A stretch of DNA of 64,000 nt from Longimicrobiales bacterium. GTDB taxonomy: Bacteria > Gemmatimonadota > Gemmatimonadetes > Longimicrobiales > Gaopeijiaceae. How positions within the stretch are numbered: the first letter of the stretch is position 1; each line of letters begins with the position of its first letter. Position numbers and translations under genes: made by a program. The stretch is from positions 864,001-928,000 of the forward strand of contig CBDDCX010000008.1 in NCBI GenBank assembly GCA_965226375.1, in the 5' to 3' direction. The notes below the pieces were generated by a model that worked only from the letters and a program-made list of their open reading frames with translations, was not told where the DNA came from and did not search any database. Shown in pieces: positions 1 through 64,000 of this stretch.

Positions 1-402
1 GAGATCATTCGTGGACTGGCCACGAGCGATGACACGACGGCTGCCGTCGTCGGACTGTCCAAAGAACTCGGCAAGACCCCCGTGGAGGTGAACGACTTTC
101 CGGGGTTCGTCTCGAACCGCATCCTCGGCCCCATGATCAACGAGGCCGTGTTCGCGCTCATGGAGGGTGTCGCCAACGCGAAGGCGATCGACGACGTCAT
201 GAAGCTCGGCATGAACCACCCCATGGGCCCGTTGGCCCTTGCCGACCTCATCGGCCTGGACACGTGTCTCAACATCATGGAGGTGCTTCACCGGGAGCTT
301 GGCGACGACCGCTACCGACCGTGCCCCCTCCTCCGCAAGTACGTCGCCGCCGGTTGGCTGGGCAGGAAGACGGGTCGCGGATTCTACGAGTATGACGCTT
401 GA
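1..402 (+). CDS. 3-hydroxybutyryl-CoA dehydrogenase, C-terminal part (5' end outside window)
   Basis: Open frame from base 1 ([12 protein letters not shown]...); motifs [36 protein letters not shown]. Confidence 0.92.
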
Positions 403-1592
403 GCTCGGGAGGGTTCACGTCTGAGCAGCTGGAAATCCGGGCGCTGGCCCGGGAGTTCGCCGAAGGAGAGATCCGTCCTCACGCTGCCCGTTGGGATAAG
501 GAGCGGGACCTGGACTCCGAGATCTTCGACAAGCTCGCGGAGCTCGGCTTCATGGGTATGCGTGTGCCGGAACGGTACGGTGGATTGGATCTGGATCTCG
601 GCACGTATCTCCTGGCCCTGGAGGAGTTGGCGTGGGGGGACGCCAGCCTCGCGTTGGCCGTGGCGATCCACAACGGGCCTGTCACGACCCTGCTGCTCGA
701 GCACGGCTCCGACGAGCAGAAGGAAACCTACCTACCCGCCCTCGCCTCGGGCTCGCTTCTCGGTGCATTTGCGCTGTCTGAGCCCACGTCCGGCAGCGAC
801 GCCGCGTCGATCCAGACTCGCGCAACACCGACGGATGCGGGGACTTGGAGCCTGAGCGGCACGAAGCGTTGGGTGACCAACGGCGATCGGGCGGGTCTCG
901 TCATCGCTTTTGCCTCGACTGGAGGGGAGGAGGCCGATGAGACGGAGCGGTCTCTGGGCGCGTTTCTCTTAGAGTGGAACAACGAGGGATATAGCGTCGG
1001 AGAGAGGGAGATAACCATGGGTCTGCGGGCGTCGCAGACCGTGTCGGTCGAGTTGGAGGGAGTCCAGGTGGCATCGGATCGAGTGCTCGGAGATCCGACT
1101 CAGGGTCTTCGATACGCACTCGAGGCTTTGAACGTGGGCCGTCTCGGAGTCGCCGCTCAGTCTGTGGGCGTCGCTCAGGAGGCGTTCGAGCACGCAACGC
1201 AGTATGCGCTGGGGCGGCACCAGTTCGGCCAGGCAATCGCCCAGTTCGGCGCGATTCAGTTCAAGCTCGCCGACATGGCCACCCGCATTGCGGCGTCTCG
1301 GTCGCTTCTCCACACCGCCGCGGCGCGAATGGAAGCGGAGGACGACGGAGCGCTACGAGGTGCCGATTCGATTCCGGCCCTGGCGGCGATGGCCAAGCTG
1401 ACGGCCAGCGAGAGCGCCATGTGGATCGCCGATGAAGCGGTTCAGATATTCGGTGGTTATGGTTACATGCGAGACTATCCCGTCGAGAAACTGATGCGCG
1501 ATGCCAAGGGCACGGAGATCTACGAGGGCACCAGTGAGATCATGCGCGTCGTGATAGCCCGGGAGATTCTGAAGGAAGCACGGAACGGGTAA
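399..1592 (+). CDS. Acyl-CoA dehydrogenase
   Basis: [30 protein letters not shown] motifs. Confidence 0.95.
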
Positions 1593-1653
1593 CGCTACTA
1601 ACGTCCGGCATGCCCGGGCTTGACGAGGAACTCTTCGGGACGAGGCCGACGGA

Positions 1654-2712
1654 GTGATGGCAATATTTGACGCGATGGCCAAGCGGGGCCACGAGCAGCT
1701 CGTATTTTGGAGTGAGCCGTCCATCGGGTATCGGGGGCTTATTGCCATCCACGACACCACGCTGGGCCCGGCCCTCGGTGGCACCCGCTTCTGGAGTTAC
1801 CCCTCGGATGAGGCAGCGGTGATCGACGTGCTGCGACTCTCACGGGGCATGACCTACAAGGCGGCCATAACGGGTCTGAACCTGGGTGGTGGCAAGTCCG
1901 TGATCATGGGTGACAATCGGACTGTGGAGCGCGAGATGATTTTCCGCGCCCACGGGAGGGCAGTTGAGTCACTCAAGGGTCGATACATCACTGCGGAAGA
2001 CGTCGGCACGTCCGTGGACGATATGGAGTACGTCCACCTGGAGACCGATTCGGTGGCGGGTCTGAAGGAAGCCTCCGGTGACCCGTCGCCCATCACCGCG
2101 TTCGGGGTATACCGGGGCATCAAAGCCTGTGCCCAGTTCCGCTACGGCGACGATTCACTGGATGGCAAGCACGTCGTCGTCCAGGGTGTGGGGCACGTCG
2201 GGTATTATCTGTGCGAGGATCTGGCGGCCGACGGAGCAAAGCTCACGGTCTCAGACATCGATGAAGCGCGGGTCCAGCGGGTTGTGGACGACTTTGGAGC
2301 CGCGGTCGTCAGCGCCGAAGACGTGTGTCGGGTGGACGCCGACATCTACGCCCCGTGCGCGTTGGGTGCCGTCATCAACGATGAGACACTGAAAGAGCTC
2401 GAGGTCGATATCGTGGCGGGAGCCGCCAACAACCAACTGGCCGAGGGCCGTCACGGCCAGGCCCTTCACGACCGGGGAATTCTCTATGCCCCGGACTACG
2501 TGATCAACGCCGGTGGGTTGTGCAACGTCTACGGTGAGTTGCAGGGCTGGACGCCTGAGCAGAGCAAGAAGAAGGCGGGCGCCATCTACGACACGATCTT
2601 GCGCATTTTCAACAGAGCACAGAGTGAGGACATCCCTCCGAACGAAGCTGCGGACCGGGTTGCCCGGCAACGCATCCGCGAAGCTCGTGAGCTCCGGCGT
2701 AGCCACATCTAG
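1654..2712 (+). CDS. ldh: Leucine dehydrogenase (Glu/Leu/Phe/Val dehydrogenase family)
   Basis: IAIHDTTLGPALGGTR, GMTYK, GGGKSVI, AEDVGT, YAPDYVINAGG. Confidence 0.92.
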   Translation: MMAIFDAMAKRGHEQLVFWSEPSIGYRGLIAIHDTTLGPALGGTRFWSYPSDEAAVIDVLRLSRGMTYKAAITGLNLGGGKSVIMGDNRTVEREMIFRAHGRAVESLKGRYITAEDVGTSVDDMEYVHLETDSVAGLKEASGDPSPITAFGVYRGIKACAQFRYGDDSLDGKHVVVQGVGHVGYYLCEDLAADGAKLTVSDIDEARVQRVVDDFGAAVVSAEDVCRVDADIYAPCALGAVINDETLKELEVDIVAGAANNQLAEGRHGQALHDRGILYAPDYVINAGGLCNVYGELQGWTPEQSKKKAGAIYDTILRIFNRAQSEDIPPNEAADRVARQRIREARELRRSHI

Positions 2713-2757
2713 TTTCCGTATGGCCTCAATGCACGTCCGTCGATACTTTCGGCCGCC

Positions 2758-4017
2758 ATGGACGATCTAAAGAGCACCGATCCCGAGATCTTCGAGGCCA
2801 TCCGAGCCGAAGCCGGACGCCAATCCACCCAACTCGAGCTCATCGCCAGCGAGAACTTCGTTTCCCGAGCCGTGCTTCAGGCCATGGGTACGGTGATGGC
2901 CAACAAGTACGCGGAGGGGCTTCCGGGCAAGCGCTACTATGGCGGTTGCGAGCACGTGGATGTGGCGGAAGAGCTCGCCCGTAGTCGTGCCATGGAGCTG
3001 TTCGGGGCGGAGCACGCCAACGTGCAGGCCCACGCCGGTGCCCAGGCAAACATGGCGGCGTACTTCGCCTTCCTGGAGCCGGGGGACACAATTCTCGGGA
3101 TGAAGTTGAGCCACGGTGGCCATCTGACCCATGGATCTCCGGTGAACTTCAGCGGGCAACTCTTCGAGGTCGCGGCGTACGGGGTTCGCGAGTCCGACGG
3201 ACGCATCGACTACGATGCTCTCCGCGAGCAGGCCCGCGAAACCCGGCCGAAGATGATCGTGGCCGGTGCGAGCGCGTATCCCCGTATCATCGACTTTGAG
3301 ACGTTCGGTGAGATCGCTCGCGAGGTGGGTGCCATCATGTTCGTGGACATGGCCCACATCGCGGGGTTGGTGGCCGCAGACGTACATCCGAGTCCGGTGC
3401 CCCACTCCGACGTGGTGACCACGACTACACACAAGACGCTTCGGGGACCGCGGGGTGGCCTGATGCTCTGTAAGGAGGAGCACGCCGGCGCCATCGACAA
3501 GTCGGTCTTTCCGGGCACGCAGGGGGGCCCCCTGATGCACATCATCGCCGCAAAGGCAGTGGCTTTCAGAGAAGCCCTTCAGCCCGACTTCAAGAGTTAC
3601 CAGCGCCAGATCGTTGCGAACGCCCGCGCTCTCGCAGAGACTTTGGCGGAGCACGGGTTTTTCCTGGTCAGCGGGGGCACGGACAATCACCTGCTCCTCG
3701 TGGATCTTCGCATGAGCCATGAAGAGCTCACGGGCAAAGAGGCCGAGAAGGCTCTGGAGTTGGCCGGGATGACGGTCAACAAGAACACCGTTCCGGGTGA
3801 GACCCGGTCGCCGTTCGTCACCTCCGGACTCCGGATCGGGGCCTCTGCTGTGACGACCCGAGGGCTTATGGAAACCGACATGCGGCAGATCGGCGATTGG
3901 ATCGCCAAGGTGCTCACCGACCCGACCGACGAAGACATGATCGCAGGTGTGCGCGGGGAGATCGACGAGATGTGCCAAGCCTTCCCGCTCTATCAAGACT
4001 TGGCGGCCCGCGCTTAG
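2758..4017 (+). CDS. glyA: Serine hydroxymethyltransferase
   Basis: [33 protein letters not shown]-lysine motif. Confidence 0.98.
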
Positions 4018-4084
4018 AAGGCTGTGACCTCTTGGACGCCGGGGCAGCTTGGCGCCAGGACCGCAAGCGCGTAAGATTTCTCTT

Positions 4085-4465
4085 ATGTCCGAGCTCCAGT
4101 TTGCAGAAGAGGTCCTGGATCAGCTCCAGGAAAAGCACCCCCGTTTCCACGGGAAGGCGTACCTCTTCCTGCTTTCCTCCCTTCACCGGGTGATGGAAGG
4201 TTTGAAGGAGCCAAGGCATATCTCGGGCCGGGAGCTGGCCGAGGGAGTCCGTGGACTCGCCTTGGAGCGTTTTGGTCCGATGGCACGGACCGTTTTGCAG
4301 CATTGGGGTATCCACACGACCGAGGATCTGGGGGACATCGTATTCGCCTTGGTCGACTGCGGCGTCCTGATCAGGCAAGACGGGGACAGTCCCGAGGACT
4401 TCCGTGATGTTTTCGACTTCGAGCAAGCGTTCGAGCAGGATTATCCGTGGAGTCCTGGAATTTGA
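4085..4465 (+). CDS. Conserved hypothetical protein (Minf_1886-like family)
   Basis: RHISGRELAEG...FGPMARTVLQHWGI..TEDLGDIVFALV pattern; ATG at 4085 preferred over the upstream TTG. Confidence 0.75.
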   Translation: MSELQFAEEVLDQLQEKHPRFHGKAYLFLLSSLHRVMEGLKEPRHISGRELAEGVRGLALERFGPMARTVLQHWGIHTTEDLGDIVFALVDCGVLIRQDGDSPEDFRDVFDFEQAFEQDYPWSPGI

Positions 4466-4583
4466 GGTTGCGGCCCCGAGGGCCGAATTCTATCGAGTAC
4501 CATTACGAAGCAGCGACTGCCCCGCCGCCGGTCGGCTGACGGGGGACTCGCTAAACTGAAAACGCCGTAGGGAGGGGTCGAAC

Positions 4584-4781
4584 ATGCCGGAAGAATCTGG
4601 GTTTCCTCGTTGTCAAAAGTGCGATACGGGGATCCTGTTGCCGCTTTCGGACTATGGACGCGACGGGGCCGCGATCCGTTACAAAGCCTGGGTGTGTTCC
4701 CGTCCCGAATGCGGGTTCAACATCCGGATCGACAATGGGGAGATTTCGCTGGGCCGCAGTATCGGGCAGAGCTACAAGTAG
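4584..4781 (+). CDS. Small zinc-ribbon protein
   Basis: 65 aa with CQKC and CSRPEC pairs; GGAGG upstream. Confidence 0.75.
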   Translation: MPEESGFPRCQKCDTGILLPLSDYGRDGAAIRYKAWVCSRPECGFNIRIDNGEISLGRSIGQSYK

Positions 4782-4910
4782 TTCCCTTCCTCCCGCGTGT
4801 TCTGACCGGCGTCCGGTGCGTGCCTGCCGCCGCTTCACTTCGTATCCGCGACTACTGAACTGAATTTCGATCCAGCCTGCCAGGGGGTGGGCGCCGAGCG
4901 TCGAGACTCC

Positions 4911-6512
4911 ATGACCGGGATCCCTGTTCGCCCTTTCGGAGGACCATGCGTCTGGGCTCCGACGGGCACCGAGGCGGCCGCTTTCGACCGCATGGTCATC
5001 GACGAACTAAGTGTGCCGCAGGTCACCCTCATGGAGTGCGCCGGCCGTTCCGCCGCGCACGTTCTCGATCGACTCTACCCGCGTGGTGAGGTGGTTGCGT
5101 TCGTAGGAGCGGGCAACAACGGGGGCGACGCCCTCGTCCTTCTGCGGACTCTTCGCTCGTGGGGTAGACCCGTGAAGGCGGTGCTCGTCGCGGACCGACC
5201 CGCGAACGATCCCCTGCTTCACGGCTGGGACGTGATGTACGGGAGTGATGGCGGGAACCGCGAAGCGAATGCGGCTTCCGATGAGGGCGGACCGCCTGAG
5301 TCTGCTCTGGCCCCGACCAACGTGGTGGTCGATGGGATTCTCGGTACCGGAATCAAGGGAGCGCCCCGGGCCCGGCAGGCGCGAGCGATCCAAGCGATCA
5401 ACGGAGCCGGGCTTCCCGTGTTTGCGTTGGACATCCCGTCAGGTATCGATGCGGACACGGGGCGAATCGAGGGAGAAGCGGTGGTCGCTCACGTGACCGT
5501 GGCCTTGGGCTGGCCGAAGCTCGGTAGCCTCCTGCAGCCTGCGAGGGCCAACGTCGGACGGTTGATCGCTGTCGAGATCGGCTTTCCCCCGGTTGGCGAG
5601 GGCGCGTTCGGAGCTGCGGTCGTAACACCTGCATGGGCGTCCGAGCGGATACCGCAGCGAGAGCCCGATACCCACAAGAACCGGGTAGGTGCTCTGCTCC
5701 TCGTGGCTGGCCGGTCCGGCATGGCTGGGGCCGCGGTGATGGCAGGCAGGGCAGCCCTGCGCGCCGGCGTGGGCCTCCTCCGCGTCGTATCGGCGGCCGA
5801 GAACCGTGAGATCATACAGGCGTCGGTTCCCGAGGCGATCTTTGTGGCGGACGACGACACGGACGCGGTGAGGGACGCATCAACGGCGTCACGTGCCATT
5901 GCGGCCGGGCCCGGCCTGGGAGATGGCGCGGAAGGGGCGACGCTTCTCGAGGTGATCCGCGAGGCCAGCTCGGGCCGCCCGACGGTGTTGGACGCCGACG
6001 CCCTCAACCTGGCCGCTTCGGGGAAAGGACCCGGCGTGGGCCGCTGGGCCCACGGAAGGGATGTGCTGGTCACACCTCATCTCGGCGAGATGCGGGGCCT
6101 GTCGGGCCTGACTGGTGAGGTTATCGGAGGAGACCGGATGTCGGCCGCCAGGGCATTTGCGTCCGAGTCCAACGCGACCGTCCTGCTCAAGGGGCTGCCG
6201 TCCATCGTGGTGTCCGCAGAAGGCACCTGTTGGGTAGACGCGGTGGGCAGCTCCGATTTGGCGAGCGGCGGGATGGGCGATGTGCTCACCGGTGTGGCTG
6301 GGGCGCTGCTTGCTCAGGGATCTGCGCCCGACGTGGCGGGTGCCCTGGCACTCCACCTGACGGGTCGCGCGGCCGCTCGTGCCGACAAGGGAGCGGGCCT
6401 CACGCCGTCCGACGTCATCGAGGCGCTTCCAGCGGTGTGGGATGAACAGGGCCCGGGTGAAAGTGATCTGGGTCTGCCCTTCGTACTCTTCGACCAGGAT
6501 TCCGCCAGATGA
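4911..6512 (+). CDS. nnr: Bifunctional NAD(P)H-hydrate epimerase/dehydratase
   Basis: LME.AG, GAGNNGGD, DGILGTG, DIPSG (YjeF-N); VLDADAL, TPHLGE, GGMGDVLTG (dehydratase). Start uncertain (4887 or 4911). Confidence 0.93.
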   Translation: MTGIPVRPFGGPCVWAPTGTEAAAFDRMVIDELSVPQVTLMECAGRSAAHVLDRLYPRGEVVAFVGAGNNGGDALVLLRTLRSWGRPVKAVLVADRPANDPLLHGWDVMYGSDGGNREANAASDEGGPPESALAPTNVVVDGILGTGIKGAPRARQARAIQAINGAGLPVFALDIPSGIDADTGRIEGEAVVAHVTVALGWPKLGSLLQPARANVGRLIAVEIGFPPVGEGAFGAAVVTPAWASERIPQREPDTHKNRVGALLLVAGRSGMAGAAVMAGRAALRAGVGLLRVVSAAENREIIQASVPEAIFVADDDTDAVRDASTASRAIAAGPGLGDGAEGATLLEVIREASSGRPTVLDADALNLAASGKGPGVGRWAHGRDVLVTPHLGEMRGLSGLTGEVIGGDRMSAARAFASESNATVLLKGLPSIVVSAEGTCWVDAVGSSDLASGGMGDVLTGVAGALLAQGSAPDVAGALALHLTGRAAARADKGAGLTPSDVIEALPAVWDEQGPGESDLGLPFVLFDQDSAR

Positions 6513-7528
6513 TCACGACGGATTCGGCCGAGGGATCAGAGAAAGATCGAACGACGCGCATGGGACCCGGAAGGGAGTTCGATCTTATTCGGGCTTTGGT
6601 CGGCGAGTCGGACGTTCTTCCGCCCTCCGTCCTGGTCGGGCCGGGGGACGATGCAGCGGTGTTGCAGATTGGCCGACTCGTGGTGACCACCGACCTCTCG
6701 GTCGAGGATGTGCACTTTCGCCGTTCCTGGGTCACCCTTGAGGAGGTGGGTTTTCGTGCGGTCGTTGCCGCCGCGAGCGACCTTGCGGCCATGGCGGCCA
6801 GACCCGTCGGTGTGCTGCTTTCGGTGGCCGTAGCAGCGGACGAGGCTCAGATCGTGTTGACCGAGCTCGGTCGTGGAGTGCACGAAGCGCTCGTTGATCT
6901 CGGGGCGGCGCTGGTCGGTGGAGACCTCACTGCGTCACCGGGACCTCTGGTTCTCGACGTTACCGTGCTCGGTGAGGCCACCGACCCGATCACGCGTCGG
7001 GGAGCCGTTGCCGGTGACGAGATCTGGGTGAGCGGCGTCCTGGGTGGCAGCTCGGCAGCCGTTCGCGCCTGGAGCGTCGGAGCGGAGCCGGATCCGGGGC
7101 TGCGGAGCGCGTTCACCCGACCCGCCGCCCGTGTCCGGGAGGCCCGCTGGCTCGTTGAGCACGGCGACGTGCATGCCATGATCGACCTCTCCGACGGACT
7201 CGCGGGAGATGTGGGCCACCTGGCCGCGGCGTCCGGCGTACGCATCGAGATCGAGTCCGCACGGGTACCCGTGCACCCCCTGCTGGATGCCGGTGATGCG
7301 ACGCTCGCCCTGTCGGGGGGCGAAGACTATGAGCTTTGCATCGCGTCGGCCCCGGGGGCTATGGAACCCTTGGTCGATGGGTTCCTCGAGAGGTTCGACA
7401 CATCCCTCACGCAGGTGGGCCGTGTGCTGGAGGGTGAGGGAGTGCACATCGAGGGATCAGATGTCTCCGGTGGGCCCGCGGGCGCTGGGGGATTCGATCA
7501 CTTCACGCCACGGGAGTGCGCATGCTGA
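6509..7528 (+). CDS. thiL: Thiamine-phosphate kinase
   Basis: GPGDDAAV, SDLAAMAA, GGD, IDLSDGL, GGEDYEL. Confidence 0.95.
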   Translation: MITTDSAEGSEKDRTTRMGPGREFDLIRALVGESDVLPPSVLVGPGDDAAVLQIGRLVVTTDLSVEDVHFRRSWVTLEEVGFRAVVAAASDLAAMAARPVGVLLSVAVAADEAQIVLTELGRGVHEALVDLGAALVGGDLTASPGPLVLDVTVLGEATDPITRRGAVAGDEIWVSGVLGGSSAAVRAWSVGAEPDPGLRSAFTRPAARVREARWLVEHGDVHAMIDLSDGLAGDVGHLAAASGVRIEIESARVPVHPLLDAGDATLALSGGEDYELCIASAPGAMEPLVDGFLERFDTSLTQVGRVLEGEGVHIEGSDVSGGPAGAGGFDHFTPRECAC

Positions 7529-8304
7529 GGTCGGCGTGGCTGCTCAGCGCCGGGGCGGTTCTCACGGCATGGTACGCCGGCAAGGTCTACCTGCTGGCGC
7601 TGTTCGGCGCGAAGGACGCGCTCGGCCGGTCCTGCCATCCGGCGGCTCGGAACTGGTCCCGATCTATCCTCAAATTGGCCGGGGTCTCGGTGCGGCTCGA
7701 GGGAGAGGAGAACCTCGACCGGGACGGGGCGGTCATCGTCATCGCGAACCATGAATCATGGTTCGACGTTTGGGCCTTGGCGGGATGGCTGCCCATCGAG
7801 GCCCGCTTCCTTGCCAAGAAGGAGCTCTCGAGCATCCCGATCTTCGGACGCGCGTGGCGGGCATGTGGGCACATATCCATCGATCGAGGAAACCGGGAGT
7901 CCGCGATCGCGTCCCTCACCCGGGCGGGCCTGCAGATCCGGGACGAGGGCCTGCACATGGTGCTGTTCGCCGAGGGCACACGGTCGGACAACGGCGAGCT
8001 TCAGCCGTTCAAGAAGGGACCCTTCGTGTTGGCCATCCAGGGGGGGGTCCCTATCGTTCCGGTGGCCATCATCGGTACCCGCCGGCTGATGCCTAAGGGA
8101 TCGTTCAGGATTGGACGCGGCGAGATTATGGTCCGTGTGGGGGAGCCTATTCCCGCGACGGGCATGGACCATGACGACCGTGATCGACTCAAGAAGATTG
8201 TCCGGGATGCTGTAGCTGAGTTGCGAGGTGGCGAGGGTCGTACCTCCTATCTCCCGGGTGAAGGGCCGTCGGAGCAGGCGCCGGAGGCGCCCGATCATCA
8301 CTGA
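7522..8304 (+). CDS. plsC: 1-acyl-sn-glycerol-3-phosphate acyltransferase (PlsC family)
   Basis: NHESWFD (HX4D), AKKEL, FAEGTRS, FKKG motifs. Confidence 0.9.
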   Translation: MLRSAWLLSAGAVLTAWYAGKVYLLALFGAKDALGRSCHPAARNWSRSILKLAGVSVRLEGEENLDRDGAVIVIANHESWFDVWALAGWLPIEARFLAKKELSSIPIFGRAWRACGHISIDRGNRESAIASLTRAGLQIRDEGLHMVLFAEGTRSDNGELQPFKKGPFVLAIQGGVPIVPVAIIGTRRLMPKGSFRIGRGEIMVRVGEPIPATGMDHDDRDRLKKIVRDAVAELRGGEGRTSYLPGEGPSEQAPEAPDHH

Positions 8305-8353
8305 AACCATGAAGCGGGGCCGCATGGCCTCGATCATCGATAGGAGTGGGTAA

Positions 8354-9929
<1,576 letters not shown>

Positions 9930-9933
<4 letters not shown>

Positions 9934-10979
9934 CCCGGGCTCTCACCCGGATCGGGGCTCTCACCCGGATCGGGGCTCTCACCCGGATCGGGGCTCTCAC
10001 CCGGATCGGGGCTCTCACCCGGATCGGGGCTCTCACCCGGATCGGCTCTCACGGCCGACTCGGCAGGGACCGAGGCCGGCTGAGGGTCCGTCTTTCCGCT
10101 CCCAATGCCCAAGAACGCCTTCGCGGCCTCGGCCAGCATGGTCTGGTCGGCTCCCTCTGGTAGCGCCAGCCCCTCCCCGGCTGCCTCGAGCGCCTTGGCG
10201 GAGGGTCGCTCTCCGGACCGCCAACGCTCTCCGGCCTCGAGAAGGGGCGTGAACAGGTCCATGGGGATGGGAAACACCGTCGTGGAATTGTTCTCCGCGG
10301 CGATCTCTACCACGGTCTGCAGGAACCGCAGCTGGATGGCCACTGGATAGTGCTGGATGATCTCCGCGGCCTCGGCGAGCTTCGCGGCCGCCTGGGCTTC
10401 TCCGGCCGCCGCGATGACCTTTCCGCGGCGTTCCCGCTCGGCCTCGGCCTGTTTGGCCATGGCGCGCTTCATCTCGTGGGGGAGGTCGATGTCCTTGACC
10501 TCGACGGACGTGACCTCGATCCCCCACGGATCGGTCCCCTGGTCGATGATCCGGCAGACGACTTCGTTGATCTGCTCCCGCTTCACCAGGATCTCGTCGA
10601 GCTCGGATTGGCCGATAACGCTCCGAAGTGTGGTCTGGGCGAGCTGGCTGGTGGCGAAGTAGTAGTCCTCGATCTCAACCACGGCCTTGGCGGGGTCCGC
10701 CACCCGGAAGTACACGACAGCATTCACTTTAATGCTGACGTTGTCCTTCGTGATGGTGTCCTGCGGCGCGATGTCGAGCGCCACGATGCGCAGATCCATC
10801 TTCCTCATGCGCTCGATCGCGAACGGGACCAGGAAGATGAGTCCTGGGCCCTTGGCCCGTGTCAGCTTTCCAAGCCGGAACACCACGCCTCTCTCGTATT
10901 CGTAGAGGACCCGAAGGCTGGAGAGCAACGCTACACCCGCCACGATGGCCGCGGGGATTAGAATGGCTCCGAAGTCCAT
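9930..10979 (-). CDS. Slipin / SPFH (band 7) family protein with repetitive C-terminal tail
   Basis: [37 protein letters not shown]; start placed at MDFGAIL after a GGGGG SD-like run. Confidence 0.93.
9936..10052. repeat. 18-bp tandem repeat (GGGGCTCTCACCCGGATC, ~6 copies) encoding DPGESP repeats in the slipin tail
   Basis: Directly visible periodicity. Confidence 0.95.
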
Positions 10980-11131
10980 GAAACGCCCCCCCTGATGCCA
11001 GGAATGTCCGTTGTCGTACCGTACCAAGACTACGTGCTTGCAAGAGTACCCCTTCAAGTCCGAAATAGCCCATCGATCCGCCTTGACACCCCTCCGCACT
11101 CTTGGGAGTTTTTGTGGCGCGACCACATGGA

Positions 11132-11205
11132 GGCGGAGTAGCTCAGGTGGTTAGAGCAGCGGAATCATAATCCGCGTGTCGGGGGTTCGAGTCCCTCCTC
11201 CGCTA
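11132..11205 (+). tRNA. tRNA-Met (CAT), probably elongator; CCA not encoded
   Basis: Acceptor GGCGGAG/CTCCGCT, anticodon arm GCGGA-ATCATAA-TCCGC, T-loop GTTCGAG. Confidence 0.95.
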
Positions 11206-11223
11206 TTCGAGGCACAAGCCGAC

Positions 11224-11264
11224 GCCGGCCTCTCGGGACCTTCCCGAGGGGCCGGTCGTTGTTT
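11224..11264 (+). terminator. GC-rich hairpin after tRNA-Met, possible terminator
   Basis: GCCGGCCTCTCGGGA-cct-TCCCGAGGGGCCGGT followed by a weak T-rich tract. Confidence 0.45.
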
Positions 11265-11354
11265 CGGACCCTGGTCAAGTCCGGGCCTGTGGCGCCCGAC
11301 GACCGGAGAGTCTAGGGTGTGGCCCATATTCACCCGCGATCGTCAAAGGCTCTC

Positions 11355-12321
11355 ATGTCCGCTACGCCCCCTCGGGGTCCCAGCCGGCGCCGGTTCCTTC
11401 ATCAGTCCGCCTCCTGTGGGGCACACCTTCTGCTCGCGTCCACCTTCGCTCCATCGTTCGTGCGCCGGGCCTTTGCGGCTACACCCGCGGGTGTGGTCCA
11501 AGCCGTGGAGCCGTGGGGTCGCCTCGAGGAGATCGCCGAAGGCGTCTGGGTGTTGGTTTCGACGCCTCTCAAGGAGGGCGACTTTACGACTCTGTCCAAC
11601 GGTGGCTTCATCGTCGGGCGAGATGGGATCCTGGCCGTCGAAGGGCTGGCCACGGTCGAAGGAGCCCGATGGGTGGGCGATGCGGCCGAGCGCCTTACGG
11701 GACGCCGACCCACCCACGTGGTGCTCAGTCACTATCACGGTGACCACTCGGTAGGGCAGGGTGGATACCGGGCCCGACCCGGTGAGTTACGAGTGATGGC
11801 TACCGGCGAGACACACCGGCTTCTCGCGGGAGAGGAGCGGGATCGACTTCTTCCCAACCTGGTCATCGCGGAGGCGGATACCCCGACGGAAATCGACTTG
11901 GGCGGCTGGGTCGTGCGCATCACGGCAAGAGAGGGACACACGTCGAGTGACATCACGGTAGAGGTCGATGATCCGAGGATCGTGTGGTGCGGGGACCTCG
12001 TCTGGAACGGCCTCTTTCCGAACTACCGCGACGCGCGTCCGGCCCGCATGATGCGTCACGTACGCGAGATCCTCGTGGAGCCACAGGCTCTCTATGTGCC
12101 CGGTCACGGTGATACCTCGGATCTGGCGGGGCTCGCTCCTTACCTGGATCTCCTGGAGGACGTGGGGTTGGCGGCCACGCGAGCGGTGGAGGCCGGCACC
12201 CCGGTGGCGGAGGCGGCTCTGGCCTATGTGGTGCCCGAGTCTCTGGGCGAATGGGCATGTTCAATCCCCGATATTACGAGGTGGCCTTCGGCGCCTGGGA
12301 GAGGGATCTCCGGAGCGGCGG
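11355..12321 (+). CDS. Tat-exported MBL-fold metallo-hydrolase, apparently frameshifted near its 3' end
   Basis: SRRRFL Tat motif, SHYHGDH, GHT, GD, VPGHG; plausible C-terminus MFNPRYYEVAFGAWERDL lies in another frame from ~12255; end coordinate approximate. Confidence 0.8.
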
Positions 12322-13089
12322 ATGGACTCCCCCGTGGCCCTGGTCACCGGTGCTTCCTCCGGTATCGGTCGTGCCCTTGCCGTGCGCCTGGCACGGGAGG
12401 GGTACTCCGTGGGGCTTGCTGCACGCCGCGAAGAGGTCTTGCAGTCCGTGAAGGAAGAGATCGAAGCGGGGGGTGGCCGGGCACGGGTTCTGGTGTGTGA
12501 CGTTACGGATCAGGAGGCCGTGCAGCGTGCTGCATGGTCGTGCCGAGAATCCTTGGGACCCGTCGATCTTCTCGTGGCCAACGCAGGGCTCAGCGAGGGC
12601 ACGGAGGTCCGTCGACTCGTGGCCTCGCATGTCGAACGCCTCATGCGGATCAACTTTCTGGGCGCCGTATTCGCCGTCGAAGCGGTGCTCCCCGGCATGT
12701 TGGAGCGAGGGCGAGGGCATCTCTGTTGCGTGTCGAGTCTGGCGGGCTTCGGAGGACTTCCGAAGACGGCCGCGTATGGTGCGTCTAAGGCCGCGCTCCG
12801 TGTCTTCTTCGAGGGTCTTCGTCTCGATCTCAAGGACGACGCGGTGGACGTCACCGTTGTTTCACCGGGATACATAAGAGCCTCCGACACCTCCAAATAC
12901 GTGCAGAAAAGACCCTTTCTGGTCGAACTGGACGACGCCGTGGAGCGGATCTACGGAGCCATCTCCGAGCGCCGTCCTTCCTTGGTGTTCCCCGCTCCCC
13001 TCTCCTCTGCGGTCTGGGTGGGGCAGGCGCTGCCTCGTGGCCTATACGACCGGCTGGCGGCTCGGATGGGCCGTGACAGGCGTGGGTAG
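12322..13089 (+). CDS. SDR family oxidoreductase
   Basis: TGASSGIG, ANAG, YGASK; start placed at MDSPVALV. Confidence 0.93.
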   Translation: MDSPVALVTGASSGIGRALAVRLAREGYSVGLAARREEVLQSVKEEIEAGGGRARVLVCDVTDQEAVQRAAWSCRESLGPVDLLVANAGLSEGTEVRRLVASHVERLMRINFLGAVFAVEAVLPGMLERGRGHLCCVSSLAGFGGLPKTAAYGASKAALRVFFEGLRLDLKDDAVDVTVVSPGYIRASDTSKYVQKRPFLVELDDAVERIYGAISERRPSLVFPAPLSSAVWVGQALPRGLYDRLAARMGRDRRG

Positions 13090-13189
13090 GCACGCCCCCA
13101 AACGCTGCGCGGAGTAGCGGTCGAGCGACGACCGTCGGTAAGTTGCTCCCGGTGGCGAGCCCCCGAAACGATCTGAGGAGTCTACTGAT

Positions 13190-13705
13190 ATGGATTATCG
13201 AGCCAAGACGTTGCTCGATGCGCGACGAGAAGAGTTGGAACGGGCGTTGGGACGCAAGCTCACATTGCCGACTCCTTCCGATCGTCCCGATCTGTCGGAA
13301 TCCGAGCGCGAACACCTCTTGAGTGATGCCACCGACCTGTACGAGAACGAGCTTGCCTGGGAAGACATCACGGACGAGGAGCAGGTCGAGGGAGAACCCC
13401 TCTCGGAGCTGACCTTTCCCGGGTTGCTCGCCTACATCCGCGGGCTGCTTCTCGATCAGGTCATGCCGGATTCCCTCGCGCCCGCGAATCCCCGGCCTGA
13501 GGTGGTGGAAGAGGTAGTCGGGTTCCTGGCCGGCCGTGTGCTGGCTCTTCAAGACCGCAATGGCGACCCAGAAGATGAGGACGCCGAACGTACGGAGCGC
13601 GATCTGTCTCTGACCGACCGACTCCTCGACCTGGTGCTCTTCCAACTTCACGGCGTCGATCCGGCCGACGTCGAGGGGTTCAGGGACGGCGCTGCCGCGT
13701 CCTGA
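13190..13705 (+). CDS. Hypothetical protein (acidic, helical)
   Basis: 171-aa ORF with GAGGAG SD that fills the intergenic gap. Confidence 0.75.
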   Translation: MDYRAKTLLDARREELERALGRKLTLPTPSDRPDLSESEREHLLSDATDLYENELAWEDITDEEQVEGEPLSELTFPGLLAYIRGLLLDQVMPDSLAPANPRPEVVEEVVGFLAGRVLALQDRNGDPEDEDAERTERDLSLTDRLLDLVLFQLHGVDPADVEGFRDGAAAS

Positions 13706-13717
13706 CGTGTCGCCCCG

Positions 13718-14575
13718 ATGGCCACACCCCTGAGGCTGCGGCCTGGCTGCTCCTATCTAGCGGGTAGCCCGCTCTTCATCGCCCACCGAGGCGGCGCCGC
13801 CATGGCCCCTGAGAACACCATGGCGGCCTTCCGGCTGGCTGTGGAAGGGTGGGGCGTCGACATGCTCGAGACGGATGCGCGCCTGACGTCCGACGGCGAG
13901 GTGGTGCTGATCCACGACGGCACGGTAGATCGGACGTGTGACGGAACCGGACCCATCGACGCCATGTCATGGAAGCAGGTACAGACTCTGGACGCGGGTT
14001 TCCACTTTCGAGACCTTGACGGCGAGACCTCCTACCGTGGCGAAGGAGTGCGCGTGCCCACTCTGGACGAGGTCCTGGGGGCGTTTCCCCAAACACGGGT
14101 CAACGTCGAGACCAAGTCCGCGGCGGTGGCGGGTCCCCTCCTGGAGGTGATCCACCGGCACAACGCCACCCATCGGGTTCTGGTGGCGGCCGAGGTCGAT
14201 GCATGGCGCCGAAACGCCCGTGGCTATCAAGGGCCCTGGGGGGCGTCTCGATGGGACATCGCGCGTTTCTGGTGTGCTGGTCGCGCCCGTATGGGAGGCG
14301 GGGCGGCACCGGGCTTCGACGCTCTTCAGGTGCCCGAGCTCTGGCACGGCCTGCGCGTGGTGACGCCGCGCTTCGTTACTCGGGCCCATCGCCTCAACAT
14401 CGCTGTTCATGTCTGGGTGGTGGACGATGAGAGTGACATGAGGCGACTTCTCGACTGGGGTGTCGATGGAGTTCAGACCGACCGCCTCGACCTTCTTGCC
14501 CCCGTTCTGGCCGACATCACCGGCAGGCCTGTGCCGTCCACCGTGCCCCGTCCCGGGCCGGAGGTGGAGAGATGA
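13718..14575 (+). CDS. Glycerophosphodiester phosphodiesterase
   Basis: IAHRGG, PENT, ETD, HDGTVDRT, GVQTDR. Confidence 0.93.
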   Translation: MATPLRLRPGCSYLAGSPLFIAHRGGAAMAPENTMAAFRLAVEGWGVDMLETDARLTSDGEVVLIHDGTVDRTCDGTGPIDAMSWKQVQTLDAGFHFRDLDGETSYRGEGVRVPTLDEVLGAFPQTRVNVETKSAAVAGPLLEVIHRHNATHRVLVAAEVDAWRRNARGYQGPWGASRWDIARFWCAGRARMGGGAAPGFDALQVPELWHGLRVVTPRFVTRAHRLNIAVHVWVVDDESDMRRLLDWGVDGVQTDRLDLLAPVLADITGRPVPSTVPRPGPEVER

Positions 14576-15939
14576 GCCGGGAACGTGCACTCGCGCGCGA
14601 TTTTGCCACGCACGTGGCGGAGCGAGGGTTCTTCTCGGAGGGAGACGGCATCTTGGTAGCCGTGTCCGGCGGTCTCGACTCCCTCGTGTTGCTCCATCTT
14701 CTGCGATTCGCCCCGGGGCTGCCCGATCTCGAGGTCGTGGTCGCGCACTTCGATCACCGCATGCGGCCCGGGAGTGCCGGCGACGCGGCCTGGGTCCGAG
14801 GTGTGGCCCTTGCCTGGGACGTTCCCTTCACCGAGGGCGTTGCCGAGGCCGACCTGTCCGGCGAAGAGGAGGCCCGCGAAGCCCGCTACGGGTTCTTGGA
14901 GGCGCAACACAAGAACCGGGGAACCCGGTGGATCGTGACTGCCCACCACGCGGACGATCAGGCGGAGACGGTTCTATTCCGGATTGCGCGAGGAACGGGG
15001 CCGAGTGGCCTCGCGGGGATCCCGGAGCAGAGAGCACCCGGAATCCTGAGGCCGCTGCTACCGTTCACGCGAGATGACATCGCACGGTACGCCCGGTGCG
15101 TCGGGATCGAACCACGCGTCGATCCGTCGAACCAAGACCCTGCGTACGCACGGAACGTGATCAGAAATGAGGTTCTTCCGCGGCTCGAGGCCGCGGTGGC
15201 TCCGGGTGTGCGCGCTTCCCTGGTGCGGCTCGCACGCATTGCCGAGGGAGAGGAGCGCGCGTGGCGATCGATCCTCGCCAAGTTGCTGGACGACCTCATC
15301 GTGGAGTCGAGTGAAGCCCGTATCGTCGTTGATCGAACTTCCTGGCTGGCGTACGACCCCGAGGTTCAGGCTAGAGCGCTGAGGGCCCTCACGGCCCGTC
15401 TCGGCGTTCGCCTCGACGAGGCCGGAACTCGGACCGCGGTTCTGTTTACTAGCGCGGGCGCCAGCGGCAAGGAACACTGGATCACGGGTCTCCTGCGGTT
15501 GCACAGAGCCTTCGATCATCTCGTCATAGAGCTCGTGACGGAGAGAGGTGTCGACGGTTCGATCGAGATCGACGAACTGGGTGAAGGGCACGGGGGGTTT
15601 GTGATCGGAGGGTGGGATTGGTCGGCGGCCTGGTCGCTCACCGGTGGCCTGGAGGGGGGGTGGATCGAGCGATTTTCCCTGGCAGACCTGGAGTTTCCGG
15701 TCCGAATGCGCGGATGGAGTGCCGGAGACCGGGTGCGTTATTCGTACGGGTCCAAGAAGCTGAAGAAGGTCTTCGGCGAGGCACGCGTACCCCTGGAGAG
15801 GCGGTCCCGGATGCCGGTCGTGGTTGATGGCCGTGGACGAGTGCTCTGGGTTCCCGGCGTGGCTCGCTCATGTCTGCTCGCCCCTGCCGAAGAGGAACCG
15901 GCGTTGGCCATTGCGTTGTCGACATTGGAGGTGTGGTGA
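14572..15939 (+). CDS. tilS: tRNA(Ile)-lysidine synthetase
   Basis: AVSGGLDS PP-loop, AREARY, HHADDQAET, RPLL, TilS C-terminal domain. Confidence 0.95.
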   Translation: MSRERALARDFATHVAERGFFSEGDGILVAVSGGLDSLVLLHLLRFAPGLPDLEVVVAHFDHRMRPGSAGDAAWVRGVALAWDVPFTEGVAEADLSGEEEAREARYGFLEAQHKNRGTRWIVTAHHADDQAETVLFRIARGTGPSGLAGIPEQRAPGILRPLLPFTRDDIARYARCVGIEPRVDPSNQDPAYARNVIRNEVLPRLEAAVAPGVRASLVRLARIAEGEERAWRSILAKLLDDLIVESSEARIVVDRTSWLAYDPEVQARALRALTARLGVRLDEAGTRTAVLFTSAGASGKEHWITGLLRLHRAFDHLVIELVTERGVDGSIEIDELGEGHGGFVIGGWDWSAAWSLTGGLEGGWIERFSLADLEFPVRMRGWSAGDRVRYSYGSKKLKKVFGEARVPLERRSRMPVVVDGRGRVLWVPGVARSCLLAPAEEEPALAIALSTLEVW

Positions 15940-16475
15940 AGGCCCAGGCGAGGTTGGGGGGACACGAGTTGGCCCACATCGTCTACTCCGAGGAGACGAT
16001 CGCGCGACGTGTGCGGGAGATGGGCCGGGAGATCACTGAATCCTACACTGAGGACGATGATCTACTGGTCTTGGGCCTCTTGAAGGGTTCGTTCATCTTT
16101 CTGGCGGATCTGGTGCGGTCCGTCGACCTGCCTCTCCAGGTCGACTTTCTGGTGGCGTCGAGCTATGGCAATGACACCGTGAGCAGCGGAGACGTAGAGT
16201 TGGTGTATGATTCGGAGACTTCCCTGGAAGATCGGGCGGTCATTATCGTGGAGGACATCGTCGACAGTGGCAACACGATGAACCGACTGGTCCCTCTTCT
16301 TGCGGAGCGGGGTCCGAAGAGTTTGGAGATCTGCGCTCTTCTGCATAAGCGCATCGGCCGGCTCATCAAGGAGCCCCGATGGGTGGGCTTCGATGCGCCT
16401 GAGGAGTTCCTAGTGGGTTATGGGCTGGATTTCAGCGAGAACTTCCGACACTTGCCTTATATTGCGAGTTTGTGA
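15936..16475 (+). CDS. hpt: Hypoxanthine phosphoribosyltransferase
   Basis: LKGSFIFLADL, VEDIVDSGNT, VGYGLD, RHLPYI. Confidence 0.95.
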   Translation: MKAQARLGGHELAHIVYSEETIARRVREMGREITESYTEDDDLLVLGLLKGSFIFLADLVRSVDLPLQVDFLVASSYGNDTVSSGDVELVYDSETSLEDRAVIIVEDIVDSGNTMNRLVPLLAERGPKSLEICALLHKRIGRLIKEPRWVGFDAPEEFLVGYGLDFSENFRHLPYIASL

Positions 16476-16519
16476 GCGTCGGCGGGACTCTGACGCCTTT
16501 CCTGGTGTAGCAGAAACAT

Positions 16520-18640
16520 ATGGCTGAACACGACCCAATTCGCACGCCGAACGACGGTTCTCGGCTGAACCGGTTCTCACGGACCGGTGCCTTCTGGTTG
16601 CTCCTCGTCCTCATGACGGTTCTCGCATTCCAGTTCATGCGCGGGCAAGAACAAGGGGCTATCGAGTTCTCGTATACGGAGTTCAAGAGCCAGCTCGACG
16701 CGGATAACATTCTCGAGGTCACGATCGTCGAGAGCCGTATGATCGAGGGCGAGCTGCGGGCGCCGAGGATCGAAGAGGGTCAGGAGTTTCAACAGTTCAC
16801 CGTGATGCTCCCGGGTGAGATTACCGCTGAACTCCTCGCAGAACTCGAGCAGCACGAGATCGAGATCTCGGGCAAGCTGGAGACACGGGGTTGGGGAACC
16901 CTGCTCTTGGGTGCGTTGCCATGGTTGCTCTTCATCGCCTTCTGGATCTGGATCTTCCGCACCATGCAGGGTGGGGGAAACAGGGCGTTCCAGTTCGGGC
17001 GCTCCAAGGCGAAGCTCATCTCTCCGGATACGCCGAAGGTCACGTTCGCAGACATCGCCGGCGCGGACGAGGCGAAGGAGGAGCTCGAAGAGATTATCGA
17101 GTTTCTGAAGGATCCGCAGAGGTTCTCGCGTCTCGGTGGTCGGCTGCCCAAGGGCGTTCTGCTCGTGGGCCCTCCGGGCACGGGAAAGACACTGTTGGCT
17201 CGGGCCGTGGCCGGAGAGGCCGAGCGGCCCTTCTTCCAGATGTCGGGGTCCGACTTCGTGGAGATGTTCGTCGGTGTGGGAGCGTCACGGGTCCGTGACC
17301 TGTTCGAGCAGGGCAAGGCCCACGCTCCCTGCATCATTTTCATCGACGAGATCGACGCGGTCGGACGGCACCGTGGAGCCGGTCTTGGCGGAGGACACGA
17401 CGAGCGCGAGCAGACCCTCAATGCCCTACTCGTGGAGATGGACGGCTTCGAGGCCAACGAGGGTGTGATTCTGTTGGCGGCCACCAACCGACCCGACGTG
17501 CTCGATCCGGCACTCCTGCGCCCCGGTCGTTTCGATCGCCAGGTCGTCGTCGACATGCCTGACGTCAGGGGAAGGGAAGGGATCCTACGGGTCCATGCCA
17601 AGAAGCTTCCGTTGGCCGGTGACGTGGAGCTCAAGATCGTGGCCAAGGGCACTCCGGGGCTGAGCGGCGCGGATCTGGCGAACATCTGCAACGAAGCCGC
17701 GCTCCTGGCTGCCCGTGACGACAGCAACAAGGTGAGCATGGCCCATTTCGAGGAGGCGAGGGACAAGGTCATGCTGGGTGCAGAGCGCCGCAGTATGGTG
17801 CTCACGGACTCGGAGCGGAAGCTCACGGCATACCACGAGGCCGGCCACGCAGTCATCGGCCTCCGACTGCCCGGCATGGATCCGATCCACAAGGTCACGA
17901 TCATCCCTCGCGGGCGGGCGCTCGGCATCACCGCCAGTCTTCCACAGGAAGATCGTCACTCCTATACCAAGGAGTGGCTCGAGGGGCAGTTGTGTATGCT
18001 TTTCGGCGGGCGAGTGGCCGAGGAGTTGATCTTCGGTCCCGAGAAGATCACCACTGGAGCGGGTAACGACATCGAGAGAGCCACGGCCATGGCACGGCAG
18101 ATGGTGACCCGCTTTGGCATGTCGGAGACTATCGGTCTGATGGCCATCGGGCATGCGGACCAGGAGGTCTTCCTGGGCCGCGAGCTGGTCCAGCGCCGAG
18201 AGGTATCCGAACATACGGCTCAACAGGTCGATCAAGAGATCAAGCGTGTGCTGGATGAGGCCCATGAGCACGCTCGGAAGTTGGTCGCCGAGCATCGGGA
18301 TCTCTTGGAGGTCGTCGCCCAGGCCCTTCTGGACCGGGAGACGCTGGATGCCGCCGATGTCGGTGCTTTGGATGCCGGCGAGGAACTCCCGCCCCTCACC
18401 GATCCAGAGCAGGATGAGGACGGGGAGACGTCCTCTTCGCTCCCGGCTTCGGATGACGGGCCCGACGAGGAAGGCACAGCGGATGACGACACCGTGGGGC
18501 CCAACCCGGTCCGGGAAGGGGCCGCGCCGGAAGGTGAGGATCAAGAGGAGTCCGGCGCCGAAGAGTCGAGCCCCGACACTGTGCACACCCCAGTGGTGCG
18601 GCTCGGTGCCGAGGATCCGGAGGCGGGCGCCTCCAACTAG
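16520..18640 (+). CDS. ftsH: ATP-dependent zinc metalloprotease FtsH
   Basis: Two TM helices, [28 protein letters not shown]; acidic low-complexity tail. Confidence 0.98.
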
Positions 18641-18650
18641 CTGATTGCAC

Positions 18651-19448
18651 GTGTCCCCACTCTGGAATCAGCTGCGGTTCTTCCTTCCGGGGTGGCTCGA
18701 CCTCGTCGAGATCCTCATTGTCGCGTTTCTGCTCTACCGGGTTCTGCTGATCATCCGGCGCACTCGGGCAATGCAGATTCTGCTGGGGCTGCTCGTGTTG
18801 GCCGCTGCGTATCTCGTCTCCCAGGTTCTCCGACTGACCCTTATCGAGTACATCCTCCAGACCGTATTCGAATACGGGGTCATCGCGGGACTGGTCGTGT
18901 TCCAGCCCGAGCTGAGAACCGCCCTCAGCCGCCTGGGCCAGAGTCGACTGATCCGCTTGGTCAATCCGATGCGGGAGGGTCAGCTGATCGACGAGATCGT
19001 CCAGGGTGTCGCGGAGCTCTCTCGCAAGAAGATGGGCGCCATCATCGCCATCGAGCAGGAGGTCGGCCTCGACGAGTACGCTCAGACGGGGAGCCGGGAG
19101 AGGGTCACGGTTTCCTCGGAGATGCTCCAGACGATCTTCACGCCCGGCAGTCCTCTCCATGATGGAGCTGTGATCGTGGTGGGCGACGAGATACGGGCTG
19201 CCGGCGCCATCCTTCCGCTGACGCAGTACGCGGTCGCCGACAAGTCTCTGGGCACCCGTCACCGTGCAGCCATCGGCCTCAGTGAGGAGACCGATGCTCT
19301 GGTCGTAGTGGTCAGTGAAGAGACCGCCCGGGTCTCGGTAGCGCAGCGAGGTCGGCTGGAGCGCGACGTAGAAACAGCGCGGCTGAGGGAGATTCTGGGC
19401 GGTGCCTTGCCGGAGCGTCAGGCGGCCCTGGCCCCTCACCTTGCATAG
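18651..19448 (+). CDS. cdaA: Diadenylate cyclase (CdaA/DacA type)
   Basis: Three N-terminal TM helices, FQPELR, LHDGA and GTRHRAA catalytic motifs, SEET; start approximate. Confidence 0.93.
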   Translation: MSPLWNQLRFFLPGWLDLVEILIVAFLLYRVLLIIRRTRAMQILLGLLVLAAAYLVSQVLRLTLIEYILQTVFEYGVIAGLVVFQPELRTALSRLGQSRLIRLVNPMREGQLIDEIVQGVAELSRKKMGAIIAIEQEVGLDEYAQTGSRERVTVSSEMLQTIFTPGSPLHDGAVIVVGDEIRAAGAILPLTQYAVADKSLGTRHRAAIGLSEETDALVVVVSEETARVSVAQRGRLERDVETARLREILGGALPERQAALAPHLA

Positions 19449-19606
19449 ACAGCTTGCCAGCGTTGCTGAAAGCCCAAATATTGTGTTTCGTGTGACCTTT
19501 AACGTGGTCTAGGAATTTTCGGGACCGCGCACTAGATTGGCGCGTCTTTCTCGAAATGACCGTCGGCAGGTCGGCGGCAAGAGGACCGTGCACAAAGGAG
19601 CGTCGC

Positions 19607-20269
19607 TTGGACGCGAGTCAATACGATATTCTGTCGCTTTTCGCTGATGGCGGCTTGATGATGTACCCGTTGGTGCTCTGCTCGCTCATCGCGACCGGTG
19701 TGATGATCGCCAAGGCGTGGACCCTCTGGGTCGCCCACAGCAGCACGCAGGCCGTTCTTGCCGAAGTCGATGATGCCGCCCGTGCGGGCCGGATCGATGA
19801 AGCGTTGGAGCTTGCCGCCGCTCGACCAGGGCCGGCAGCTGCCATTCTCGTCGCAGGGCTGCGAAGAATCAAGGCCGACGAGATCGAGCTGAAGGAGCTC
19901 TCGCAAGCCATCAAGACCACCGGGACCATCGAGTTGGGTTTCCTCGAGCGGGGTCTGGTGATACTGGCTACGGTGGCCAACGTGGCTCCGCTCATGGGCT
20001 TCCTGGGTACCGTGGTTGGGATGGTTCTTGCCTTCGCTGCCATCGAGGCCGCCGGTGACGTGGATCCGACCCTTGTGGCGGGCGGCATTAAGGTCGCGCT
20101 GCTGACCACCGCGACGGGCCTCCTGATCGCGATTCCGGTCAACATCGGGTACAACTTCTTCGTCTCCCGCATCGATACGTTGATCATCGATATGGAGCAG
20201 GGTGCGCAGAAGGTTCTCGATCTGGCGTGGGATCTGGCGGGTGGATCCGGTGACTCCGGGTCTACCTAA
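19607..20269 (+). CDS. exbB: MotA/TolQ/ExbB proton channel
   Basis: GGLMMYPL, APLMGFLGTVVGM, ALLTTATGL; TTG start after AAGGAG. Confidence 0.92.
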   Translation: MDASQYDILSLFADGGLMMYPLVLCSLIATGVMIAKAWTLWVAHSSTQAVLAEVDDAARAGRIDEALELAAARPGPAAAILVAGLRRIKADEIELKELSQAIKTTGTIELGFLERGLVILATVANVAPLMGFLGTVVGMVLAFAAIEAAGDVDPTLVAGGIKVALLTTATGLLIAIPVNIGYNFFVSRIDTLIIDMEQGAQKVLDLAWDLAGGSGDSGST

Positions 20270-20331
20270 GGACTAGAGGAACCTTTCTTACGCACTGTAG
20301 GTAGCTGAGCACATAAAACGGGGGCTGTAGA

Positions 20332-20757
20332 ATGGCCGTTCTCAACAACAAGAAATCGAAGGTCAGCGACAAAGTCCCGTCGTCGTCGATGGCGGACATC
20401 GCGTTCCTGCTTCTGATCTTTTTCTTGGTGACCACCACCTTCCCGAAGGACAAGGGCCTCGCCATTGTCCTTCCCGAGGAGTCGGAAACGGTCGCGATCA
20501 ACCAGAAGAACATCATCCACATCATCATTCAGGCGGACGGGATCGTAGACCTGAAACGTGGTGAGAGTCCGCAGGTCCAACAGGTCCGGCCGGACGACAT
20601 CGAGGGAATCTGGCGTCAGGAAGTTGCGGAGAATGACAACCTGATCGCTGCCGTGAAGACGCATCCCGACGCACCGTACAAGTTTATGATCGATGTCTTG
20701 GATGCTCTCCACTCGGCGGGTGCCGAACGCATCTCCCTTCAGTTGCTGGAGGGCTAG
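20332..20757 (+). CDS. exbD: ExbD/TolR family protein
   Basis: SMADIAFLLLIFFLVTT TM motif with the conserved Asp. Confidence 0.92.
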   Translation: MAVLNNKKSKVSDKVPSSSMADIAFLLLIFFLVTTTFPKDKGLAIVLPEESETVAINQKNIIHIIIQADGIVDLKRGESPQVQQVRPDDIEGIWRQEVAENDNLIAAVKTHPDAPYKFMIDVLDALHSAGAERISLQLLEG

Positions 20758-20762
20758 CGGCC

Positions 20763-21209
20763 ATGGCTCTCAGAGGCGGATTCGAGCGGAAGTCACAGGC
20801 CTCGTCGGACGTGCCCGACTCGTCGATGGCGGACATCGCGTTTTTGCTTCTCATTTTCTTCATGGTCACGACGGTGTTCCAGAGCGACAAAAACCGCCAG
20901 ATCGTCTGGCCGGAGGCCGTGGCTACCGAGAAGATCGACGAGAAGCTCAAGAACATCCTGAACATCTGGGTGGAACGGGACGGTGGTGTCTTCATCAACG
21001 ACCGCCCATACAGCATGGGTGAAATCGCTCCGACCATCGGCCCCCTGTACGCGGCGTCGGACCGCGCGTTGGTAATCTCCATCCGCGGAGATCGGGAGGT
21101 CACTTACAGCACCATCGACCAGCTTACGAAGCAGTTGGTCGCCGCGGGGGTTGTCCGCGTAGTGTTCGCCACGGAACTCGAGCAACGCATGACGAGGGAA
21201 AGACGATGA
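20763..21209 (+). CDS. exbD: ExbD/TolR family protein (second copy)
   Basis: SMADIAFLLLIFFMVTT; IRGD motif. Confidence 0.92.
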   Translation: MALRGGFERKSQASSDVPDSSMADIAFLLLIFFMVTTVFQSDKNRQIVWPEAVATEKIDEKLKNILNIWVERDGGVFINDRPYSMGEIAPTIGPLYAASDRALVISIRGDREVTYSTIDQLTKQLVAAGVVRVVFATELEQRMTRERR

Positions 21210-21892
21210 ACGCTCAAGCTGTACCATCCGAGGGTGGGATTGGCAGTCTCGAGACCGAGAACGACCGATTCAAGCGATCGTTCAGCTCGTGGTTCTGGGG
21301 ATCCATGATCGCCGCTACGGTGTTCCACTTCATGATCTTCCAGTTCTGGCCCACGCTGACGGCTGAGGACACGTCGTTCACGAGTGAGGAACTGGAGACC
21401 ATCGAGCTTCCCCCCGAGATCGAGATTCCGCCGCCGCCCGAGCGGATCTCACGCCCGGCGACGCCCGTGATCGCGACCGCTGCCGTCGACGAGGACATCA
21501 CCATTGCCCCGACGACGTTTGAGGAAAACCCGGTTGAGGATTTGCCGCCGCCGCCTGCCCAGGAGACCACCGACATTGCGGCCGCTCCGGTCTTTACGCC
21601 TATGACGGTGCGACCTGAGATCAAGAATCGCCGTGAGGTAGTGCAAGCCATGATGAGGGCCTATCCGCCCATCCTCAAGGATGCCGGCATCGGTGGCCAG
21701 GCGTTGGTCTGGTTCTTTATCTCCGAAGAGGGTCGAGTCCTCGACAAGAGGATTTCCCGCAGCTCTGGTCATGAGCAGCTGGACGAGGCGGCGCTCGATG
21801 TCGCGAGTGTCTACGAGTTCACACCGGCGCTGAACCGTGACAAGGTAGTCAAGGTCTGGGTTCAGATTCCGATTACCTTCGAGGTCCGTTAG
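21206..21892 (+). CDS. tonB: Energy transducer TonB
   Basis: TM helix with His, Pro-rich linker, YPP...SSG...LDEAA...F.PA C-terminal domain. Confidence 0.92.
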   Translation: MNAQAVPSEGGIGSLETENDRFKRSFSSWFWGSMIAATVFHFMIFQFWPTLTAEDTSFTSEELETIELPPEIEIPPPPERISRPATPVIATAAVDEDITIAPTTFEENPVEDLPPPPAQETTDIAAAPVFTPMTVRPEIKNRREVVQAMMRAYPPILKDAGIGGQALVWFFISEEGRVLDKRISRSSGHEQLDEAALDVASVYEFTPALNRDKVVKVWVQIPITFEVR

Positions 21893-21918
21893 CACCCGGC
21901 TCGAGGGTCTGAAATCGC

Positions 21919-21953
21919 GACCCCGCCGGCGTGGCCGGCGGGGTCCTTTTTTT
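21919..21953 (+). terminator. Rho-independent terminator
   Basis: GACCCCGCCGGC-gtg-GCCGGCGGGGTC followed by C and T7. Confidence 0.93.
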
Positions 21954-21983
21954 CCAGTACGTCTCCCAAAGTGATACGATAGA

Positions 21984-22691
21984 ATGATCACGCCTGTGTA
22001 CGAGGCACGGCTCGAGCGTTCCCTCGGGGAGATCCAACAGCGGATCGCCCGGGCGGCCGAACGGAGTGGGCGGGCTTCCGACGACGTGACTTTGGTAGCG
22101 GTGACCAAGGCGCATACCTTGCAGGCCGTTCACGCTGCGGTCGCGCATGGCCTCTTTGATCTGGGAGAGAACCGGGTCGAGGATCTTACTGAGAAGGCCA
22201 CTGCGGTCGGGGACGAACGGGTGCGCTGGCATATGATCGGCCACGTGCAACGTCGCAAGGCACCGCACCTCGTGGGCGTGGCCGGGCTGGTCCATTCGAT
22301 CGACTCGCTGCGATTGGCTCAACGCCTCTCGAACGCGGCGGAAGTGGCCGACGAGACTCAGCCTGTGCTGATTCAGGTGAACACCTCCGGCGAGGAGACC
22401 AAGGGCGGTCTCCCGGGTCGGGAGATGGGAGACGATCTTCGAGGTATCCTGGCTTTACCGGGACTGGAGATCAGGGGCCTCATGACCATGGCTCCGTTTA
22501 CCGATGACGAGGCGGTGGTGCGAGGCACGTTTCGAGCTTTGCGCGAGCTCAATGACGAGCTCCGGGATATGGATGGATACGTTGGAGAAGAGCTCTCGAT
22601 GGGAATGACCAACGACTTCGAGATTGCGATTGAGGAAGGCAGCACGATGATACGCTTAGGGACCGCTCTGTTTGGGAGGCGCACGGCATGA
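21984..22691 (+). CDS. yggS: YggS family PLP-binding protein
   Basis: LVAVTK, GENRV, WHMIGH.Q, GLMTM, LSMGMTND, IRLGTALFG. Confidence 0.95.
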   Translation: MITPVYEARLERSLGEIQQRIARAAERSGRASDDVTLVAVTKAHTLQAVHAAVAHGLFDLGENRVEDLTEKATAVGDERVRWHMIGHVQRRKAPHLVGVAGLVHSIDSLRLAQRLSNAAEVADETQPVLIQVNTSGEETKGGLPGREMGDDLRGILALPGLEIRGLMTMAPFTDDEAVVRGTFRALRELNDELRDMDGYVGEELSMGMTNDFEIAIEEGSTMIRLGTALFGRRTA

Positions 22692-23509
22692 TCGAGCTCA
22701 CACCGCTGGACGTACGGAAGAAGCGAGGCGGCTTCGCCAAGGCTCTCCGTGGCTACGAAGCCCAGGAGGTGGACCTATTCCTCGAGGTCGTGGCTGAGCG
22801 GATGGAGGTGCTGGTCAAGGAGAACCTCCAGCTGAAGGAGCGTTCTGAAAGGCTCGGGGAGCAGGTGAAGGGGCAGGAAGGACGTGAACACGCCGTGCAG
22901 GAGGCACTGGTAACGGCTCAAGAACTCCGCGAGGAGGTGAAGGTCCAGGCCAAGCGTGAGGCAGAACTCCTGGAGAGGGAGGCACGTGGCCGCATTGAGC
23001 GGATGCTGCACGAAGCCGACAAACTCCTTGGTGAACGCCAGTCCGCGCTCGAGGAGCTGGAGAGACACCGTACCCGCTTCCTCAAGGCTTTTCGAACCCT
23101 TCTGGAGAGAGAGCTGGACGCGGTCGAGGTGGAGTCCAGCCGAACTCCCCTCGAAGATGTCACGCTCGATCTCGAGTTGGGGCGGGGCAGTTGGACGGCT
23201 CAGGAGGTCGTCGAGGACGGCGAGGCGGAGGTGCCGATCGACGAGGGCGAAGCGTCGGACGGGGTGGTCTCCGACAGTGACCCCGGTGCCGAAGCGGTAG
23301 ACCCCCGCGCGGCTCAAGAGGCGGATGAGGATGCTTCAGAGCCGGAGGCACCCGATCTCCAGGCAGAATCGCCTACCGAGGAGTCCGGGACGATAGCCGA
23401 GGCCGATGTGGTCGAGGACGCCGGTATCGATGCCGACAAGGCTGCTGACGCTGAGAGCTCGCTATGGCTTTCCTCGATCTTGAAGCGAGACCAACAGGAG
23501 TCCGATTGA
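22688..23509 (+). CDS. DivIVA domain protein with acidic tail
   Basis: LTPLDVRKK..F..ALRGY...EVD.FL N-terminus, then coiled coil. Confidence 0.9.
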   Translation: MIELTPLDVRKKRGGFAKALRGYEAQEVDLFLEVVAERMEVLVKENLQLKERSERLGEQVKGQEGREHAVQEALVTAQELREEVKVQAKREAELLEREARGRIERMLHEADKLLGERQSALEELERHRTRFLKAFRTLLERELDAVEVESSRTPLEDVTLDLELGRGSWTAQEVVEDGEAEVPIDEGEASDGVVSDSDPGAEAVDPRAAQEADEDASEPEAPDLQAESPTEESGTIAEADVVEDAGIDADKAADAESSLWLSSILKRDQQESD

Positions 23510-23511
23510 GG

Positions 23512-24327
23512 ATGGAGTGGGACCGCATCCGGGATAGCACGCGGGCGATCCGAGATCAGGTTTCGGCCGAGCCCCGTATCGGGATCGTCCTGGGTACCGG
23601 CCTTGGCGCCCTGGCCAACGAGATCGAGATCGACACGTCGATCTCTTATGAGGACATCCCGCACTTCCCGGGTCCCACGGTCGAGAGCCACTCCGGTCGC
23701 TTGCTGTTCGGAAGGCTGGAGGGAGTGCCGATCGTGGCCATGCAGGGGCGCTTCCACCTTTATGAGGGCTACAACGTTCGGGATGTCACCCTGCCCATAC
23801 GAGTCATGGGTAATCTTGGAGTCGAGACGCTCGTCGTTTCCGGCGCAGTGGGGGGAATGCACCCACTGTGGGCCCCCGGCGACTTGGTCGTCCTTGATGA
23901 TCACATCAATCTGCTGGGTGACAACCCGCTGGTCGGAGAGAACATCGACGCTCTTGGGCCGCGCTTTCCTGACATGTCCGAGCCGTATGACCGAGCGCTG
24001 CAGGAAGTCGTGACGAAGACGGCTTTGGAGCTGTCCATCCCTCTCCGCCGGGGCGTATACGCGGCGGTCGTCGGACCCAACCTGGAGACTCGGGCGGAGT
24101 ATCGAATGCTCCGGGGGATGGGGGCCGATGTCGTTGGAATGTCCACGGTGCCGGAGGTGATCGTTGCTCGGCATATGGGTATGAAGGTCCTGGGTCTCTG
24201 CATCATCACGGATCAATGCCTTCCCGACGCGCTGGAAGAGGCAGACGTTGAGAGCATCATCGCCACGGCGATGGAGGCGGAGCCCAGACTCACCAAGCTC
24301 ATCCGGGCCGTGATCGCGCGGATCTGA
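23512..24327 (+). CDS. punA: Purine-nucleoside phosphorylase (trimeric type)
   Basis: LGTGLG, QGRFHLYEGY, GPNLETRAE, GADVVGMSTVPE. Confidence 0.93.
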   Translation: MEWDRIRDSTRAIRDQVSAEPRIGIVLGTGLGALANEIEIDTSISYEDIPHFPGPTVESHSGRLLFGRLEGVPIVAMQGRFHLYEGYNVRDVTLPIRVMGNLGVETLVVSGAVGGMHPLWAPGDLVVLDDHINLLGDNPLVGENIDALGPRFPDMSEPYDRALQEVVTKTALELSIPLRRGVYAAVVGPNLETRAEYRMLRGMGADVVGMSTVPEVIVARHMGMKVLGLCIITDQCLPDALEEADVESIIATAMEAEPRLTKLIRAVIARI

Positions 24328-24353
24328 ATACATCGAAGGTAGGGCAACAATCC

Positions 24354-27300
24354 ATGCGATATCCCGATATACCCGACACGCTTCTCGCGCTTGAAGAGGA
24401 GACGATCGCCCGTTGGCGGGCCGACGACCTCTTCCGCCAGACGCTAGAGGCCACCGAGGACGGAGAGCCCTTCGTCTTCTATGAGGGCCCGCCGACGGCG
24501 AACGGCAAGCCCGGCCTCCATCACATCATCAGTCGCACCATCAAGGACCTCGTGTGTCGGCTGCGGACCATGGAAGGCAGGAGCGTTACACGAATCGCCG
24601 GTTGGGATACCCACGGCCTGCCGGTGGAGATCGAAGCTGAAAAACGGCTGGGCATCAGCGGCAAACCCGAGATCGAAGCGCTTGGGATCGCGGAGTTCAA
24701 TGAGGCCTGCCGGAGCTCCGTGTTCACATACAAAGAGGACTGGGAGAACCTGTCCGAGCGCATCGGATACTGGCTCGACTACTCGCGTCCATACGTCACC
24801 TTCCATCCGGGATATGTGGAGAGCGTTTGGTGGATCTTCAAACAGCTGGCCGATCGTGGATTGCTCTACAAGGGATATAAGAGCGTTCCGTATTGTCCCC
24901 GTTGCGGGACCGCGCTCAGCTCCCACGAGGTAGCCCAGGGTTACAAGGACATCGAGGACTCGTCGCTACACTTCCTCTGCCAGTGGCTCACGGCGGACGG
25001 TGCGCCCGACCCAGAGGGGCGAGCCTTCGTGGTGTGGACCACCACCCCATGGACCGTTCCTTCGAACACCGGACTCGCTGTTCACCCGGATCTGACGTAT
25101 GTGCAGGTAGAGGTGGATGGAAAGGCTCTGGTCCTGGCGGAGGATCGACTCGAGGCGGTGATGGGCAAGGGGGTCGACGTGGTCCGTCGCTACGGGGGGA
25201 CCGAGCTGGCCGGACTCCGGTACGCGCGTCCACTCGAGGTGGTGGCTATGCCCGCAGACCGGCAGAACGGCTGGACCGTGGTCAACGAGGACTTCGTCAG
25301 CTCCGAGGACGGGACCGGCATCGTGCACATGGCACCGGCCTTCGGCTCGGACGACTACGCGGCAGGGCAGCGCCACGGTCTTCCCATGCTCAGGCCCATC
25401 GACGACGCCGGGTGTTTTCTTCCTGACGTGGAGTTGGTCGGAGGCGTGTTCGTGAAGGACGCCGATCCGAGATTGGTAGAGGCCCTCGACGCGGCCGGCA
25501 ACATGTTCCGGTTCGGCACCGAGGTACACTCCTACCCGCATTGCTGGAGGTGCGAGTCCCCGCTCCTGTATCTGGCCAGGGATTCATGGTTTGCCGCGAC
25601 GTCTACGCTCAAGGAAGAGATGCTCGCGAATAACGCCGCCGCCAACTGGTTTCCACCGGACGTGGGCGAGGGGCGGATGGGAGAGTGGCTCAAGGGTAAC
25701 GTGGACTGGGCTCTGTCGCGGGATCGGTACTGGGGTACGCCACTACCCGTTTGGGTGTGTGACGCCGAGGACGATCACCTGGAGTGGATCGGCAGCTTCG
25801 CGGAGCTGGCGGGGCGTGCCGGGCCCTTGGGCGAGGACTTTGATCCCCACCGCCCGTACATCGACGAGCACACCTGGAGATGTAGTCAGTGTGCCGGCAC
25901 CATGCGCAGGGCGCCCGAGGTAGTCGACGCTTGGTTCGATTCGGGGTCTATGCCCTTTGCCCAGTGGCATTACCCGTTTGAGCACGAAGATGATTTCGAG
26001 CGGCACTTTCCGGCGGACTTCATCTGTGAAGGACTAGACCAGACCCGGGGCTGGTTCTATTCCCTTATCGCCATCTCGACCATGCTGGGGAAAGGGCCTC
26101 CCTTCAGGAACGTGGTCGTCAACAATCTGATCCTGGATGCCGAGGGTCAGAAGATGTCGAAGTCCAAGGGGAACACCGTCGATCCGTGGGACGCCATCGC
26201 TGATCACGGGGCCGACGGGATTCGCTGGTACTACATCACGTCGAGCAATCCGTGGGTTCCGAAACGGTACGATCCGGCCGCGGTCCGGGAGAGCTCGCGC
26301 AAGTTCCTGGACACGCTGGTCAACACCTACCGCTTCTTTACGCTGTACGCCAATGCCGAGGAATGGGCGCCATCGGACGCCGATCCTGCGCCGGCCGACC
26401 GTAGCTTACTCGATCGGTGGCTTCTGTCTCGCCTGACGTCTGTGGTAGCCGAGGTCCGTGAAGAATTGGACTCCTATCAGCTTACGAGGGCATATCGGAT
26501 CCTGGGAGAGTTTGTCAGTGAGGAGCTGTCGAACTGGTACGTGCGACGGTCGCGCCCGCGATTCTGGGGAAACGCGGTCGATTCTGACGCACGGGCCGCC
26601 TTCCGGACGCTGTGGGAGGCTCTCCGCACCGTGTGCCTCGTGGCGGCCCCGGTGACGCCGTTCGTGACGGACTGGATCCATCACGGCCTCACGGGAGAGA
26701 GCGTGCATCTTCAGTCCTTCCCCCAGGCCGACTCCGACCGCGTCGACCAGGCCCTCGAAGACGAGATGGCGGCGGTCCGGGCCTTGGTCTCCCTTGGGCG
26801 GGCGGCGCGGGAAGAGGTCAAGATCCGTGTGCGGCAGCCGCTCCAAAGACTGTTCGCTGTGGTTCCGGGCGACGTGGACATCCGTCTCGAGATCCTGAGT
26901 TTGCTCAGGGACGAGCTCAATGTGAAGGAGGTGGACTTCCTGACCTCGGCTGTCGGGCTGGTCACTCTGGTCGCCAAGCCCAACTTCAAGACTCTCGGCC
27001 CTCGTTTCCAGAAGGACTCCGAGCTTGCGGCTGCGGCGATCCGGAGCCTTTCGCCCGACGTCCTAGGAATGTACCGGAGCGGAGAGCCGGTCTCGATCGA
27101 GGTGGCGGGACGAACCACACACTTGGAGGCCGACGACCTGGAGGTTGTCGAGGAGTCGAAGGGCGAGCTGGTTGTGCGCTCAGAGGGCGGCTACACCGCG
27201 GCACTGGACCCTATACTCGACGACGAACTCCGCGCCGAGGGACGCGCCAGAGAGTTGGTCAACCGTATCCAGCGTCTTCGTAAGGAGGGTGGCCTCGAGA

Positions 27301-27551
27301 TCACCGACAGGATTCGACTTGCCGTCTTCGGGCCGGACGAGATTCAGTCCGCGGCCGATCACTACCGCGACTTCATTTCCGGAGAGACCCTGTCCGTGCA
27401 GTTGGACATCGGCAGTGCCGACGGTGACGCAGAGGGCTACGAAGCGACCTCGAACATCCGGATCGACGATCTCACCGCAGTAATCGCCTTGAACAGAGTG
27501 GTGGAGTCCGACTCTGCAGCAGAAGCCGGCGTGGCCGAGACCGGGGACTGA
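24354..27551 (+). CDS. ileS: Isoleucine--tRNA ligase, type 2 (long C-terminal extension)
   Basis: EGPPTANG, GWDTHGLPVE, WTTTPWT, DWALSR.RYWG, DQTRGWFY, KMSKS. Confidence 0.97.
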   Translation: MRYPDIPDTLLALEEETIARWRADDLFRQTLEATEDGEPFVFYEGPPTANGKPGLHHIISRTIKDLVCRLRTMEGRSVTRIAGWDTHGLPVEIEAEKRLGISGKPEIEALGIAEFNEACRSSVFTYKEDWENLSERIGYWLDYSRPYVTFHPGYVESVWWIFKQLADRGLLYKGYKSVPYCPRCGTALSSHEVAQGYKDIEDSSLHFLCQWLTADGAPDPEGRAFVVWTTTPWTVPSNTGLAVHPDLTYVQVEVDGKALVLAEDRLEAVMGKGVDVVRRYGGTELAGLRYARPLEVVAMPADRQNGWTVVNEDFVSSEDGTGIVHMAPAFGSDDYAAGQRHGLPMLRPIDDAGCFLPDVELVGGVFVKDADPRLVEALDAAGNMFRFGTEVHSYPHCWRCESPLLYLARDSWFAATSTLKEEMLANNAAANWFPPDVGEGRMGEWLKGNVDWALSRDRYWGTPLPVWVCDAEDDHLEWIGSFAELAGRAGPLGEDFDPHRPYIDEHTWRCSQCAGTMRRAPEVVDAWFDSGSMPFAQWHYPFEHEDDFERHFPADFICEGLDQTRGWFYSLIAISTMLGKGPPFRNVVVNNLILDAEGQKMSKSKGNTVDPWDAIADHGADGIRWYYITSSNPWVPKRYDPAAVRESSRKFLDTLVNTYRFFTLYANAEEWAPSDADPAPADRSLLDRWLLSRLTSVVAEVREELDSYQLTRAYRILGEFVSEELSNWYVRRSRPRFWGNAVDSDARAAFRTLWEALRTVCLVAAPVTPFVTDWIHHGLTGESVHLQSFPQADSDRVDQALEDEMAAVRALVSLGRAAREEVKIRVRQPLQRLFAVVPGDVDIRLEILSLLRDELNVKEVDFLTSAVGLVTLVAKPNFKTLGPRFQKDSELAAAAIRSLSPDVLGMYRSGEPVSIEVAGRTTHLEADDLEVVEESKGELVVRSEGGYTAALDPILDDELRAEGRARELVNRIQRLRKEGGLEITDRIRLAVFGPDEIQSAADHYRDFISGETLSVQLDIGSADGDAEGYEATSNIRIDDLTAVIALNRVVESDSAAEAGVAETGD

Positions 27552-28517
27552 ATGACCGCCGAGGAGCACGTCGAGATCTTGACCGTCGAGCGGGACGGCG
27601 ACCGACTGGACGCCTACGTGGCAGCCCATCTGGATCTTTCGCGGACCCGGGTACAGGCTTTGGTGGAGGACGGGCTGGTTCTGCTGAACGGCCAACCAGC
27701 GCGGAAGTCAGAGCGGCTCGACGTCGGTCAGCAGATTGAGGTTCGCGTCCCGGCGCCGGAACCGTTGACCCTCGAACCTGAGGACATACCCCTCGACGTT
27801 TTCTTCGAGGACGGCTCGGTGCTGGTTGTGAACAAGGCGGCCGGAATGGTTGTTCATCCCGGTCGGGGGCACTCCACCGGTACGTTGGTCAACGCCTTGT
27901 TGGCGCATGCCACCGACCTCTCCGGCATCGGTGGAAAGCTCCGGCCGGGCATCGTACATCGGCTGGATAAGGATACGTCGGGACTCTTGGTGGTGGCCAA
28001 GACCGACGCCGCACATCATGCCCTTTCCGAAGCGCTCCAACGACGTGAGATTAAGCGTTTATACCAAGCGGCGTCCTGGGGCCACCTCTCCGAGTCGCCG
28101 CTCGAGGTGGAGGCGCCGGTGGGCCGAGATCCGGCCAACCGGCGGCGCATGGCCGTGGTGCAAGGCGGGAGGCGAGCGGTCACTCACTTTCGCGTGGCCG
28201 AGCACTGGCCCGGAGCGGAACTCTTGGAGGTCGCACTCGAGACCGGAAGGACCCATCAGATCAGGGTTCACCTTTCCCATATCGGGCATCCGGTGGTTGG
28301 GGACGCCGTGTACGGGGTGGGCTGGGAGAGAGGGATGAGTGGAAAAGCACATCGTTGGGCCCAGTTGCTCAACAAGCGGGTACCAAGGCAGTTCCTTCAC
28401 GCGTGGCGGCTCTCCTTCCGACATCCTGTCAGTGAGGAGACTCTCCGCTTCGAGGCACCGCTGCCAGAAGACTTGAGTTCGTGTGCCGAGTGGGCACGAT
28501 CGGAAGAGGGACTATGA
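27552..28517 (+). CDS. rluD: RluA family pseudouridine synthase (RluD-like)
   Basis: S4 domain, NKAAGMVVHP, HRLDKDTSG, TGRTHQIRVH. Confidence 0.93.
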   Translation: MTAEEHVEILTVERDGDRLDAYVAAHLDLSRTRVQALVEDGLVLLNGQPARKSERLDVGQQIEVRVPAPEPLTLEPEDIPLDVFFEDGSVLVVNKAAGMVVHPGRGHSTGTLVNALLAHATDLSGIGGKLRPGIVHRLDKDTSGLLVVAKTDAAHHALSEALQRREIKRLYQAASWGHLSESPLEVEAPVGRDPANRRRMAVVQGGRRAVTHFRVAEHWPGAELLEVALETGRTHQIRVHLSHIGHPVVGDAVYGVGWERGMSGKAHRWAQLLNKRVPRQFLHAWRLSFRHPVSEETLRFEAPLPEDLSSCAEWARSEEGL

Positions 28518-28536
28518 TCAAGGCAGGTAAAAACCG

Positions 28537-30477
28537 GTGGTAGCGACGGATCTAGACCCGAGGTTCACCTTCGACAGCTTCGTCGTGGGGCCTGCCCATC
28601 GGCTCGCATCGGCGGCAGCACGGCGGGCAGCCGACGCCCCCGGCACCTCGTATAACCCACTCTTCATCTATTCCGGATCGGGCCTGGGCAAGAGCCATAT
28701 TCTCAGCGGCATCGCCCACTACGCGACGAAGGTCCACCCGGAGTACGGTGTGGTCTACCTCGCGGTCGAGGTCTTCCTCGATGAGCTGACACGCGCCCTG
28801 GAGGCCGGCACCCAGGACGAGATGCGCGAGCAGTACGAGGAGCTTCACATTCTGCTTCTCGACGACGTGCAGTTCCTGACGGGGCAGAAGGAGGCCCAGG
28901 AGATGCTGCTGCGCCTCCTGGACCAGCTCAGCGCATCCGGCGGTCAGATTGTCCTGGCCAGTGATCGCCCACCGTCGGAGATCGACGGTCTCGACGAGCG
29001 TCTTGTCACGCGGTTCTCCGGAGGCTTGATCGTCGATATTGCGGCTCCGGAGTACGAGACCAAGGTCGCGATTCTCCGCAAGAAGGCGGAGGAGCGCGGT
29101 CAGATCTTCGAGGCGGGGGTGGCCGAAGCACTGGCCAAGAACTCTTTCAAGAGCGTCCGTGAGCTTGCCGGTGCCCTCAACAAGGTGCTGGCGATCCAGG
29201 AGCTCGAGGGTAGACAGGTCACGGTCGACGAGATCAAGGGCATGCCCGGGCTTCAGGCCGACTCCCCGGCTGAAGGCCCCGTCGCCGGGCAGCAGCTCCT
29301 GGACGAATTCGGTTCGTTCATGGAGGAACTGAGCCAGACGGTGGCCACGAAGGTCGAGCGGGAAGAGGCTCCGTGGAGGAGGGTGCTCAGGGAAACGGTA
29401 GAGACGTTCGAAAAGGATGGGTATTCCGGGACCCGCCTCCGCATGATGTTCGAGTCAGATAAGGCCCCTGACGATCCGCAGGCGATGGCTGATGAGTTCC
29501 GACGGGACATCACTCGACTGCGCCAAATCGGTAAGGCACTCGACCGGGTCGGGAATCCGTGGCCCGAGGCCGCAATCGGCCTCCTGAAGGATCCTGAGCG
29601 ACTGGATGAGGCCGAGTCTCTGCTCGCCTCCGCGATGGAGCGCGTGCGCCCCTGCCCGCTTATTGGTGAGGGACCGCTGCTCGAAGACCTGGAGGCCCAC
29701 TACCCCGCAGTGGCACTGAAGGCGGCTCAACAGTTGGTCACGGAGGAGCGCCCGGAGTACAACCCTCTCTACGTGTGGAGCGCGCAGCCTGACGGACCGA
29801 TGGCCCTATTGGGGGCTACGGCTCGGACCTATAGGGACCACGACAAGCTCGGGAACTACGCCATCGTGTCCGCGAAGGAGTTTTCGGAAGATTTCATTCG
29901 GGCGCTGTCCGATGGGGTGGCGGGTGCCTGGAGAGAGCGTTGGTGGGGTGTCGATCTCCTCCTGGTGTATGATGCCCAGGCGCTCTCCGACACGGAGCGG
30001 GCACAGGACGAGTTTTTCCACCTCCCCGAGGCGTCCAAGCGTAAGGGAGCCAAGATCCTCATTACGGCGGATCGAGAGCCGTCAGGGATCACCGGCATCG
30101 ACGATCGCCTACGCTCTCGCTTCGAGATGGGTTTGGTCGTGGAAGGCACGGTTGACTCGCTGCCTTCCGGAGCGGGTACGTTGAACCTCGAGGACGCACC
30201 ACCGGAATACATCCAGGACGAGGATCTTTGGTCTGGGTTCATCCGGCCCAAGGTCGGAGCTGTTGTCGTTCCCCCACTTGATGAACTCGAGGTGGGGGAT
30301 CGGGCCGGAATGATCATCATGGAGCCTGAGGTAGTGGCCGCCGAGGTGGAGGAGGTCGAGCCGGATGCCACGCCAACAGCCGATCCGGGCTCCCCGTGGA
30401 GTCCCTCCAGGGAAAACGTGGTTTGGGACTGGCCGGTCATCGAGGACCGCATCGTGGACGTCGACAAGGGAGACTAG
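28537..30477 (+). CDS. DnaA/Hda-family protein: two DnaA-type AAA+ modules, no domains I/II or IV
   Basis: FTFDSFVVG, YNPLFIY, GSGLGKS, LLLDDVQFL, SDRPP, RLVTRF, SVRELAGAL; second degenerate module YNPLYVW...ADREP...DRLRSRF. Confidence 0.85.
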   Translation: MVATDLDPRFTFDSFVVGPAHRLASAAARRAADAPGTSYNPLFIYSGSGLGKSHILSGIAHYATKVHPEYGVVYLAVEVFLDELTRALEAGTQDEMREQYEELHILLLDDVQFLTGQKEAQEMLLRLLDQLSASGGQIVLASDRPPSEIDGLDERLVTRFSGGLIVDIAAPEYETKVAILRKKAEERGQIFEAGVAEALAKNSFKSVRELAGALNKVLAIQELEGRQVTVDEIKGMPGLQADSPAEGPVAGQQLLDEFGSFMEELSQTVATKVEREEAPWRRVLRETVETFEKDGYSGTRLRMMFESDKAPDDPQAMADEFRRDITRLRQIGKALDRVGNPWPEAAIGLLKDPERLDEAESLLASAMERVRPCPLIGEGPLLEDLEAHYPAVALKAAQQLVTEERPEYNPLYVWSAQPDGPMALLGATARTYRDHDKLGNYAIVSAKEFSEDFIRALSDGVAGAWRERWWGVDLLLVYDAQALSDTERAQDEFFHLPEASKRKGAKILITADREPSGITGIDDRLRSRFEMGLVVEGTVDSLPSGAGTLNLEDAPPEYIQDEDLWSGFIRPKVGAVVVPPLDELEVGDRAGMIIMEPEVVAAEVEEVEPDATPTADPGSPWSPSRENVVWDWPVIEDRIVDVDKGD

Positions 30478-30483
30478 GGTGAT

Positions 30484-32100
30484 ATGGCGATTGAAGGTGC
30501 TCTCGCAGACGTCAGCTTGGCGGACATCTCCCAACTGCTGGCCATGGGGGGTAAGACCGGCTGCCTGTCACTCACGGACCAGTCCAATTTCGGCTACATC
30601 TACTTCGATGCCGGTCGGGTCGTTTACGCGTCGGTGGTAAATCGCCCGGACCGCCTCGGCGAGCTTCTGGTTAAGAACAATGTCATCGATCGGGAACAGC
30701 TCTCGGTGGCCATGGAGAGGCAGGCGCACGAGAAGGGCAAGAAGCTGGGTGAGTTGTTGGTGGACGGCGGGGCCCTGACCCAGGAGGATCTCGAGCGGTA
30801 CATCTCCATGCAGATCGAAGAGGCCGTCTACCACGTCTTCCAGTGGAACCAGGGTACCTTCCAGTTCCAACCCGACATCAAGCCTGAAGAGCACGTGATG
30901 CGGGTGTCCATCAGCATCGACGCGCTCCTGATGGAGGGAGCCCGTCGCGTGGACGAGTGGAGCCTCATCGAGAAGAAGATCTCTTCCATGGACCTGATCT
31001 TCGCGCTCGAGCGGGACCCACGTCAGGAAGAAGGGATCGACCTCACCGATGGCCAGCAGCGCATTGTCCCACTCATCGACGGGAAGCGCTCGGTGGGCGA
31101 CCTCGTGGACGAGTCGGGACTGGTGGAGTTCGACACTGGCAAGGCGCTGTACGGACTCATCCAGGCGGGTTTCGCGGTCCAGATAGGTAAGCGAGCCGCG
31201 GAGTCGAAGGTAAAGGGCTCTGTGGACGAGCACCTCAACCTCGGCTTGGCGTTTTACCGGTCGGGGATGCTCGAGGACGCCATACGGGAGTTTCGGAAGA
31301 CCCTCGAGCTGGAGGTGAAGCACCCCCAAGCGCGGGCGTATCTCGGCCTCATCAGCCTCAAGTCAGGGCGGTCGCAAGAGGCGAGCGTGCACTTCGACGA
31401 GATGGGCGAAGGCGCCGAGATGACCTATCCGCTCCAACGGAACCGTGCGTTGGCACTCGAGCGGATTGGGCGTTACGAAGAGTCGCTCGCGGTGCTGGAA
31501 GAGGCCGAGAAACTCGATGGAGACGACCCCGGTCTTCTGCTTGCCCGCGGGATCGTGCAGTTCAAGGCTGGGGACGGAGCCGCCGCTATGGGCGCGTTCA
31601 AGGGCTACCAAGACGGGGTCGGGGATGAGGCTCTGTCGCCGGTGTTCTTTGCGTTCTCAGTGCTGGCGGCGGGGATCGCGGGTGACATGGATCGTGCGGT
31701 CGAGATCGGTCGTGAGGGCCTGAAGCAGTATCCCGATAACGGGGCGATCCTGGTGAACACCGGAGCCGTTCTGGAGCATCGCGGAGAGAACGAAGCGGCC
31801 GAGAGTTACTACGAGCGGGCTTTGGAGAATAAGCCCGTGGTGCCGCAGGCACACAAAGCGTTGGGTGACCAGGCTCTACGTCGTGGAGACAAGGAACGGG
31901 CGCAGGCTCAGTACCAGCTCGCCGTGGAGGCGGATCCTAGGCTTGGAGAAGACGTCTACATCAAGCTCGGCGCCATGGCCCTCGAGAACTCCCAGACGGC
32001 CGAGGCAGGGGCTTTGTGGCGGCGTGCCCTCGAGATCAACCCCGAGAACCACGCGCTTCAGGCCAAGCTCGATCAGATCGGAGCGTCTGAAGGAGCGTGA
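30484..32100 (+). CDS. DUF4388 (PatA-N-like) + MshEN/GSPII-N-like + TPR protein
   Basis: MAIEG.L.D.SLADI.QLL....KTG.L N-terminus, RLGELL/KLGELL repeats, several TPR motifs. Confidence 0.82.
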   Translation: MAIEGALADVSLADISQLLAMGGKTGCLSLTDQSNFGYIYFDAGRVVYASVVNRPDRLGELLVKNNVIDREQLSVAMERQAHEKGKKLGELLVDGGALTQEDLERYISMQIEEAVYHVFQWNQGTFQFQPDIKPEEHVMRVSISIDALLMEGARRVDEWSLIEKKISSMDLIFALERDPRQEEGIDLTDGQQRIVPLIDGKRSVGDLVDESGLVEFDTGKALYGLIQAGFAVQIGKRAAESKVKGSVDEHLNLGLAFYRSGMLEDAIREFRKTLELEVKHPQARAYLGLISLKSGRSQEASVHFDEMGEGAEMTYPLQRNRALALERIGRYEESLAVLEEAEKLDGDDPGLLLARGIVQFKAGDGAAAMGAFKGYQDGVGDEALSPVFFAFSVLAAGIAGDMDRAVEIGREGLKQYPDNGAILVNTGAVLEHRGENEAAESYYERALENKPVVPQAHKALGDQALRRGDKERAQAQYQLAVEADPRLGEDVYIKLGAMALENSQTAEAGALWRRALEINPENHALQAKLDQIGASEGA

Positions 32101-33056
32101 TCTCCGGGATCCTGGTCCTACTTCTCGGGATCGGGCAGAATACGCCGACGCAGGATCTGGGCGGGAGTAGCCGGCTCCACGGAACGCGGGTCACCGTATC
32201 CTTCATGGCGCCGGACTCGGGCAAGGCTGCACGCGTTCTGGAAGTTCTCGAAGCAGCACTCCCGTTGCCGGGACTGCCACCGGCGGTGCCTACTGGTGTT
32301 CTCCTTCACCTGGCGCCTGACGAGGCCGCGTTCGAGCAACTTACGGGAGGTAGGGCTCCCGACTGGGGAGCCGGGGTCGCTCTTCCGGCTCAAGCGACCA
32401 TCGTCATGCCCGCCTATGTGTCGGCGCGCGGCCGTGGGTGGAGTGACAACAAGGTCCTCCGCCACGAGTGGGCACACATCGGGTTGCACCAATACCTGGA
32501 GGGGCTCCGGATTCCTCGCTGGTTCTCCGAGGGCTATGCCCAGTGGGCCAGCGGAGGGTGGGACTGGTCCGAAGGCTGGAAACTCAGGGTCGCCTTGGCA
32601 AGGGATCGAAACCCCCTGGACTCACTCGATCTCTCGTGGCCACGTGACCAGGCGCGTGCCCGGACGGCCTATCTGCTCTCTGCTACGACCATCGAGTATC
32701 TGGTGGTCCAGAGCAGCCCCAGGGCGCTGGAGGTGCTGCTCGCGAGGTGGAAGGAAGAGGGCAACTTCGAGAGGGCGTTCCGATCCACTTTTGGCGTGAC
32801 CTCGGCTCAGTTCGAGGAGGACTGGCGGCGTTACGTGAAGGACCGATATGGCTGGGTCTTCGTGCTGTCACACTCTGCCGTGTTCTGGATGTTCCTGAGC
32901 CTGGCCCTAGCCGCCATGGTGGGGGTCCGCCGCCGAGCCCGTCGAGAACGGCTGGCCCGCTTGAGGGCCCTCGATGCCCCCGACGAGCCCAGCTTCTGGC
33001 TCGAAGACCCTTCTCGCACGGGCCCACCGGGACCCGACCCGGACGGGTCGGAGTAA
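32097..33056 (+). CDS. Peptidase MA-like (gluzincin) membrane protein
   Basis: LRHEWAH...PRWFSEGYA; signal peptide and C-terminal TM helix. Confidence 0.8.
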   Translation: MISGILVLLLGIGQNTPTQDLGGSSRLHGTRVTVSFMAPDSGKAARVLEVLEAALPLPGLPPAVPTGVLLHLAPDEAAFEQLTGGRAPDWGAGVALPAQATIVMPAYVSARGRGWSDNKVLRHEWAHIGLHQYLEGLRIPRWFSEGYAQWASGGWDWSEGWKLRVALARDRNPLDSLDLSWPRDQARARTAYLLSATTIEYLVVQSSPRALEVLLARWKEEGNFERAFRSTFGVTSAQFEEDWRRYVKDRYGWVFVLSHSAVFWMFLSLALAAMVGVRRRARRERLARLRALDAPDEPSFWLEDPSRTGPPGPDPDGSE

Positions 33057-33091
33057 GAGTAACCGACGTCTACCTGCATCAAAGAGGACCT

Positions 33092-34450
33092 TTGTCTCGT
33101 ATTCTGCTCGTCGACGACGACGCTGACACCCGCTCGGTCTTCCGGACCAAGCTCGAGCATTCGGGCCACGAGCTGGAGGAAGCTGAGAGTGCAGAGGCTG
33201 CGCTCGGCAAGGTCAAGTCGTTCGATCCCGCGGTTGTCATCACCGACGTACGGATGGACGGGATGACGGGCTTGGAGCTCCTCAACAGGCTCCGGGAGTC
33301 CATGGCGAGCGTCGACGTCATCGTCATGACCGGCCACGACTCTATGAGCTCGGCCGTAGAGGCCATGAAGTCCGGCGCGTTCGACTATTTGGTAAAGCCC
33401 GTGGGCCTGAAGGAGCTCGAGTCGGTGGTAGAGCGCTGCTTGAGCGAGCAGGAGTTGATCCGCGCGTCGGCAGAGGATCCGGAACCCGAGATCGAGGAGG
33501 AGGACGAGGGGACCAGCACCGTGGTGGGTCGTGACCCACGGATGATCGATATCTACAAGATGATCGGTGTCCTGTCCCGAAACCGCACCACCGTGCTCGT
33601 GCGGGGTGAGACCGGCACGGGTAAGGAGATGGTCGCCCGCGCTATCCACGACCATTCGCTCCACGCGGCGGAGCCGTTCATCGCGGTGAACTGTACGGCC
33701 CTCACAGACACCCTGCTGGAGTCTGAGCTTTTCGGGCACGCCCGCGGTGCGTTCACCGGGGCGATCGCGAACAAGAAGGGGTACTTCGAGCTGGCGGGGC
33801 GGGGAACCATCTTCTTGGACGAGATCGGCGACACCTCGCCCGACTTCCAGTCGAAGCTTCTCCGGGTGCTTCAGGAGAGGCAGTTCTATCCCGTCGGAGG
33901 TGAACAGCCGAAGCGGACGGAGGCTCGGGTGGTCGCCGCGACTCACCAGCCCATGGAGGAACTGGTATCAGAAGGCGGGTTTCGGGAGGACCTCTACTTC
34001 CGGCTGCGCGTCGTCGAGCTCGAAGTGCCCAGCCTCAGAGCGCGAAAGGGCGACATCGCTCTTCTGGCCAACCATCTGCTCGGCAGAATCCGCCGCGAAA
34101 CGGGCAGTGACGTTCGACGGATCTCGGAAGCGGCGATGGCGGAGCTGCTAGCCCACGACTGGCCGGGAAATGTACGTGAGCTCGAGAACGCCCTCACGAG
34201 GGGGGCCATCGTCGCGCGTGGACCGGTGATTGCACCGGAGCATCTGGCCCTCGGGCTGTCGGGCGACGGTCGCCGGCCGAAGGCGCAGCCGGCGCCCGCC
34301 AGGGAGGGTGACATGACCCTGGACGGTGCTATCGAGCACCAAGTTCGCCGAGTGCTACAGAGCACGGGCGGAAACAAGACCGAGGCGGCGGCGCTACTCG
34401 GGATCTCTCGCTCACGCCTCGCTCGTTATGTGGAACGCTTCGACCTTTAG
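33092..34450 (+). CDS. Sigma-54-dependent response regulator (NtrC family)
   Basis: REC domain (ILLVDDD, TDVRM), GETGTGKE, ESELFGHARGAFTGA, WPGNVREL, Fis HTH; TTG start after AGAGGA. Confidence 0.95.
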   Translation: MSRILLVDDDADTRSVFRTKLEHSGHELEEAESAEAALGKVKSFDPAVVITDVRMDGMTGLELLNRLRESMASVDVIVMTGHDSMSSAVEAMKSGAFDYLVKPVGLKELESVVERCLSEQELIRASAEDPEPEIEEEDEGTSTVVGRDPRMIDIYKMIGVLSRNRTTVLVRGETGTGKEMVARAIHDHSLHAAEPFIAVNCTALTDTLLESELFGHARGAFTGAIANKKGYFELAGRGTIFLDEIGDTSPDFQSKLLRVLQERQFYPVGGEQPKRTEARVVAATHQPMEELVSEGGFREDLYFRLRVVELEVPSLRARKGDIALLANHLLGRIRRETGSDVRRISEAAMAELLAHDWPGNVRELENALTRGAIVARGPVIAPEHLALGLSGDGRRPKAQPAPAREGDMTLDGAIEHQVRRVLQSTGGNKTEAAALLGISRSRLARYVERFDL

Positions 34451-34508
34451 AAAACTCCGTACCCAGCGTCGGTTGACCCGGGGATCCGGTTAAAATAGGA
34501 TCTTGGCC

Positions 34509-34712
34509 ATGGCCAAGAAGAAAGATACCAAATCAGGCGCAGCACAAACGGCGTCGCTTCAGTTCTCGCGAATCAATCTCGCGTTCGGAGTCGGGGCGTT
34601 GCTCACCATTACGCTCGGGTACTGGCTGCTCGCTCAGGGATCCATCACGATGGCGCCGATCCTTCTGGTGGTGGGCTACGTGTTCCTCGTACCGCTGGCC
34701 ATCATCCTGTAA
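34509..34712 (+). CDS. Small two-TM membrane protein (DUF3098-like)
   Basis: Basic N-terminus then two hydrophobic helices; SITMAPILLVVGY. Confidence 0.7.
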   Translation: MAKKKDTKSGAAQTASLQFSRINLAFGVGALLTITLGYWLLAQGSITMAPILLVVGYVFLVPLAIIL

Positions 34713-34789
34713 AGGTCCGACCCCTCGGGGTCGAGCGCTCCCCCGCGTCGGCCTCGATGATCCCGACGTCGTGACTGGCAGGTACACCT

Positions 34790-36145
34790 TCAAGCCGGTT
34801 TCGTGAGCACCCGTGCCTGCGTGAACTGCCGGTGTCCATCCTTGGACTTGTGGAAGCCGTAGCCGCTCTGCCGTGCCCCGACCCACGGCGTCCCTGCCGC
34901 ACCGCTGGCCGCCCTGTTGATCCCGATCATGCCTGCGGTGAGTTGGCGCGCTACCCCGGCCGTGCGCTCGTCGTCCTCACCGAACACGACCGCGCCCAAC
35001 CCAAAGGGGGTGGCGTTGGCCCTCTCGATCGCGTCTTCCTCTGAGGCCACACGGGTCACGCACGCAACCGGACCGAACGTCTCGTCCTTGGCAATCGCCA
35101 TCTCCTCTGTCACACCCGTGAGAATGGTGGGCGTGACAAAGTTGTCGTGATGGCCGGAGCCGCCCGACAGGACGGTGGCCCCCTCACCGACCGCTCGATC
35201 GAGCTGTTCGAGTACATGATCCTTCTGCTGGGCGTTGACCATCGGACCCACCTGGACACCCTCGTCCAAGCCGTCGCCCTGCTTCATGGCCTCACCCGCT
35301 ACCACCAGGAGCGACTCGAAGCGATCCGCCACCGACTCCGGTACGAATATCCTCTCTGTGCTCACACAGACCTGACCGGCGTTCCGAAAACTGTTCCACG
35401 CCGCGAACTTGGCTGCCTTCTCGAGATCGGCGCTCTCCAGAATCACCAGGGGATCCTTGCCGCCGAGCTCCAGGATCACGCGTTTCAGCTCGCCGCTGGC
35501 TGCCCTGAGAATGTGTTTCCCCGTCTCTCGGGAACCCGTGAAAGCGATGAGGTCGACGTCACTCTCGACGAGCCGTTTGCCCTGATCGTCCGCTCCGTGG
35601 ACCACCTGTAGAACGTCGGGCGGGAGTGCCGAGTTCAGCACGTCAGCGTACGCCTGACCGCACAGGGGCGTCTCCTCCGACGGCTTGAGGATCACCGTGT
35701 TCCCGGCGGCCAACGCCGGAAGCACCATCCAATGAGGCATCGACATCGGGAAGTTCCAGGGCGTGATAGCTGCACACACGCCGAGGGCGTCGTGATATAC
35801 AGTGGAGTGGTTCCGACCGTCATCGAAGATCTCTGGAGCGAGAGCCTCACCGATTTCCTCCAATTCCTCCGTCACGAACGCCAAGGACTTGGCCTCTCCC
35901 ACCCCCTCGGCCAGCGGTTTCCCCATCTCCTCCGTGATGAGCCGGCCTAGGTCGTCAGCCCGCTCGGCGAACGTCTCAGAAGCTTTCGATAGGAGTCGGG
36001 CCCGCTCCTCGTGGCCCATCGCCTCCCAGGCCGGCTGGGCTGACCGTGCACGGTCCACGATGGCCGGGATATCGTCGGGAGATGTGACGAGGACTTCGCC
36101 GACCAGTGTACCGTCGGCCGGGTTGAAAGACTTCAGAGTGTCCAT
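34790..36145 (-). CDS. Aldehyde dehydrogenase family protein
   Basis: ITPWNFP, LKPSE, FTGS, LELGGKDP, NAGQVC, ETFGPV; start at MDTLKSFNP. Confidence 0.95.
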   Translation of the reverse strand: MDTLKSFNPADGTLVGEVLVTSPDDIPAIVDRARSAQPAWEAMGHEERARLLSKASETFAERADDLGRLITEEMGKPLAEGVGEAKSLAFVTEELEEIGEALAPEIFDDGRNHSTVYHDALGVCAAITPWNFPMSMPHWMVLPALAAGNTVILKPSEETPLCGQAYADVLNSALPPDVLQVVHGADDQGKRLVESDVDLIAFTGSRETGKHILRAASGELKRVILELGGKDPLVILESADLEKAAKFAAWNSFRNAGQVCVSTERIFVPESVADRFESLLVVAGEAMKQGDGLDEGVQVGPMVNAQQKDHVLEQLDRAVGEGATVLSGGSGHHDNFVTPTILTGVTEEMAIAKDETFGPVACVTRVASEEDAIERANATPFGLGAVVFGEDDERTAGVARQLTAGMIGINRAASGAAGTPWVGARQSGYGFHKSKDGHRQFTQARVLTKPA

Positions 36146-36346
36146 AACCGTTCTCGATTGGTGTTCTCTGGATCGTTTCCGAACCGGAAGATGGGCTCGG
36201 GAACGGCTGGACGCTACGCGTACCGCGATGGTGTCCGCGTCGCCTGCCTCCCCCGGGACGGCGGGTGTAGGGTCTGGACACGGCCGCCGACCTTCCAGGG
36301 CAAAGCCAGTGCTGCGTATGGAGGCCTGCTGGCTAATGGAGGCACC

Positions 36347-36577
36347 ATGGCGATAAGCGCTCCGGGCAGGACGCCACGTGGTGGCTGGTCCGCCAAGCAC
36401 GACCAGCAGGCGCGGAACGCGGGGTACGCTTGCTGGACCGGGTGGATAGCCGCCATCCAGAAGGACGAAGACCGGAAGATCTGCGGGGCCAGAGCGCACA
36501 GCACGCAGTCGCTCGGTGGTTACGATTTCGGTGCTATTGGTGTTGATAGGGTCGTGACCGACGCTACTGCACGGTGA
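36347..36577 (+). pseudogene. Short ORF or remnant with a KICGAR motif, function unknown
   Basis: GGAGG SD before ATG 36347; runs into the 3' end of the convergent M23 gene. Confidence 0.3.
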
Positions 36578-37511
36578 AGCCGTACGTGGCGCGCAGTGCG
36601 CCGTTGGTATAGACCTCGATCGCCCAGCTTCCGGGCGTCCCCGCGGTCAGTGAGCGGTTCCAGAACCAGTACGAGTGCCGCCACGTCTGCTGGAAGGTCG
36701 TGCCCACATCGTGAACGACGACGTCGCCGTCGTCGAGGATCAAGACTCGGATCACATCGCCTGTCGTCCCTCCCGCCATCGATAAGCCCACGCCGATCGT
36801 ACCGCCGGCGGCCACCGTCGTCGCGTTCGGCGGCGGGTCCTTGAGCTCGTCGACACCGCCGATGGCCCCCTCCTTCACGTTCAAGTCCATGAAGTCGAGC
36901 GGGGCGTCGTAGGTCGGTGGGGCGGCGAACAGCTCCTCGAGGAAAGGGTCGATCACGGTGCCACCCTCATCGCGCAGCTCGAGGTGCAGGTGGGGCGCCG
37001 TCGAGCATCCCGAGCTTCCCACCACGCCGAGCGCATCTCCCGCGCTGACCTGCTGACCGATGGTGACGACGATCGAGCTCTGCTTGAGGTGACCATAGGT
37101 CATCGTGGACCCGTCGTCGTGGCGGACGTCGACGAAGTTCGCCGTCCCTACGCAGGAGGTGTTGCGATCGGGCTGGCCATCACGGAGAGAAGCCACCTCA
37201 CCCGCATGGGCCGCGACGATCTGATGGCCACTGTCCATCCAACGGAAGTTCGGCACATCGATGTCGACGCCGGGGCGACCATTGTAGCTCTTCCCCCCGC
37301 CACGGTAGTCAAGCACGCCGGCACCGGTGTCGAGGTCGACGTAGTTGTTGATGACCCAGTCTGCCCCGTCCTCGCCGGCGACCGGCCACTGGAGCACGAG
37401 CGGATCCGAGTCATTCGGGCCCGTGCCGTCGGAGCTGCAGGCGGAAAGACCGAGAACGACGAATAGCCCCAGCGCTCGGGCGGGCGCGTGGTTCTGTGAG
37501 GGCATCGGCAT
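36564..37511 (-). CDS. M23 family metallopeptidase-like lipoprotein
   Basis: LSAC lipobox, YGHL, VGSSG.STAPHLH; first zinc-ligand motif reads RPGVD instead of HxxxD. Confidence 0.85.
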   Translation of the reverse strand: MPMPSQNHAPARALGLFVVLGLSACSSDGTGPNDSDPLVLQWPVAGEDGADWVINNYVDLDTGAGVLDYRGGGKSYNGRPGVDIDVPNFRWMDSGHQIVAAHAGEVASLRDGQPDRNTSCVGTANFVDVRHDDGSTMTYGHLKQSSIVVTIGQQVSAGDALGVVGSSGCSTAPHLHLELRDEGGTVIDPFLEELFAAPPTYDAPLDFMDLNVKEGAIGGVDELKDPPPNATTVAAGGTIGVGLSMAGGTTGDVIRVLILDDGDVVVHDVGTTFQQTWRHSYWFWNRSLTAGTPGSWAIEVYTNGALRATYGFTVQ

Positions 37512-37641
37512 CGTGAAGCGGTGTGGTCGGTGGAAGAGTAGCTCGGGGGGTGCCGAGCGATCCACGACCCAAGTGCGCTCCGGCGGGCTCAATACATTAT
37601 GACGGGCCGTTATCTACGAATCCCGAGCCGCGGGAGTCCCC

Positions 37642-37850
37642 ATGATCGATCGACGCCGCTTCATCGGAACCACGGCCCTCGGCAGCGCGGGCCTCGCCCT
37701 CGGTCCGGCGGCTTGTGCACCCGCTGGACGGGACGCCTGACTACAGAATCGAGGCCATGAGGCTGTCCACTGGAGAACGGAAGGTGCTGACGCCGGGGGT
37801 CAAGTCGTACGTGACACCCATGGGACATCTGTGCTGGGGGGTGGGCTTTG
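37642..37850 (+). pseudogene. Orphan Tat signal peptide followed by a beta-propeller-like fragment
   Basis: 37642-37740 encodes MIDRRRFIGTTALGSAGLALGPAACAPAGRDA*; an overlapping frame gives IEAMRLSTGERKVLTPGVKSYVTPMGHL. Confidence 0.5.
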
Positions 37851-38018
37851 GTGGGCGTGGTGCAGGACATCTACACCCAGGCGGACGACGAGACTACCTT
37901 GCAGGTTGTGTTGGACGCCGGGCAGCTGCGGGATGCACAGTGAATACCAACCCCAAGGGGTTGGGGGCGTCAGAGGCCACAGTGCTTTCGTGGCTTAGCT
38001 GCACGGCGAAAGACCCAC

Positions 38019-38093
38019 GGGCGGTTAGCTCAGTTGGTTCAGAGCGCCTGGTTTACACCCAGGAGGTCACTGGTTCGAATCCAGTACCGCCCA
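38019..38093 (+). tRNA. tRNA-Val (TAC); CCA not encoded
   Basis: Acceptor GGGCGGT/ACCGCCC, anticodon arm CCTGG-TTTACAC-CCAGG, GTTCGAATC. Confidence 0.96.
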
Positions 38094-38458
38094 TTGCCGG
38101 AAGGTCAGGAATCAAGCGACTTCTGGGGGAGACAGCCTCCTCCCGCTCTCCACCTCCTTTCCCCATTGCATCCCGTTGCATCCCGCCGGAGGATTGTCGG
38201 GGAGAGGTCCGTTTCGGAAGCGGGCAACCCTGGTGGCAGGCCGCTGGCCAAGCCGTCCGGGAACCGACCCCAGTAGCAACCCCACCGCATGACAAACCCT
38301 CGTAGGCCTCGGGTCTTCGTGTTCCGGTTGCCCGCCTAATAGCCAGGCGGTCTGTTCAGGTTAGGCTGGGGAATGTTGCTGGGATGAGCCCAGGCTTGCG
38401 CCTCGTGGTGCCGGGAAGCCATTTGGTTTCACGGACGGTTGGCTCGGAGTCGTCACCT

Positions 38459-39816
38459 GGGGGTCAAGTCCCGAGTTGTGTGTAAAAGTGAGAGGAAGCT
38501 CCTCGATGCTTCGGTTAGGCTGCCTTGGCGACCTCCTTGGGTTCGAGAAGCGTGAGATCGAGGTAGCGGCGTTCGCTCCAGACCGCAGTAGTCTTCAGAG
38601 CAACCGCGGTGATGAGGCGGAGCGCACTGGCTCGGTCGGGGAAGGCGCCGGCGCTCCGGATCCGACGCTTGATCTCGGTGTGCAGGCGCTCGAGGCTGTT
38701 CGTGGTGCGTAGCCTGGCCCAGTGGGGCTCGGGGAACGCGTAGAACTGGGTGGCGGCCGTGAAGCCCCGCTCGAGCACCTTCATTGCCTCGGGGAGCTCC
38801 TCTTGCCAGCGCGTCGTGATCTCGGCCAGGCGCTTCTTCGCCTCAGCGAGCCCGGGGGCCCGGAAGACGGCGGCAACCTCGCGCGCCACACGCTTGCGCA
38901 GGCGATGCGGGACCTTGGCCAGCACGTTGCGTTGCAGGTGCACGGTGCAGCGCTGACGGCGCACCTCAGGCAGGAAGCGGCGCACCGCAGCTGCCAGGCC
39001 CGCGTGCTTGTCGGCGATCACCAGTTCGACGCCGCTGAGACCTCGCTCCAGGAGCTGCTCGAGGAGCTCCGACCAACTGTCCTCTGACTCCTCAGGGCCT
39101 AGCGTGATGGCCAGGAGCCGGCGGTGACCGTCCGGATCCACCGCGTAGGCCACGAGCGCGCTCACGTTCTCGACCTTCCTGGCCCAGCGCGCATCGAGGA
39201 ACGTCGCGTCCAGATACAGATAGGGGTGAGGCCCCTCGATGGGTGCGCTCCGCAGCGCTTCTACAGCCCCATCGAGCCGCTTCGCGACCCGGCTTACCGT
39301 CGAGCGTCCCACGCGCTCACCCAGCAGTGCTTCAGTCACGTCGCCCATCTTGCGCTGCGACACACCGCTCACGTAGGCCTCCACCATCATCTCGTCCACT
39401 TCTTCACTCCTGCGCCGGTAGCGGCCCATCACGTCGGCGGGCGAGCCGCCTTCCCGGCTGCGCGGCACCATCACGTCGATCTGACCCAAGCTCGTGAGCA
39501 GGCGCCTGAGGTACGTGCCGTTCCTGTGGTCCTTCCGGCTGCCGACCCGCTCGAAACGACGCGCTCCGACCATCGCTTTCAACTCCTCCTCCAGCACCAT
39601 CTCGAGCGTAACACGAATCGCGCCCTGAAACAACGACTTCAAATCCTGCCGTAACTCTTCTTGCGTGGCCCGCTCAACTTCAACCATCTTTTCCATGAGG
39701 AAGCTCCTTTCCGGTTCCGGACCTGCTGGCGCAGGCCCGGACTCCCCGGGTTCGTGTCATGATGAACATTCACAAGGAGCTTCCTCTCTTTTTCCCGGGC
39801 TGTCCACCCTCCCCGG
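38459..39816 (-). mobile_element. IS256-family insertion sequence; upstream outer end apparently lost
   Basis: Intact transposase; terminal GGGGTCAAGTCCCGAGTTGTGTGTAAA; 14-bp inverted repeat GAGAGGAAGCTCCT at 38490-38503 / 39775-39788. Confidence 0.85.
38515..39696 (-). CDS. IS256-family (mutator-type) transposase
   Basis: RNG.Y.R.L.T.LG.I...VPR.R, YLYLDA, IADKH.GL, QRC.VH..RN, RTTNSLERL..EIKRR. Confidence 0.96.
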   Translation of the reverse strand: MEKMVEVERATQEELRQDLKSLFQGAIRVTLEMVLEEELKAMVGARRFERVGSRKDHRNGTYLRRLLTSLGQIDVMVPRSREGGSPADVMGRYRRRSEEVDEMMVEAYVSGVSQRKMGDVTEALLGERVGRSTVSRVAKRLDGAVEALRSAPIEGPHPYLYLDATFLDARWARKVENVSALVAYAVDPDGHRRLLAITLGPEESEDSWSELLEQLLERGLSGVELVIADKHAGLAAAVRRFLPEVRRQRCTVHLQRNVLAKVPHRLRKRVAREVAAVFRAPGLAEAKKRLAEITTRWQEELPEAMKVLERGFTAATQFYAFPEPHWARLRTTNSLERLHTEIKRRIRSAGAFPDRASALRLITAVALKTTAVWSERRYLDLTLLEPKEVAKAA

Positions 39817-39869
39817 ACAGCGCACCTGATGGTTAACACAAGTGTGCCAGCTGATGGTTAACAGATTGG
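39817..39869 (-). mobile_element. Isolated IS481-family right-end remnant
   Basis: Reverse complement of 44891-44943, including the last codons (PIC*) of the transposase. Confidence 0.9.
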
Positions 39870-39930
39870 CTCGCGTTCTTCGCTTGCGCTCAGCATCTTT
39901 GGCGCGCAGCAGAATCGCAATCCGGTAGAT
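39869..39930 (+). repeat. attC-like right arm (core site degenerate: GGTAGAT)
   Basis: 54/62 nt identical to 49044-49105 by manual alignment. Confidence 0.65.
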
Positions 39931-39947
39931 GGCCCAATGGACTTCAG

Positions 39948-40346
39948 ATGACAGCCAAACCGTCGATTCGCACCTTGGTTCTAATCAGCGCGTCGCTGTA
40001 TGCCGCATTCTGCTCCCTCCCCTTCCTCCATCCCGCCCTAAGGAGGGTCCTCGGTGAGCCGGCTGACGTGGCGCAGATGTCAGCATTTTTCTGGCCGTAT
40101 CCGCTCTTCCTTAGTCTGTTGAAAGGCCTGGAGGGAAGTACAGCTACCTGGCTATTGGTAGATTTACTGGGTCTCGGAGCGGTCGTGCTTGGCTCGGCGT
40201 ATGCGTTCAGAAAACTCCGCGCCCTCGACGTCAAGCAGTGGTTCTTATACGCTGTCGCTCCGCTGATTTGGTATCTCCCGCTGCTGGGGGTTCAATTGGT
40301 CGCGTTTGGCATAGCCTTTATTCTGGGCATGGATATCGGCGAGTAG
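39948..40346 (+). CDS. Cassette-like hypothetical membrane protein
   Basis: 132 aa with ~4 hydrophobic segments, lower GC, starts 18 nt after the attC-like core. Confidence 0.65.
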   Translation: MTAKPSIRTLVLISASLYAAFCSLPFLHPALRRVLGEPADVAQMSAFFWPYPLFLSLLKGLEGSTATWLLVDLLGLGAVVLGSAYAFRKLRALDVKQWFLYAVAPLIWYLPLLGVQLVAFGIAFILGMDIGE

Positions 40347-40458
40347 GTGGGTGAGCAGGGCTCCGAGGTGGTGGCCCGCGTGCAGGAGCTGGAGGAACGC
40401 CTAAGGGTGGCTTACGGTGATTTCTAAACAGCTGCTGTCGCGGTGAGCAAGCTATCAC

Positions 40459-40537
40459 CGCCCGTCTAAGCGACGAGAGCCTTCCGGCCTACCCAGGATA
40501 CCGAATAAACCCCGAAGAAGCTCAGAACGTGAATACA
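40459..40537. repeat. ~79-nt non-coding direct repeat, copy 1
   Basis: CGCCCGTCTAAGCGACGAGAGCCT...GATACCGAATAAACCCCGAAGA.GCTCAGAAC..GAATACA recurs at 42482-42559. Confidence 0.9.
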
Positions 40538-40614
40538 AGCGTCCAACGGTCTTCTGCTTGCGCCTACCGGACCGCTCTCGGATGTTGACCACGGCCTGAT
40601 CCCGGAGTGCGCCC

Positions 40615-41688
40615 GTGTCCGATTCCGTCGCTCGTCTGAACGCTGTCCTTGGTCGCGTCGCCTCTCTCATCTTTCCGGCTACCGTGCTGAGCCTGGCCCT
40701 CGCAAGCTGCTCAGGCTCGCCATCCGGCTCCACGGTGCTGACGGCCGACATGCCGCTGCATCTGGAGCAACACCTAGACGCTGCCACCATCGTCGGCTCC
40801 GAAGTGCCGGTGGACGCTCCGACCGTTATGGAGTGGCACTTCGACGAGCCGCAGGAAGACTGGTAGCCGGCGGTGCCGTGGAACCCTACGAACGAGCCAG
40901 TCGAGGTCACGCAGCTCGAGGACGCGGTTCGTGTCACGCTGACGGACGGTACGAGGAATCCGAACGGCTTGCCGAGGGGCGGCATCGTTTGAGACGTGCC
41001 CGATTGGGCCTACGAGGATCTGGCGCACCTCGTGGTGCGTGCTCGCACGTCCGATGATGTCAGGAACATCGTGATCAACTTCAACCGACGCGAAGGGAGC
41101 GGGACGGATACGGACTTCCCCATGCCATTCGCTCACCGAGGCGAAACGGTCCCTGTTGTAAGCGACGGTACGGTGCAGACCTACCGGCTGCGGCTGGATT
41201 TCTTTGGGTGGCGCCCACGACCTGAGGGATCGATCCGGCAGCTCGCCCTGTGGTTCGATCCCAGCGATCTGGCCAGCATCGACATCCTTTCCATTACACT
41301 GACCACGAAGGTGGCCAACTACGCCGAGACGGGCGCCGCCTCGCGCACGGAAATCCGCAACCGGATTCATCGGCAGGCTCTGTATACCCACACGCCGGGC
41401 AGCGTAGAGTATCGGGTGAAGGTCCCGGAAGGTGGTCGGCTGTTCTACCGCAATGGAGCCGACGAGTTGGTGGCTGCACAGGTCACTACAGGTCCAACGT
41501 TCACGGTGGGCCAGCAAGAGGTGCTGTTTTCCCTCGCCGGGTACTATTCCGGCAGGGGTCATCCTCAATACGACGTGACGCCCGACGATCAGCGATTCGT
41601 GATGCTGAGGTTCGGGGATGAGGAGAACGCCGAACTCGTCTTGGTCCTGAACTTCTTCGAGGAGTTGAAGGAGCGGGTGCCGAATTGA
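40615..41688 (+). pseudogene. Chimeric pseudogene: N-terminal domain of the sulfatase-like lipoprotein fused to a beta-propeller tail ending VLNFFEELKERVPN
   Basis: One frame with in-frame TAG (40864) and TGA (40990); paralogous to 42660-43140 and 44975-45270 up to PEGGRL. Confidence 0.8.
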
Positions 41689-42401
41689 ACCGTCAGGTCC
41701 CTTGGCTGCGCGTCTTCGTGGAAGGCGTGGTGATCGTCGGCTCAATCCTGCTGGCGTTCGGACTTCAGGCGTGGTGGGACGGCGTTCAGGCGCGTGCTAC
41801 GGAGCGGAGCTACCTGCTCTCGCTCGGCGAAGAGTTCAGGCAGGCGCGTCCCCAACCAATGCGCGAACGGTCCCTTCGCTACGTCGCAGCCCTCATTGAC
41901 CAAACGCAAGGCGAACGGCTTGATGAGCCCGACTCCTTGTACCGTTGGACCACAGGGCTGTCGCAGCAGATCGAGTTCGATCCACCGCGCGCTGTGTTTG
42001 ACGATTTGGTGTCAGCGGGAGCGACGCAACTGATACGATCAGACAGCCTCCGACGGGCATTCGCTCGCTACTCGTCCCGGTTGGCTGCGTTGCGGTACGC
42101 TGACGCCCAGGCCTGGGCAACATGGGAGCAGAGAATCCAGCCATTCCTCGAGGGTCGAGTCCCACGATTGGAGCGTCTCCGAAACGGCGGGTTCGGGGCT
42201 GCCCCAGACCTTGGCGTCCCATTCGGGCCCTCGCGCCATGCGGCGCAGTGGGAGGAGGTGCTGCGCAGCGCTGGCTTCGAGGACATGCTCGTCGAAAGAT
42301 GGATGCGCCTTCGGCTCGCTAAGCGTCGCTATGACGACATAGTCGAACTCTCCGAGGAAACCCTCCGCTTGATCGCCAAGGAATTGGAGGACCTTGGATA
42401 G
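41685..42401 (+). CDS. Single-TM helical hypothetical protein (DUF6090-like), paralogue 1
   Basis: EGVVIVGSILLAF..AWWD TM motif and DDLVSAG..LIRSD.LR motif. Confidence 0.75.
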   Translation: MNRQVPWLRVFVEGVVIVGSILLAFGLQAWWDGVQARATERSYLLSLGEEFRQARPQPMRERSLRYVAALIDQTQGERLDEPDSLYRWTTGLSQQIEFDPPRAVFDDLVSAGATQLIRSDSLRRAFARYSSRLAALRYADAQAWATWEQRIQPFLEGRVPRLERLRNGGFGAAPDLGVPFGPSRHAAQWEEVLRSAGFEDMLVERWMRLRLAKRRYDDIVELSEETLRLIAKELEDLG

Positions 42402-42481
42402 CCACACGAGCGTGCACCTTGAGATCAAGTTTGAAGTGCAACACGCAAGGGGTTCATGGTCACAGGTCGCGGACCCGATAA

Positions 42482-42559
42482 CGCCCGTCTAAGCGACGAG
42501 AGCCTCCACCCTACCCCTGATACCGAATAAACCCCGAAGACGCTCAGAACGCGAATACA
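42482..42559. repeat. ~79-nt non-coding direct repeat, copy 2
   Basis: Near-identical to 40459-40537. Confidence 0.9.
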
Positions 42560-42659
42560 GGCCCCTAGACGGCTTCTTGCGAGGTCAGCGAGAAGTTGAG
42601 CTTGCGCTTCCCGACCTGCGGATAGGATGTTGAGCGGGTCTGATTGTGGAGGTGTGCCT

Positions 42660-43141
42660 GTGTCCGATCTCGTCGCTCGTCTGAACGCTGTCCTTGGTCG
42701 CGCCGCCTCTCGAATCTTCCCGGTTACGGTGTTGAGCCTGGCCCTCGTGAGCTGCTCACGCTCGCCATCCGGCTCCACGGTGCTGACGGTCGACATGCCG
42801 TTGCATCTGGAGCAGCACCTAGACGCTGCCACCATCGTGGGCTCCGAAGTACCGGAGGACGTTCCGACCGTTATGGAGTGGCACTTCGACGAGCCCCAAG
42901 AAGATTGGAAGCCGGTGGTCCCGTGGAACCCAACGCACGATCCGGTCGAGATCACCCAGCTCGACGACGCGCTGCGAGTCACGTTTACGGACGGTACGAG
43001 GAATCAGTACGGCGGGCTGGATGGCGGCCTGGTTCTGGAGGTGCCCGATTGGAACTACGAGGATCTGGCTCATCTCGTGGTGCGTGCTCGCACCGCCGAT
43101 GATGTCGGGGGCTTCAGGCTCGCCTTCAATCGACGTGAAGG
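42660..43141 (+). pseudogene. 5' part of the sulfatase-like lipoprotein gene, interrupted by the IS481 element
   Basis: MSDLVARLNA...LVSC lipobox; similarity to the 40615 copy stops at ~43141 and resumes at ~44975. Confidence 0.8.
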
Positions 43142-43199
43142 GCCTGGGAGGGAGACACGCGGTACAGCCTACCCTGATCCTTTACACAATGGCCTACAC

Positions 43200-44946
43200 T
43201 GATGGTTGACAGGTTCCTATCAACCAGGGTTCTGCAACAAGGAGAGCCCGATGGACTGGAACCGGTCGACCATGTACGAGCAAAGAGTACGCTTCATCCT
43301 CGAAGTGCAACAACGGACGTTCAGTTTCGCCGAGTCCTGTAGGCGCTACGGTATTAGCAGGACCGCGGGATACACCTGGTGGAATCGCTTCCGCGCAGAG
43401 GGATTCGAGGGACTTCAAGAGCGATCGCGCCGACCCCATCACTGCCCGCACGCCGTGGAGGAGCCGATCGTCGAACACGTCGTCGACCTGCGTCAGCGCT
43501 ACGGTATGGGGATCACGCAAGATCCGTAAACTCACGAGCTGAGAAGTTTGGCTCGGCCCCAGTTCGCAGGACGATCGATCGCATCTTCGAGCGTCACGAC
43601 CAGGGAAAAGTGACATCTACAGCCGCTACGTCGTGGGATGGATGGTGGCGGCGGGAGACGGCCTCCAGCAGAGCTGCCTGAAGCATGGCGTCCAGCCCCG
43701 GGTCCTGGCACTCGGATCGGGGAGCTCCAATGACGAGCCAATGCAGCTCAACTTCTCGCTGACCTCGGCGTGACCCGCTCGTTGAGCCGGCCTCAGGTGT
43801 CGGATGACAACCCGTTTTGAGTTCAAAACCTTGAAGTACCATCCCTCGTTTCCCGGACGGTCGGGGATCAGGGCCAAGCCAAGACGTTCTGTCGATCGTT
43901 CTTCCGCTGGAGCACCGCCATGGCGGCATCTCGCTAACCCCCGAGCAGGTCCACTTCGGGAACGCCGATCAGGTCATTGCCGGCAGGAAATCCGTGCTCC
44001 GCGAAGCATGGGCCGCTCATCCCGAACGCTTCGTCGCCGAAGCCCAAACCGCTCCCGGAGGCCGTCTTCATCAATCCTCCCATCCCTTCCCTCACCACAC
44101 AGGACATTGCTCTCTAATTAATCCCGTAGAGTGTCCCATTGTCGTTGACAATGCGGTCTGGACCGTCGACTTCAAAGGGCAGTTCAAGATGCGCAACGGT
44201 CGCTACTGCTACCCCCTCACGATCCAGGACGGCTTCAGCCGGTTCCTGCTCGAGTGCACAGGGCTGTATTCCACGTCGATCGAGCTCGCCAAGCCTGTGT
44301 TCATCAGGACTTTCCGCGAGTTCGGTCTGCCCGCCGTCATCCGCTCCGACAATGGTACGCCCTTCGCTTCCATCGGCCTCGCTCGCCTCACACGCCTGAG
44401 TGCCTGGTGGATCCGCCTCGGTATCCGTCCTGAGACCATCGAGCCGGGTAAGCCGCAGCAGAACGGCCGACACGAACGCATGCACAGGACCCTCAAGCGT
44501 GAAGCCACTCGCCCGCCCAAGGCCAACCTCAGTGCCCAGCAGCGCCACTTCAACGACTTCCGCCACACATTCAATCACATCCGCCCCCACGAGGCGCTCG
44601 ACGACGCTACTCCCCATTCCGTCTACCGATCGGCTCTTAGAGCCTACCCCGACGTCCTTCCGCCCATCGAGTACCCTGAGCACTTCGAGGTCCGTAAGGT
44701 CTCTACAAACGGAGCCATCCGCTGGCACTCGCGTTGGATCAACATCAGTTCGGCTCTGGGCAACGAGTTCATCGGGCTCGAACCCATCGGCCCCGCTCTG
44801 TGGCAGGTCTACTTCGGTCCCACTACCCTCGGGTGGTTTGACGAAGAACTCTTCGTCATTTTCGACACCCACGGTAACACAGGACGTAACCCAATCTGTT
44901 AACCATCAGCTGGCACACTTGTGTTAACCATCAGGTGCGCTGTTCA
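43200..44946 (+). mobile_element. Disrupted IS481-family element
   Basis: N-terminal HTH MDWNRSTMYEQRVRFI...CRRYGISR.AGY.W from 43251; integrase core VWTVDFKG...IRSDNG.PF...GKPQQNGRHERMHRTLK at 44150-44902; terminal TGTTAACCATCA repeats with inverted TGATGGTTGACA at 43200. Confidence 0.9.
43612..44150 (+). mobile_element. Nested IS3-like transposase remnants
   Basis: DIYSRYVVGWMVA at 43612; VLREAWAAHPERFV...AVFINPP at 43994-44080; end-like TGTCCCATTGTCGTTGACA at 44132-44150. Confidence 0.6.
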
Positions 44947-44974
44947 CGCTTCCGCCAGTACTTCGAGTACGATG

Positions 44975-46975
44975 GCGAGCCGGTCACTGTTGTAAGTGAC
45001 GGTACGGTGCAGACCTACCGGGCGCGGCTGGATTACTTTAGGGCTTCTCCACCGGAGGACCGATTCGGCAGATTGCCCTGTGGTTCAACCCCCGCGATCT
45101 GGCCAGCATCGACATCCTTTCCATCACACTGGTCCCGAAGGTGGCCAACTATGCCGACGCGGGTGCGGCCTCGCGCACGGAAATCCGCAACCGGGTCTAT
45201 CGGCAGGCTGTGTATACGCACACGCCGGGGCGCGTGGAGTATCGGGTAAAGATCCCTGAAGGTGGCCGTCTCGACTTCGCGATGGGTGTCTTGCGTGAGG
45301 ATGTGCCCGTGACCTTTCGGGTCACGGCGACCGCCGACGGTGCCGAAGGCAGTGAACCGACCACGCTGTTTGAGGAGCACTACGCGGCAAAGGAGACCTG
45401 GGGCCAGCGTTCGGTGGATCTGACCGACCTTGCCGGCCAGACGGTGACGCTCGGCCTCGAGGCCGATTCGGAAGCCGAAGGGCGGGTCGCTTTGTGGGGA
45501 GCGCCTACCGTGACGGGCGGCGGCCAGTCGTCTCTTCCCAACGTCGTCTTCTACGTCTTCGACGGCGGCGCAGCGGACTACATGAGCGTGTACGGCTACA
45601 ACCGTCGCACGACCCCGGCCCTGGAGCGGCTGGCCCAGGAGGGCGTCGTGTTCGAGCGAGCGTATAGCAATTCCAGTTGGACACTGCCCTCGCCCGCCTC
45701 GTTCATGACTTCCCTACAGACAGTGTGACGGGGGGCTTGCTCGGCACCAACGTGAACCCGATACCGGCCGAGGCCGTGACCATGGCCGAGCACGTACACC
45801 GGGCCGGCTACCAGACGGCGGTGTTCACGGGGAACCCCAACGCCGGGACTCTGAGCGATCTCCAGCGTGGGGTCGATCTGTTCCGGGAGGACTGGGAGGA
45901 CTTCTCGTACTTCGGTGGGAATAATCACAGGGAGTCCTCGACGTACCTGCACGAGGGATTCTGGAGCTGGCGGGAGGACTATCCCAGCCAGCCGTTTTGG
46001 GCGCACTTCCAGACGACTGACACGCATGAGGATTTCCCCGCCGTGGCTCCGTTTTCGGGGCTTTTTGTGAGTCCGGATCAGCTGGCGACGTGGCGCGTGT
46101 GGCAAGACTCCCTGGAGTCACTGGGCAACCACGGCGTCTACTCCGGGGCATGGGAGAAGTCTGGGCTGGACCGCGTGAAGTTCTTTGCCATGCACCAGGG
46201 CCTCTACGACGAAACCATGGCCCACAACGACTACCAGCTCGGGCGGCTGGTCGAACGTCTCAAGGCCTCAGGCGAATGGGAAAACACGTTGCTGATCATC
46301 GGGGGCGATCACAGCATTGAAGCGGCCATGGACGACATGGGCGTCGCGATCCAAGACTCGCTTCCTCCCCAATGGAGCCGGCCGATGTTCCGGCCCACGA
46401 TCTCCAGGGTGCCTCTCATGTTTGTGTGGCCGGGTCACATCGAGGGAGGACAGCGGATAGCCCCTCCCGTATCGATGATCGACGTACTCCCCACCCTGCT
46501 CGACCTACTGGGGCTCCCCCCTGCCGAGATCGCACAGGGACAGTCGCTGGCTCCTCTGATGATGGGTCGAGAGGGATGGGAGCTGCGCCCGGTAATCTTC
46601 GACGAGTTCTACTCAGATGCCCAGAACGGAGAAGTGTCGGGCGTTATTGAGGTGGTGGATGGCCGCTGGGAGTGCGACGCTGGAGAGTGTCATGGCCGCT
46701 GGGGTGCGATGGAGATCAATGGGGGGAACCCCGGAGAGAACGAGGGGGAGTGGAAGCGCCCCTCCCCGCTGCTGCTCTACGACCTGTGGAACGATCCGAT
46801 GGCGCTGTGGAGCCTGCACGAGGAACGGCCGGATCTGGTTGAGAAATACACTGCCTTTCTGGAACATCAGTTTGAGGCTCACATGGCCCTGTCTCAGTAC
46901 TTCACACGATCCGGCGATGTTGCGTTGACGCCGGAGCAACTACAGACGCTCCGCACGCTGGGCTACATCCGATGA
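44975..46975 (+). pseudogene. 3' part of the sulfatase-like hydrolase gene (frameshifts near 45070 and 45720)
   Basis: PNVVFYVFD, YGYNRRTTP.LERLA.EGVVFERAYS.SSWTLPS, GDHS, RVPL, DVLPTLLDL, QG.SL, LYDL.NDP, LRTLGYI. Confidence 0.85.
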
Positions 46976-47048
46976 AGAGGACCGTGAGTGCTGGCGGAGT
47001 CTGCCTCGTCCAGAATTTCTTCGAGGAGTTGAAGGAGCGGGTGCCGAA

Positions 47049-47765
47049 TTGAACCGTCAGGTCCCTTGGCTGCGCGTCTTCGTGGAAGGCGTGGTGATTG
47101 TTGGGTCGATTCTGATGGCGTTCGGGATTGAGGCTTGGTGGGACGGTCAACAGCTTCGGCGGGATGAAGCTCAGGCGCTCGGGGACCTGCATACCGAGTT
47201 TGCAGCCAACCTCGACGGGATTGAGCGTATCACGCGGAGGCACCGAACTCTGATCTCAGCGGGGACCCAGCTCCTTGCTATGACTAGGGACCGTGATGCG
47301 ACCCCACCACGCCCTCAATTGGATACTCTTCTCTTCGCGTCCTTCGTGGACTACACGACCTACGACCCACAATCCGCTGCGCTGAGCGACCTCATCTCCT
47401 CGGGGCGACTAGGCCTGATCAGCGACGACACGCTCCGTATGGCCCTGGCCGACTGGCCAGCCGCGGTCGAGGACTTCATCGAGGAGGAGCGGCTGGTGGT
47501 CCGGCTTGTTGAGTCCTCTCTGCTACCCTACGTAACGGCGCGTGCAGCCACTGTTGACCTTTACCGTGCCTCCCGCGAAGCGTACGGATCATTCGCGCCG
47601 GGTCAACGCGATTCTGACCTCGCCGCGCTACTGGGTGCTCCGGAGTTTGAGAGTCATGTAGCCAATCGAGTTGCTCATGAGAGCCGCGCCCTCTACGAGC
47701 TTGAGATCATCCTCCGGCCACAAGTGGATATGATCCTGGAGCGGTTGGTGAGGGCCACTCGCTAA
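47049..47765 (+). CDS. Single-TM helical hypothetical protein (DUF6090-like), paralogue 2
   Basis: Same N-terminus as the 41685 copy; DLISSGRLGLISDD.LR motif. Confidence 0.78.
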   Translation: MNRQVPWLRVFVEGVVIVGSILMAFGIEAWWDGQQLRRDEAQALGDLHTEFAANLDGIERITRRHRTLISAGTQLLAMTRDRDATPPRPQLDTLLFASFVDYTTYDPQSAALSDLISSGRLGLISDDTLRMALADWPAAVEDFIEEERLVVRLVESSLLPYVTARAATVDLYRASREAYGSFAPGQRDSDLAALLGAPEFESHVANRVAHESRALYELEIILRPQVDMILERLVRATR

Positions 47766-47771
47766 CGTAGG

Positions 47772-47890
47772 TGAACAGCGCACCTGATGGTTGACACAAT
47801 GGTGCCAGCTGATGGTTAACAGATTGGGTTACGTCCTGTGTTACCGTGGGTGTCGAAAATGACGAAGAGTTCTTCGTCAAACCACCCGAG
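47772..47890 (-). mobile_element. IS481-family right-end remnant (inverted)
   Basis: Near-identical reverse complement of 44828-44946. Confidence 0.92.
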
Positions 47891-48092
47891 GCCGTGATCG
47901 ATTTCTTGATGCGGATGGGTCCCGCCACGAGCTGACCCGTGTTGCTCACGATGGCGATCACTGAATACGTTGCGTGTGCATCGATTCCTGCGACAAACAT
48001 GGCTGGCCTCCTTGGGTTGGGTGCCGCAGGTCCTTGAACAAGCCCAGCGTAACGCCCCGCTCGAGTGAGGTCAGCCCTTCGCCTTATAAGAT
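47891..48092 (-). mobile_element. IS110-family remnant: upstream non-coding end plus first ~35 codons
   Basis: ATG at 48000 after AGGAGG; MFVAGIDAHATYSVIAIVSNTGQLV resembles the DEDD RuvC N-terminus (GID.H). Confidence 0.72.
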
Positions 48093-48113
48093 CAGAATCG
48101 CAATTCGTTCGAG
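48093..48113 (+). repeat. Terminal fragment of the attC-like repeat
   Basis: CAGAATCGCAATTCGTT vs CAGAATCGCAATCCGTT at 49085-49101. Confidence 0.6.
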
Positions 48114-48129
48114 CGCACTGGAGCTGAGG

Positions 48130-48741
48130 TTGTCAGAAGCGAGTTCGGGGATTCCGTTCAGAAGGGCCATCTTCGAGGGTGCGGTCATCCTCGTCCTCAT
48201 ACTCCTGATCGGAGTGTCATGGGGGTGCTCGTCTGATGCCACGGGACCACCGGACGCGCCGGTCGGCGGCGGCGAGGAAACGCCACTGCATGGTCCAGAG
48301 AACCCTGCCCTAGTCGGCGACACGCTAACCCTCTCGAATATCACCGGACTGCGCGGCGGTAACCGGGCTACCATCCGTCTCACGTACCTTGGTCATGTCG
48401 CGGGCGCCGCGGCGCTGGACACGGTGATGGCGGCCAACCAATTCAACGAAGAGCCACCGGCGGGCTTCGAGTATCTACTGGGCCGCTTTTGGGTGGAAAT
48501 CGTCCAGTTGGCCGACCCGGGTATCGCGTTCCGTATGTGGGACGGACACTGGGAATCCGTGTCGGGGGCAGGGGTGATCCATGAACAGCCACTATTTGGA
48601 GTCTGCTGTCTTGAGGAAGTGCTTGATGGGGAGGGGTTCAGGGGCAGGTCATGGGAGGGGTGGGTGCCGTTCTTTGTCTTGCCATCTGACGAAGGAGTGC
48701 TAGGCACCTACCAGCGACTGGTCTGGTTCAAACTGCGTTGA
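48130..48741 (+). CDS. Cassette-like hypothetical lipoprotein (start uncertain)
   Basis: Hydrophobic stretch plus WGC lipobox-like site; ANQFNEEPPAGFEY motif; follows the attC-like core. Confidence 0.6.
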   Translation: MSEASSGIPFRRAIFEGAVILVLILLIGVSWGCSSDATGPPDAPVGGGEETPLHGPENPALVGDTLTLSNITGLRGGNRATIRLTYLGHVAGAAALDTVMAANQFNEEPPAGFEYLLGRFWVEIVQLADPGIAFRMWDGHWESVSGAGVIHEQPLFGVCCLEEVLDGEGFRGRSWEGWVPFFVLPSDEGVLGTYQRLVWFKLR

Positions 48742-48996
48742 AGGCGAGGGGACTACATGACCGCCCTTCTCATTGAGCAAAGCGAGGTTCTTCTCACAGA
48801 TCTAGACAGTCTCCTCGTGGATCTTGATAGGGCCATGGCACGATAGGCCATGTGCGATCGGCGCTCCCAGGGGCTCGTGTCTCTGATTGAGCGTGTCATC
48901 TTTGAAGACGCCTTTCGTTCAGCCCGTTATCGTCAACAGTTCGACATGGCGACGGACTTGATCACCCTTCTCCAGGGGGAAACTGCGCACGGTTCA

Positions 48997-49105
48997 GCCT
49001 AACACCATCACGAAGGACCGGGTCAAGTAGTCCTGAGCATCCCGCTCGCGCGTTTCGCTTGCGGTCACCATCTTAGGCGCGCAGCAGAATCGCAATCCGT
49101 TAGAG
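48997..49105 (+). repeat. attC-like site (GCCTAAC ... GTTAGAG), left arm degenerate
   Basis: RYYYAAC at 48997 and GTTAGAG at 49099; right arm repeated at 39869. Confidence 0.65.
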
Positions 49106-49128
49106 AGCCGCTGCCTGATGGAAGTGCC

Positions 49129-49625
49129 ATGAGCCAAACGCCCGAGAGTCGTCGGTGGAGAAAGCTGGTCGGAGAAGGGCTCCTCATCGTCTTCAGCATT
49201 CTCCTGGCATTTGGGATCGAGGCGGGGTGGAGCCAACGAGGCGAACGCCAGGCCGAGGTCGAGGCTCTGCAAGGGCTAAGTGACGACTTCGTCGAGAGCC
49301 TGGAACGACTCACATCGGTCGGGTCAGACCACGTCGAGGTGCGAGACGCTTCGGTCCGGCTGCTCGCGATGACGGGGCCTGACGCCGACCAGACCGTGTC
49401 CGACCTGGTCATGGACACCTTGGTTATGGCGTTGATCGCCTACCCTAAGGTGTTTCCCGTTACCGCCACGTATGACGCTCTGATCGCTTCCGGCCGAATC
49501 CAACTCCTCGAGAGTGCAGCACTGCGTCGAGAGTTGGCGCGCTGGGCGACGGCGGTCGTAGACCTCCGGGAGGAGGAGCGAGATGCGTTCAGATAAATGG
49601 ACGAACGTCTGCTGCCCTATCTGTT
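49129..49625 (+). pseudogene. DUF6090-like paralogue 3, premature stop and 3' truncation
   Basis: EGLLIVFSILLAFGIEA, YDALIASGRIQLL; TAA at 49594 followed in frame by MDERLLPYL. Confidence 0.7.
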
Positions 49626-49737
49626 CGATCAGCTCCTGCGTCCGCATCTCTAGGTGGAAGTGAACTTCTTTGTCCACATCCTCACCGATGGGAAGATCAC
49701 CGACATCGGGCCGATCGGAATGGAAACGCCGGTGCAT
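49620..49737 (-). pseudogene. N-terminal stub of an ABC permease (ADOP-type prefix domain)
   Basis: EDVDKEVHFHLEMRTQELIEQ directly after PadR, then abruptly cut. Confidence 0.7.
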
Positions 49738-50069
49738 GGTGCGCCGTCCGTGGCGTGGAGAACCCGGGACATGGCCTCGACGTAACGCCCCCAGTCGCGT
49801 AATTCACGCTCGAGGTGGCCGCGGCCGCCCTTGGTAAGCGTATAGAATTTCGCCTCGCGGCCCGTATCGGTGAGCCCCCACTTGGTTTTCACCAGGTCCT
49901 TCTTCTCGAGCCGTCTCAGCGCCGGGTAGAGCGCTCCCTCTTCCACGGTGAACACGTCTCGAGTGCGGAGTCGAATCGCTTTGGAGATGCCGTATCCATG
50001 TAGGGCCTCCCAACTCAACGTCTTCAGGATGAGCACATCCAGGGTTCCCTTGATCAGCTCCACACGCAT
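49650..50069 (-). CDS. PadR family transcriptional regulator (acidobacterial type)
   Basis: GTLDVLILKTL, HGYGI, EEGALYPALRRLE, GREAKFY.LT; natural stop near 49735 appears lost. Confidence 0.9.
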   Translation of the reverse strand: MRVELIKGTLDVLILKTLSWEALHGYGISKAIRLRTRDVFTVEEGALYPALRRLEKKDLVKTKWGLTDTGREAKFYTLTKGGRGHLERELRDWGRYVEAMSRVLHATDGAPCTGVSIPIGPMSVIFPSVRMWTKKFTST

Positions 50070-50247
50070 ACTCCCGGTTGGCTTCACCCTCTGCACATCG
50101 GGTAAAGATCTTATGCATAAGAATCATAGGGGTCTGTCCAGTAGAGATAGACGGGAAAACACGCCCAAAGGTTGCAGCGGGATTGCGTCTCACGGTTGGA
50201 CAGGGGAGTGTACTAGCTTCCGAAGTGCCGAAATTGAGGAGGTGGTC

Positions 50248-51072
50248 ATGCGTGGTTCATCGGTTTGTGTCGCGGCCTTGATGGTGCTTATGGGTTGTCA
50301 TGCACCCACCGGTCAGCCGGATTTTTCGGCTGTCTTCGACGGGTCGGGTGGGCGCTGGGTCGACCTCAGCTACGCGTACTCGCAGGAGACGATCTATTGG
50401 CCGACGGCGGATGGATTCCAACTGGAGGAAGTGGCTTACGGCGAGACGGAGGCCGGGTATTTCTACAGTTCCTACAACGTCTCGACCGCTGAGCATGGCG
50501 GCACACATCTGGACGCCCCCATCCACTTCTTTCGCGGCGGTATGGCTACGGACGAGATCCCTCTGAATCGGCTGATCGCTCCGGCCGTCGTGGTGGACGT
50601 GTCTTCCCAGGCGACCCCCGACTATCTGATCTCCACCGGCGATCTGGAGGCGTGGGAGGCCGAGCACGGCCGGATTCCCGACGGCTCCATACTGCTCCTC
50701 CGGACCGGATGGGGTGAGCGTTGGCCCGACCGTTTGCGCTATCTGGGTACGGAGCGAACGGGTCCCGACGCGGTGCCCGAACTCCACTTTCCCGGAATCC
50801 ACCCGGATGCGGCCCGTTGGATCACCGAGCAGCGTGAGGTCGCTGCGGTGGGTATCGACACGCCCAGCATCGACTATGGACAATCCACGGGCTTCGAGAC
50901 GCACGTGATTCTCTACGGCTCCAACACTCCTGGCTTCGAGAACGTAGCCAACCTGGGTGCGGTCCCCGAGACAGGGGCCTTTGTAGTCGCCCTTCCCATG
51001 AAGATCGCCGGTGGCAGCGGTGGCCCGCTACGTATTGTGGCGTTCGTTCCCTCCGCTTCGGACGGATCGTGA
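50248..51072 (+). CDS. Cyclase / kynurenine formamidase-like family lipoprotein
   Basis: EHGGTHLDAP.HF, LRTGW, GIDT.SID, FEN, LPMKI.GGSG.P.R; LMGC lipobox. Confidence 0.9.
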   Translation: MRGSSVCVAALMVLMGCHAPTGQPDFSAVFDGSGGRWVDLSYAYSQETIYWPTADGFQLEEVAYGETEAGYFYSSYNVSTAEHGGTHLDAPIHFFRGGMATDEIPLNRLIAPAVVVDVSSQATPDYLISTGDLEAWEAEHGRIPDGSILLLRTGWGERWPDRLRYLGTERTGPDAVPELHFPGIHPDAARWITEQREVAAVGIDTPSIDYGQSTGFETHVILYGSNTPGFENVANLGAVPETGAFVVALPMKIAGGSGGPLRIVAFVPSASDGS

Positions 51073-51115
51073 TCTATCTTCAGGAGCAACGCACGCTACC
51101 GAAGGAGCTTACAAC

Positions 51116-51964
51116 GTGATCTCGCCGGGGAAGGGCCTGTCTCAAGTTCGTATCTCCCGGCTCGTCGATGGACGCCTTCTTGAACGCAAAGACGTCGTCG
51201 CCGTCGAGGAGCCTTTGGAGATTCGCGTGGAGTACACACGCGACGGGACTCGACAGATGTCGGCGATCTCCGTGACCATGCGTACCCCTGGGAGTGACTT
51301 CGAACTGGCCGCCGGTTTCCTGTCGGGCGAGCGAATTTTGCACCACCGAGACCAGATATCGGGAATCAACTATTGCCAAGGGGACGAGCCTCAGACGTAC
51401 AACATCGTTCAGGTCAGCCTGCGTCCGGAGACACCGTTCGATCCCGAGTCGCTCTCCAGGAACTTCTACATGACCTCGAGTTGTGGAGTATGTGGCAAGG
51501 CCTCCCTGGAAGCGGTGGAGGTCGGGGGATGTGAGCGTCTGCCCGACGAGGGACTGAAGGTGCCTGCCGAGGTGCTCACCGGTTTGCCAGAGATCCTACG
51601 GGCCGAGCAGGGCCTCTTCGACCGTACCGGGGGGATTCATGCCGCCGGGCGTTTCGACGAAACGGGGCGGCTAGTGTCCCTCAAAGAAGACGTCGGCCGG
51701 CACAACGCCGTCGACAAGATCGTCGGCGAGGCGTTCCTCGCGGGAGAGCTGCCTCTGGCCCGAACCGTCCTCGCGGTCTCGGGCCGTTCTTCCTTCGAGA
51801 TCATGCAGAAGGCCGTGGCAGCGGGCATTCCAATCGTCGCGGCGGTCGGTGCTCCGTCCAGCTTGGCCGTGGAGTTCGCACACAATTTCAACATGACCCT
51901 CCTCGGCTTCACTCGGGCAGAGGGCTTCAACATCTATGCGGGCTCGGAGCGTGTTGCGGGGTGA
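51116..51964 (+). CDS. fdhD: Formate dehydrogenase accessory sulfurtransferase
   Basis: VEEPLEIR, TMRTPG, SSCGVCG, TGGIHAA, EDVGRHNAVDK. Confidence 0.95.
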   Translation: MISPGKGLSQVRISRLVDGRLLERKDVVAVEEPLEIRVEYTRDGTRQMSAISVTMRTPGSDFELAAGFLSGERILHHRDQISGINYCQGDEPQTYNIVQVSLRPETPFDPESLSRNFYMTSSCGVCGKASLEAVEVGGCERLPDEGLKVPAEVLTGLPEILRAEQGLFDRTGGIHAAGRFDETGRLVSLKEDVGRHNAVDKIVGEAFLAGELPLARTVLAVSGRSSFEIMQKAVAAGIPIVAAVGAPSSLAVEFAHNFNMTLLGFTRAEGFNIYAGSERVAG

Positions 51965-52587
51965 GCGAGGCTGACGAGCTCTTCGGCGTCGTCCTAGCGG
52001 GAGGTGCGAGTCGCCGGTTCGGTCGTTCGAAAGCATTGGCCGAGATAGGCGGGGCGCCGTTGGCCGGACGGAGCGTGGACGCGTTGCGCTCGGCCGGCCT
52101 TCCCGTAGGCATCGTCAGCGCGGACGAGTCGGTCGGGACGACGCTGGGTGTTCCTTCGCGCCCGGACATCGAGCCGGGATTGGGCCCCCTGGGTGGTCTT
52201 TGGACCGCCCTGGAATGGGCGTGTGAGCGAGGCGAATCTGCGGTCTTTCTCCTCGGGTGTGACATGCCCCTGGTCAGCGCTGAGGTGATTCGGCTGATCA
52301 TCGGTCGGGCGGGACAGGCGCTCGCCGTGGCTCCGGTGGGTGCAGGCGGCCTCCAGCCGCTGTGCGCGCTCTACCGAACGGCCTGCCTACCGGAGGTCGA
52401 GAGGAGGATTCGCTCAGACGATCGCTCTCTACACGGGTTCCTTGCGGCCATGCAGGCTGAGCAGGTGAGTGAGCGCGAAGTCGCTGCCCTCGCGGACCCC
52501 GAGACGGTCTTCTGGAACGTCAACACCGAGGCCGACGGGGAGCGGGCGGCAGAGTTGCTCGCGGCGAATCCAAGGATCGGGCGATGA
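51961..52587 (+). CDS. mobA: Molybdenum cofactor guanylyltransferase
   Basis: LAGG.SRRFG..K, GPLGG, CDMP, PL.ALY, NVNT. Confidence 0.92.
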   Translation: MSEADELFGVVLAGGASRRFGRSKALAEIGGAPLAGRSVDALRSAGLPVGIVSADESVGTTLGVPSRPDIEPGLGPLGGLWTALEWACERGESAVFLLGCDMPLVSAEVIRLIIGRAGQALAVAPVGAGGLQPLCALYRTACLPEVERRIRSDDRSLHGFLAAMQAEQVSEREVAALADPETVFWNVNTEADGERAAELLAANPRIGR

Positions 52588-53165
52588 CGGAGCGTCGACC
52601 CGAAGCCTCAGTTCAGCCGACGGGGGTTCAGCCGCCGGGGGTTCAGCCGCCCGTTGTGAGCGTGATCGGCTTCAAGGACAGCGGCAAGACCTCGGTGGCC
52701 GTCGGACTGGTCGCGGCGCTGGAACGACGCGGGCGCAGGGTCATGGTCGTCAAACACGGCCACGGCTTCACGATCGACACACCCGGTACCGACTCATGGC
52801 GACTCCGCCACGAGGGTCGGGCAGCCCGTGTGGTGCTGGCCGGTCCCGACGACCTGGTGGTGATGGGGGAGTGGGGGCCCGAGGGTGAACCCCCACTCGA
52901 AGAGGTGGTGAGCCGTTTCGTTTCCGATGCCGAGATCGTCGTGGTGGAAGGCTACAAGGAGGCTTCCGTTCCCAAGATCGAGGTTCACCGGCCCGAAGCG
53001 CATCCCCGGCCTATCTACCGTGCCGATGGAGATGGGGCGGAGTTCTACTTGGCCCTGGTGACCGACGCGGTCGGCCTCGAGTTACCGATCCCCGTGCTGG
53101 ACTTGAATGCGCCGGACCTATCTGAGCGTCTGGCCGACCTGGTAGAAGCTTCTCTGCTCGCTTAG
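52584..53165 (+). CDS. mobB: Molybdopterin-guanine dinucleotide biosynthesis protein B
   Basis: GFKDSGKT, VKH.H, D.PGTDS, VVEGYK. Confidence 0.92.
   Translation: MTERRPEASVQPTGVQPPGVQPPVVSVIGFKDSGKTSVAVGLVAALERRGRRVMVVKHGHGFTIDTPGTDSWRLRHEGRAARVVLAGPDDLVVMGEWGPEGEPPLEEVVSRFVSDAEIVVVEGYKEASVPKIEVHRPEAHPRPIYRADGDGAEFYLALVTDAVGLELPIPVLDLNAPDLSERLADLVEASLLA
52611..52652. repeat. 15-bp tandem repeat (GTTCAGCCG.CGGGG, ~3 copies) in the mobB 5' end
   Basis: Encodes VQPTG-VQPPG-VQPP. Confidence 0.85.
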
Positions 53166-53194
53166 AGTCGGGCCGAAACACCTCTGACAGAACA

Positions 53195-54268
53195 CTAGGC
53201 CATCGGGCGCGACCCGATGTCAGGGTGCGCCAGCATGAAGTCCACCAAGCGGGGGAGGTATTCGTCGAACCGGGGGGGTCGTAGACCGCTCCCCTCCAGA
53301 GCCTTTTCGGTGGACGCGGTCTAGTAGAGCGTGGGGTGCGTGAAGTAACCCAGGGCTCCGGACGGAATGCCGGTCCAGCGTTTGACCCCGGGCACCCGGA
53401 GGGTTGCCCAGTCCGCCAACCGGTGGGGAAGGCGCACTCGCACAATTCGTCGGTCGGTGAGACGCCCCATGAGGTCGATCACTTCGTGAGCAGTGTATGG
53501 AGCAGGATCCGCAAGATGAAACGTGCTCCCCAGGGTGTCTGGTCGGGCGGACAGGTAGTCGATGGCCTTCGTGACGAAGTCTCGAGGTACGAAGTTGACC
53601 CGCGCCCCGCCGCCGCCCAGAACGGGCACAAGGGCGATTTTTCTCTGCCTCAAGATCAGCCTCAGCACGAAGTAGGGTCCGTCATACTTTTGGGTCGCTC
53701 CCGAGTCGGAATCTCCGACCACGGATGCCGGTCGGTAAATAGTCACAGGACCTCCGCCAACGGCCCACGCGCGCACCGCATCTTCCGCCATGAACTTGGA
53801 TTCTTCGTAGACGTTGTTGAAGGACTGGCCGACGTCTAGGTCCGCCTCATGGAACACTCCGGGGTGCCTGCCACTCACATAACACGTGCTCACGTAGTTC
53901 GCGCGTCGTAGGTTCGTGCATTCGTCCAAGAGCCGGAGCACGTTTCGCGTGCCCGTGACGTTGACCGAGAGGGCCCGGCTCCGTGGCATATCGAGATCGT
54001 AGATCGCTGCTAGGTGAAAAGCGTGATCCACGGAGACGAGCCATTGGGGTGAGCCGAGCCCGAGACCGGGTCGGGTGATGTCTCCCTCGACCAATTGGAC
54101 GCGCTCAGAGATCTCCGGGCCGAGTTCTTGCAAAGCACGTTGGGCCGCGGGGCTGAACGCAGGTTGGAAAAGACAGTGGGCCCGGGCCTCGATATGCCGG
54201 GTCAGAAGTCGCGACAGAAGCTTGCTTCCCAGGAATCCGGGGAACCCGGTGAAGAGGATATGCTCCAT
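53195..54268 (-). pseudogene. Extended SDR (thioester-reductase-like) oxidoreductase with one internal TAG
   Basis: TGFPGFLG, HLAAIY, YEESK, IYRP; TAG at 53321-53323 followed by 41 sensible in-frame codons ending ...HPDIGSRPMA*. Confidence 0.8.
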
Positions 54269-54330
54269 GAGTCGAAGGATATCCCGTAGTGCGTGCTCGG
54301 GCACCAGGTGGCAACGGCAGAGGAGCGTCG

Positions 54331-56127
54331 ATGCCCTCTAGCGGCGAGCCACGGGTAGGCCGGTCCGGATGGATACTCTCCTTGGGAGTGTCCTTTGTGG
54401 CGCTGCTGTCCCTCGCCTTGATGCCGTGGTTTCTCGAGCGGCAGCAGGCCGACCTCGCCCGAGATATAGACGTCTTCTCCGAGGCACGGCCACTCATCCC
54501 CGAGATCGCCCTCTCCCACTCCAATCAGATGATGCGTGTGGAGCAGTACGTGGCCTCGGGCGACTCGACGTTCCTGGGACTTTACCGCGAGGACCTCGAA
54601 AAGGAAGCCTTGCGACTGGATGAGCTGGAGCAGGTGATCGGCGAGATGCCGTCCGCGTTCTCCTACCTGAGGGAGCTCACTCAGCTCGAGATGCGGATCA
54701 GCGATTGGCAAGTGCTGCACGCACCTCTCATGGAAGGTGGAGTGATCGGCATTAGTCCCGAGGAATTCGGAGAGAGATTGGGGGACGATCGGGCGCGCTA
54801 TGAAGCCGTGCGCTCTGACACCCGGGCGTTCGAAGACCGCCTGATCCGTGACGCGGCATCGGCATCGATACGGTGGGATCGGCAGGCTCTCATCCAGCTC
54901 TGGGTCACCGTCGGCACCATCGCCCTGGCGGTCGTGGGAGCGCTAGCGATGGGCATGGTGGGCTACCGGCTGCAAGAGCTGGTTCAGAACGAGACCCGGC
55001 GACGCCAGGAGACGGTGGCGGCCCGTCGCGGACTCCGTGCGGTCCTAGGAGGGACCGGTGATGTGCTCGTGGGTCTCGATCTGGATGGCCGTTGCACGTT
55101 TCTGAACGAGGCCGGCGCCGAGCTGTTGGGATATTCTCCCAGAGAACTACGGGGTCAGTTGGTCCATCCACTGATCCATCATACGCGACCCGACGGCACC
55201 CCTCACCCGGCAGACGAATGCCCCGTGCGCACGTCGCTCGCAACCGGTGAGACGATCCGTGTTCTCGACGATGTCGTCTGGCGCAAGGACGGGTCCTCGT
55301 TCCCTGTACAACTCAGCGTGAGCCCGATGAAGGATGGCCTCGAGGTTGGAGGCGTCGTGTTGACCGTCACCGACATGACGGAGATGCGCGAGGCTGAGCA
55401 GGCGTTGCGCGCGGCCGTCCGGGCCCGAGACGAAGTCCTGGCCGTGGTCTCGCACGATCTGAGGAACCCCGTGGGAACGATCGCCGCCGCCGCCGAGCTT
55501 TTGGCCGATGTCCCGCTACCGGCCGAGGCGCGCAGCGAGCACCTCGAAATCATCCACCGGGCCGCGCACCGTATCAACCGCCTGATCCAAGATCTCCTGG
55601 ATGTCGCTCAGATCGAAGCGGGGCAACTCTCCGTTTGGCAGAAGCCCGTGGAGACTGGTGAGATGCTCGACGAGGCCGTTGCGTCGGCGCGGGCACGGGC
55701 GGATGAAGAAGCCGTGCGCCTACGTGCCGAGATCGAGCCGGGGCTCCCGCAAGTGGAAGCGGATCGTGATCGGATCCTCCAGGTAATGTCGAACCTTATC
55801 GTGAACGCTCTGAAGTTCACCCCGGAGGGCGGGGACGTGATCGTCACGGCTTCGGGTTCCGATGGAGGGGTGCTTGTGGCGGTGAGCGATACGGGCCCCG
55901 GGATCGAGACCGAGATGCGCGAGCACCTGTTCGACCGTTTCTGGAAGGGCCATCGCACCGCTGGAGGGGGTGCCGGCCTAGGCCTCGCGATCGTGGAGGG
56001 TATCCTGGCGGCCCACGGTACCCGAGTTCAGGTCGAGACCGAGGTAGGGGAGGGGAGCAGGTTCTCCTTCGTGCTACCGCTCCTGAACCCGAGTGCCTCA
56101 CAGGAGTTGCGCACCACCGAGGCGTAG
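54331..56127 (+). CDS. PAS-domain sensor histidine kinase
   Basis: Two TM helices, PAS (FLNEAG, RKDGS.FPV), H-box SHDLRNP, N-box NLIVNALKF, DTGPG, GLGL. Confidence 0.95.
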   Translation: MPSSGEPRVGRSGWILSLGVSFVALLSLALMPWFLERQQADLARDIDVFSEARPLIPEIALSHSNQMMRVEQYVASGDSTFLGLYREDLEKEALRLDELEQVIGEMPSAFSYLRELTQLEMRISDWQVLHAPLMEGGVIGISPEEFGERLGDDRARYEAVRSDTRAFEDRLIRDAASASIRWDRQALIQLWVTVGTIALAVVGALAMGMVGYRLQELVQNETRRRQETVAARRGLRAVLGGTGDVLVGLDLDGRCTFLNEAGAELLGYSPRELRGQLVHPLIHHTRPDGTPHPADECPVRTSLATGETIRVLDDVVWRKDGSSFPVQLSVSPMKDGLEVGGVVLTVTDMTEMREAEQALRAAVRARDEVLAVVSHDLRNPVGTIAAAAELLADVPLPAEARSEHLEIIHRAAHRINRLIQDLLDVAQIEAGQLSVWQKPVETGEMLDEAVASARARADEEAVRLRAEIEPGLPQVEADRDRILQVMSNLIVNALKFTPEGGDVIVTASGSDGGVLVAVSDTGPGIETEMREHLFDRFWKGHRTAGGGAGLGLAIVEGILAAHGTRVQVETEVGEGSRFSFVLPLLNPSASQELRTTEA

Positions 56128-57164
56128 TCCGGGTCCAGAGTCAGTCGAACGTCATCACCGGCCGTATAGGGCTGGTTGGTCGGCAGCTGCACGGTGAGCG
56201 TCCGGTGCCCGCCAGCGCTGGTGGGAATCTCCACTTCGGCCTCTACGTTGCTTCCCGTAAAGGTCGTGGATGTGATCTTACCGTGGAGCATCCCGTGCTC
56301 AGAAGGCTCGAAGCCCTCGGGCCTTACGGCGACCATCACCGGCGCACCGTCCGGTAGGCCGGAACGGTCGACGCGACAAAAGGACCCGAAGTCGGTAAGC
56401 ACACACCCGTCGACGCCCTGAATCAGGCCCTTCAACAGGTTGGTCCGACCCACGAAGGTCGCCACGAAGATGGACTCCGGATGCTTGTAGATCTCCTGCG
56501 GGGTCCCGATCTGCTCCATACGCCCCTGGTTCATGACCGCGACCCGATCCGAGATGGCCAGAGCGTCCCGCTGGTCATGGCTCACGAGCACACAGGTGAT
56601 GCCGGCGGCGCGGAGGCTCCCCACGACCTCGTCCCGCACGTTGTCGCGCAGGTGGGCATCGAGATTGCTGAAGGGCTCATCCATGAGCACGACGACGGGC
56701 TCCGGGGCGATGGCTCTCGCCAGAGCAACGCGCTGCTGCTGTCCGCCGGAAAGCTCGTGCGGATACCGGTCGAAATGATGGGATAGGTCCAGGAGTCGGA
56801 GCACGTCACGAGCACGTTGGGGCCGGTCGGACGCGCGACGGCCGTGCAGTCCGAACATGACGTTGTCTCCCACGGTGAGGTGGGGAAAGAGCGCATAATC
56901 CTGAAAGACCATTCCGACGCCGCGATTCTCCGGCGGGACCCAACAGCCGTTGCCCGACACTGACCGGTCGAGAATCCTGACCTCGCCCTGGTCGGGCGCC
57001 TCGAAGCCCGCGATGAGCCGGAGTGTGGTCGTCTTTCCACATCCGCTCGGGCCCAGGAGCGTGAGAATCTCGCCTTGGCGTACGTCTATCGACACATCGA
57101 CCAGGGCCTTGACGGGGCCCGGCCAATATCGCTTGCTCACGTTGTTGAGGTCGATGACCGGCAT
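56028..57164 (-). CDS. ABC transporter ATP-binding protein (FbpC/PotA-like, TOBE tail)
   Basis: GPSGCGKT, VFQDYALFPH, LSGGQQQR, MDEPFS; start 57164 or 57194. Confidence 0.93.
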   Translation of the reverse strand: MPVIDLNNVSKRYWPGPVKALVDVSIDVRQGEILTLLGPSGCGKTTTLRLIAGFEAPDQGEVRILDRSVSGNGCWVPPENRGVGMVFQDYALFPHLTVGDNVMFGLHGRRASDRPQRARDVLRLLDLSHHFDRYPHELSGGQQQRVALARAIAPEPVVVLMDEPFSNLDAHLRDNVRDEVVGSLRAAGITCVLVSHDQRDALAISDRVAVMNQGRMEQIGTPQEIYKHPESIFVATFVGRTNLLKGLIQGVDGCVLTDFGSFCRVDRSGLPDGAPVMVAVRPEGFEPSEHGMLHGKITSTTFTGSNVEAEVEIPTSAGGHRTLTVQLPTNQPYTAGDDVRLTLDPDYASVVRNSCEALGFRSGSTKENLLPSPTSVST

Positions 57165-57301
57165 GGTGCGATCGCGGTTGAGAATCGTTTTCAACTCCTA
57201 TCGATGGTAGCGGATCTGGGGCGGGAGTTCAACGAGGCGGCGCCAGAAGTGTGCGTGCGCTCTCGACCGGATCGGGCCCGTGGCTACCGGATTCACCCCG
57301 C

Positions 57302-58972
57302 TCAGTGCGAGGGAACTTCGTGCTCGGCGGCCAGGGTGTGGTAGTCCTCTAGTTCTTGCGTCCTACGGTCCACACTCCACTCGAGCTCTGCGGCCATGAT
57401 GTCAGCCGCGGCTTCGGCCGCCGCGAGCCCGAAGTTCTCGCTGAACAGAAGCAGGGCCGCCCGTCGGTCCATAAAGTCCGTGAGCGTCCGGGCCATCTCA
57501 TTGGTCACCGCGTTCCGGGCCTCGGCTCTGATCGCAGGTACGTCTGGATGAAGCGGCCTCAGCCATGATGGGTCATCGACCGCCAAGGCGATGAAGTCGT
57601 CCAGCTGTCTGCCGTAGAGCCAGCAGAGGCGCTCGACGGTCGCCGGCGCGACGCCCATTTCCGCAAGGCTCCGACCACGGGCCGCGTGGAACGCCTGCAT
57701 CCCCTCGGGTCCCACTTCCGCCCCTGGGAGCGGCACGGTCGCGGTACGCTCCGGCAGCCCCGGGGCCGGGCCCAGCTCGGCGTCGGCAATCGCAAGAATC
57801 CTGTGAGCCATAGTCCGGTACGTGGTGAGCTTGCCACCCGCGATGCTGATCAACCCGGGAGGCGAGTGCCACACCGCGTCCTCGCGTGAGGTGTTGCGCG
57901 TGCTCTTTCCTTTCTCCCGGATGAGAGGCCTCACGCCAGCCCATGTCGCCAGCACGTCGTCCCCGGTGAGGTGCTGGTCGGGGAAGCAATCCTGGACCAT
58001 ACCGAGAACCTCGTTCACGTCGGCGCTCGTGGCGCGCGGCTGGTCCAACGGGCCGTCGTACTCCGTGTCTGTCGTACCCACGTAGACGTAGTTCAAGCGC
58101 CGCATGGCGAGTCCGCGCTTGCCGTTGGTGGCCCGAAGGAACGTCGCCCCAGATATGGGAAGTCGATCGGCACGAAGCAGAATGTGGATGCCCTTGCTGG
58201 GAACGAGCGGGTGCTGGGTCTCGATCCCTCCCGCGGTCAGCACCTCCTCGCACCACACCCCGGTGGCGTTCACGGTCACGCGGGCCGAAACGTTCACGAC
58301 CGTGCCTTCCAGCGTGTCCGTCACCTGGCACCCCATCACCCGGCCATCCTTCATCTTCAGTGGGCCGGCCCGGGCGTGATTGACGACCAGTGCTCCGTAC
58401 TGGGCGGCGGACTGCGCGTTCTCCAGGGTGAGGCGGGCGTCGTCGGTGATGTACTCGAGATAGCGTACCCCTCCTTTGAGTCGCTCCCGGAGTCCGGGAA
58501 GCTGCTGGCGCACCTCTTCGGGAGAGAGGTTGGTGTGCTTGTCTTTTCCGTCGGTGCTTGCCAGGTAGTCGAAGACGGCCAGCCCGGCTCGGATCTTCAT
58601 GAGACTCTCGCCCTCAAAGACCGGATACATGAACGCCAGGGGGTGCACGAGATGCGGGGCGATGGTGCGGAGAACTTCCCGCTCCTGTGCCGCCTCTTTC
58701 ACGAGAAGGAAGTGTCCGTACTCCAGATAGCGCACCCCTCCGTGCACGATCTTCGAGGAGCGACTCGAAGTTCCGAACCCGAAGTCCTCTTTCTCTACGA
58801 GCCCGACCTTCCAACCCCGCAGTGCCGCATCACGAGCGATTCCACAGCCGGTGATGCCACCGCCGATGATCAGAAGATCGAGGCGCTCTCGGCCCAGATT
58901 GACGAGGGCCTCCCGACGTCCTGAAGAGCCGGAAAAGGGGGAGGAGGACATCAGGCGATGATCGTCAGGCAC
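57302..58972 (-). CDS. glpD: Glycerol-3-phosphate dehydrogenase/oxidase (FAD)
   Basis: IIGGGITG, GTSSRSSK..HGG.RYL, DDARL, GTTD, AGVRPL, GGKLTTYR. Confidence 0.95.
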   Translation of the reverse strand: MPDDHRLMSSSPFSGSSGRREALVNLGRERLDLLIIGGGITGCGIARDAALRGWKVGLVEKEDFGFGTSSRSSKIVHGGVRYLEYGHFLLVKEAAQEREVLRTIAPHLVHPLAFMYPVFEGESLMKIRAGLAVFDYLASTDGKDKHTNLSPEEVRQQLPGLRERLKGGVRYLEYITDDARLTLENAQSAAQYGALVVNHARAGPLKMKDGRVMGCQVTDTLEGTVVNVSARVTVNATGVWCEEVLTAGGIETQHPLVPSKGIHILLRADRLPISGATFLRATNGKRGLAMRRLNYVYVGTTDTEYDGPLDQPRATSADVNEVLGMVQDCFPDQHLTGDDVLATWAGVRPLIREKGKSTRNTSREDAVWHSPPGLISIAGGKLTTYRTMAHRILAIADAELGPAPGLPERTATVPLPGAEVGPEGMQAFHAARGRSLAEMGVAPATVERLCWLYGRQLDDFIALAVDDPSWLRPLHPDVPAIRAEARNAVTNEMARTLTDFMDRRAALLLFSENFGLAAAEAAADIMAAELEWSVDRRTQELEDYHTLAAEHEVPSH

Positions 58973-59777
58973 CGGCCCAGGCGAGGAGTGTCTCGACCTG
59001 GTCCGTCGTGAAACGTGTGACTCCCCCGTCTGCCAGGCGGGTCGCCTCTGCCGGATCGTTGACCGTCCATACAGCCACGTCGATTCCGGCCTCTCTCGCC
59101 CGCGCGACGGTCGAAGGATCTTCGAGGGCCAGGTCGTGATTCAGGTCGAGGATGGCCCTCGGGTCGTCTTCGGCCCGCTCCAACCCCTCGTCGAAACGAT
59201 CCGCGGTGTCGACGATGAATCCGATGGCCAGGGCCGGCTCCTGGCCGCGAATACGATCCAAGATGTTCCAGTCCATACTGATAAAGGTAGTCAGTTCTAG
59301 CAGACCGGCCTCGCGCACCAGTCGGACCATGCGGTCCAGGTCCTCGAGCTCTCGGAACCCCTTTACCTCGGGATAGATGCGATCGACACGGCCCTTGAGC
59401 GCCTCCAGCGCCTCTGCCAGAGACGGTACCTTCTCTCCCGCGAACGCGGCCGAGAACCACTTGCCCGCGTCCATTGCCTGCAGTTGTCCCAGCGTTCGGC
59501 GTCGGACCGGCCCCACTCCGTTGGTGGTGCGGCCGAGGTTCACGTCGTGGAACAGTACCGGCGTCCCGCATAAGGCTACATGCAGGTCGAACTCGACGGC
59601 GCGGGCGCCGGCGGTCAGCGCCGCCTCGAGGGAAGCCAGGGTGTTCTCGGGTGCAACGGCGGAGTAGCCGCGGTGACCGATGATCTCGAGTCCAGGAGCC
59701 GCGCCGGCGTCTCCGGATTCTGGCCCTGCTGGTGCCTCTGAGCCTCTCGAATCAGGCTCGAAGGCACCTTCCAGCAT
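58965..59777 (-). CDS. Glycerophosphodiester phosphodiesterase
   Basis: IGHRG, PENT, VEFD, HD..L.RTT, WTVN, TTD. Confidence 0.93.
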   Translation of the reverse strand: MLEGAFEPDSRGSEAPAGPESGDAGAAPGLEIIGHRGYSAVAPENTLASLEAALTAGARAVEFDLHVALCGTPVLFHDVNLGRTTNGVGPVRRRTLGQLQAMDAGKWFSAAFAGEKVPSLAEALEALKGRVDRIYPEVKGFRELEDLDRMVRLVREAGLLELTTFISMDWNILDRIRGQEPALAIGFIVDTADRFDEGLERAEDDPRAILDLNHDLALEDPSTVARAREAGIDVAVWTVNDPAEATRLADGGVTRFTTDQVETLLAWAGA

Positions 59778-59778
59778 G

Positions 59779-60087
59779 TTATTCTCCCGCGCCCCCGGAG
59801 GGCAACCGAGCCGGATCCTTCGGCGATGACCGTAACTCCTGTTGGAACTCGCCCATCTCTACCAGCCGATGGACGTTCGATTCGATGGACTCGATCTGCT
59901 GCTCCATGAGCGCCATTCTTCGCTCCAAAATGGACACGGCCTCATCACTGCCGCGCCCTTCGAAGAGGCGACTCAAGGCCTCCACAGTCGGCTTGAGTGC
60001 AACCCTGGCCGTGATCCCCAGCACCGGAATGAGCACGACGGCGATTCCCATGAAGACGGCCAGGAGCGCCGTCAGGTCAATGGGCAT
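59779..60087 (-). CDS. Small membrane protein (TM plus coiled coil)
   Basis: Hydrophobic N-terminus, then LERRMALMEQQIESIE coiled coil; GGAG at its 3' end serves the next gene. Confidence 0.7.
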   Translation of the reverse strand: MPIDLTALLAVFMGIAVVLIPVLGITARVALKPTVEALSRLFEGRGSDEAVSILERRMALMEQQIESIESNVHRLVEMGEFQQELRSSPKDPARLPSGGAGE

Positions 60088-60306
60088 GATCGGTGGACCC
60101 TGGAGAAGGACCGGTGACGCGAATAGCATGAGTGACCTCTACGCCGTACGAGTTATCATCAGCAGGTGTCGAATGGATGGACCTGGCTCACCGCCGACGC
60201 AAGGCGGTGGCGTTCCAACCCCCAGGGGGTGGGAGATGTCCAAGTGTTTGGAAGAGAAACCCCGAACCGGTAGTGAGAGTTGAGCAACTTGGCCGCGCGA
60301 GCCACG

Positions 60307-60822
60307 ATGAAGGTTGAGGGTAACGACGTAACCTTGGCCGCGAACGGAGATCCGGCCGCTTTCGAGCGACTGTATCACACGAGCGTGTCCAGGATTCACA
60401 GCCTTGCTCGGCGGATGGCGGGGGACGATGTCGCGGATGATCTGACGCAGGAGGTCTTCATCCGTGCCTGGCAGAAATTACCGACGTTCAGAGGTGAATC
60501 GGCCTTCGGGACCTGGCTGCACCGGCTGCCGGTGAACTTGATCCTGACGCGGAGGGAGAGCCTCCGGAAGCGGGAGTCGAGGCAGGGCGGGGGGCAGGAA
60601 ATGCTGGAGCGCATGTCAGGGCGGCAGGGCATACCCGGATTCGGCCTGGATTTCGACAGGGCGGTCGGGGGGCTACCCGAGGGGGCGAGAGAGGTGTTCG
60701 TTCTCTACGACGTGGAAGGATACAGCCATCAGGAAATCGCGACGCGCATGGGGATCAGCACCGGGACCTCGAAGTCCCAACTCCACCGCGCTCGCATGAT
60801 GCTGCGGAAATTTTTGGATTGA
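60307..60822 (+). CDS. ECF RNA polymerase sigma factor
   Basis: AFERLY, DLTQEVFI, F.TWL.R, EGYSHQEIA..MGI..GTSKSQLHRAR. Confidence 0.95.
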   Translation: MKVEGNDVTLAANGDPAAFERLYHTSVSRIHSLARRMAGDDVADDLTQEVFIRAWQKLPTFRGESAFGTWLHRLPVNLILTRRESLRKRESRQGGGQEMLERMSGRQGIPGFGLDFDRAVGGLPEGAREVFVLYDVEGYSHQEIATRMGISTGTSKSQLHRARMMLRKFLD

Positions 60823-60869
60823 TGACGAAGGGGATCAGGGCACGGTAAGCCGACCCAAGGAAGAGACCC

Positions 60870-61580
60870 ATGACGGAAAAACATTACACCGACAGACTGT
60901 CGGATTATCTGAACGATGACTTGCCCGAGGCCGAGCGCCTGGAGGTCGAGGCTCACCTCTCCGGATGTGGGGAGTGCCGAGCGCTGCTCGAGGAGTTGCG
61001 GGCCGTGGTCGCCAGAGCCGGTGACCTAGAGGACTCTCTTCCGGAAAGCGACCTGTGGACGGGTATCGCTCAGGCCATCCGGACCGCGCCGCAGGAAGAC
61101 GACCAGGTCATCGACCTGTCTGCCCGGCTGGCGGGCTCGAATCCAGTTGAGGTCGATCGCCGGGTCAGGCTCACGGTGTCCCAGTTGGTTGCAGCGAGCG
61201 TCATCATGATGATGGCTTCGGGTGCCATGGCCTGGTCGCTACGGCCGGTCTCTCAAGGCCCCGGTTCCGTCGGTGATGTGCAGCCCGCCGTGGTGCTGCC
61301 GGCCTCGCTGGCCGACCGGCCGAGCCTGACCGGCTACACACAGGAGGTGGCACAGTTGGAGGCCCTCGTGGCCGAACATCGCGATGAGTTGGCTCCGAAT
61401 ACGGTGCGTATTCTCGAGAAGAACCTGGCCATAATCGACCGGGCCATCGAGGAGTCGAGCGTGGCGTTGGCCGCGGACCCGGGCAACGAGTACCTGCTCG
61501 AGCATCTGGGGCGCGCCTTTGAGCGAAAGGTCGACTACCTCCGAGATGCTTCTGACATCTCGGGTTGGGTGACGGGCTGA
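60870..61580 (+). CDS. Anti-sigma factor with zf-HC2 (ZAS) domain
   Basis: H...RLSDYL...HLSGCGEC plus TM helix; directly after the ECF sigma gene. Confidence 0.9.
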   Translation: MTEKHYTDRLSDYLNDDLPEAERLEVEAHLSGCGECRALLEELRAVVARAGDLEDSLPESDLWTGIAQAIRTAPQEDDQVIDLSARLAGSNPVEVDRRVRLTVSQLVAASVIMMMASGAMAWSLRPVSQGPGSVGDVQPAVVLPASLADRPSLTGYTQEVAQLEALVAEHRDELAPNTVRILEKNLAIIDRAIEESSVALAADPGNEYLLEHLGRAFERKVDYLRDASDISGWVTG

Positions 61581-62450
61581 GTGACGACCATGCTTACGGC
61601 GCTTATTGCGGGTTTTATGGCGGTCGCTCCGCCGCCGCCCGACACCACTTTGTCAGTCCGGCGTGGAGATGTGATCGTCATCGAAAACTTTTGGGGTGAC
61701 CTCGACGTACAGACGTGGGACCGGTCGGAGGTGAGCATCGAGTTCGAGGAGCGGCGCGGTGCTCCCATCGACATTGATCGCACGGGCGGCCGCATCGAGG
61801 TAAGGGCCTCTGATCGGAAGGGAAGGGATCGGCATCGGTCCTATGTGGTATCGGTGCCGGCCTGGCTCGATGTGGAGATTCGGGGGAGGGAGTTGAACGT
61901 GACGGTGGAAGGGCTCGAGGCAGCTCTCGAGGTGACGACCAGGGAGGGAGATATCTTCGTGCGAGATCACAGGGGCGAGGTGGTGGCAAGAACCCTCGAG
62001 GGCTACATGGAGGTGAGGCGGTCGAGCGGACGCTTCGACCTCACGTCGTTGGACGATGACGTGAGCCTCTACGACATCGAGGGAGAGGTTTATGTCGACG
62101 CCAATGACGGAGACATCGAGCTCGTGGACGTCGATGCGGAAACCGTGATTGCCAACACGGTGGACGGCCACATCGACTTTTCCGGGGTGGTGCACCCCGA
62201 CGGCGAGTACGAGCTGGTCACTCATGACGGTGACATCACGTTCGCGGTTCAGAGTGACGTGGAGGCCGACGTGTCGGTCGCCACCTACGACGGGGAGTTC
62301 GAGACGGACTTCCCGATCATGCTTCAAAGGCTCGAGAGCGGTAGAGAGTTGAGTTTCGCTTTGGGTGGAGGCGGGGCCCGGGTGCGACTGCAGGCATTCG
62401 ACGGGGCCATTCGTCTCAGGCATAACAACAGCCGTACACCCAACAGATGA
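61581..62450 (+). CDS. DUF4097 family beta-strand repeat protein
   Basis: Signal peptide and repeated T..GDI motifs. Confidence 0.85.
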   Translation: MTTMLTALIAGFMAVAPPPPDTTLSVRRGDVIVIENFWGDLDVQTWDRSEVSIEFEERRGAPIDIDRTGGRIEVRASDRKGRDRHRSYVVSVPAWLDVEIRGRELNVTVEGLEAALEVTTREGDIFVRDHRGEVVARTLEGYMEVRRSSGRFDLTSLDDDVSLYDIEGEVYVDANDGDIELVDVDAETVIANTVDGHIDFSGVVHPDGEYELVTHDGDITFAVQSDVEADVSVATYDGEFETDFPIMLQRLESGRELSFALGGGGARVRLQAFDGAIRLRHNNSRTPNR

Positions 62451-62507
62451 TTGAAGCGATGACAGTTGAAGCGATGACATTGAAGCGATGACGTTGAAGC
62501 GATGACA
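62451..62507. repeat. Intergenic tandem repeat TTGAAGCGATGAC(N1-2) x4
   Basis: Copies start at 62451, 62466, 62480 and 62494. Confidence 0.95.
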
Positions 62508-62569
62508 TTTGAACGGGGAGCGCCCGCCCTTCGGGTTGGCGCATGGCGAGAACGGGTCAAGGAGGAAGA

Positions 62570-63523
62570 ATGAAGGGTGTGAATCGGATGGCGGCTGTCG
62601 CCGCGATTGTGGCCGCGGGGGTACTCACCATTGCCCAGGCGCGGAGTGGGAACGCGATGTCGAGCGGATTGCTAGGCGGATCGAGGGTGGTAGCGCATAG
62701 GGCCGAGAGGGTTGTTATGGCCATCAGCAACAAGGTGGTTGGCTTCTTCGATGGTGACGAGGGCCGGCACGTCCATGTAGACGTCGACGTCAGGGCCCGG
62801 GACACTGGAGCCCAGCAGGTCGGCGACTTCACCTGGCACGGTGCCGCCTCGACAGGCGAGTCCATCGAGGTCAAGGGCGTGAACGGTGACGTGATCGCCG
62901 AGCTGGCCGATGGCTCGGAGATAGAGGTACGTGCCGAGAAGACCGCCCGACGGAGCGACCCGGACGACGTTCGCATCGAGGTCATCGAGCATTCCGGGGG
63001 GGTTACCCTGTGTGCGGTGTACCCGTCGTCGCGGGGAGAAGAAAACTCCTGCGAGCCGGGTTCCGGCGGTCGCAACAACGTCCGTAACAACGACGTGCAG
63101 GTGACCTTCTACGTGAAGGTGCCCGCAGGTGTGGAGTTCCGCGGTCGGACCGTGAACGGTGACGTCGAGGTGCGGGACCTCTCCTCCGACGTGAGCGCAC
63201 ATACGGTAAACGGCGACATCGAGATCGCCACCACGGGTTTTGCCGAAGCCAACACGGTCAACGGTTCCATCGAGGCGGCCATGGGCAGCTTCGACGTGGA
63301 GCGGGGTTTGAGCTTCTCCACGGTGAACGGGAGCATCTCACTCGACGTGCCCGACGATATCGACGCCGATGTCGACGCCAAGTGGGTCCACGGAAGCCTC
63401 GAGGCCGATCTCCCACTCAAGCTCGTGGGGCGCTTGTCCAAGCATGCGGCGCAGGGTGCTCTGGGCCAGGGCGGGCCGGAGCTGAACCTCAAGACCGTCA
63501 ACGGTTCGATCCACATTCATTAG
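62570..63523 (+). CDS. DUF4097 family beta-strand repeat protein
   Basis: Repeated TVNGD/TVNGSI motifs; signal peptide; GGAGG SD. Confidence 0.88.
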   Translation: MKGVNRMAAVAAIVAAGVLTIAQARSGNAMSSGLLGGSRVVAHRAERVVMAISNKVVGFFDGDEGRHVHVDVDVRARDTGAQQVGDFTWHGAASTGESIEVKGVNGDVIAELADGSEIEVRAEKTARRSDPDDVRIEVIEHSGGVTLCAVYPSSRGEENSCEPGSGGRNNVRNNDVQVTFYVKVPAGVEFRGRTVNGDVEVRDLSSDVSAHTVNGDIEIATTGFAEANTVNGSIEAAMGSFDVERGLSFSTVNGSISLDVPDDIDADVDAKWVHGSLEADLPLKLVGRLSKHAAQGALGQGGPELNLKTVNGSIHIH

Positions 63524-63590
63524 AAGGCTGTATGACTTCAACAGCCTCGTGAACCACAAGAGGATCAAGAGGATACTGGTGATGAACGAT

Positions 63591-64000
63591 ATGAAAACAA
63601 GAAGCGTGCTCCGTCGCTGGATGATGGCGGCTGCCGCTCTCCTGATCACGGCACCGGCGGCTGCCGGGCAGAGCTCTCAAGAGTTCCGCCTGTCGGGTCG
63701 AGATGTGGCCGTCTACAACCTGGCGGGCGAAGCTCGCATCGTCCGGGGACAGGGGTCTGACGTCGTGGTCCGGGTTACGAGCCTGGGTAGCGACGCGGGC
63801 CAACTCGACATCGAGGTTGGCCGTGTAGATGGAGCCGAGGCTTTACGTGTGATCTATCCCGAGGACCGGATCATCTATCCCGAGCTCGGGCGCGGATCGA
63901 GCAGCACCGTGCGGGTGAACCGTGACGGCACCTTTTACGGCGGAGGTCGTCGTGGAGGGGACCGGGTGGAGGTCCGAGGTTCCGGTCGTGGGCTGGAGGC
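63591..64000 (+). CDS. Probable third DUF4097-type exported protein (3' end outside window)
   Basis: Open frame MKTRSVLRRWMMAAAALL...VAVYNLAGEARIVRG... to the window end; not in the ORF track. Confidence 0.7.
   Translation, partial: MKTRSVLRRWMMAAAALLITAPAAAGQSSQEFRLSGRDVAVYNLAGEARIVRGQGSDVVVRVTSLGSDAGQLDIEVGRVDGAEALRVIYPEDRIIYPELGRGSSSTVRVNRDGTFYGGGRRGGDRVEVRGSGRGLE

Follow-up and report, generated by a model that had tools for sequence, protein, structure and literature searches.

The 64,000-nucleotide stretch of a Longimicrobiales genome analyzed here (the window) encodes a protein in which two copies of the ATPase core of the replication initiator DnaA stand in one polypeptide chain without an origin-binding domain. 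On balance, we favor the reading that this DnaA-derived two-module AAA+ protein is an ATP/ADP switch, anchored through its tail in the TPR groove of the next gene's product and acting in a c-di-GMP-linked polarity or type IV pilus pathway. The original prediction for this locus, an initiator fold repurposed for regulation, is partly supported, with fusion and neighborhood conserved and domain IV lacking. The initiator engine likely serves as a switch within a polarity/chemotaxis-type signaling cluster and no longer for the start of replication.

The open reading frame (28537..30477; all coordinates are those of the window, and all features lie on the + strand) starts with GTG and encodes 646 amino acids. 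As had been foreseen from the sequence, the protein begins at domain III and has intact Walker A, Walker B, box VII and sensor II motifs. Module 1 (aa 6-234; 28552..29238) is a complete domain III with sensor I and lid, comprising Walker A GSGLGKS (aa 47-53; 28675..28695), the lysine of which is present in 70/70 tandem proteins, Walker B LLLDD (aa 106-110; 28852..28866), box VII RLVTRF (aa 155-160) and sensor II VREL (aa 207-210; 29155..29166). A domain I or II upstream of it is ruled out by the start of domain III at aa 6 in an open frame of 648 aa. The predicted helical linker (aa 252-376; 29290..29664) leads to module 2 (aa about 392-536; 29710..30144), which is domain IIIa alone: P-loop, Walker B and lid/sensor II are all missing but, as predicted, the arginine finger of box VII is retained (DRLRSRF, aa 523-529; 30103..30123). 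The chain ends in a tail, disordered in the AlphaFold2 model, with a C-terminal W-motif (aa 620-642; 30394..30462). This motif and the loss of Walker B and lid/sensor II from module 2 go beyond the original prediction.

A Pfam search of the 646-aa protein returned two Bac_DnaA matches (aa 6-167 and about 392-536) and no match to Bac_DnaA_C or DnaA_N at E ≤ 0.1, in agreement with the proposed absence of domains I, II and IV. Genome-wide, Bac_DnaA_C matches only the canonical dnaA, which lies elsewhere, on contig C7, as expected. The two modules are 32% identical across 130 aa (E 6e-19), and the AlphaFold2 monomer model (mean pLDDT 78.7, pTM 0.48) has the AAA+ alpha/beta pattern in both, with the helical linker between them; together with the second Bac_DnaA match, this supports an AAA+ fold for the second half of the protein. 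The top fold matches of the model are DnaA structures, and the domain III fold and initiator-specific helices place the protein in the AAA+ initiator clade of DnaA/Hda-like ATPases. The stretch is spanned without indels by contigs of four runs from four studies (possibly including the source sample), which rules out an assembly artefact as the origin of the fusion. Nor is it peculiar to one assembly, as the linker-positive family occurs in 134/201 Gemmatimonadota genomes.

The two modules have divided the interface of DnaA between them. We counted, over 70 tandem proteins, positions that are filament-interface or ssDNA residues of DnaA according to the accessible part of PMC6669920. Module 1 retains the ATP pocket, F218 (67/70), an acidic residue at 183 (65/70), G317 (63/70) and R/K321 (68/70), and has lost H231, R206 and I190. 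Module 2 retains R264, R260 and L269 in 70/70, R202 in 68/70, H231 in 50/70 and I/V190 in 67/70, and has lost F218 and E183; the finger-side residues stay even in copies without P-loop and lid. Neither module carries the full filament interface together with the ssDNA residues I190, K222 and T225, which are split or lost. This complementary loss fits a built-in arginine-finger donor, with the cis geometry left unfixed by the model of pTM 0.48, and it lends real support to the activator proposed in the original prediction. Against that activator, module 1 has its own finger R264 in 67/70 (position 202 is R in 48 and K in 11 of 70), module 2 has the Walker A lysine in 32/70 and a lid in 23/70, and 4/74 class members have no module 2. 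The P-loop of module 2 has been lost in 38 proteins, 36 in the window's lineage and two elsewhere. In one tree module 1 grouped with the single-module proteins of classes f11 and f12 (98/99), a result that did not recur when broader DnaA outgroups were used.

With all its catalytic motifs retained, module 1 likely binds and hydrolyzes ATP, and module 2 likely mimics the neighboring subunit of a DnaA filament, with its arginine-finger face presented to module 1, whether within one chain or in a head-to-tail arrangement of separate chains. In the window's lineage module 2 would have been stripped down to that face.

The linker domain has no Pfam match, and no Pfam family is common to more than 2/42 members. 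Its best structural matches, EzrA (Z 6.6, rmsd 11.1, 116 aligned) and EbhA (Z 6.2, rmsd 3.4, 96 aligned), are ordinary for helical bundles. It is one copy of a repeat that is tandem in Thermoplasmata-labeled rod proteins, in which the unit likewise precedes a DnaA domain III that has no domain IV, but which differ in having 6-8 detected repeats, one AAA+ module and zinc ribbons. Metagenome scans for DNA around archaeal-type rod proteins found nothing, so their archaeal origin rests on the source labels of two of the DnaA-bearing clusters. Module 2 and the rod-protein AAA+ domain did not group in a tree, and a common origin is not supported; the rod-protein N-terminal domain compared with PATAN gave E 0.009 and a probability of 4%.

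The next gene starts 6 nt after the ATPase ORF (30484..32100, 538 aa), and its DUF4388, NF053729 and TPR matches confirm the PATAN(DUF4388)-MshEN-TPR protein originally described there. An MshEN-type c-di-GMP motif (aa 57-110; 30652..30813) is inserted in the PATAN domain (aa 4-160; 30493..30963), and the TPR domain follows (aa 245-538; 31216..32097). NF053729, the MshEN c-di-GMP motif, scores 52.4 bits against a cut-off of 38, and the partner has the two tandem 24-residue RLGxxLVxxG..LxxxLxxQ motifs of the pattern in PMC5013675. Half 1 is well kept in the partner family (R[LI]G 70/73, Q 67/73); the window's copy deviates at a G of half 1, which is N, and at the R that starts half 2, which is K. 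The genome contains 12 GGDEF matches, and the partner may bind c-di-GMP. Cyanobacterial PATAN domains bind PilB1/PilC, according to the accessible part of 10.1101/2021.06.11.447907.

Coupling of the ATPase to this TPR partner had been proposed earlier, and modeling of the complex now gives it a predicted interface. The conserved W-motif, within the last 30 aa of 69/74 members, is predicted to dock in the TPR groove (contacts aa 285-491) with an ipSAE of 0.87, against 0.35 for the best of three controls; at least 87% of contacts are common to the runs, and partner pLDDT is at least 70. The mark for this score is reached by 116/157 solved pairs and 2/215 mismatched pairs, with the caveat that the nearest solved relatives are consensus TPRs, OGT and the Pex5 receptor, and since TPR grooves bind peptides generically the score may partly mirror known TPR-peptide complexes. 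The W-motif is also found on single-module forms of two other classes, with a TPR gene directly next in 5/5. Five ATPase-less genomes have a partner without the last TPR region, four of them also without MshEN; they represent three genera of one family and not five independent events.

The neighborhood is conserved across the phylum, as is the polarity/motility link that had been suggested: among the 134 genomes the partner lies ≤2.5 kb away in 130 and mglA is nearby in 120. The partner starts within about 90 nt of the ATPase gene at 73/73 loci, with a 1-nt overlap in 48. In most relatives the pair sits inside a che/mglBA cluster, in full cheW-cheY-cheA-cheC-TPR-PATAN/TPR-roadblocks-mglB-mglA-ATPase-partner-cheR-cheD-cheB-cheW, mostly closed by a Peptidase MA-like gene (32097..33056 in the window). 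The cluster seems to be present in cultured Gemmatimonas strains as well, the PMC4316618 supplement listing PATAN>MglA>-PATAN>. The cluster has been deleted in the window's lineage; cheA/R/D/W and mglB were not found in the window's genome (90% complete), so the pair cannot work with the original cluster there, and of mglA only another copy survives. In classes f11 and f12 the partner is a TPR protein without PATAN or MshEN, and it also has no copy of the last-TPR motif missing from ATPase-less genomes; there the pair lies among glycosyltransferase/dapF genes, and therefore its oldest role may not be motility. Co-occurrence with pilT does not discriminate, as pilT is in 194/201 genomes, and the yggS-divIVA-ileS-rluA context is a host locus, present also where the gene has been lost, and was left out of the evidence. 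Scanning for promoters and terminators gave chance-level counts (4 vs 2.2; 12 vs 8.3).

A polarity/c-di-GMP switch is the likeliest reading, and regulation of DnaA is its main rival. In that alternative, which we judge rather unlikely, the scaffold-tethered ATPase would couple signaling to replication by capping or discharging DnaA filaments, module 2 presenting its finger to DnaA-ATP as Hda does. The pair has outlived the loss of all che genes in the window's lineage, and both modules are near DnaA (42% and 31% identity of modules 1 and 2 to the genome's own DnaA). However, no replication gene is found among the conserved neighbors, the 8 kb surrounding the gene contain no DnaA box, compared with three near dnaA, and the linker profile has no match in 67/201 genomes, some of them single-contig genomes from the same family. 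The beta-clamp-binding motif pattern matched 0 of 79 proteins. Module 2 does retain the canonical finger-side residues better than module 1, but the face that module 1 has kept is precisely the complementary one, suggesting that the modules serve each other.

It is very improbable that the protein binds or senses ssDNA, such as DNA taken up by the pilus, through the initiator-specific motif of module 2. I190, K222 and T225 are ssDNA residues of DnaA (10.1101/2022.03.18.484894, accessible part), and module 2 retains position 190 (59 I and 8 V of 70) and, outside the window's lineage, K222 (19/34) and T225 (23/34); but all three are lost from module 1, the window's lineage has T222 and A225 in module 2 (35/36 each), the motif is missing from single-module members, and DnaA-ssDNA binding requires an extended filament, which split faces would limit. 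Equally doubtful is that, in the window's lineage, the protein is a mainly structural adaptor or a relic of the deleted che/mglBA cluster that has scarcely any regulated ATPase activity: the cluster is gone from both sides of the pair, only 2/24 sampled genomes of the same family as the window's have the pair, the window's copy has Pro where Phe stands in 62/70 (polymorphic among runs), and five loci have frameshifts, but unrelated neighbors are split there too, which points to assembly error, the catalytic residues K157, D214 and D248 of module 1 are retained in 36/36, and conservation of the dead module 2 (mean identity 0.64), which has a new invariant W206 (36/36), matches that of module 1 (0.63).

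To our knowledge, the DnaA-clade ATPases DnaA, Hda, DnaC/DnaI and IstB all act in DNA transactions. If our reading is true, this would be a first use of an initiator ATPase outside DNA metabolism, or else a direct link from polarity signaling to replication control. With module 2 complete, lidless, P-loop-dead or absent, the family forms a natural deletion series that shows which DnaA surfaces trans activation needs, and it offers a concrete, predicted peptide-TPR interface. More speculatively, it could represent an undescribed, widespread non-replicative class of DnaA cores: a self-contained two-subunit filament slice, its ATP face on module 1 and its arginine-finger face on module 2, suspended by a C-terminal peptide from a c-di-GMP-sensing TPR scaffold. 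Such a machine would time an MglA/chemosensory polarity circuit through its nucleotide state, and its repeat spacer would be shared with rod proteins of archaea into which DnaA domain III has likewise been recruited.

Compared with DnaA (TIGR00362; PF11638 + PF00308 + PF08299; PDB 8btg, 8bv3, 2hcb, 3r8f, 2z4r), both modules have domain III sequence and fold, and module 1 is a domain III with Walker A/B, sensor I/II and arginine finger. The TIGR00362 cut-off of 343.9 bits is passed (358.9) only by the sum of the two modules, module 1 alone scoring 268. The protein differs from DnaA in lacking domains I, II and IV, in its two modules with split interface residues, and in its novel linker and predicted TPR-docking tail; it is not at the origin, and the canonical dnaA is separate. 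Hda acts in trans on DnaA. The protein resembles Hda (TIGR03420; PDB 5x06, 3bos) as a DnaA-clade AAA+ without DNA-box binding that retains the arginine finger, but it is closer to DnaA and unites putative donor and acceptor in one chain. The label Hda-like does not amount to Hda membership, given the missing clamp-binding motif and a score of 116.2 bits against the TIGR03420 cut-off of 194.8.

A literature search found no paper on the tandem-DnaA family, subscription papers being mostly outside its coverage. A close described setting is the MglA/MglB polarity module of Myxococcus xanthus with its TPR effector SgmX, in which MglA and a TPR protein control type IV pili and a DnaA-type ATPase is not apparent (accessible parts of PMC7519303 and PMC7668184). 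The relatives' cluster similarly encodes MglA, MglB and TPR/PATAN proteins, their MglA matching solved MglA at E 1e-76, but the partner, at 15.8 bits against the SgmX cut-off of 1800, is a different protein from SgmX, and mglB and che genes were not found in the window's genome. The partner resembles PATAN regulators and MshEN receptors in its PATAN domain with a helical MshEN insertion and near-consensus 24-residue motif pair, but differs from them in having no receiver domain and, instead, a C-terminal TPR domain predicted to hold the AAA+ tail.

The tandem gene (28537-30477 of the window, as read from its open reading frames) encodes 646 aa, and the 538-aa reading frame of its partner begins 6 nt after it. 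As the original prediction had anticipated, Pfam finds Bac_DnaA twice in the tandem protein, with neither an N- nor a C-terminal DnaA domain, and all of the sequence motifs that had been listed are present. The genome's single canonical dnaA, which has domain IV, is on a different contig. Module 1 matches B. subtilis DnaA 111-336 without gaps and module 2 matches residues 135-276 (E 3.5e-22); these matches provide the residue numbering used here. In the AlphaFold2 model there are two AAA+ cores, the linker (aa 252-369) is helical, with pLDDT ~90 over most of its length, and the tail is disordered from aa 567 on; because the pTM is 0.48, relative domain placement is not fixed. No indels appear across the stretch in contigs of 4 sequencing runs (4 studies), one of which may be the source sample, so the fusion is no assembly artifact. 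The partner comprises a PATAN (DUF4388) domain, an MshEN motif inserted therein, and TPR repeats.

Codon 497 of the tandem protein (30024-30026) encodes Pro, a position that is Phe in 62/70 relatives. The window's codon recurs in two runs and a Phe codon in one, and the site is therefore a real polymorphism, within a module 2 helix. In run X3, one contig skips 2838 nt by joining across 29133-31972, with a short side of only 30 letters; this is possibly a strain-level deletion of the tandem gene and partner, or chance.

The C-terminal 425 aa match 47 loci, 45 with Gemmatimonadota-group titles, one Planctomycetota (a short contig) and one unclassified; the nearest are from Longimicrobiales. A linker-only profile matches 134 of 201 genomes evenly sampled from the phylum: the two largest families have 94/96 and 27/38 matching genomes, five families have none, and the window's family has 2/24 besides its own genome. 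Among the matches listed, with coordinates from the best 150 in each table, the best partner match is no more than 2.5 kb from the tandem gene in 130/134 genomes (on different contigs in the other 4), and mglA is within that range in 120/134. The mglA count has 14 exceptions: three belong to the window's family, eight to a single genus (in the one genome checked, a divergent mglA is there), and three are split contigs. Omitting one unpublished genome (G156), the counts are 133/200 for the linker, 129/133 for the partner and 119/133 for mglA.

Across 20 fully read regions, the genes most often run rluA, cheW, cheY, cheA, cheC, TPR, PATAN-TPR, two roadblock genes, mglB, mglA, tandem gene, partner, cheR, cheD, cheB, cheW, TPR, peptidase MA. 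The window's lineage has lost all genes between rluA and the tandem gene and between the partner and the peptidase, with an mglB-like gene left at one locus; the tandem gene and partner are therefore the surviving unit of the cluster. The window's genome (90% complete) yielded no cheA, cheR, cheD, cheW or mglB, and retains a separate mglA, pilT and 12 GGDEF matches.

That mglA (region L053, 8808-9386) lies beside dnaX-ybaB-recR-like genes and pgsA; no mglB was detected, so this is an MglA without its usual GAP. Approximately 50-55 kb before the window on the same contig (region L052, 8699-15812) are two large TPR genes resembling TPR genes from the lost cluster, which may be separate paralogs, and a second pilT-family gene, split by a frameshift, lies on contig C2 (G000:C2:31140-32172). 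The CheA of the Gemmatimonadetes che cluster (regions L084-L103) is nearest to a halophile-type model; CheC and CheD are present, and no chemoreceptor gene is found among the cluster's labeled ORFs. A yggS-divIVA pair (21984-23509) upstream of ileS belongs to the host locus and occurs even where the tandem gene has been lost. A transposase-like ORF (38515-39696), which from its appearance we take to be IS256-like, has copies in related loci.

We aligned 24 canonical DnaAs with 74 class proteins, the latter being the window's protein and 73 of 90 family ORFs. Of the ORFs removed, 9 were partial or frameshifted and 8 were repeats or near-repeats of others. The set is biased, since the window's lineage contributes 36 of the 70 tandem proteins. 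R202, R206, F218, H231, R264, L269, G317 and R321 are named as essential filament-interface residues of DnaA in PMC6669920, where a legend also lists residues divided by interface, with F128, L269, H231, R206, R202 and R264 ahead of R321, G317, F218, E183 and N187. From this order and general knowledge, we infer that the first run is the finger face and the second the ATP-pocket face. Module 1 retains its catalytic motifs (Walker A K and D214 70/70, D215 68/70, sensor I 69/70, sensor II 64/70) as well as F218 (67/70), an acidic residue at 183 (65/70), G317 (63/70) and R/K321 (68/70), with H231 (R in 60/70), R206 and I190 replaced. Module 2 retains R260, R264 and L269 (each 70/70), R202 (68/70), I/V190 (67/70) and H231 (50/70), whereas F218 and E183 are lost throughout; position 206 is R in 32/34 proteins outside the window's lineage and W in 36/36 inside it. 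Contrary to a strict split, R264 persists in module 1 of 67/70. The division is also present where module 2 has a P-loop, and module 2 forms a decay series, with the lid in 23/70, the Walker A K in 32/70 and the whole module missing in 4/74. It forms one clade in both trees (support 100/99 and 100/97), in which the P-loop-dead lineage sits on a long branch; with broad outgroups the tree does not fix how module 1, module 2 and DnaA are related.

The C-terminal tail is a candidate link to the partner. In 69/74 class proteins the sequence ends in a motif of the type ExVVWxWPxxEDR, and five genomes of two other classes (f11/f12) encode single-module DnaA-like proteins (open frames of 346-386 aa) that have a related acidic W tail; a TPR-only homolog of the partner directly follows each gene. 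Modeled as a complex, TPR aa 245-538 and tail aa 610-646 give an ipSAE of 0.87 versus 0.35 for the best of 3 controls, with contact agreement between runs of at least 87% and partner pLDDT of at least 70; in the model, V628/V629 contact N425, V424, A421 and Q455. The score mark was reached by 116/157 solved complexes and 2/215 mismatched pairs, counts that apply only approximately here, as our own alignments were used. The model favors binding without demonstrating it, and generic peptide-groove memory may contribute to the score, since the nearest solved relatives of the TPR are consensus TPRs, OGT and the Pex5 receptor. In all five genomes examined that have the partner and no ATPase (three genera of one family), the partner ends early, without the region around aa 487-491 contacted in the model, and 4/5 also lack the MshEN insert. 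The last TPR motif is absent from f11/f12 partners too, although the ATPase gene is present, which weakens the truncation as an argument for docking. The MshEN motif, as defined in PMC5013675, is well conserved in the partner, with R[LI]G of its first half in 70/73 and the final Q in 67/73.

The linker has no Pfam match and no clear fold match in structure comparison. Searched against 1.84 billion representatives, it gave 493 matches at E≤0.001, and the best 150 include, beside family members, 31 long proteins, picked for 4-26 copies of the repeat unit. In 7 of these 31, DnaA domain III follows the repeats, with no scoring domain IV match in those seven; most have zinc ribbons. Where source labels are given, Thermoplasmata/Thermoplasmatota predominate, alongside two Wallbacteria and one Methylacidiphilaceae; among the DnaA-bearing clusters only two have a label, in each case Thermoplasmata-group. 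Built on 72 such repeats and nothing else, a profile has one significant match among the genome's 39,802 ORFs, the linker of the window's protein (E 2.7e-4), and scores at least 20 bits in 46/74 family proteins versus 0/74 reversed. Because the AAA+ domains of these rod proteins do not group with module 2, the pairing of repeat unit and DnaA domain III may have arisen twice. P0242, P0243, P0249, P0251, P0288, P0343, P0355 and P0398-P0401, Thermoplasmata-labeled where labeled, are rod proteins that combine helical repeats and zinc ribbons with a near-canonical DnaA domain III, in which most retain I190, K222 and T225; a paralog lacking DnaA appears to lie on a contig of equal length to that of one of them.

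On balance, it is somewhat probable that the tandem protein is a nucleotide switch in which module 2 would supply the trans face to module 1, tethered to the partner as a c-di-GMP-type PATAN-TPR scaffold whose output would likely be the pilus/polarity machinery. In Myxococcus, MglA reportedly acts on pili through a TPR protein. Binding of PATAN domains to PilB1 and PilC is described for Synechocystis in 10.1101/2021.06.11.447907. Because almost every genome sampled from the phylum has pilT (194/201), the pilus link rests on neighborhood and domain content and not on co-occurrence; the context of the f11/f12 ATPase gene has neither PATAN nor mglA. Regulation of the true DnaA by the tandem protein would be an alternative, but there is no clamp motif and DnaA boxes are absent nearby, and we regard it as unlikely. 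More doubtful is ssDNA sensing, a reading that draws on the account in 10.1101/2022.03.18.484894. It is also quite improbable that the protein is a structural relic.

The literature search found no paper on a tandem DnaA-core family. PMC4316618 describes MglA adjoining PATAN genes and gives the Gemmatimonas aurantiaca neighborhood as PATAN>MglA>-PATAN>, naming no DnaA domain; we read the dash as the tandem gene. The family is real, conserved and undescribed in the searchable literature. By the features tested, the tandem protein is neither a DnaA nor an Hda; it belongs to the initiator AAA+ clade and is a DnaA/Hda-clade variant whose architecture and partner are new.
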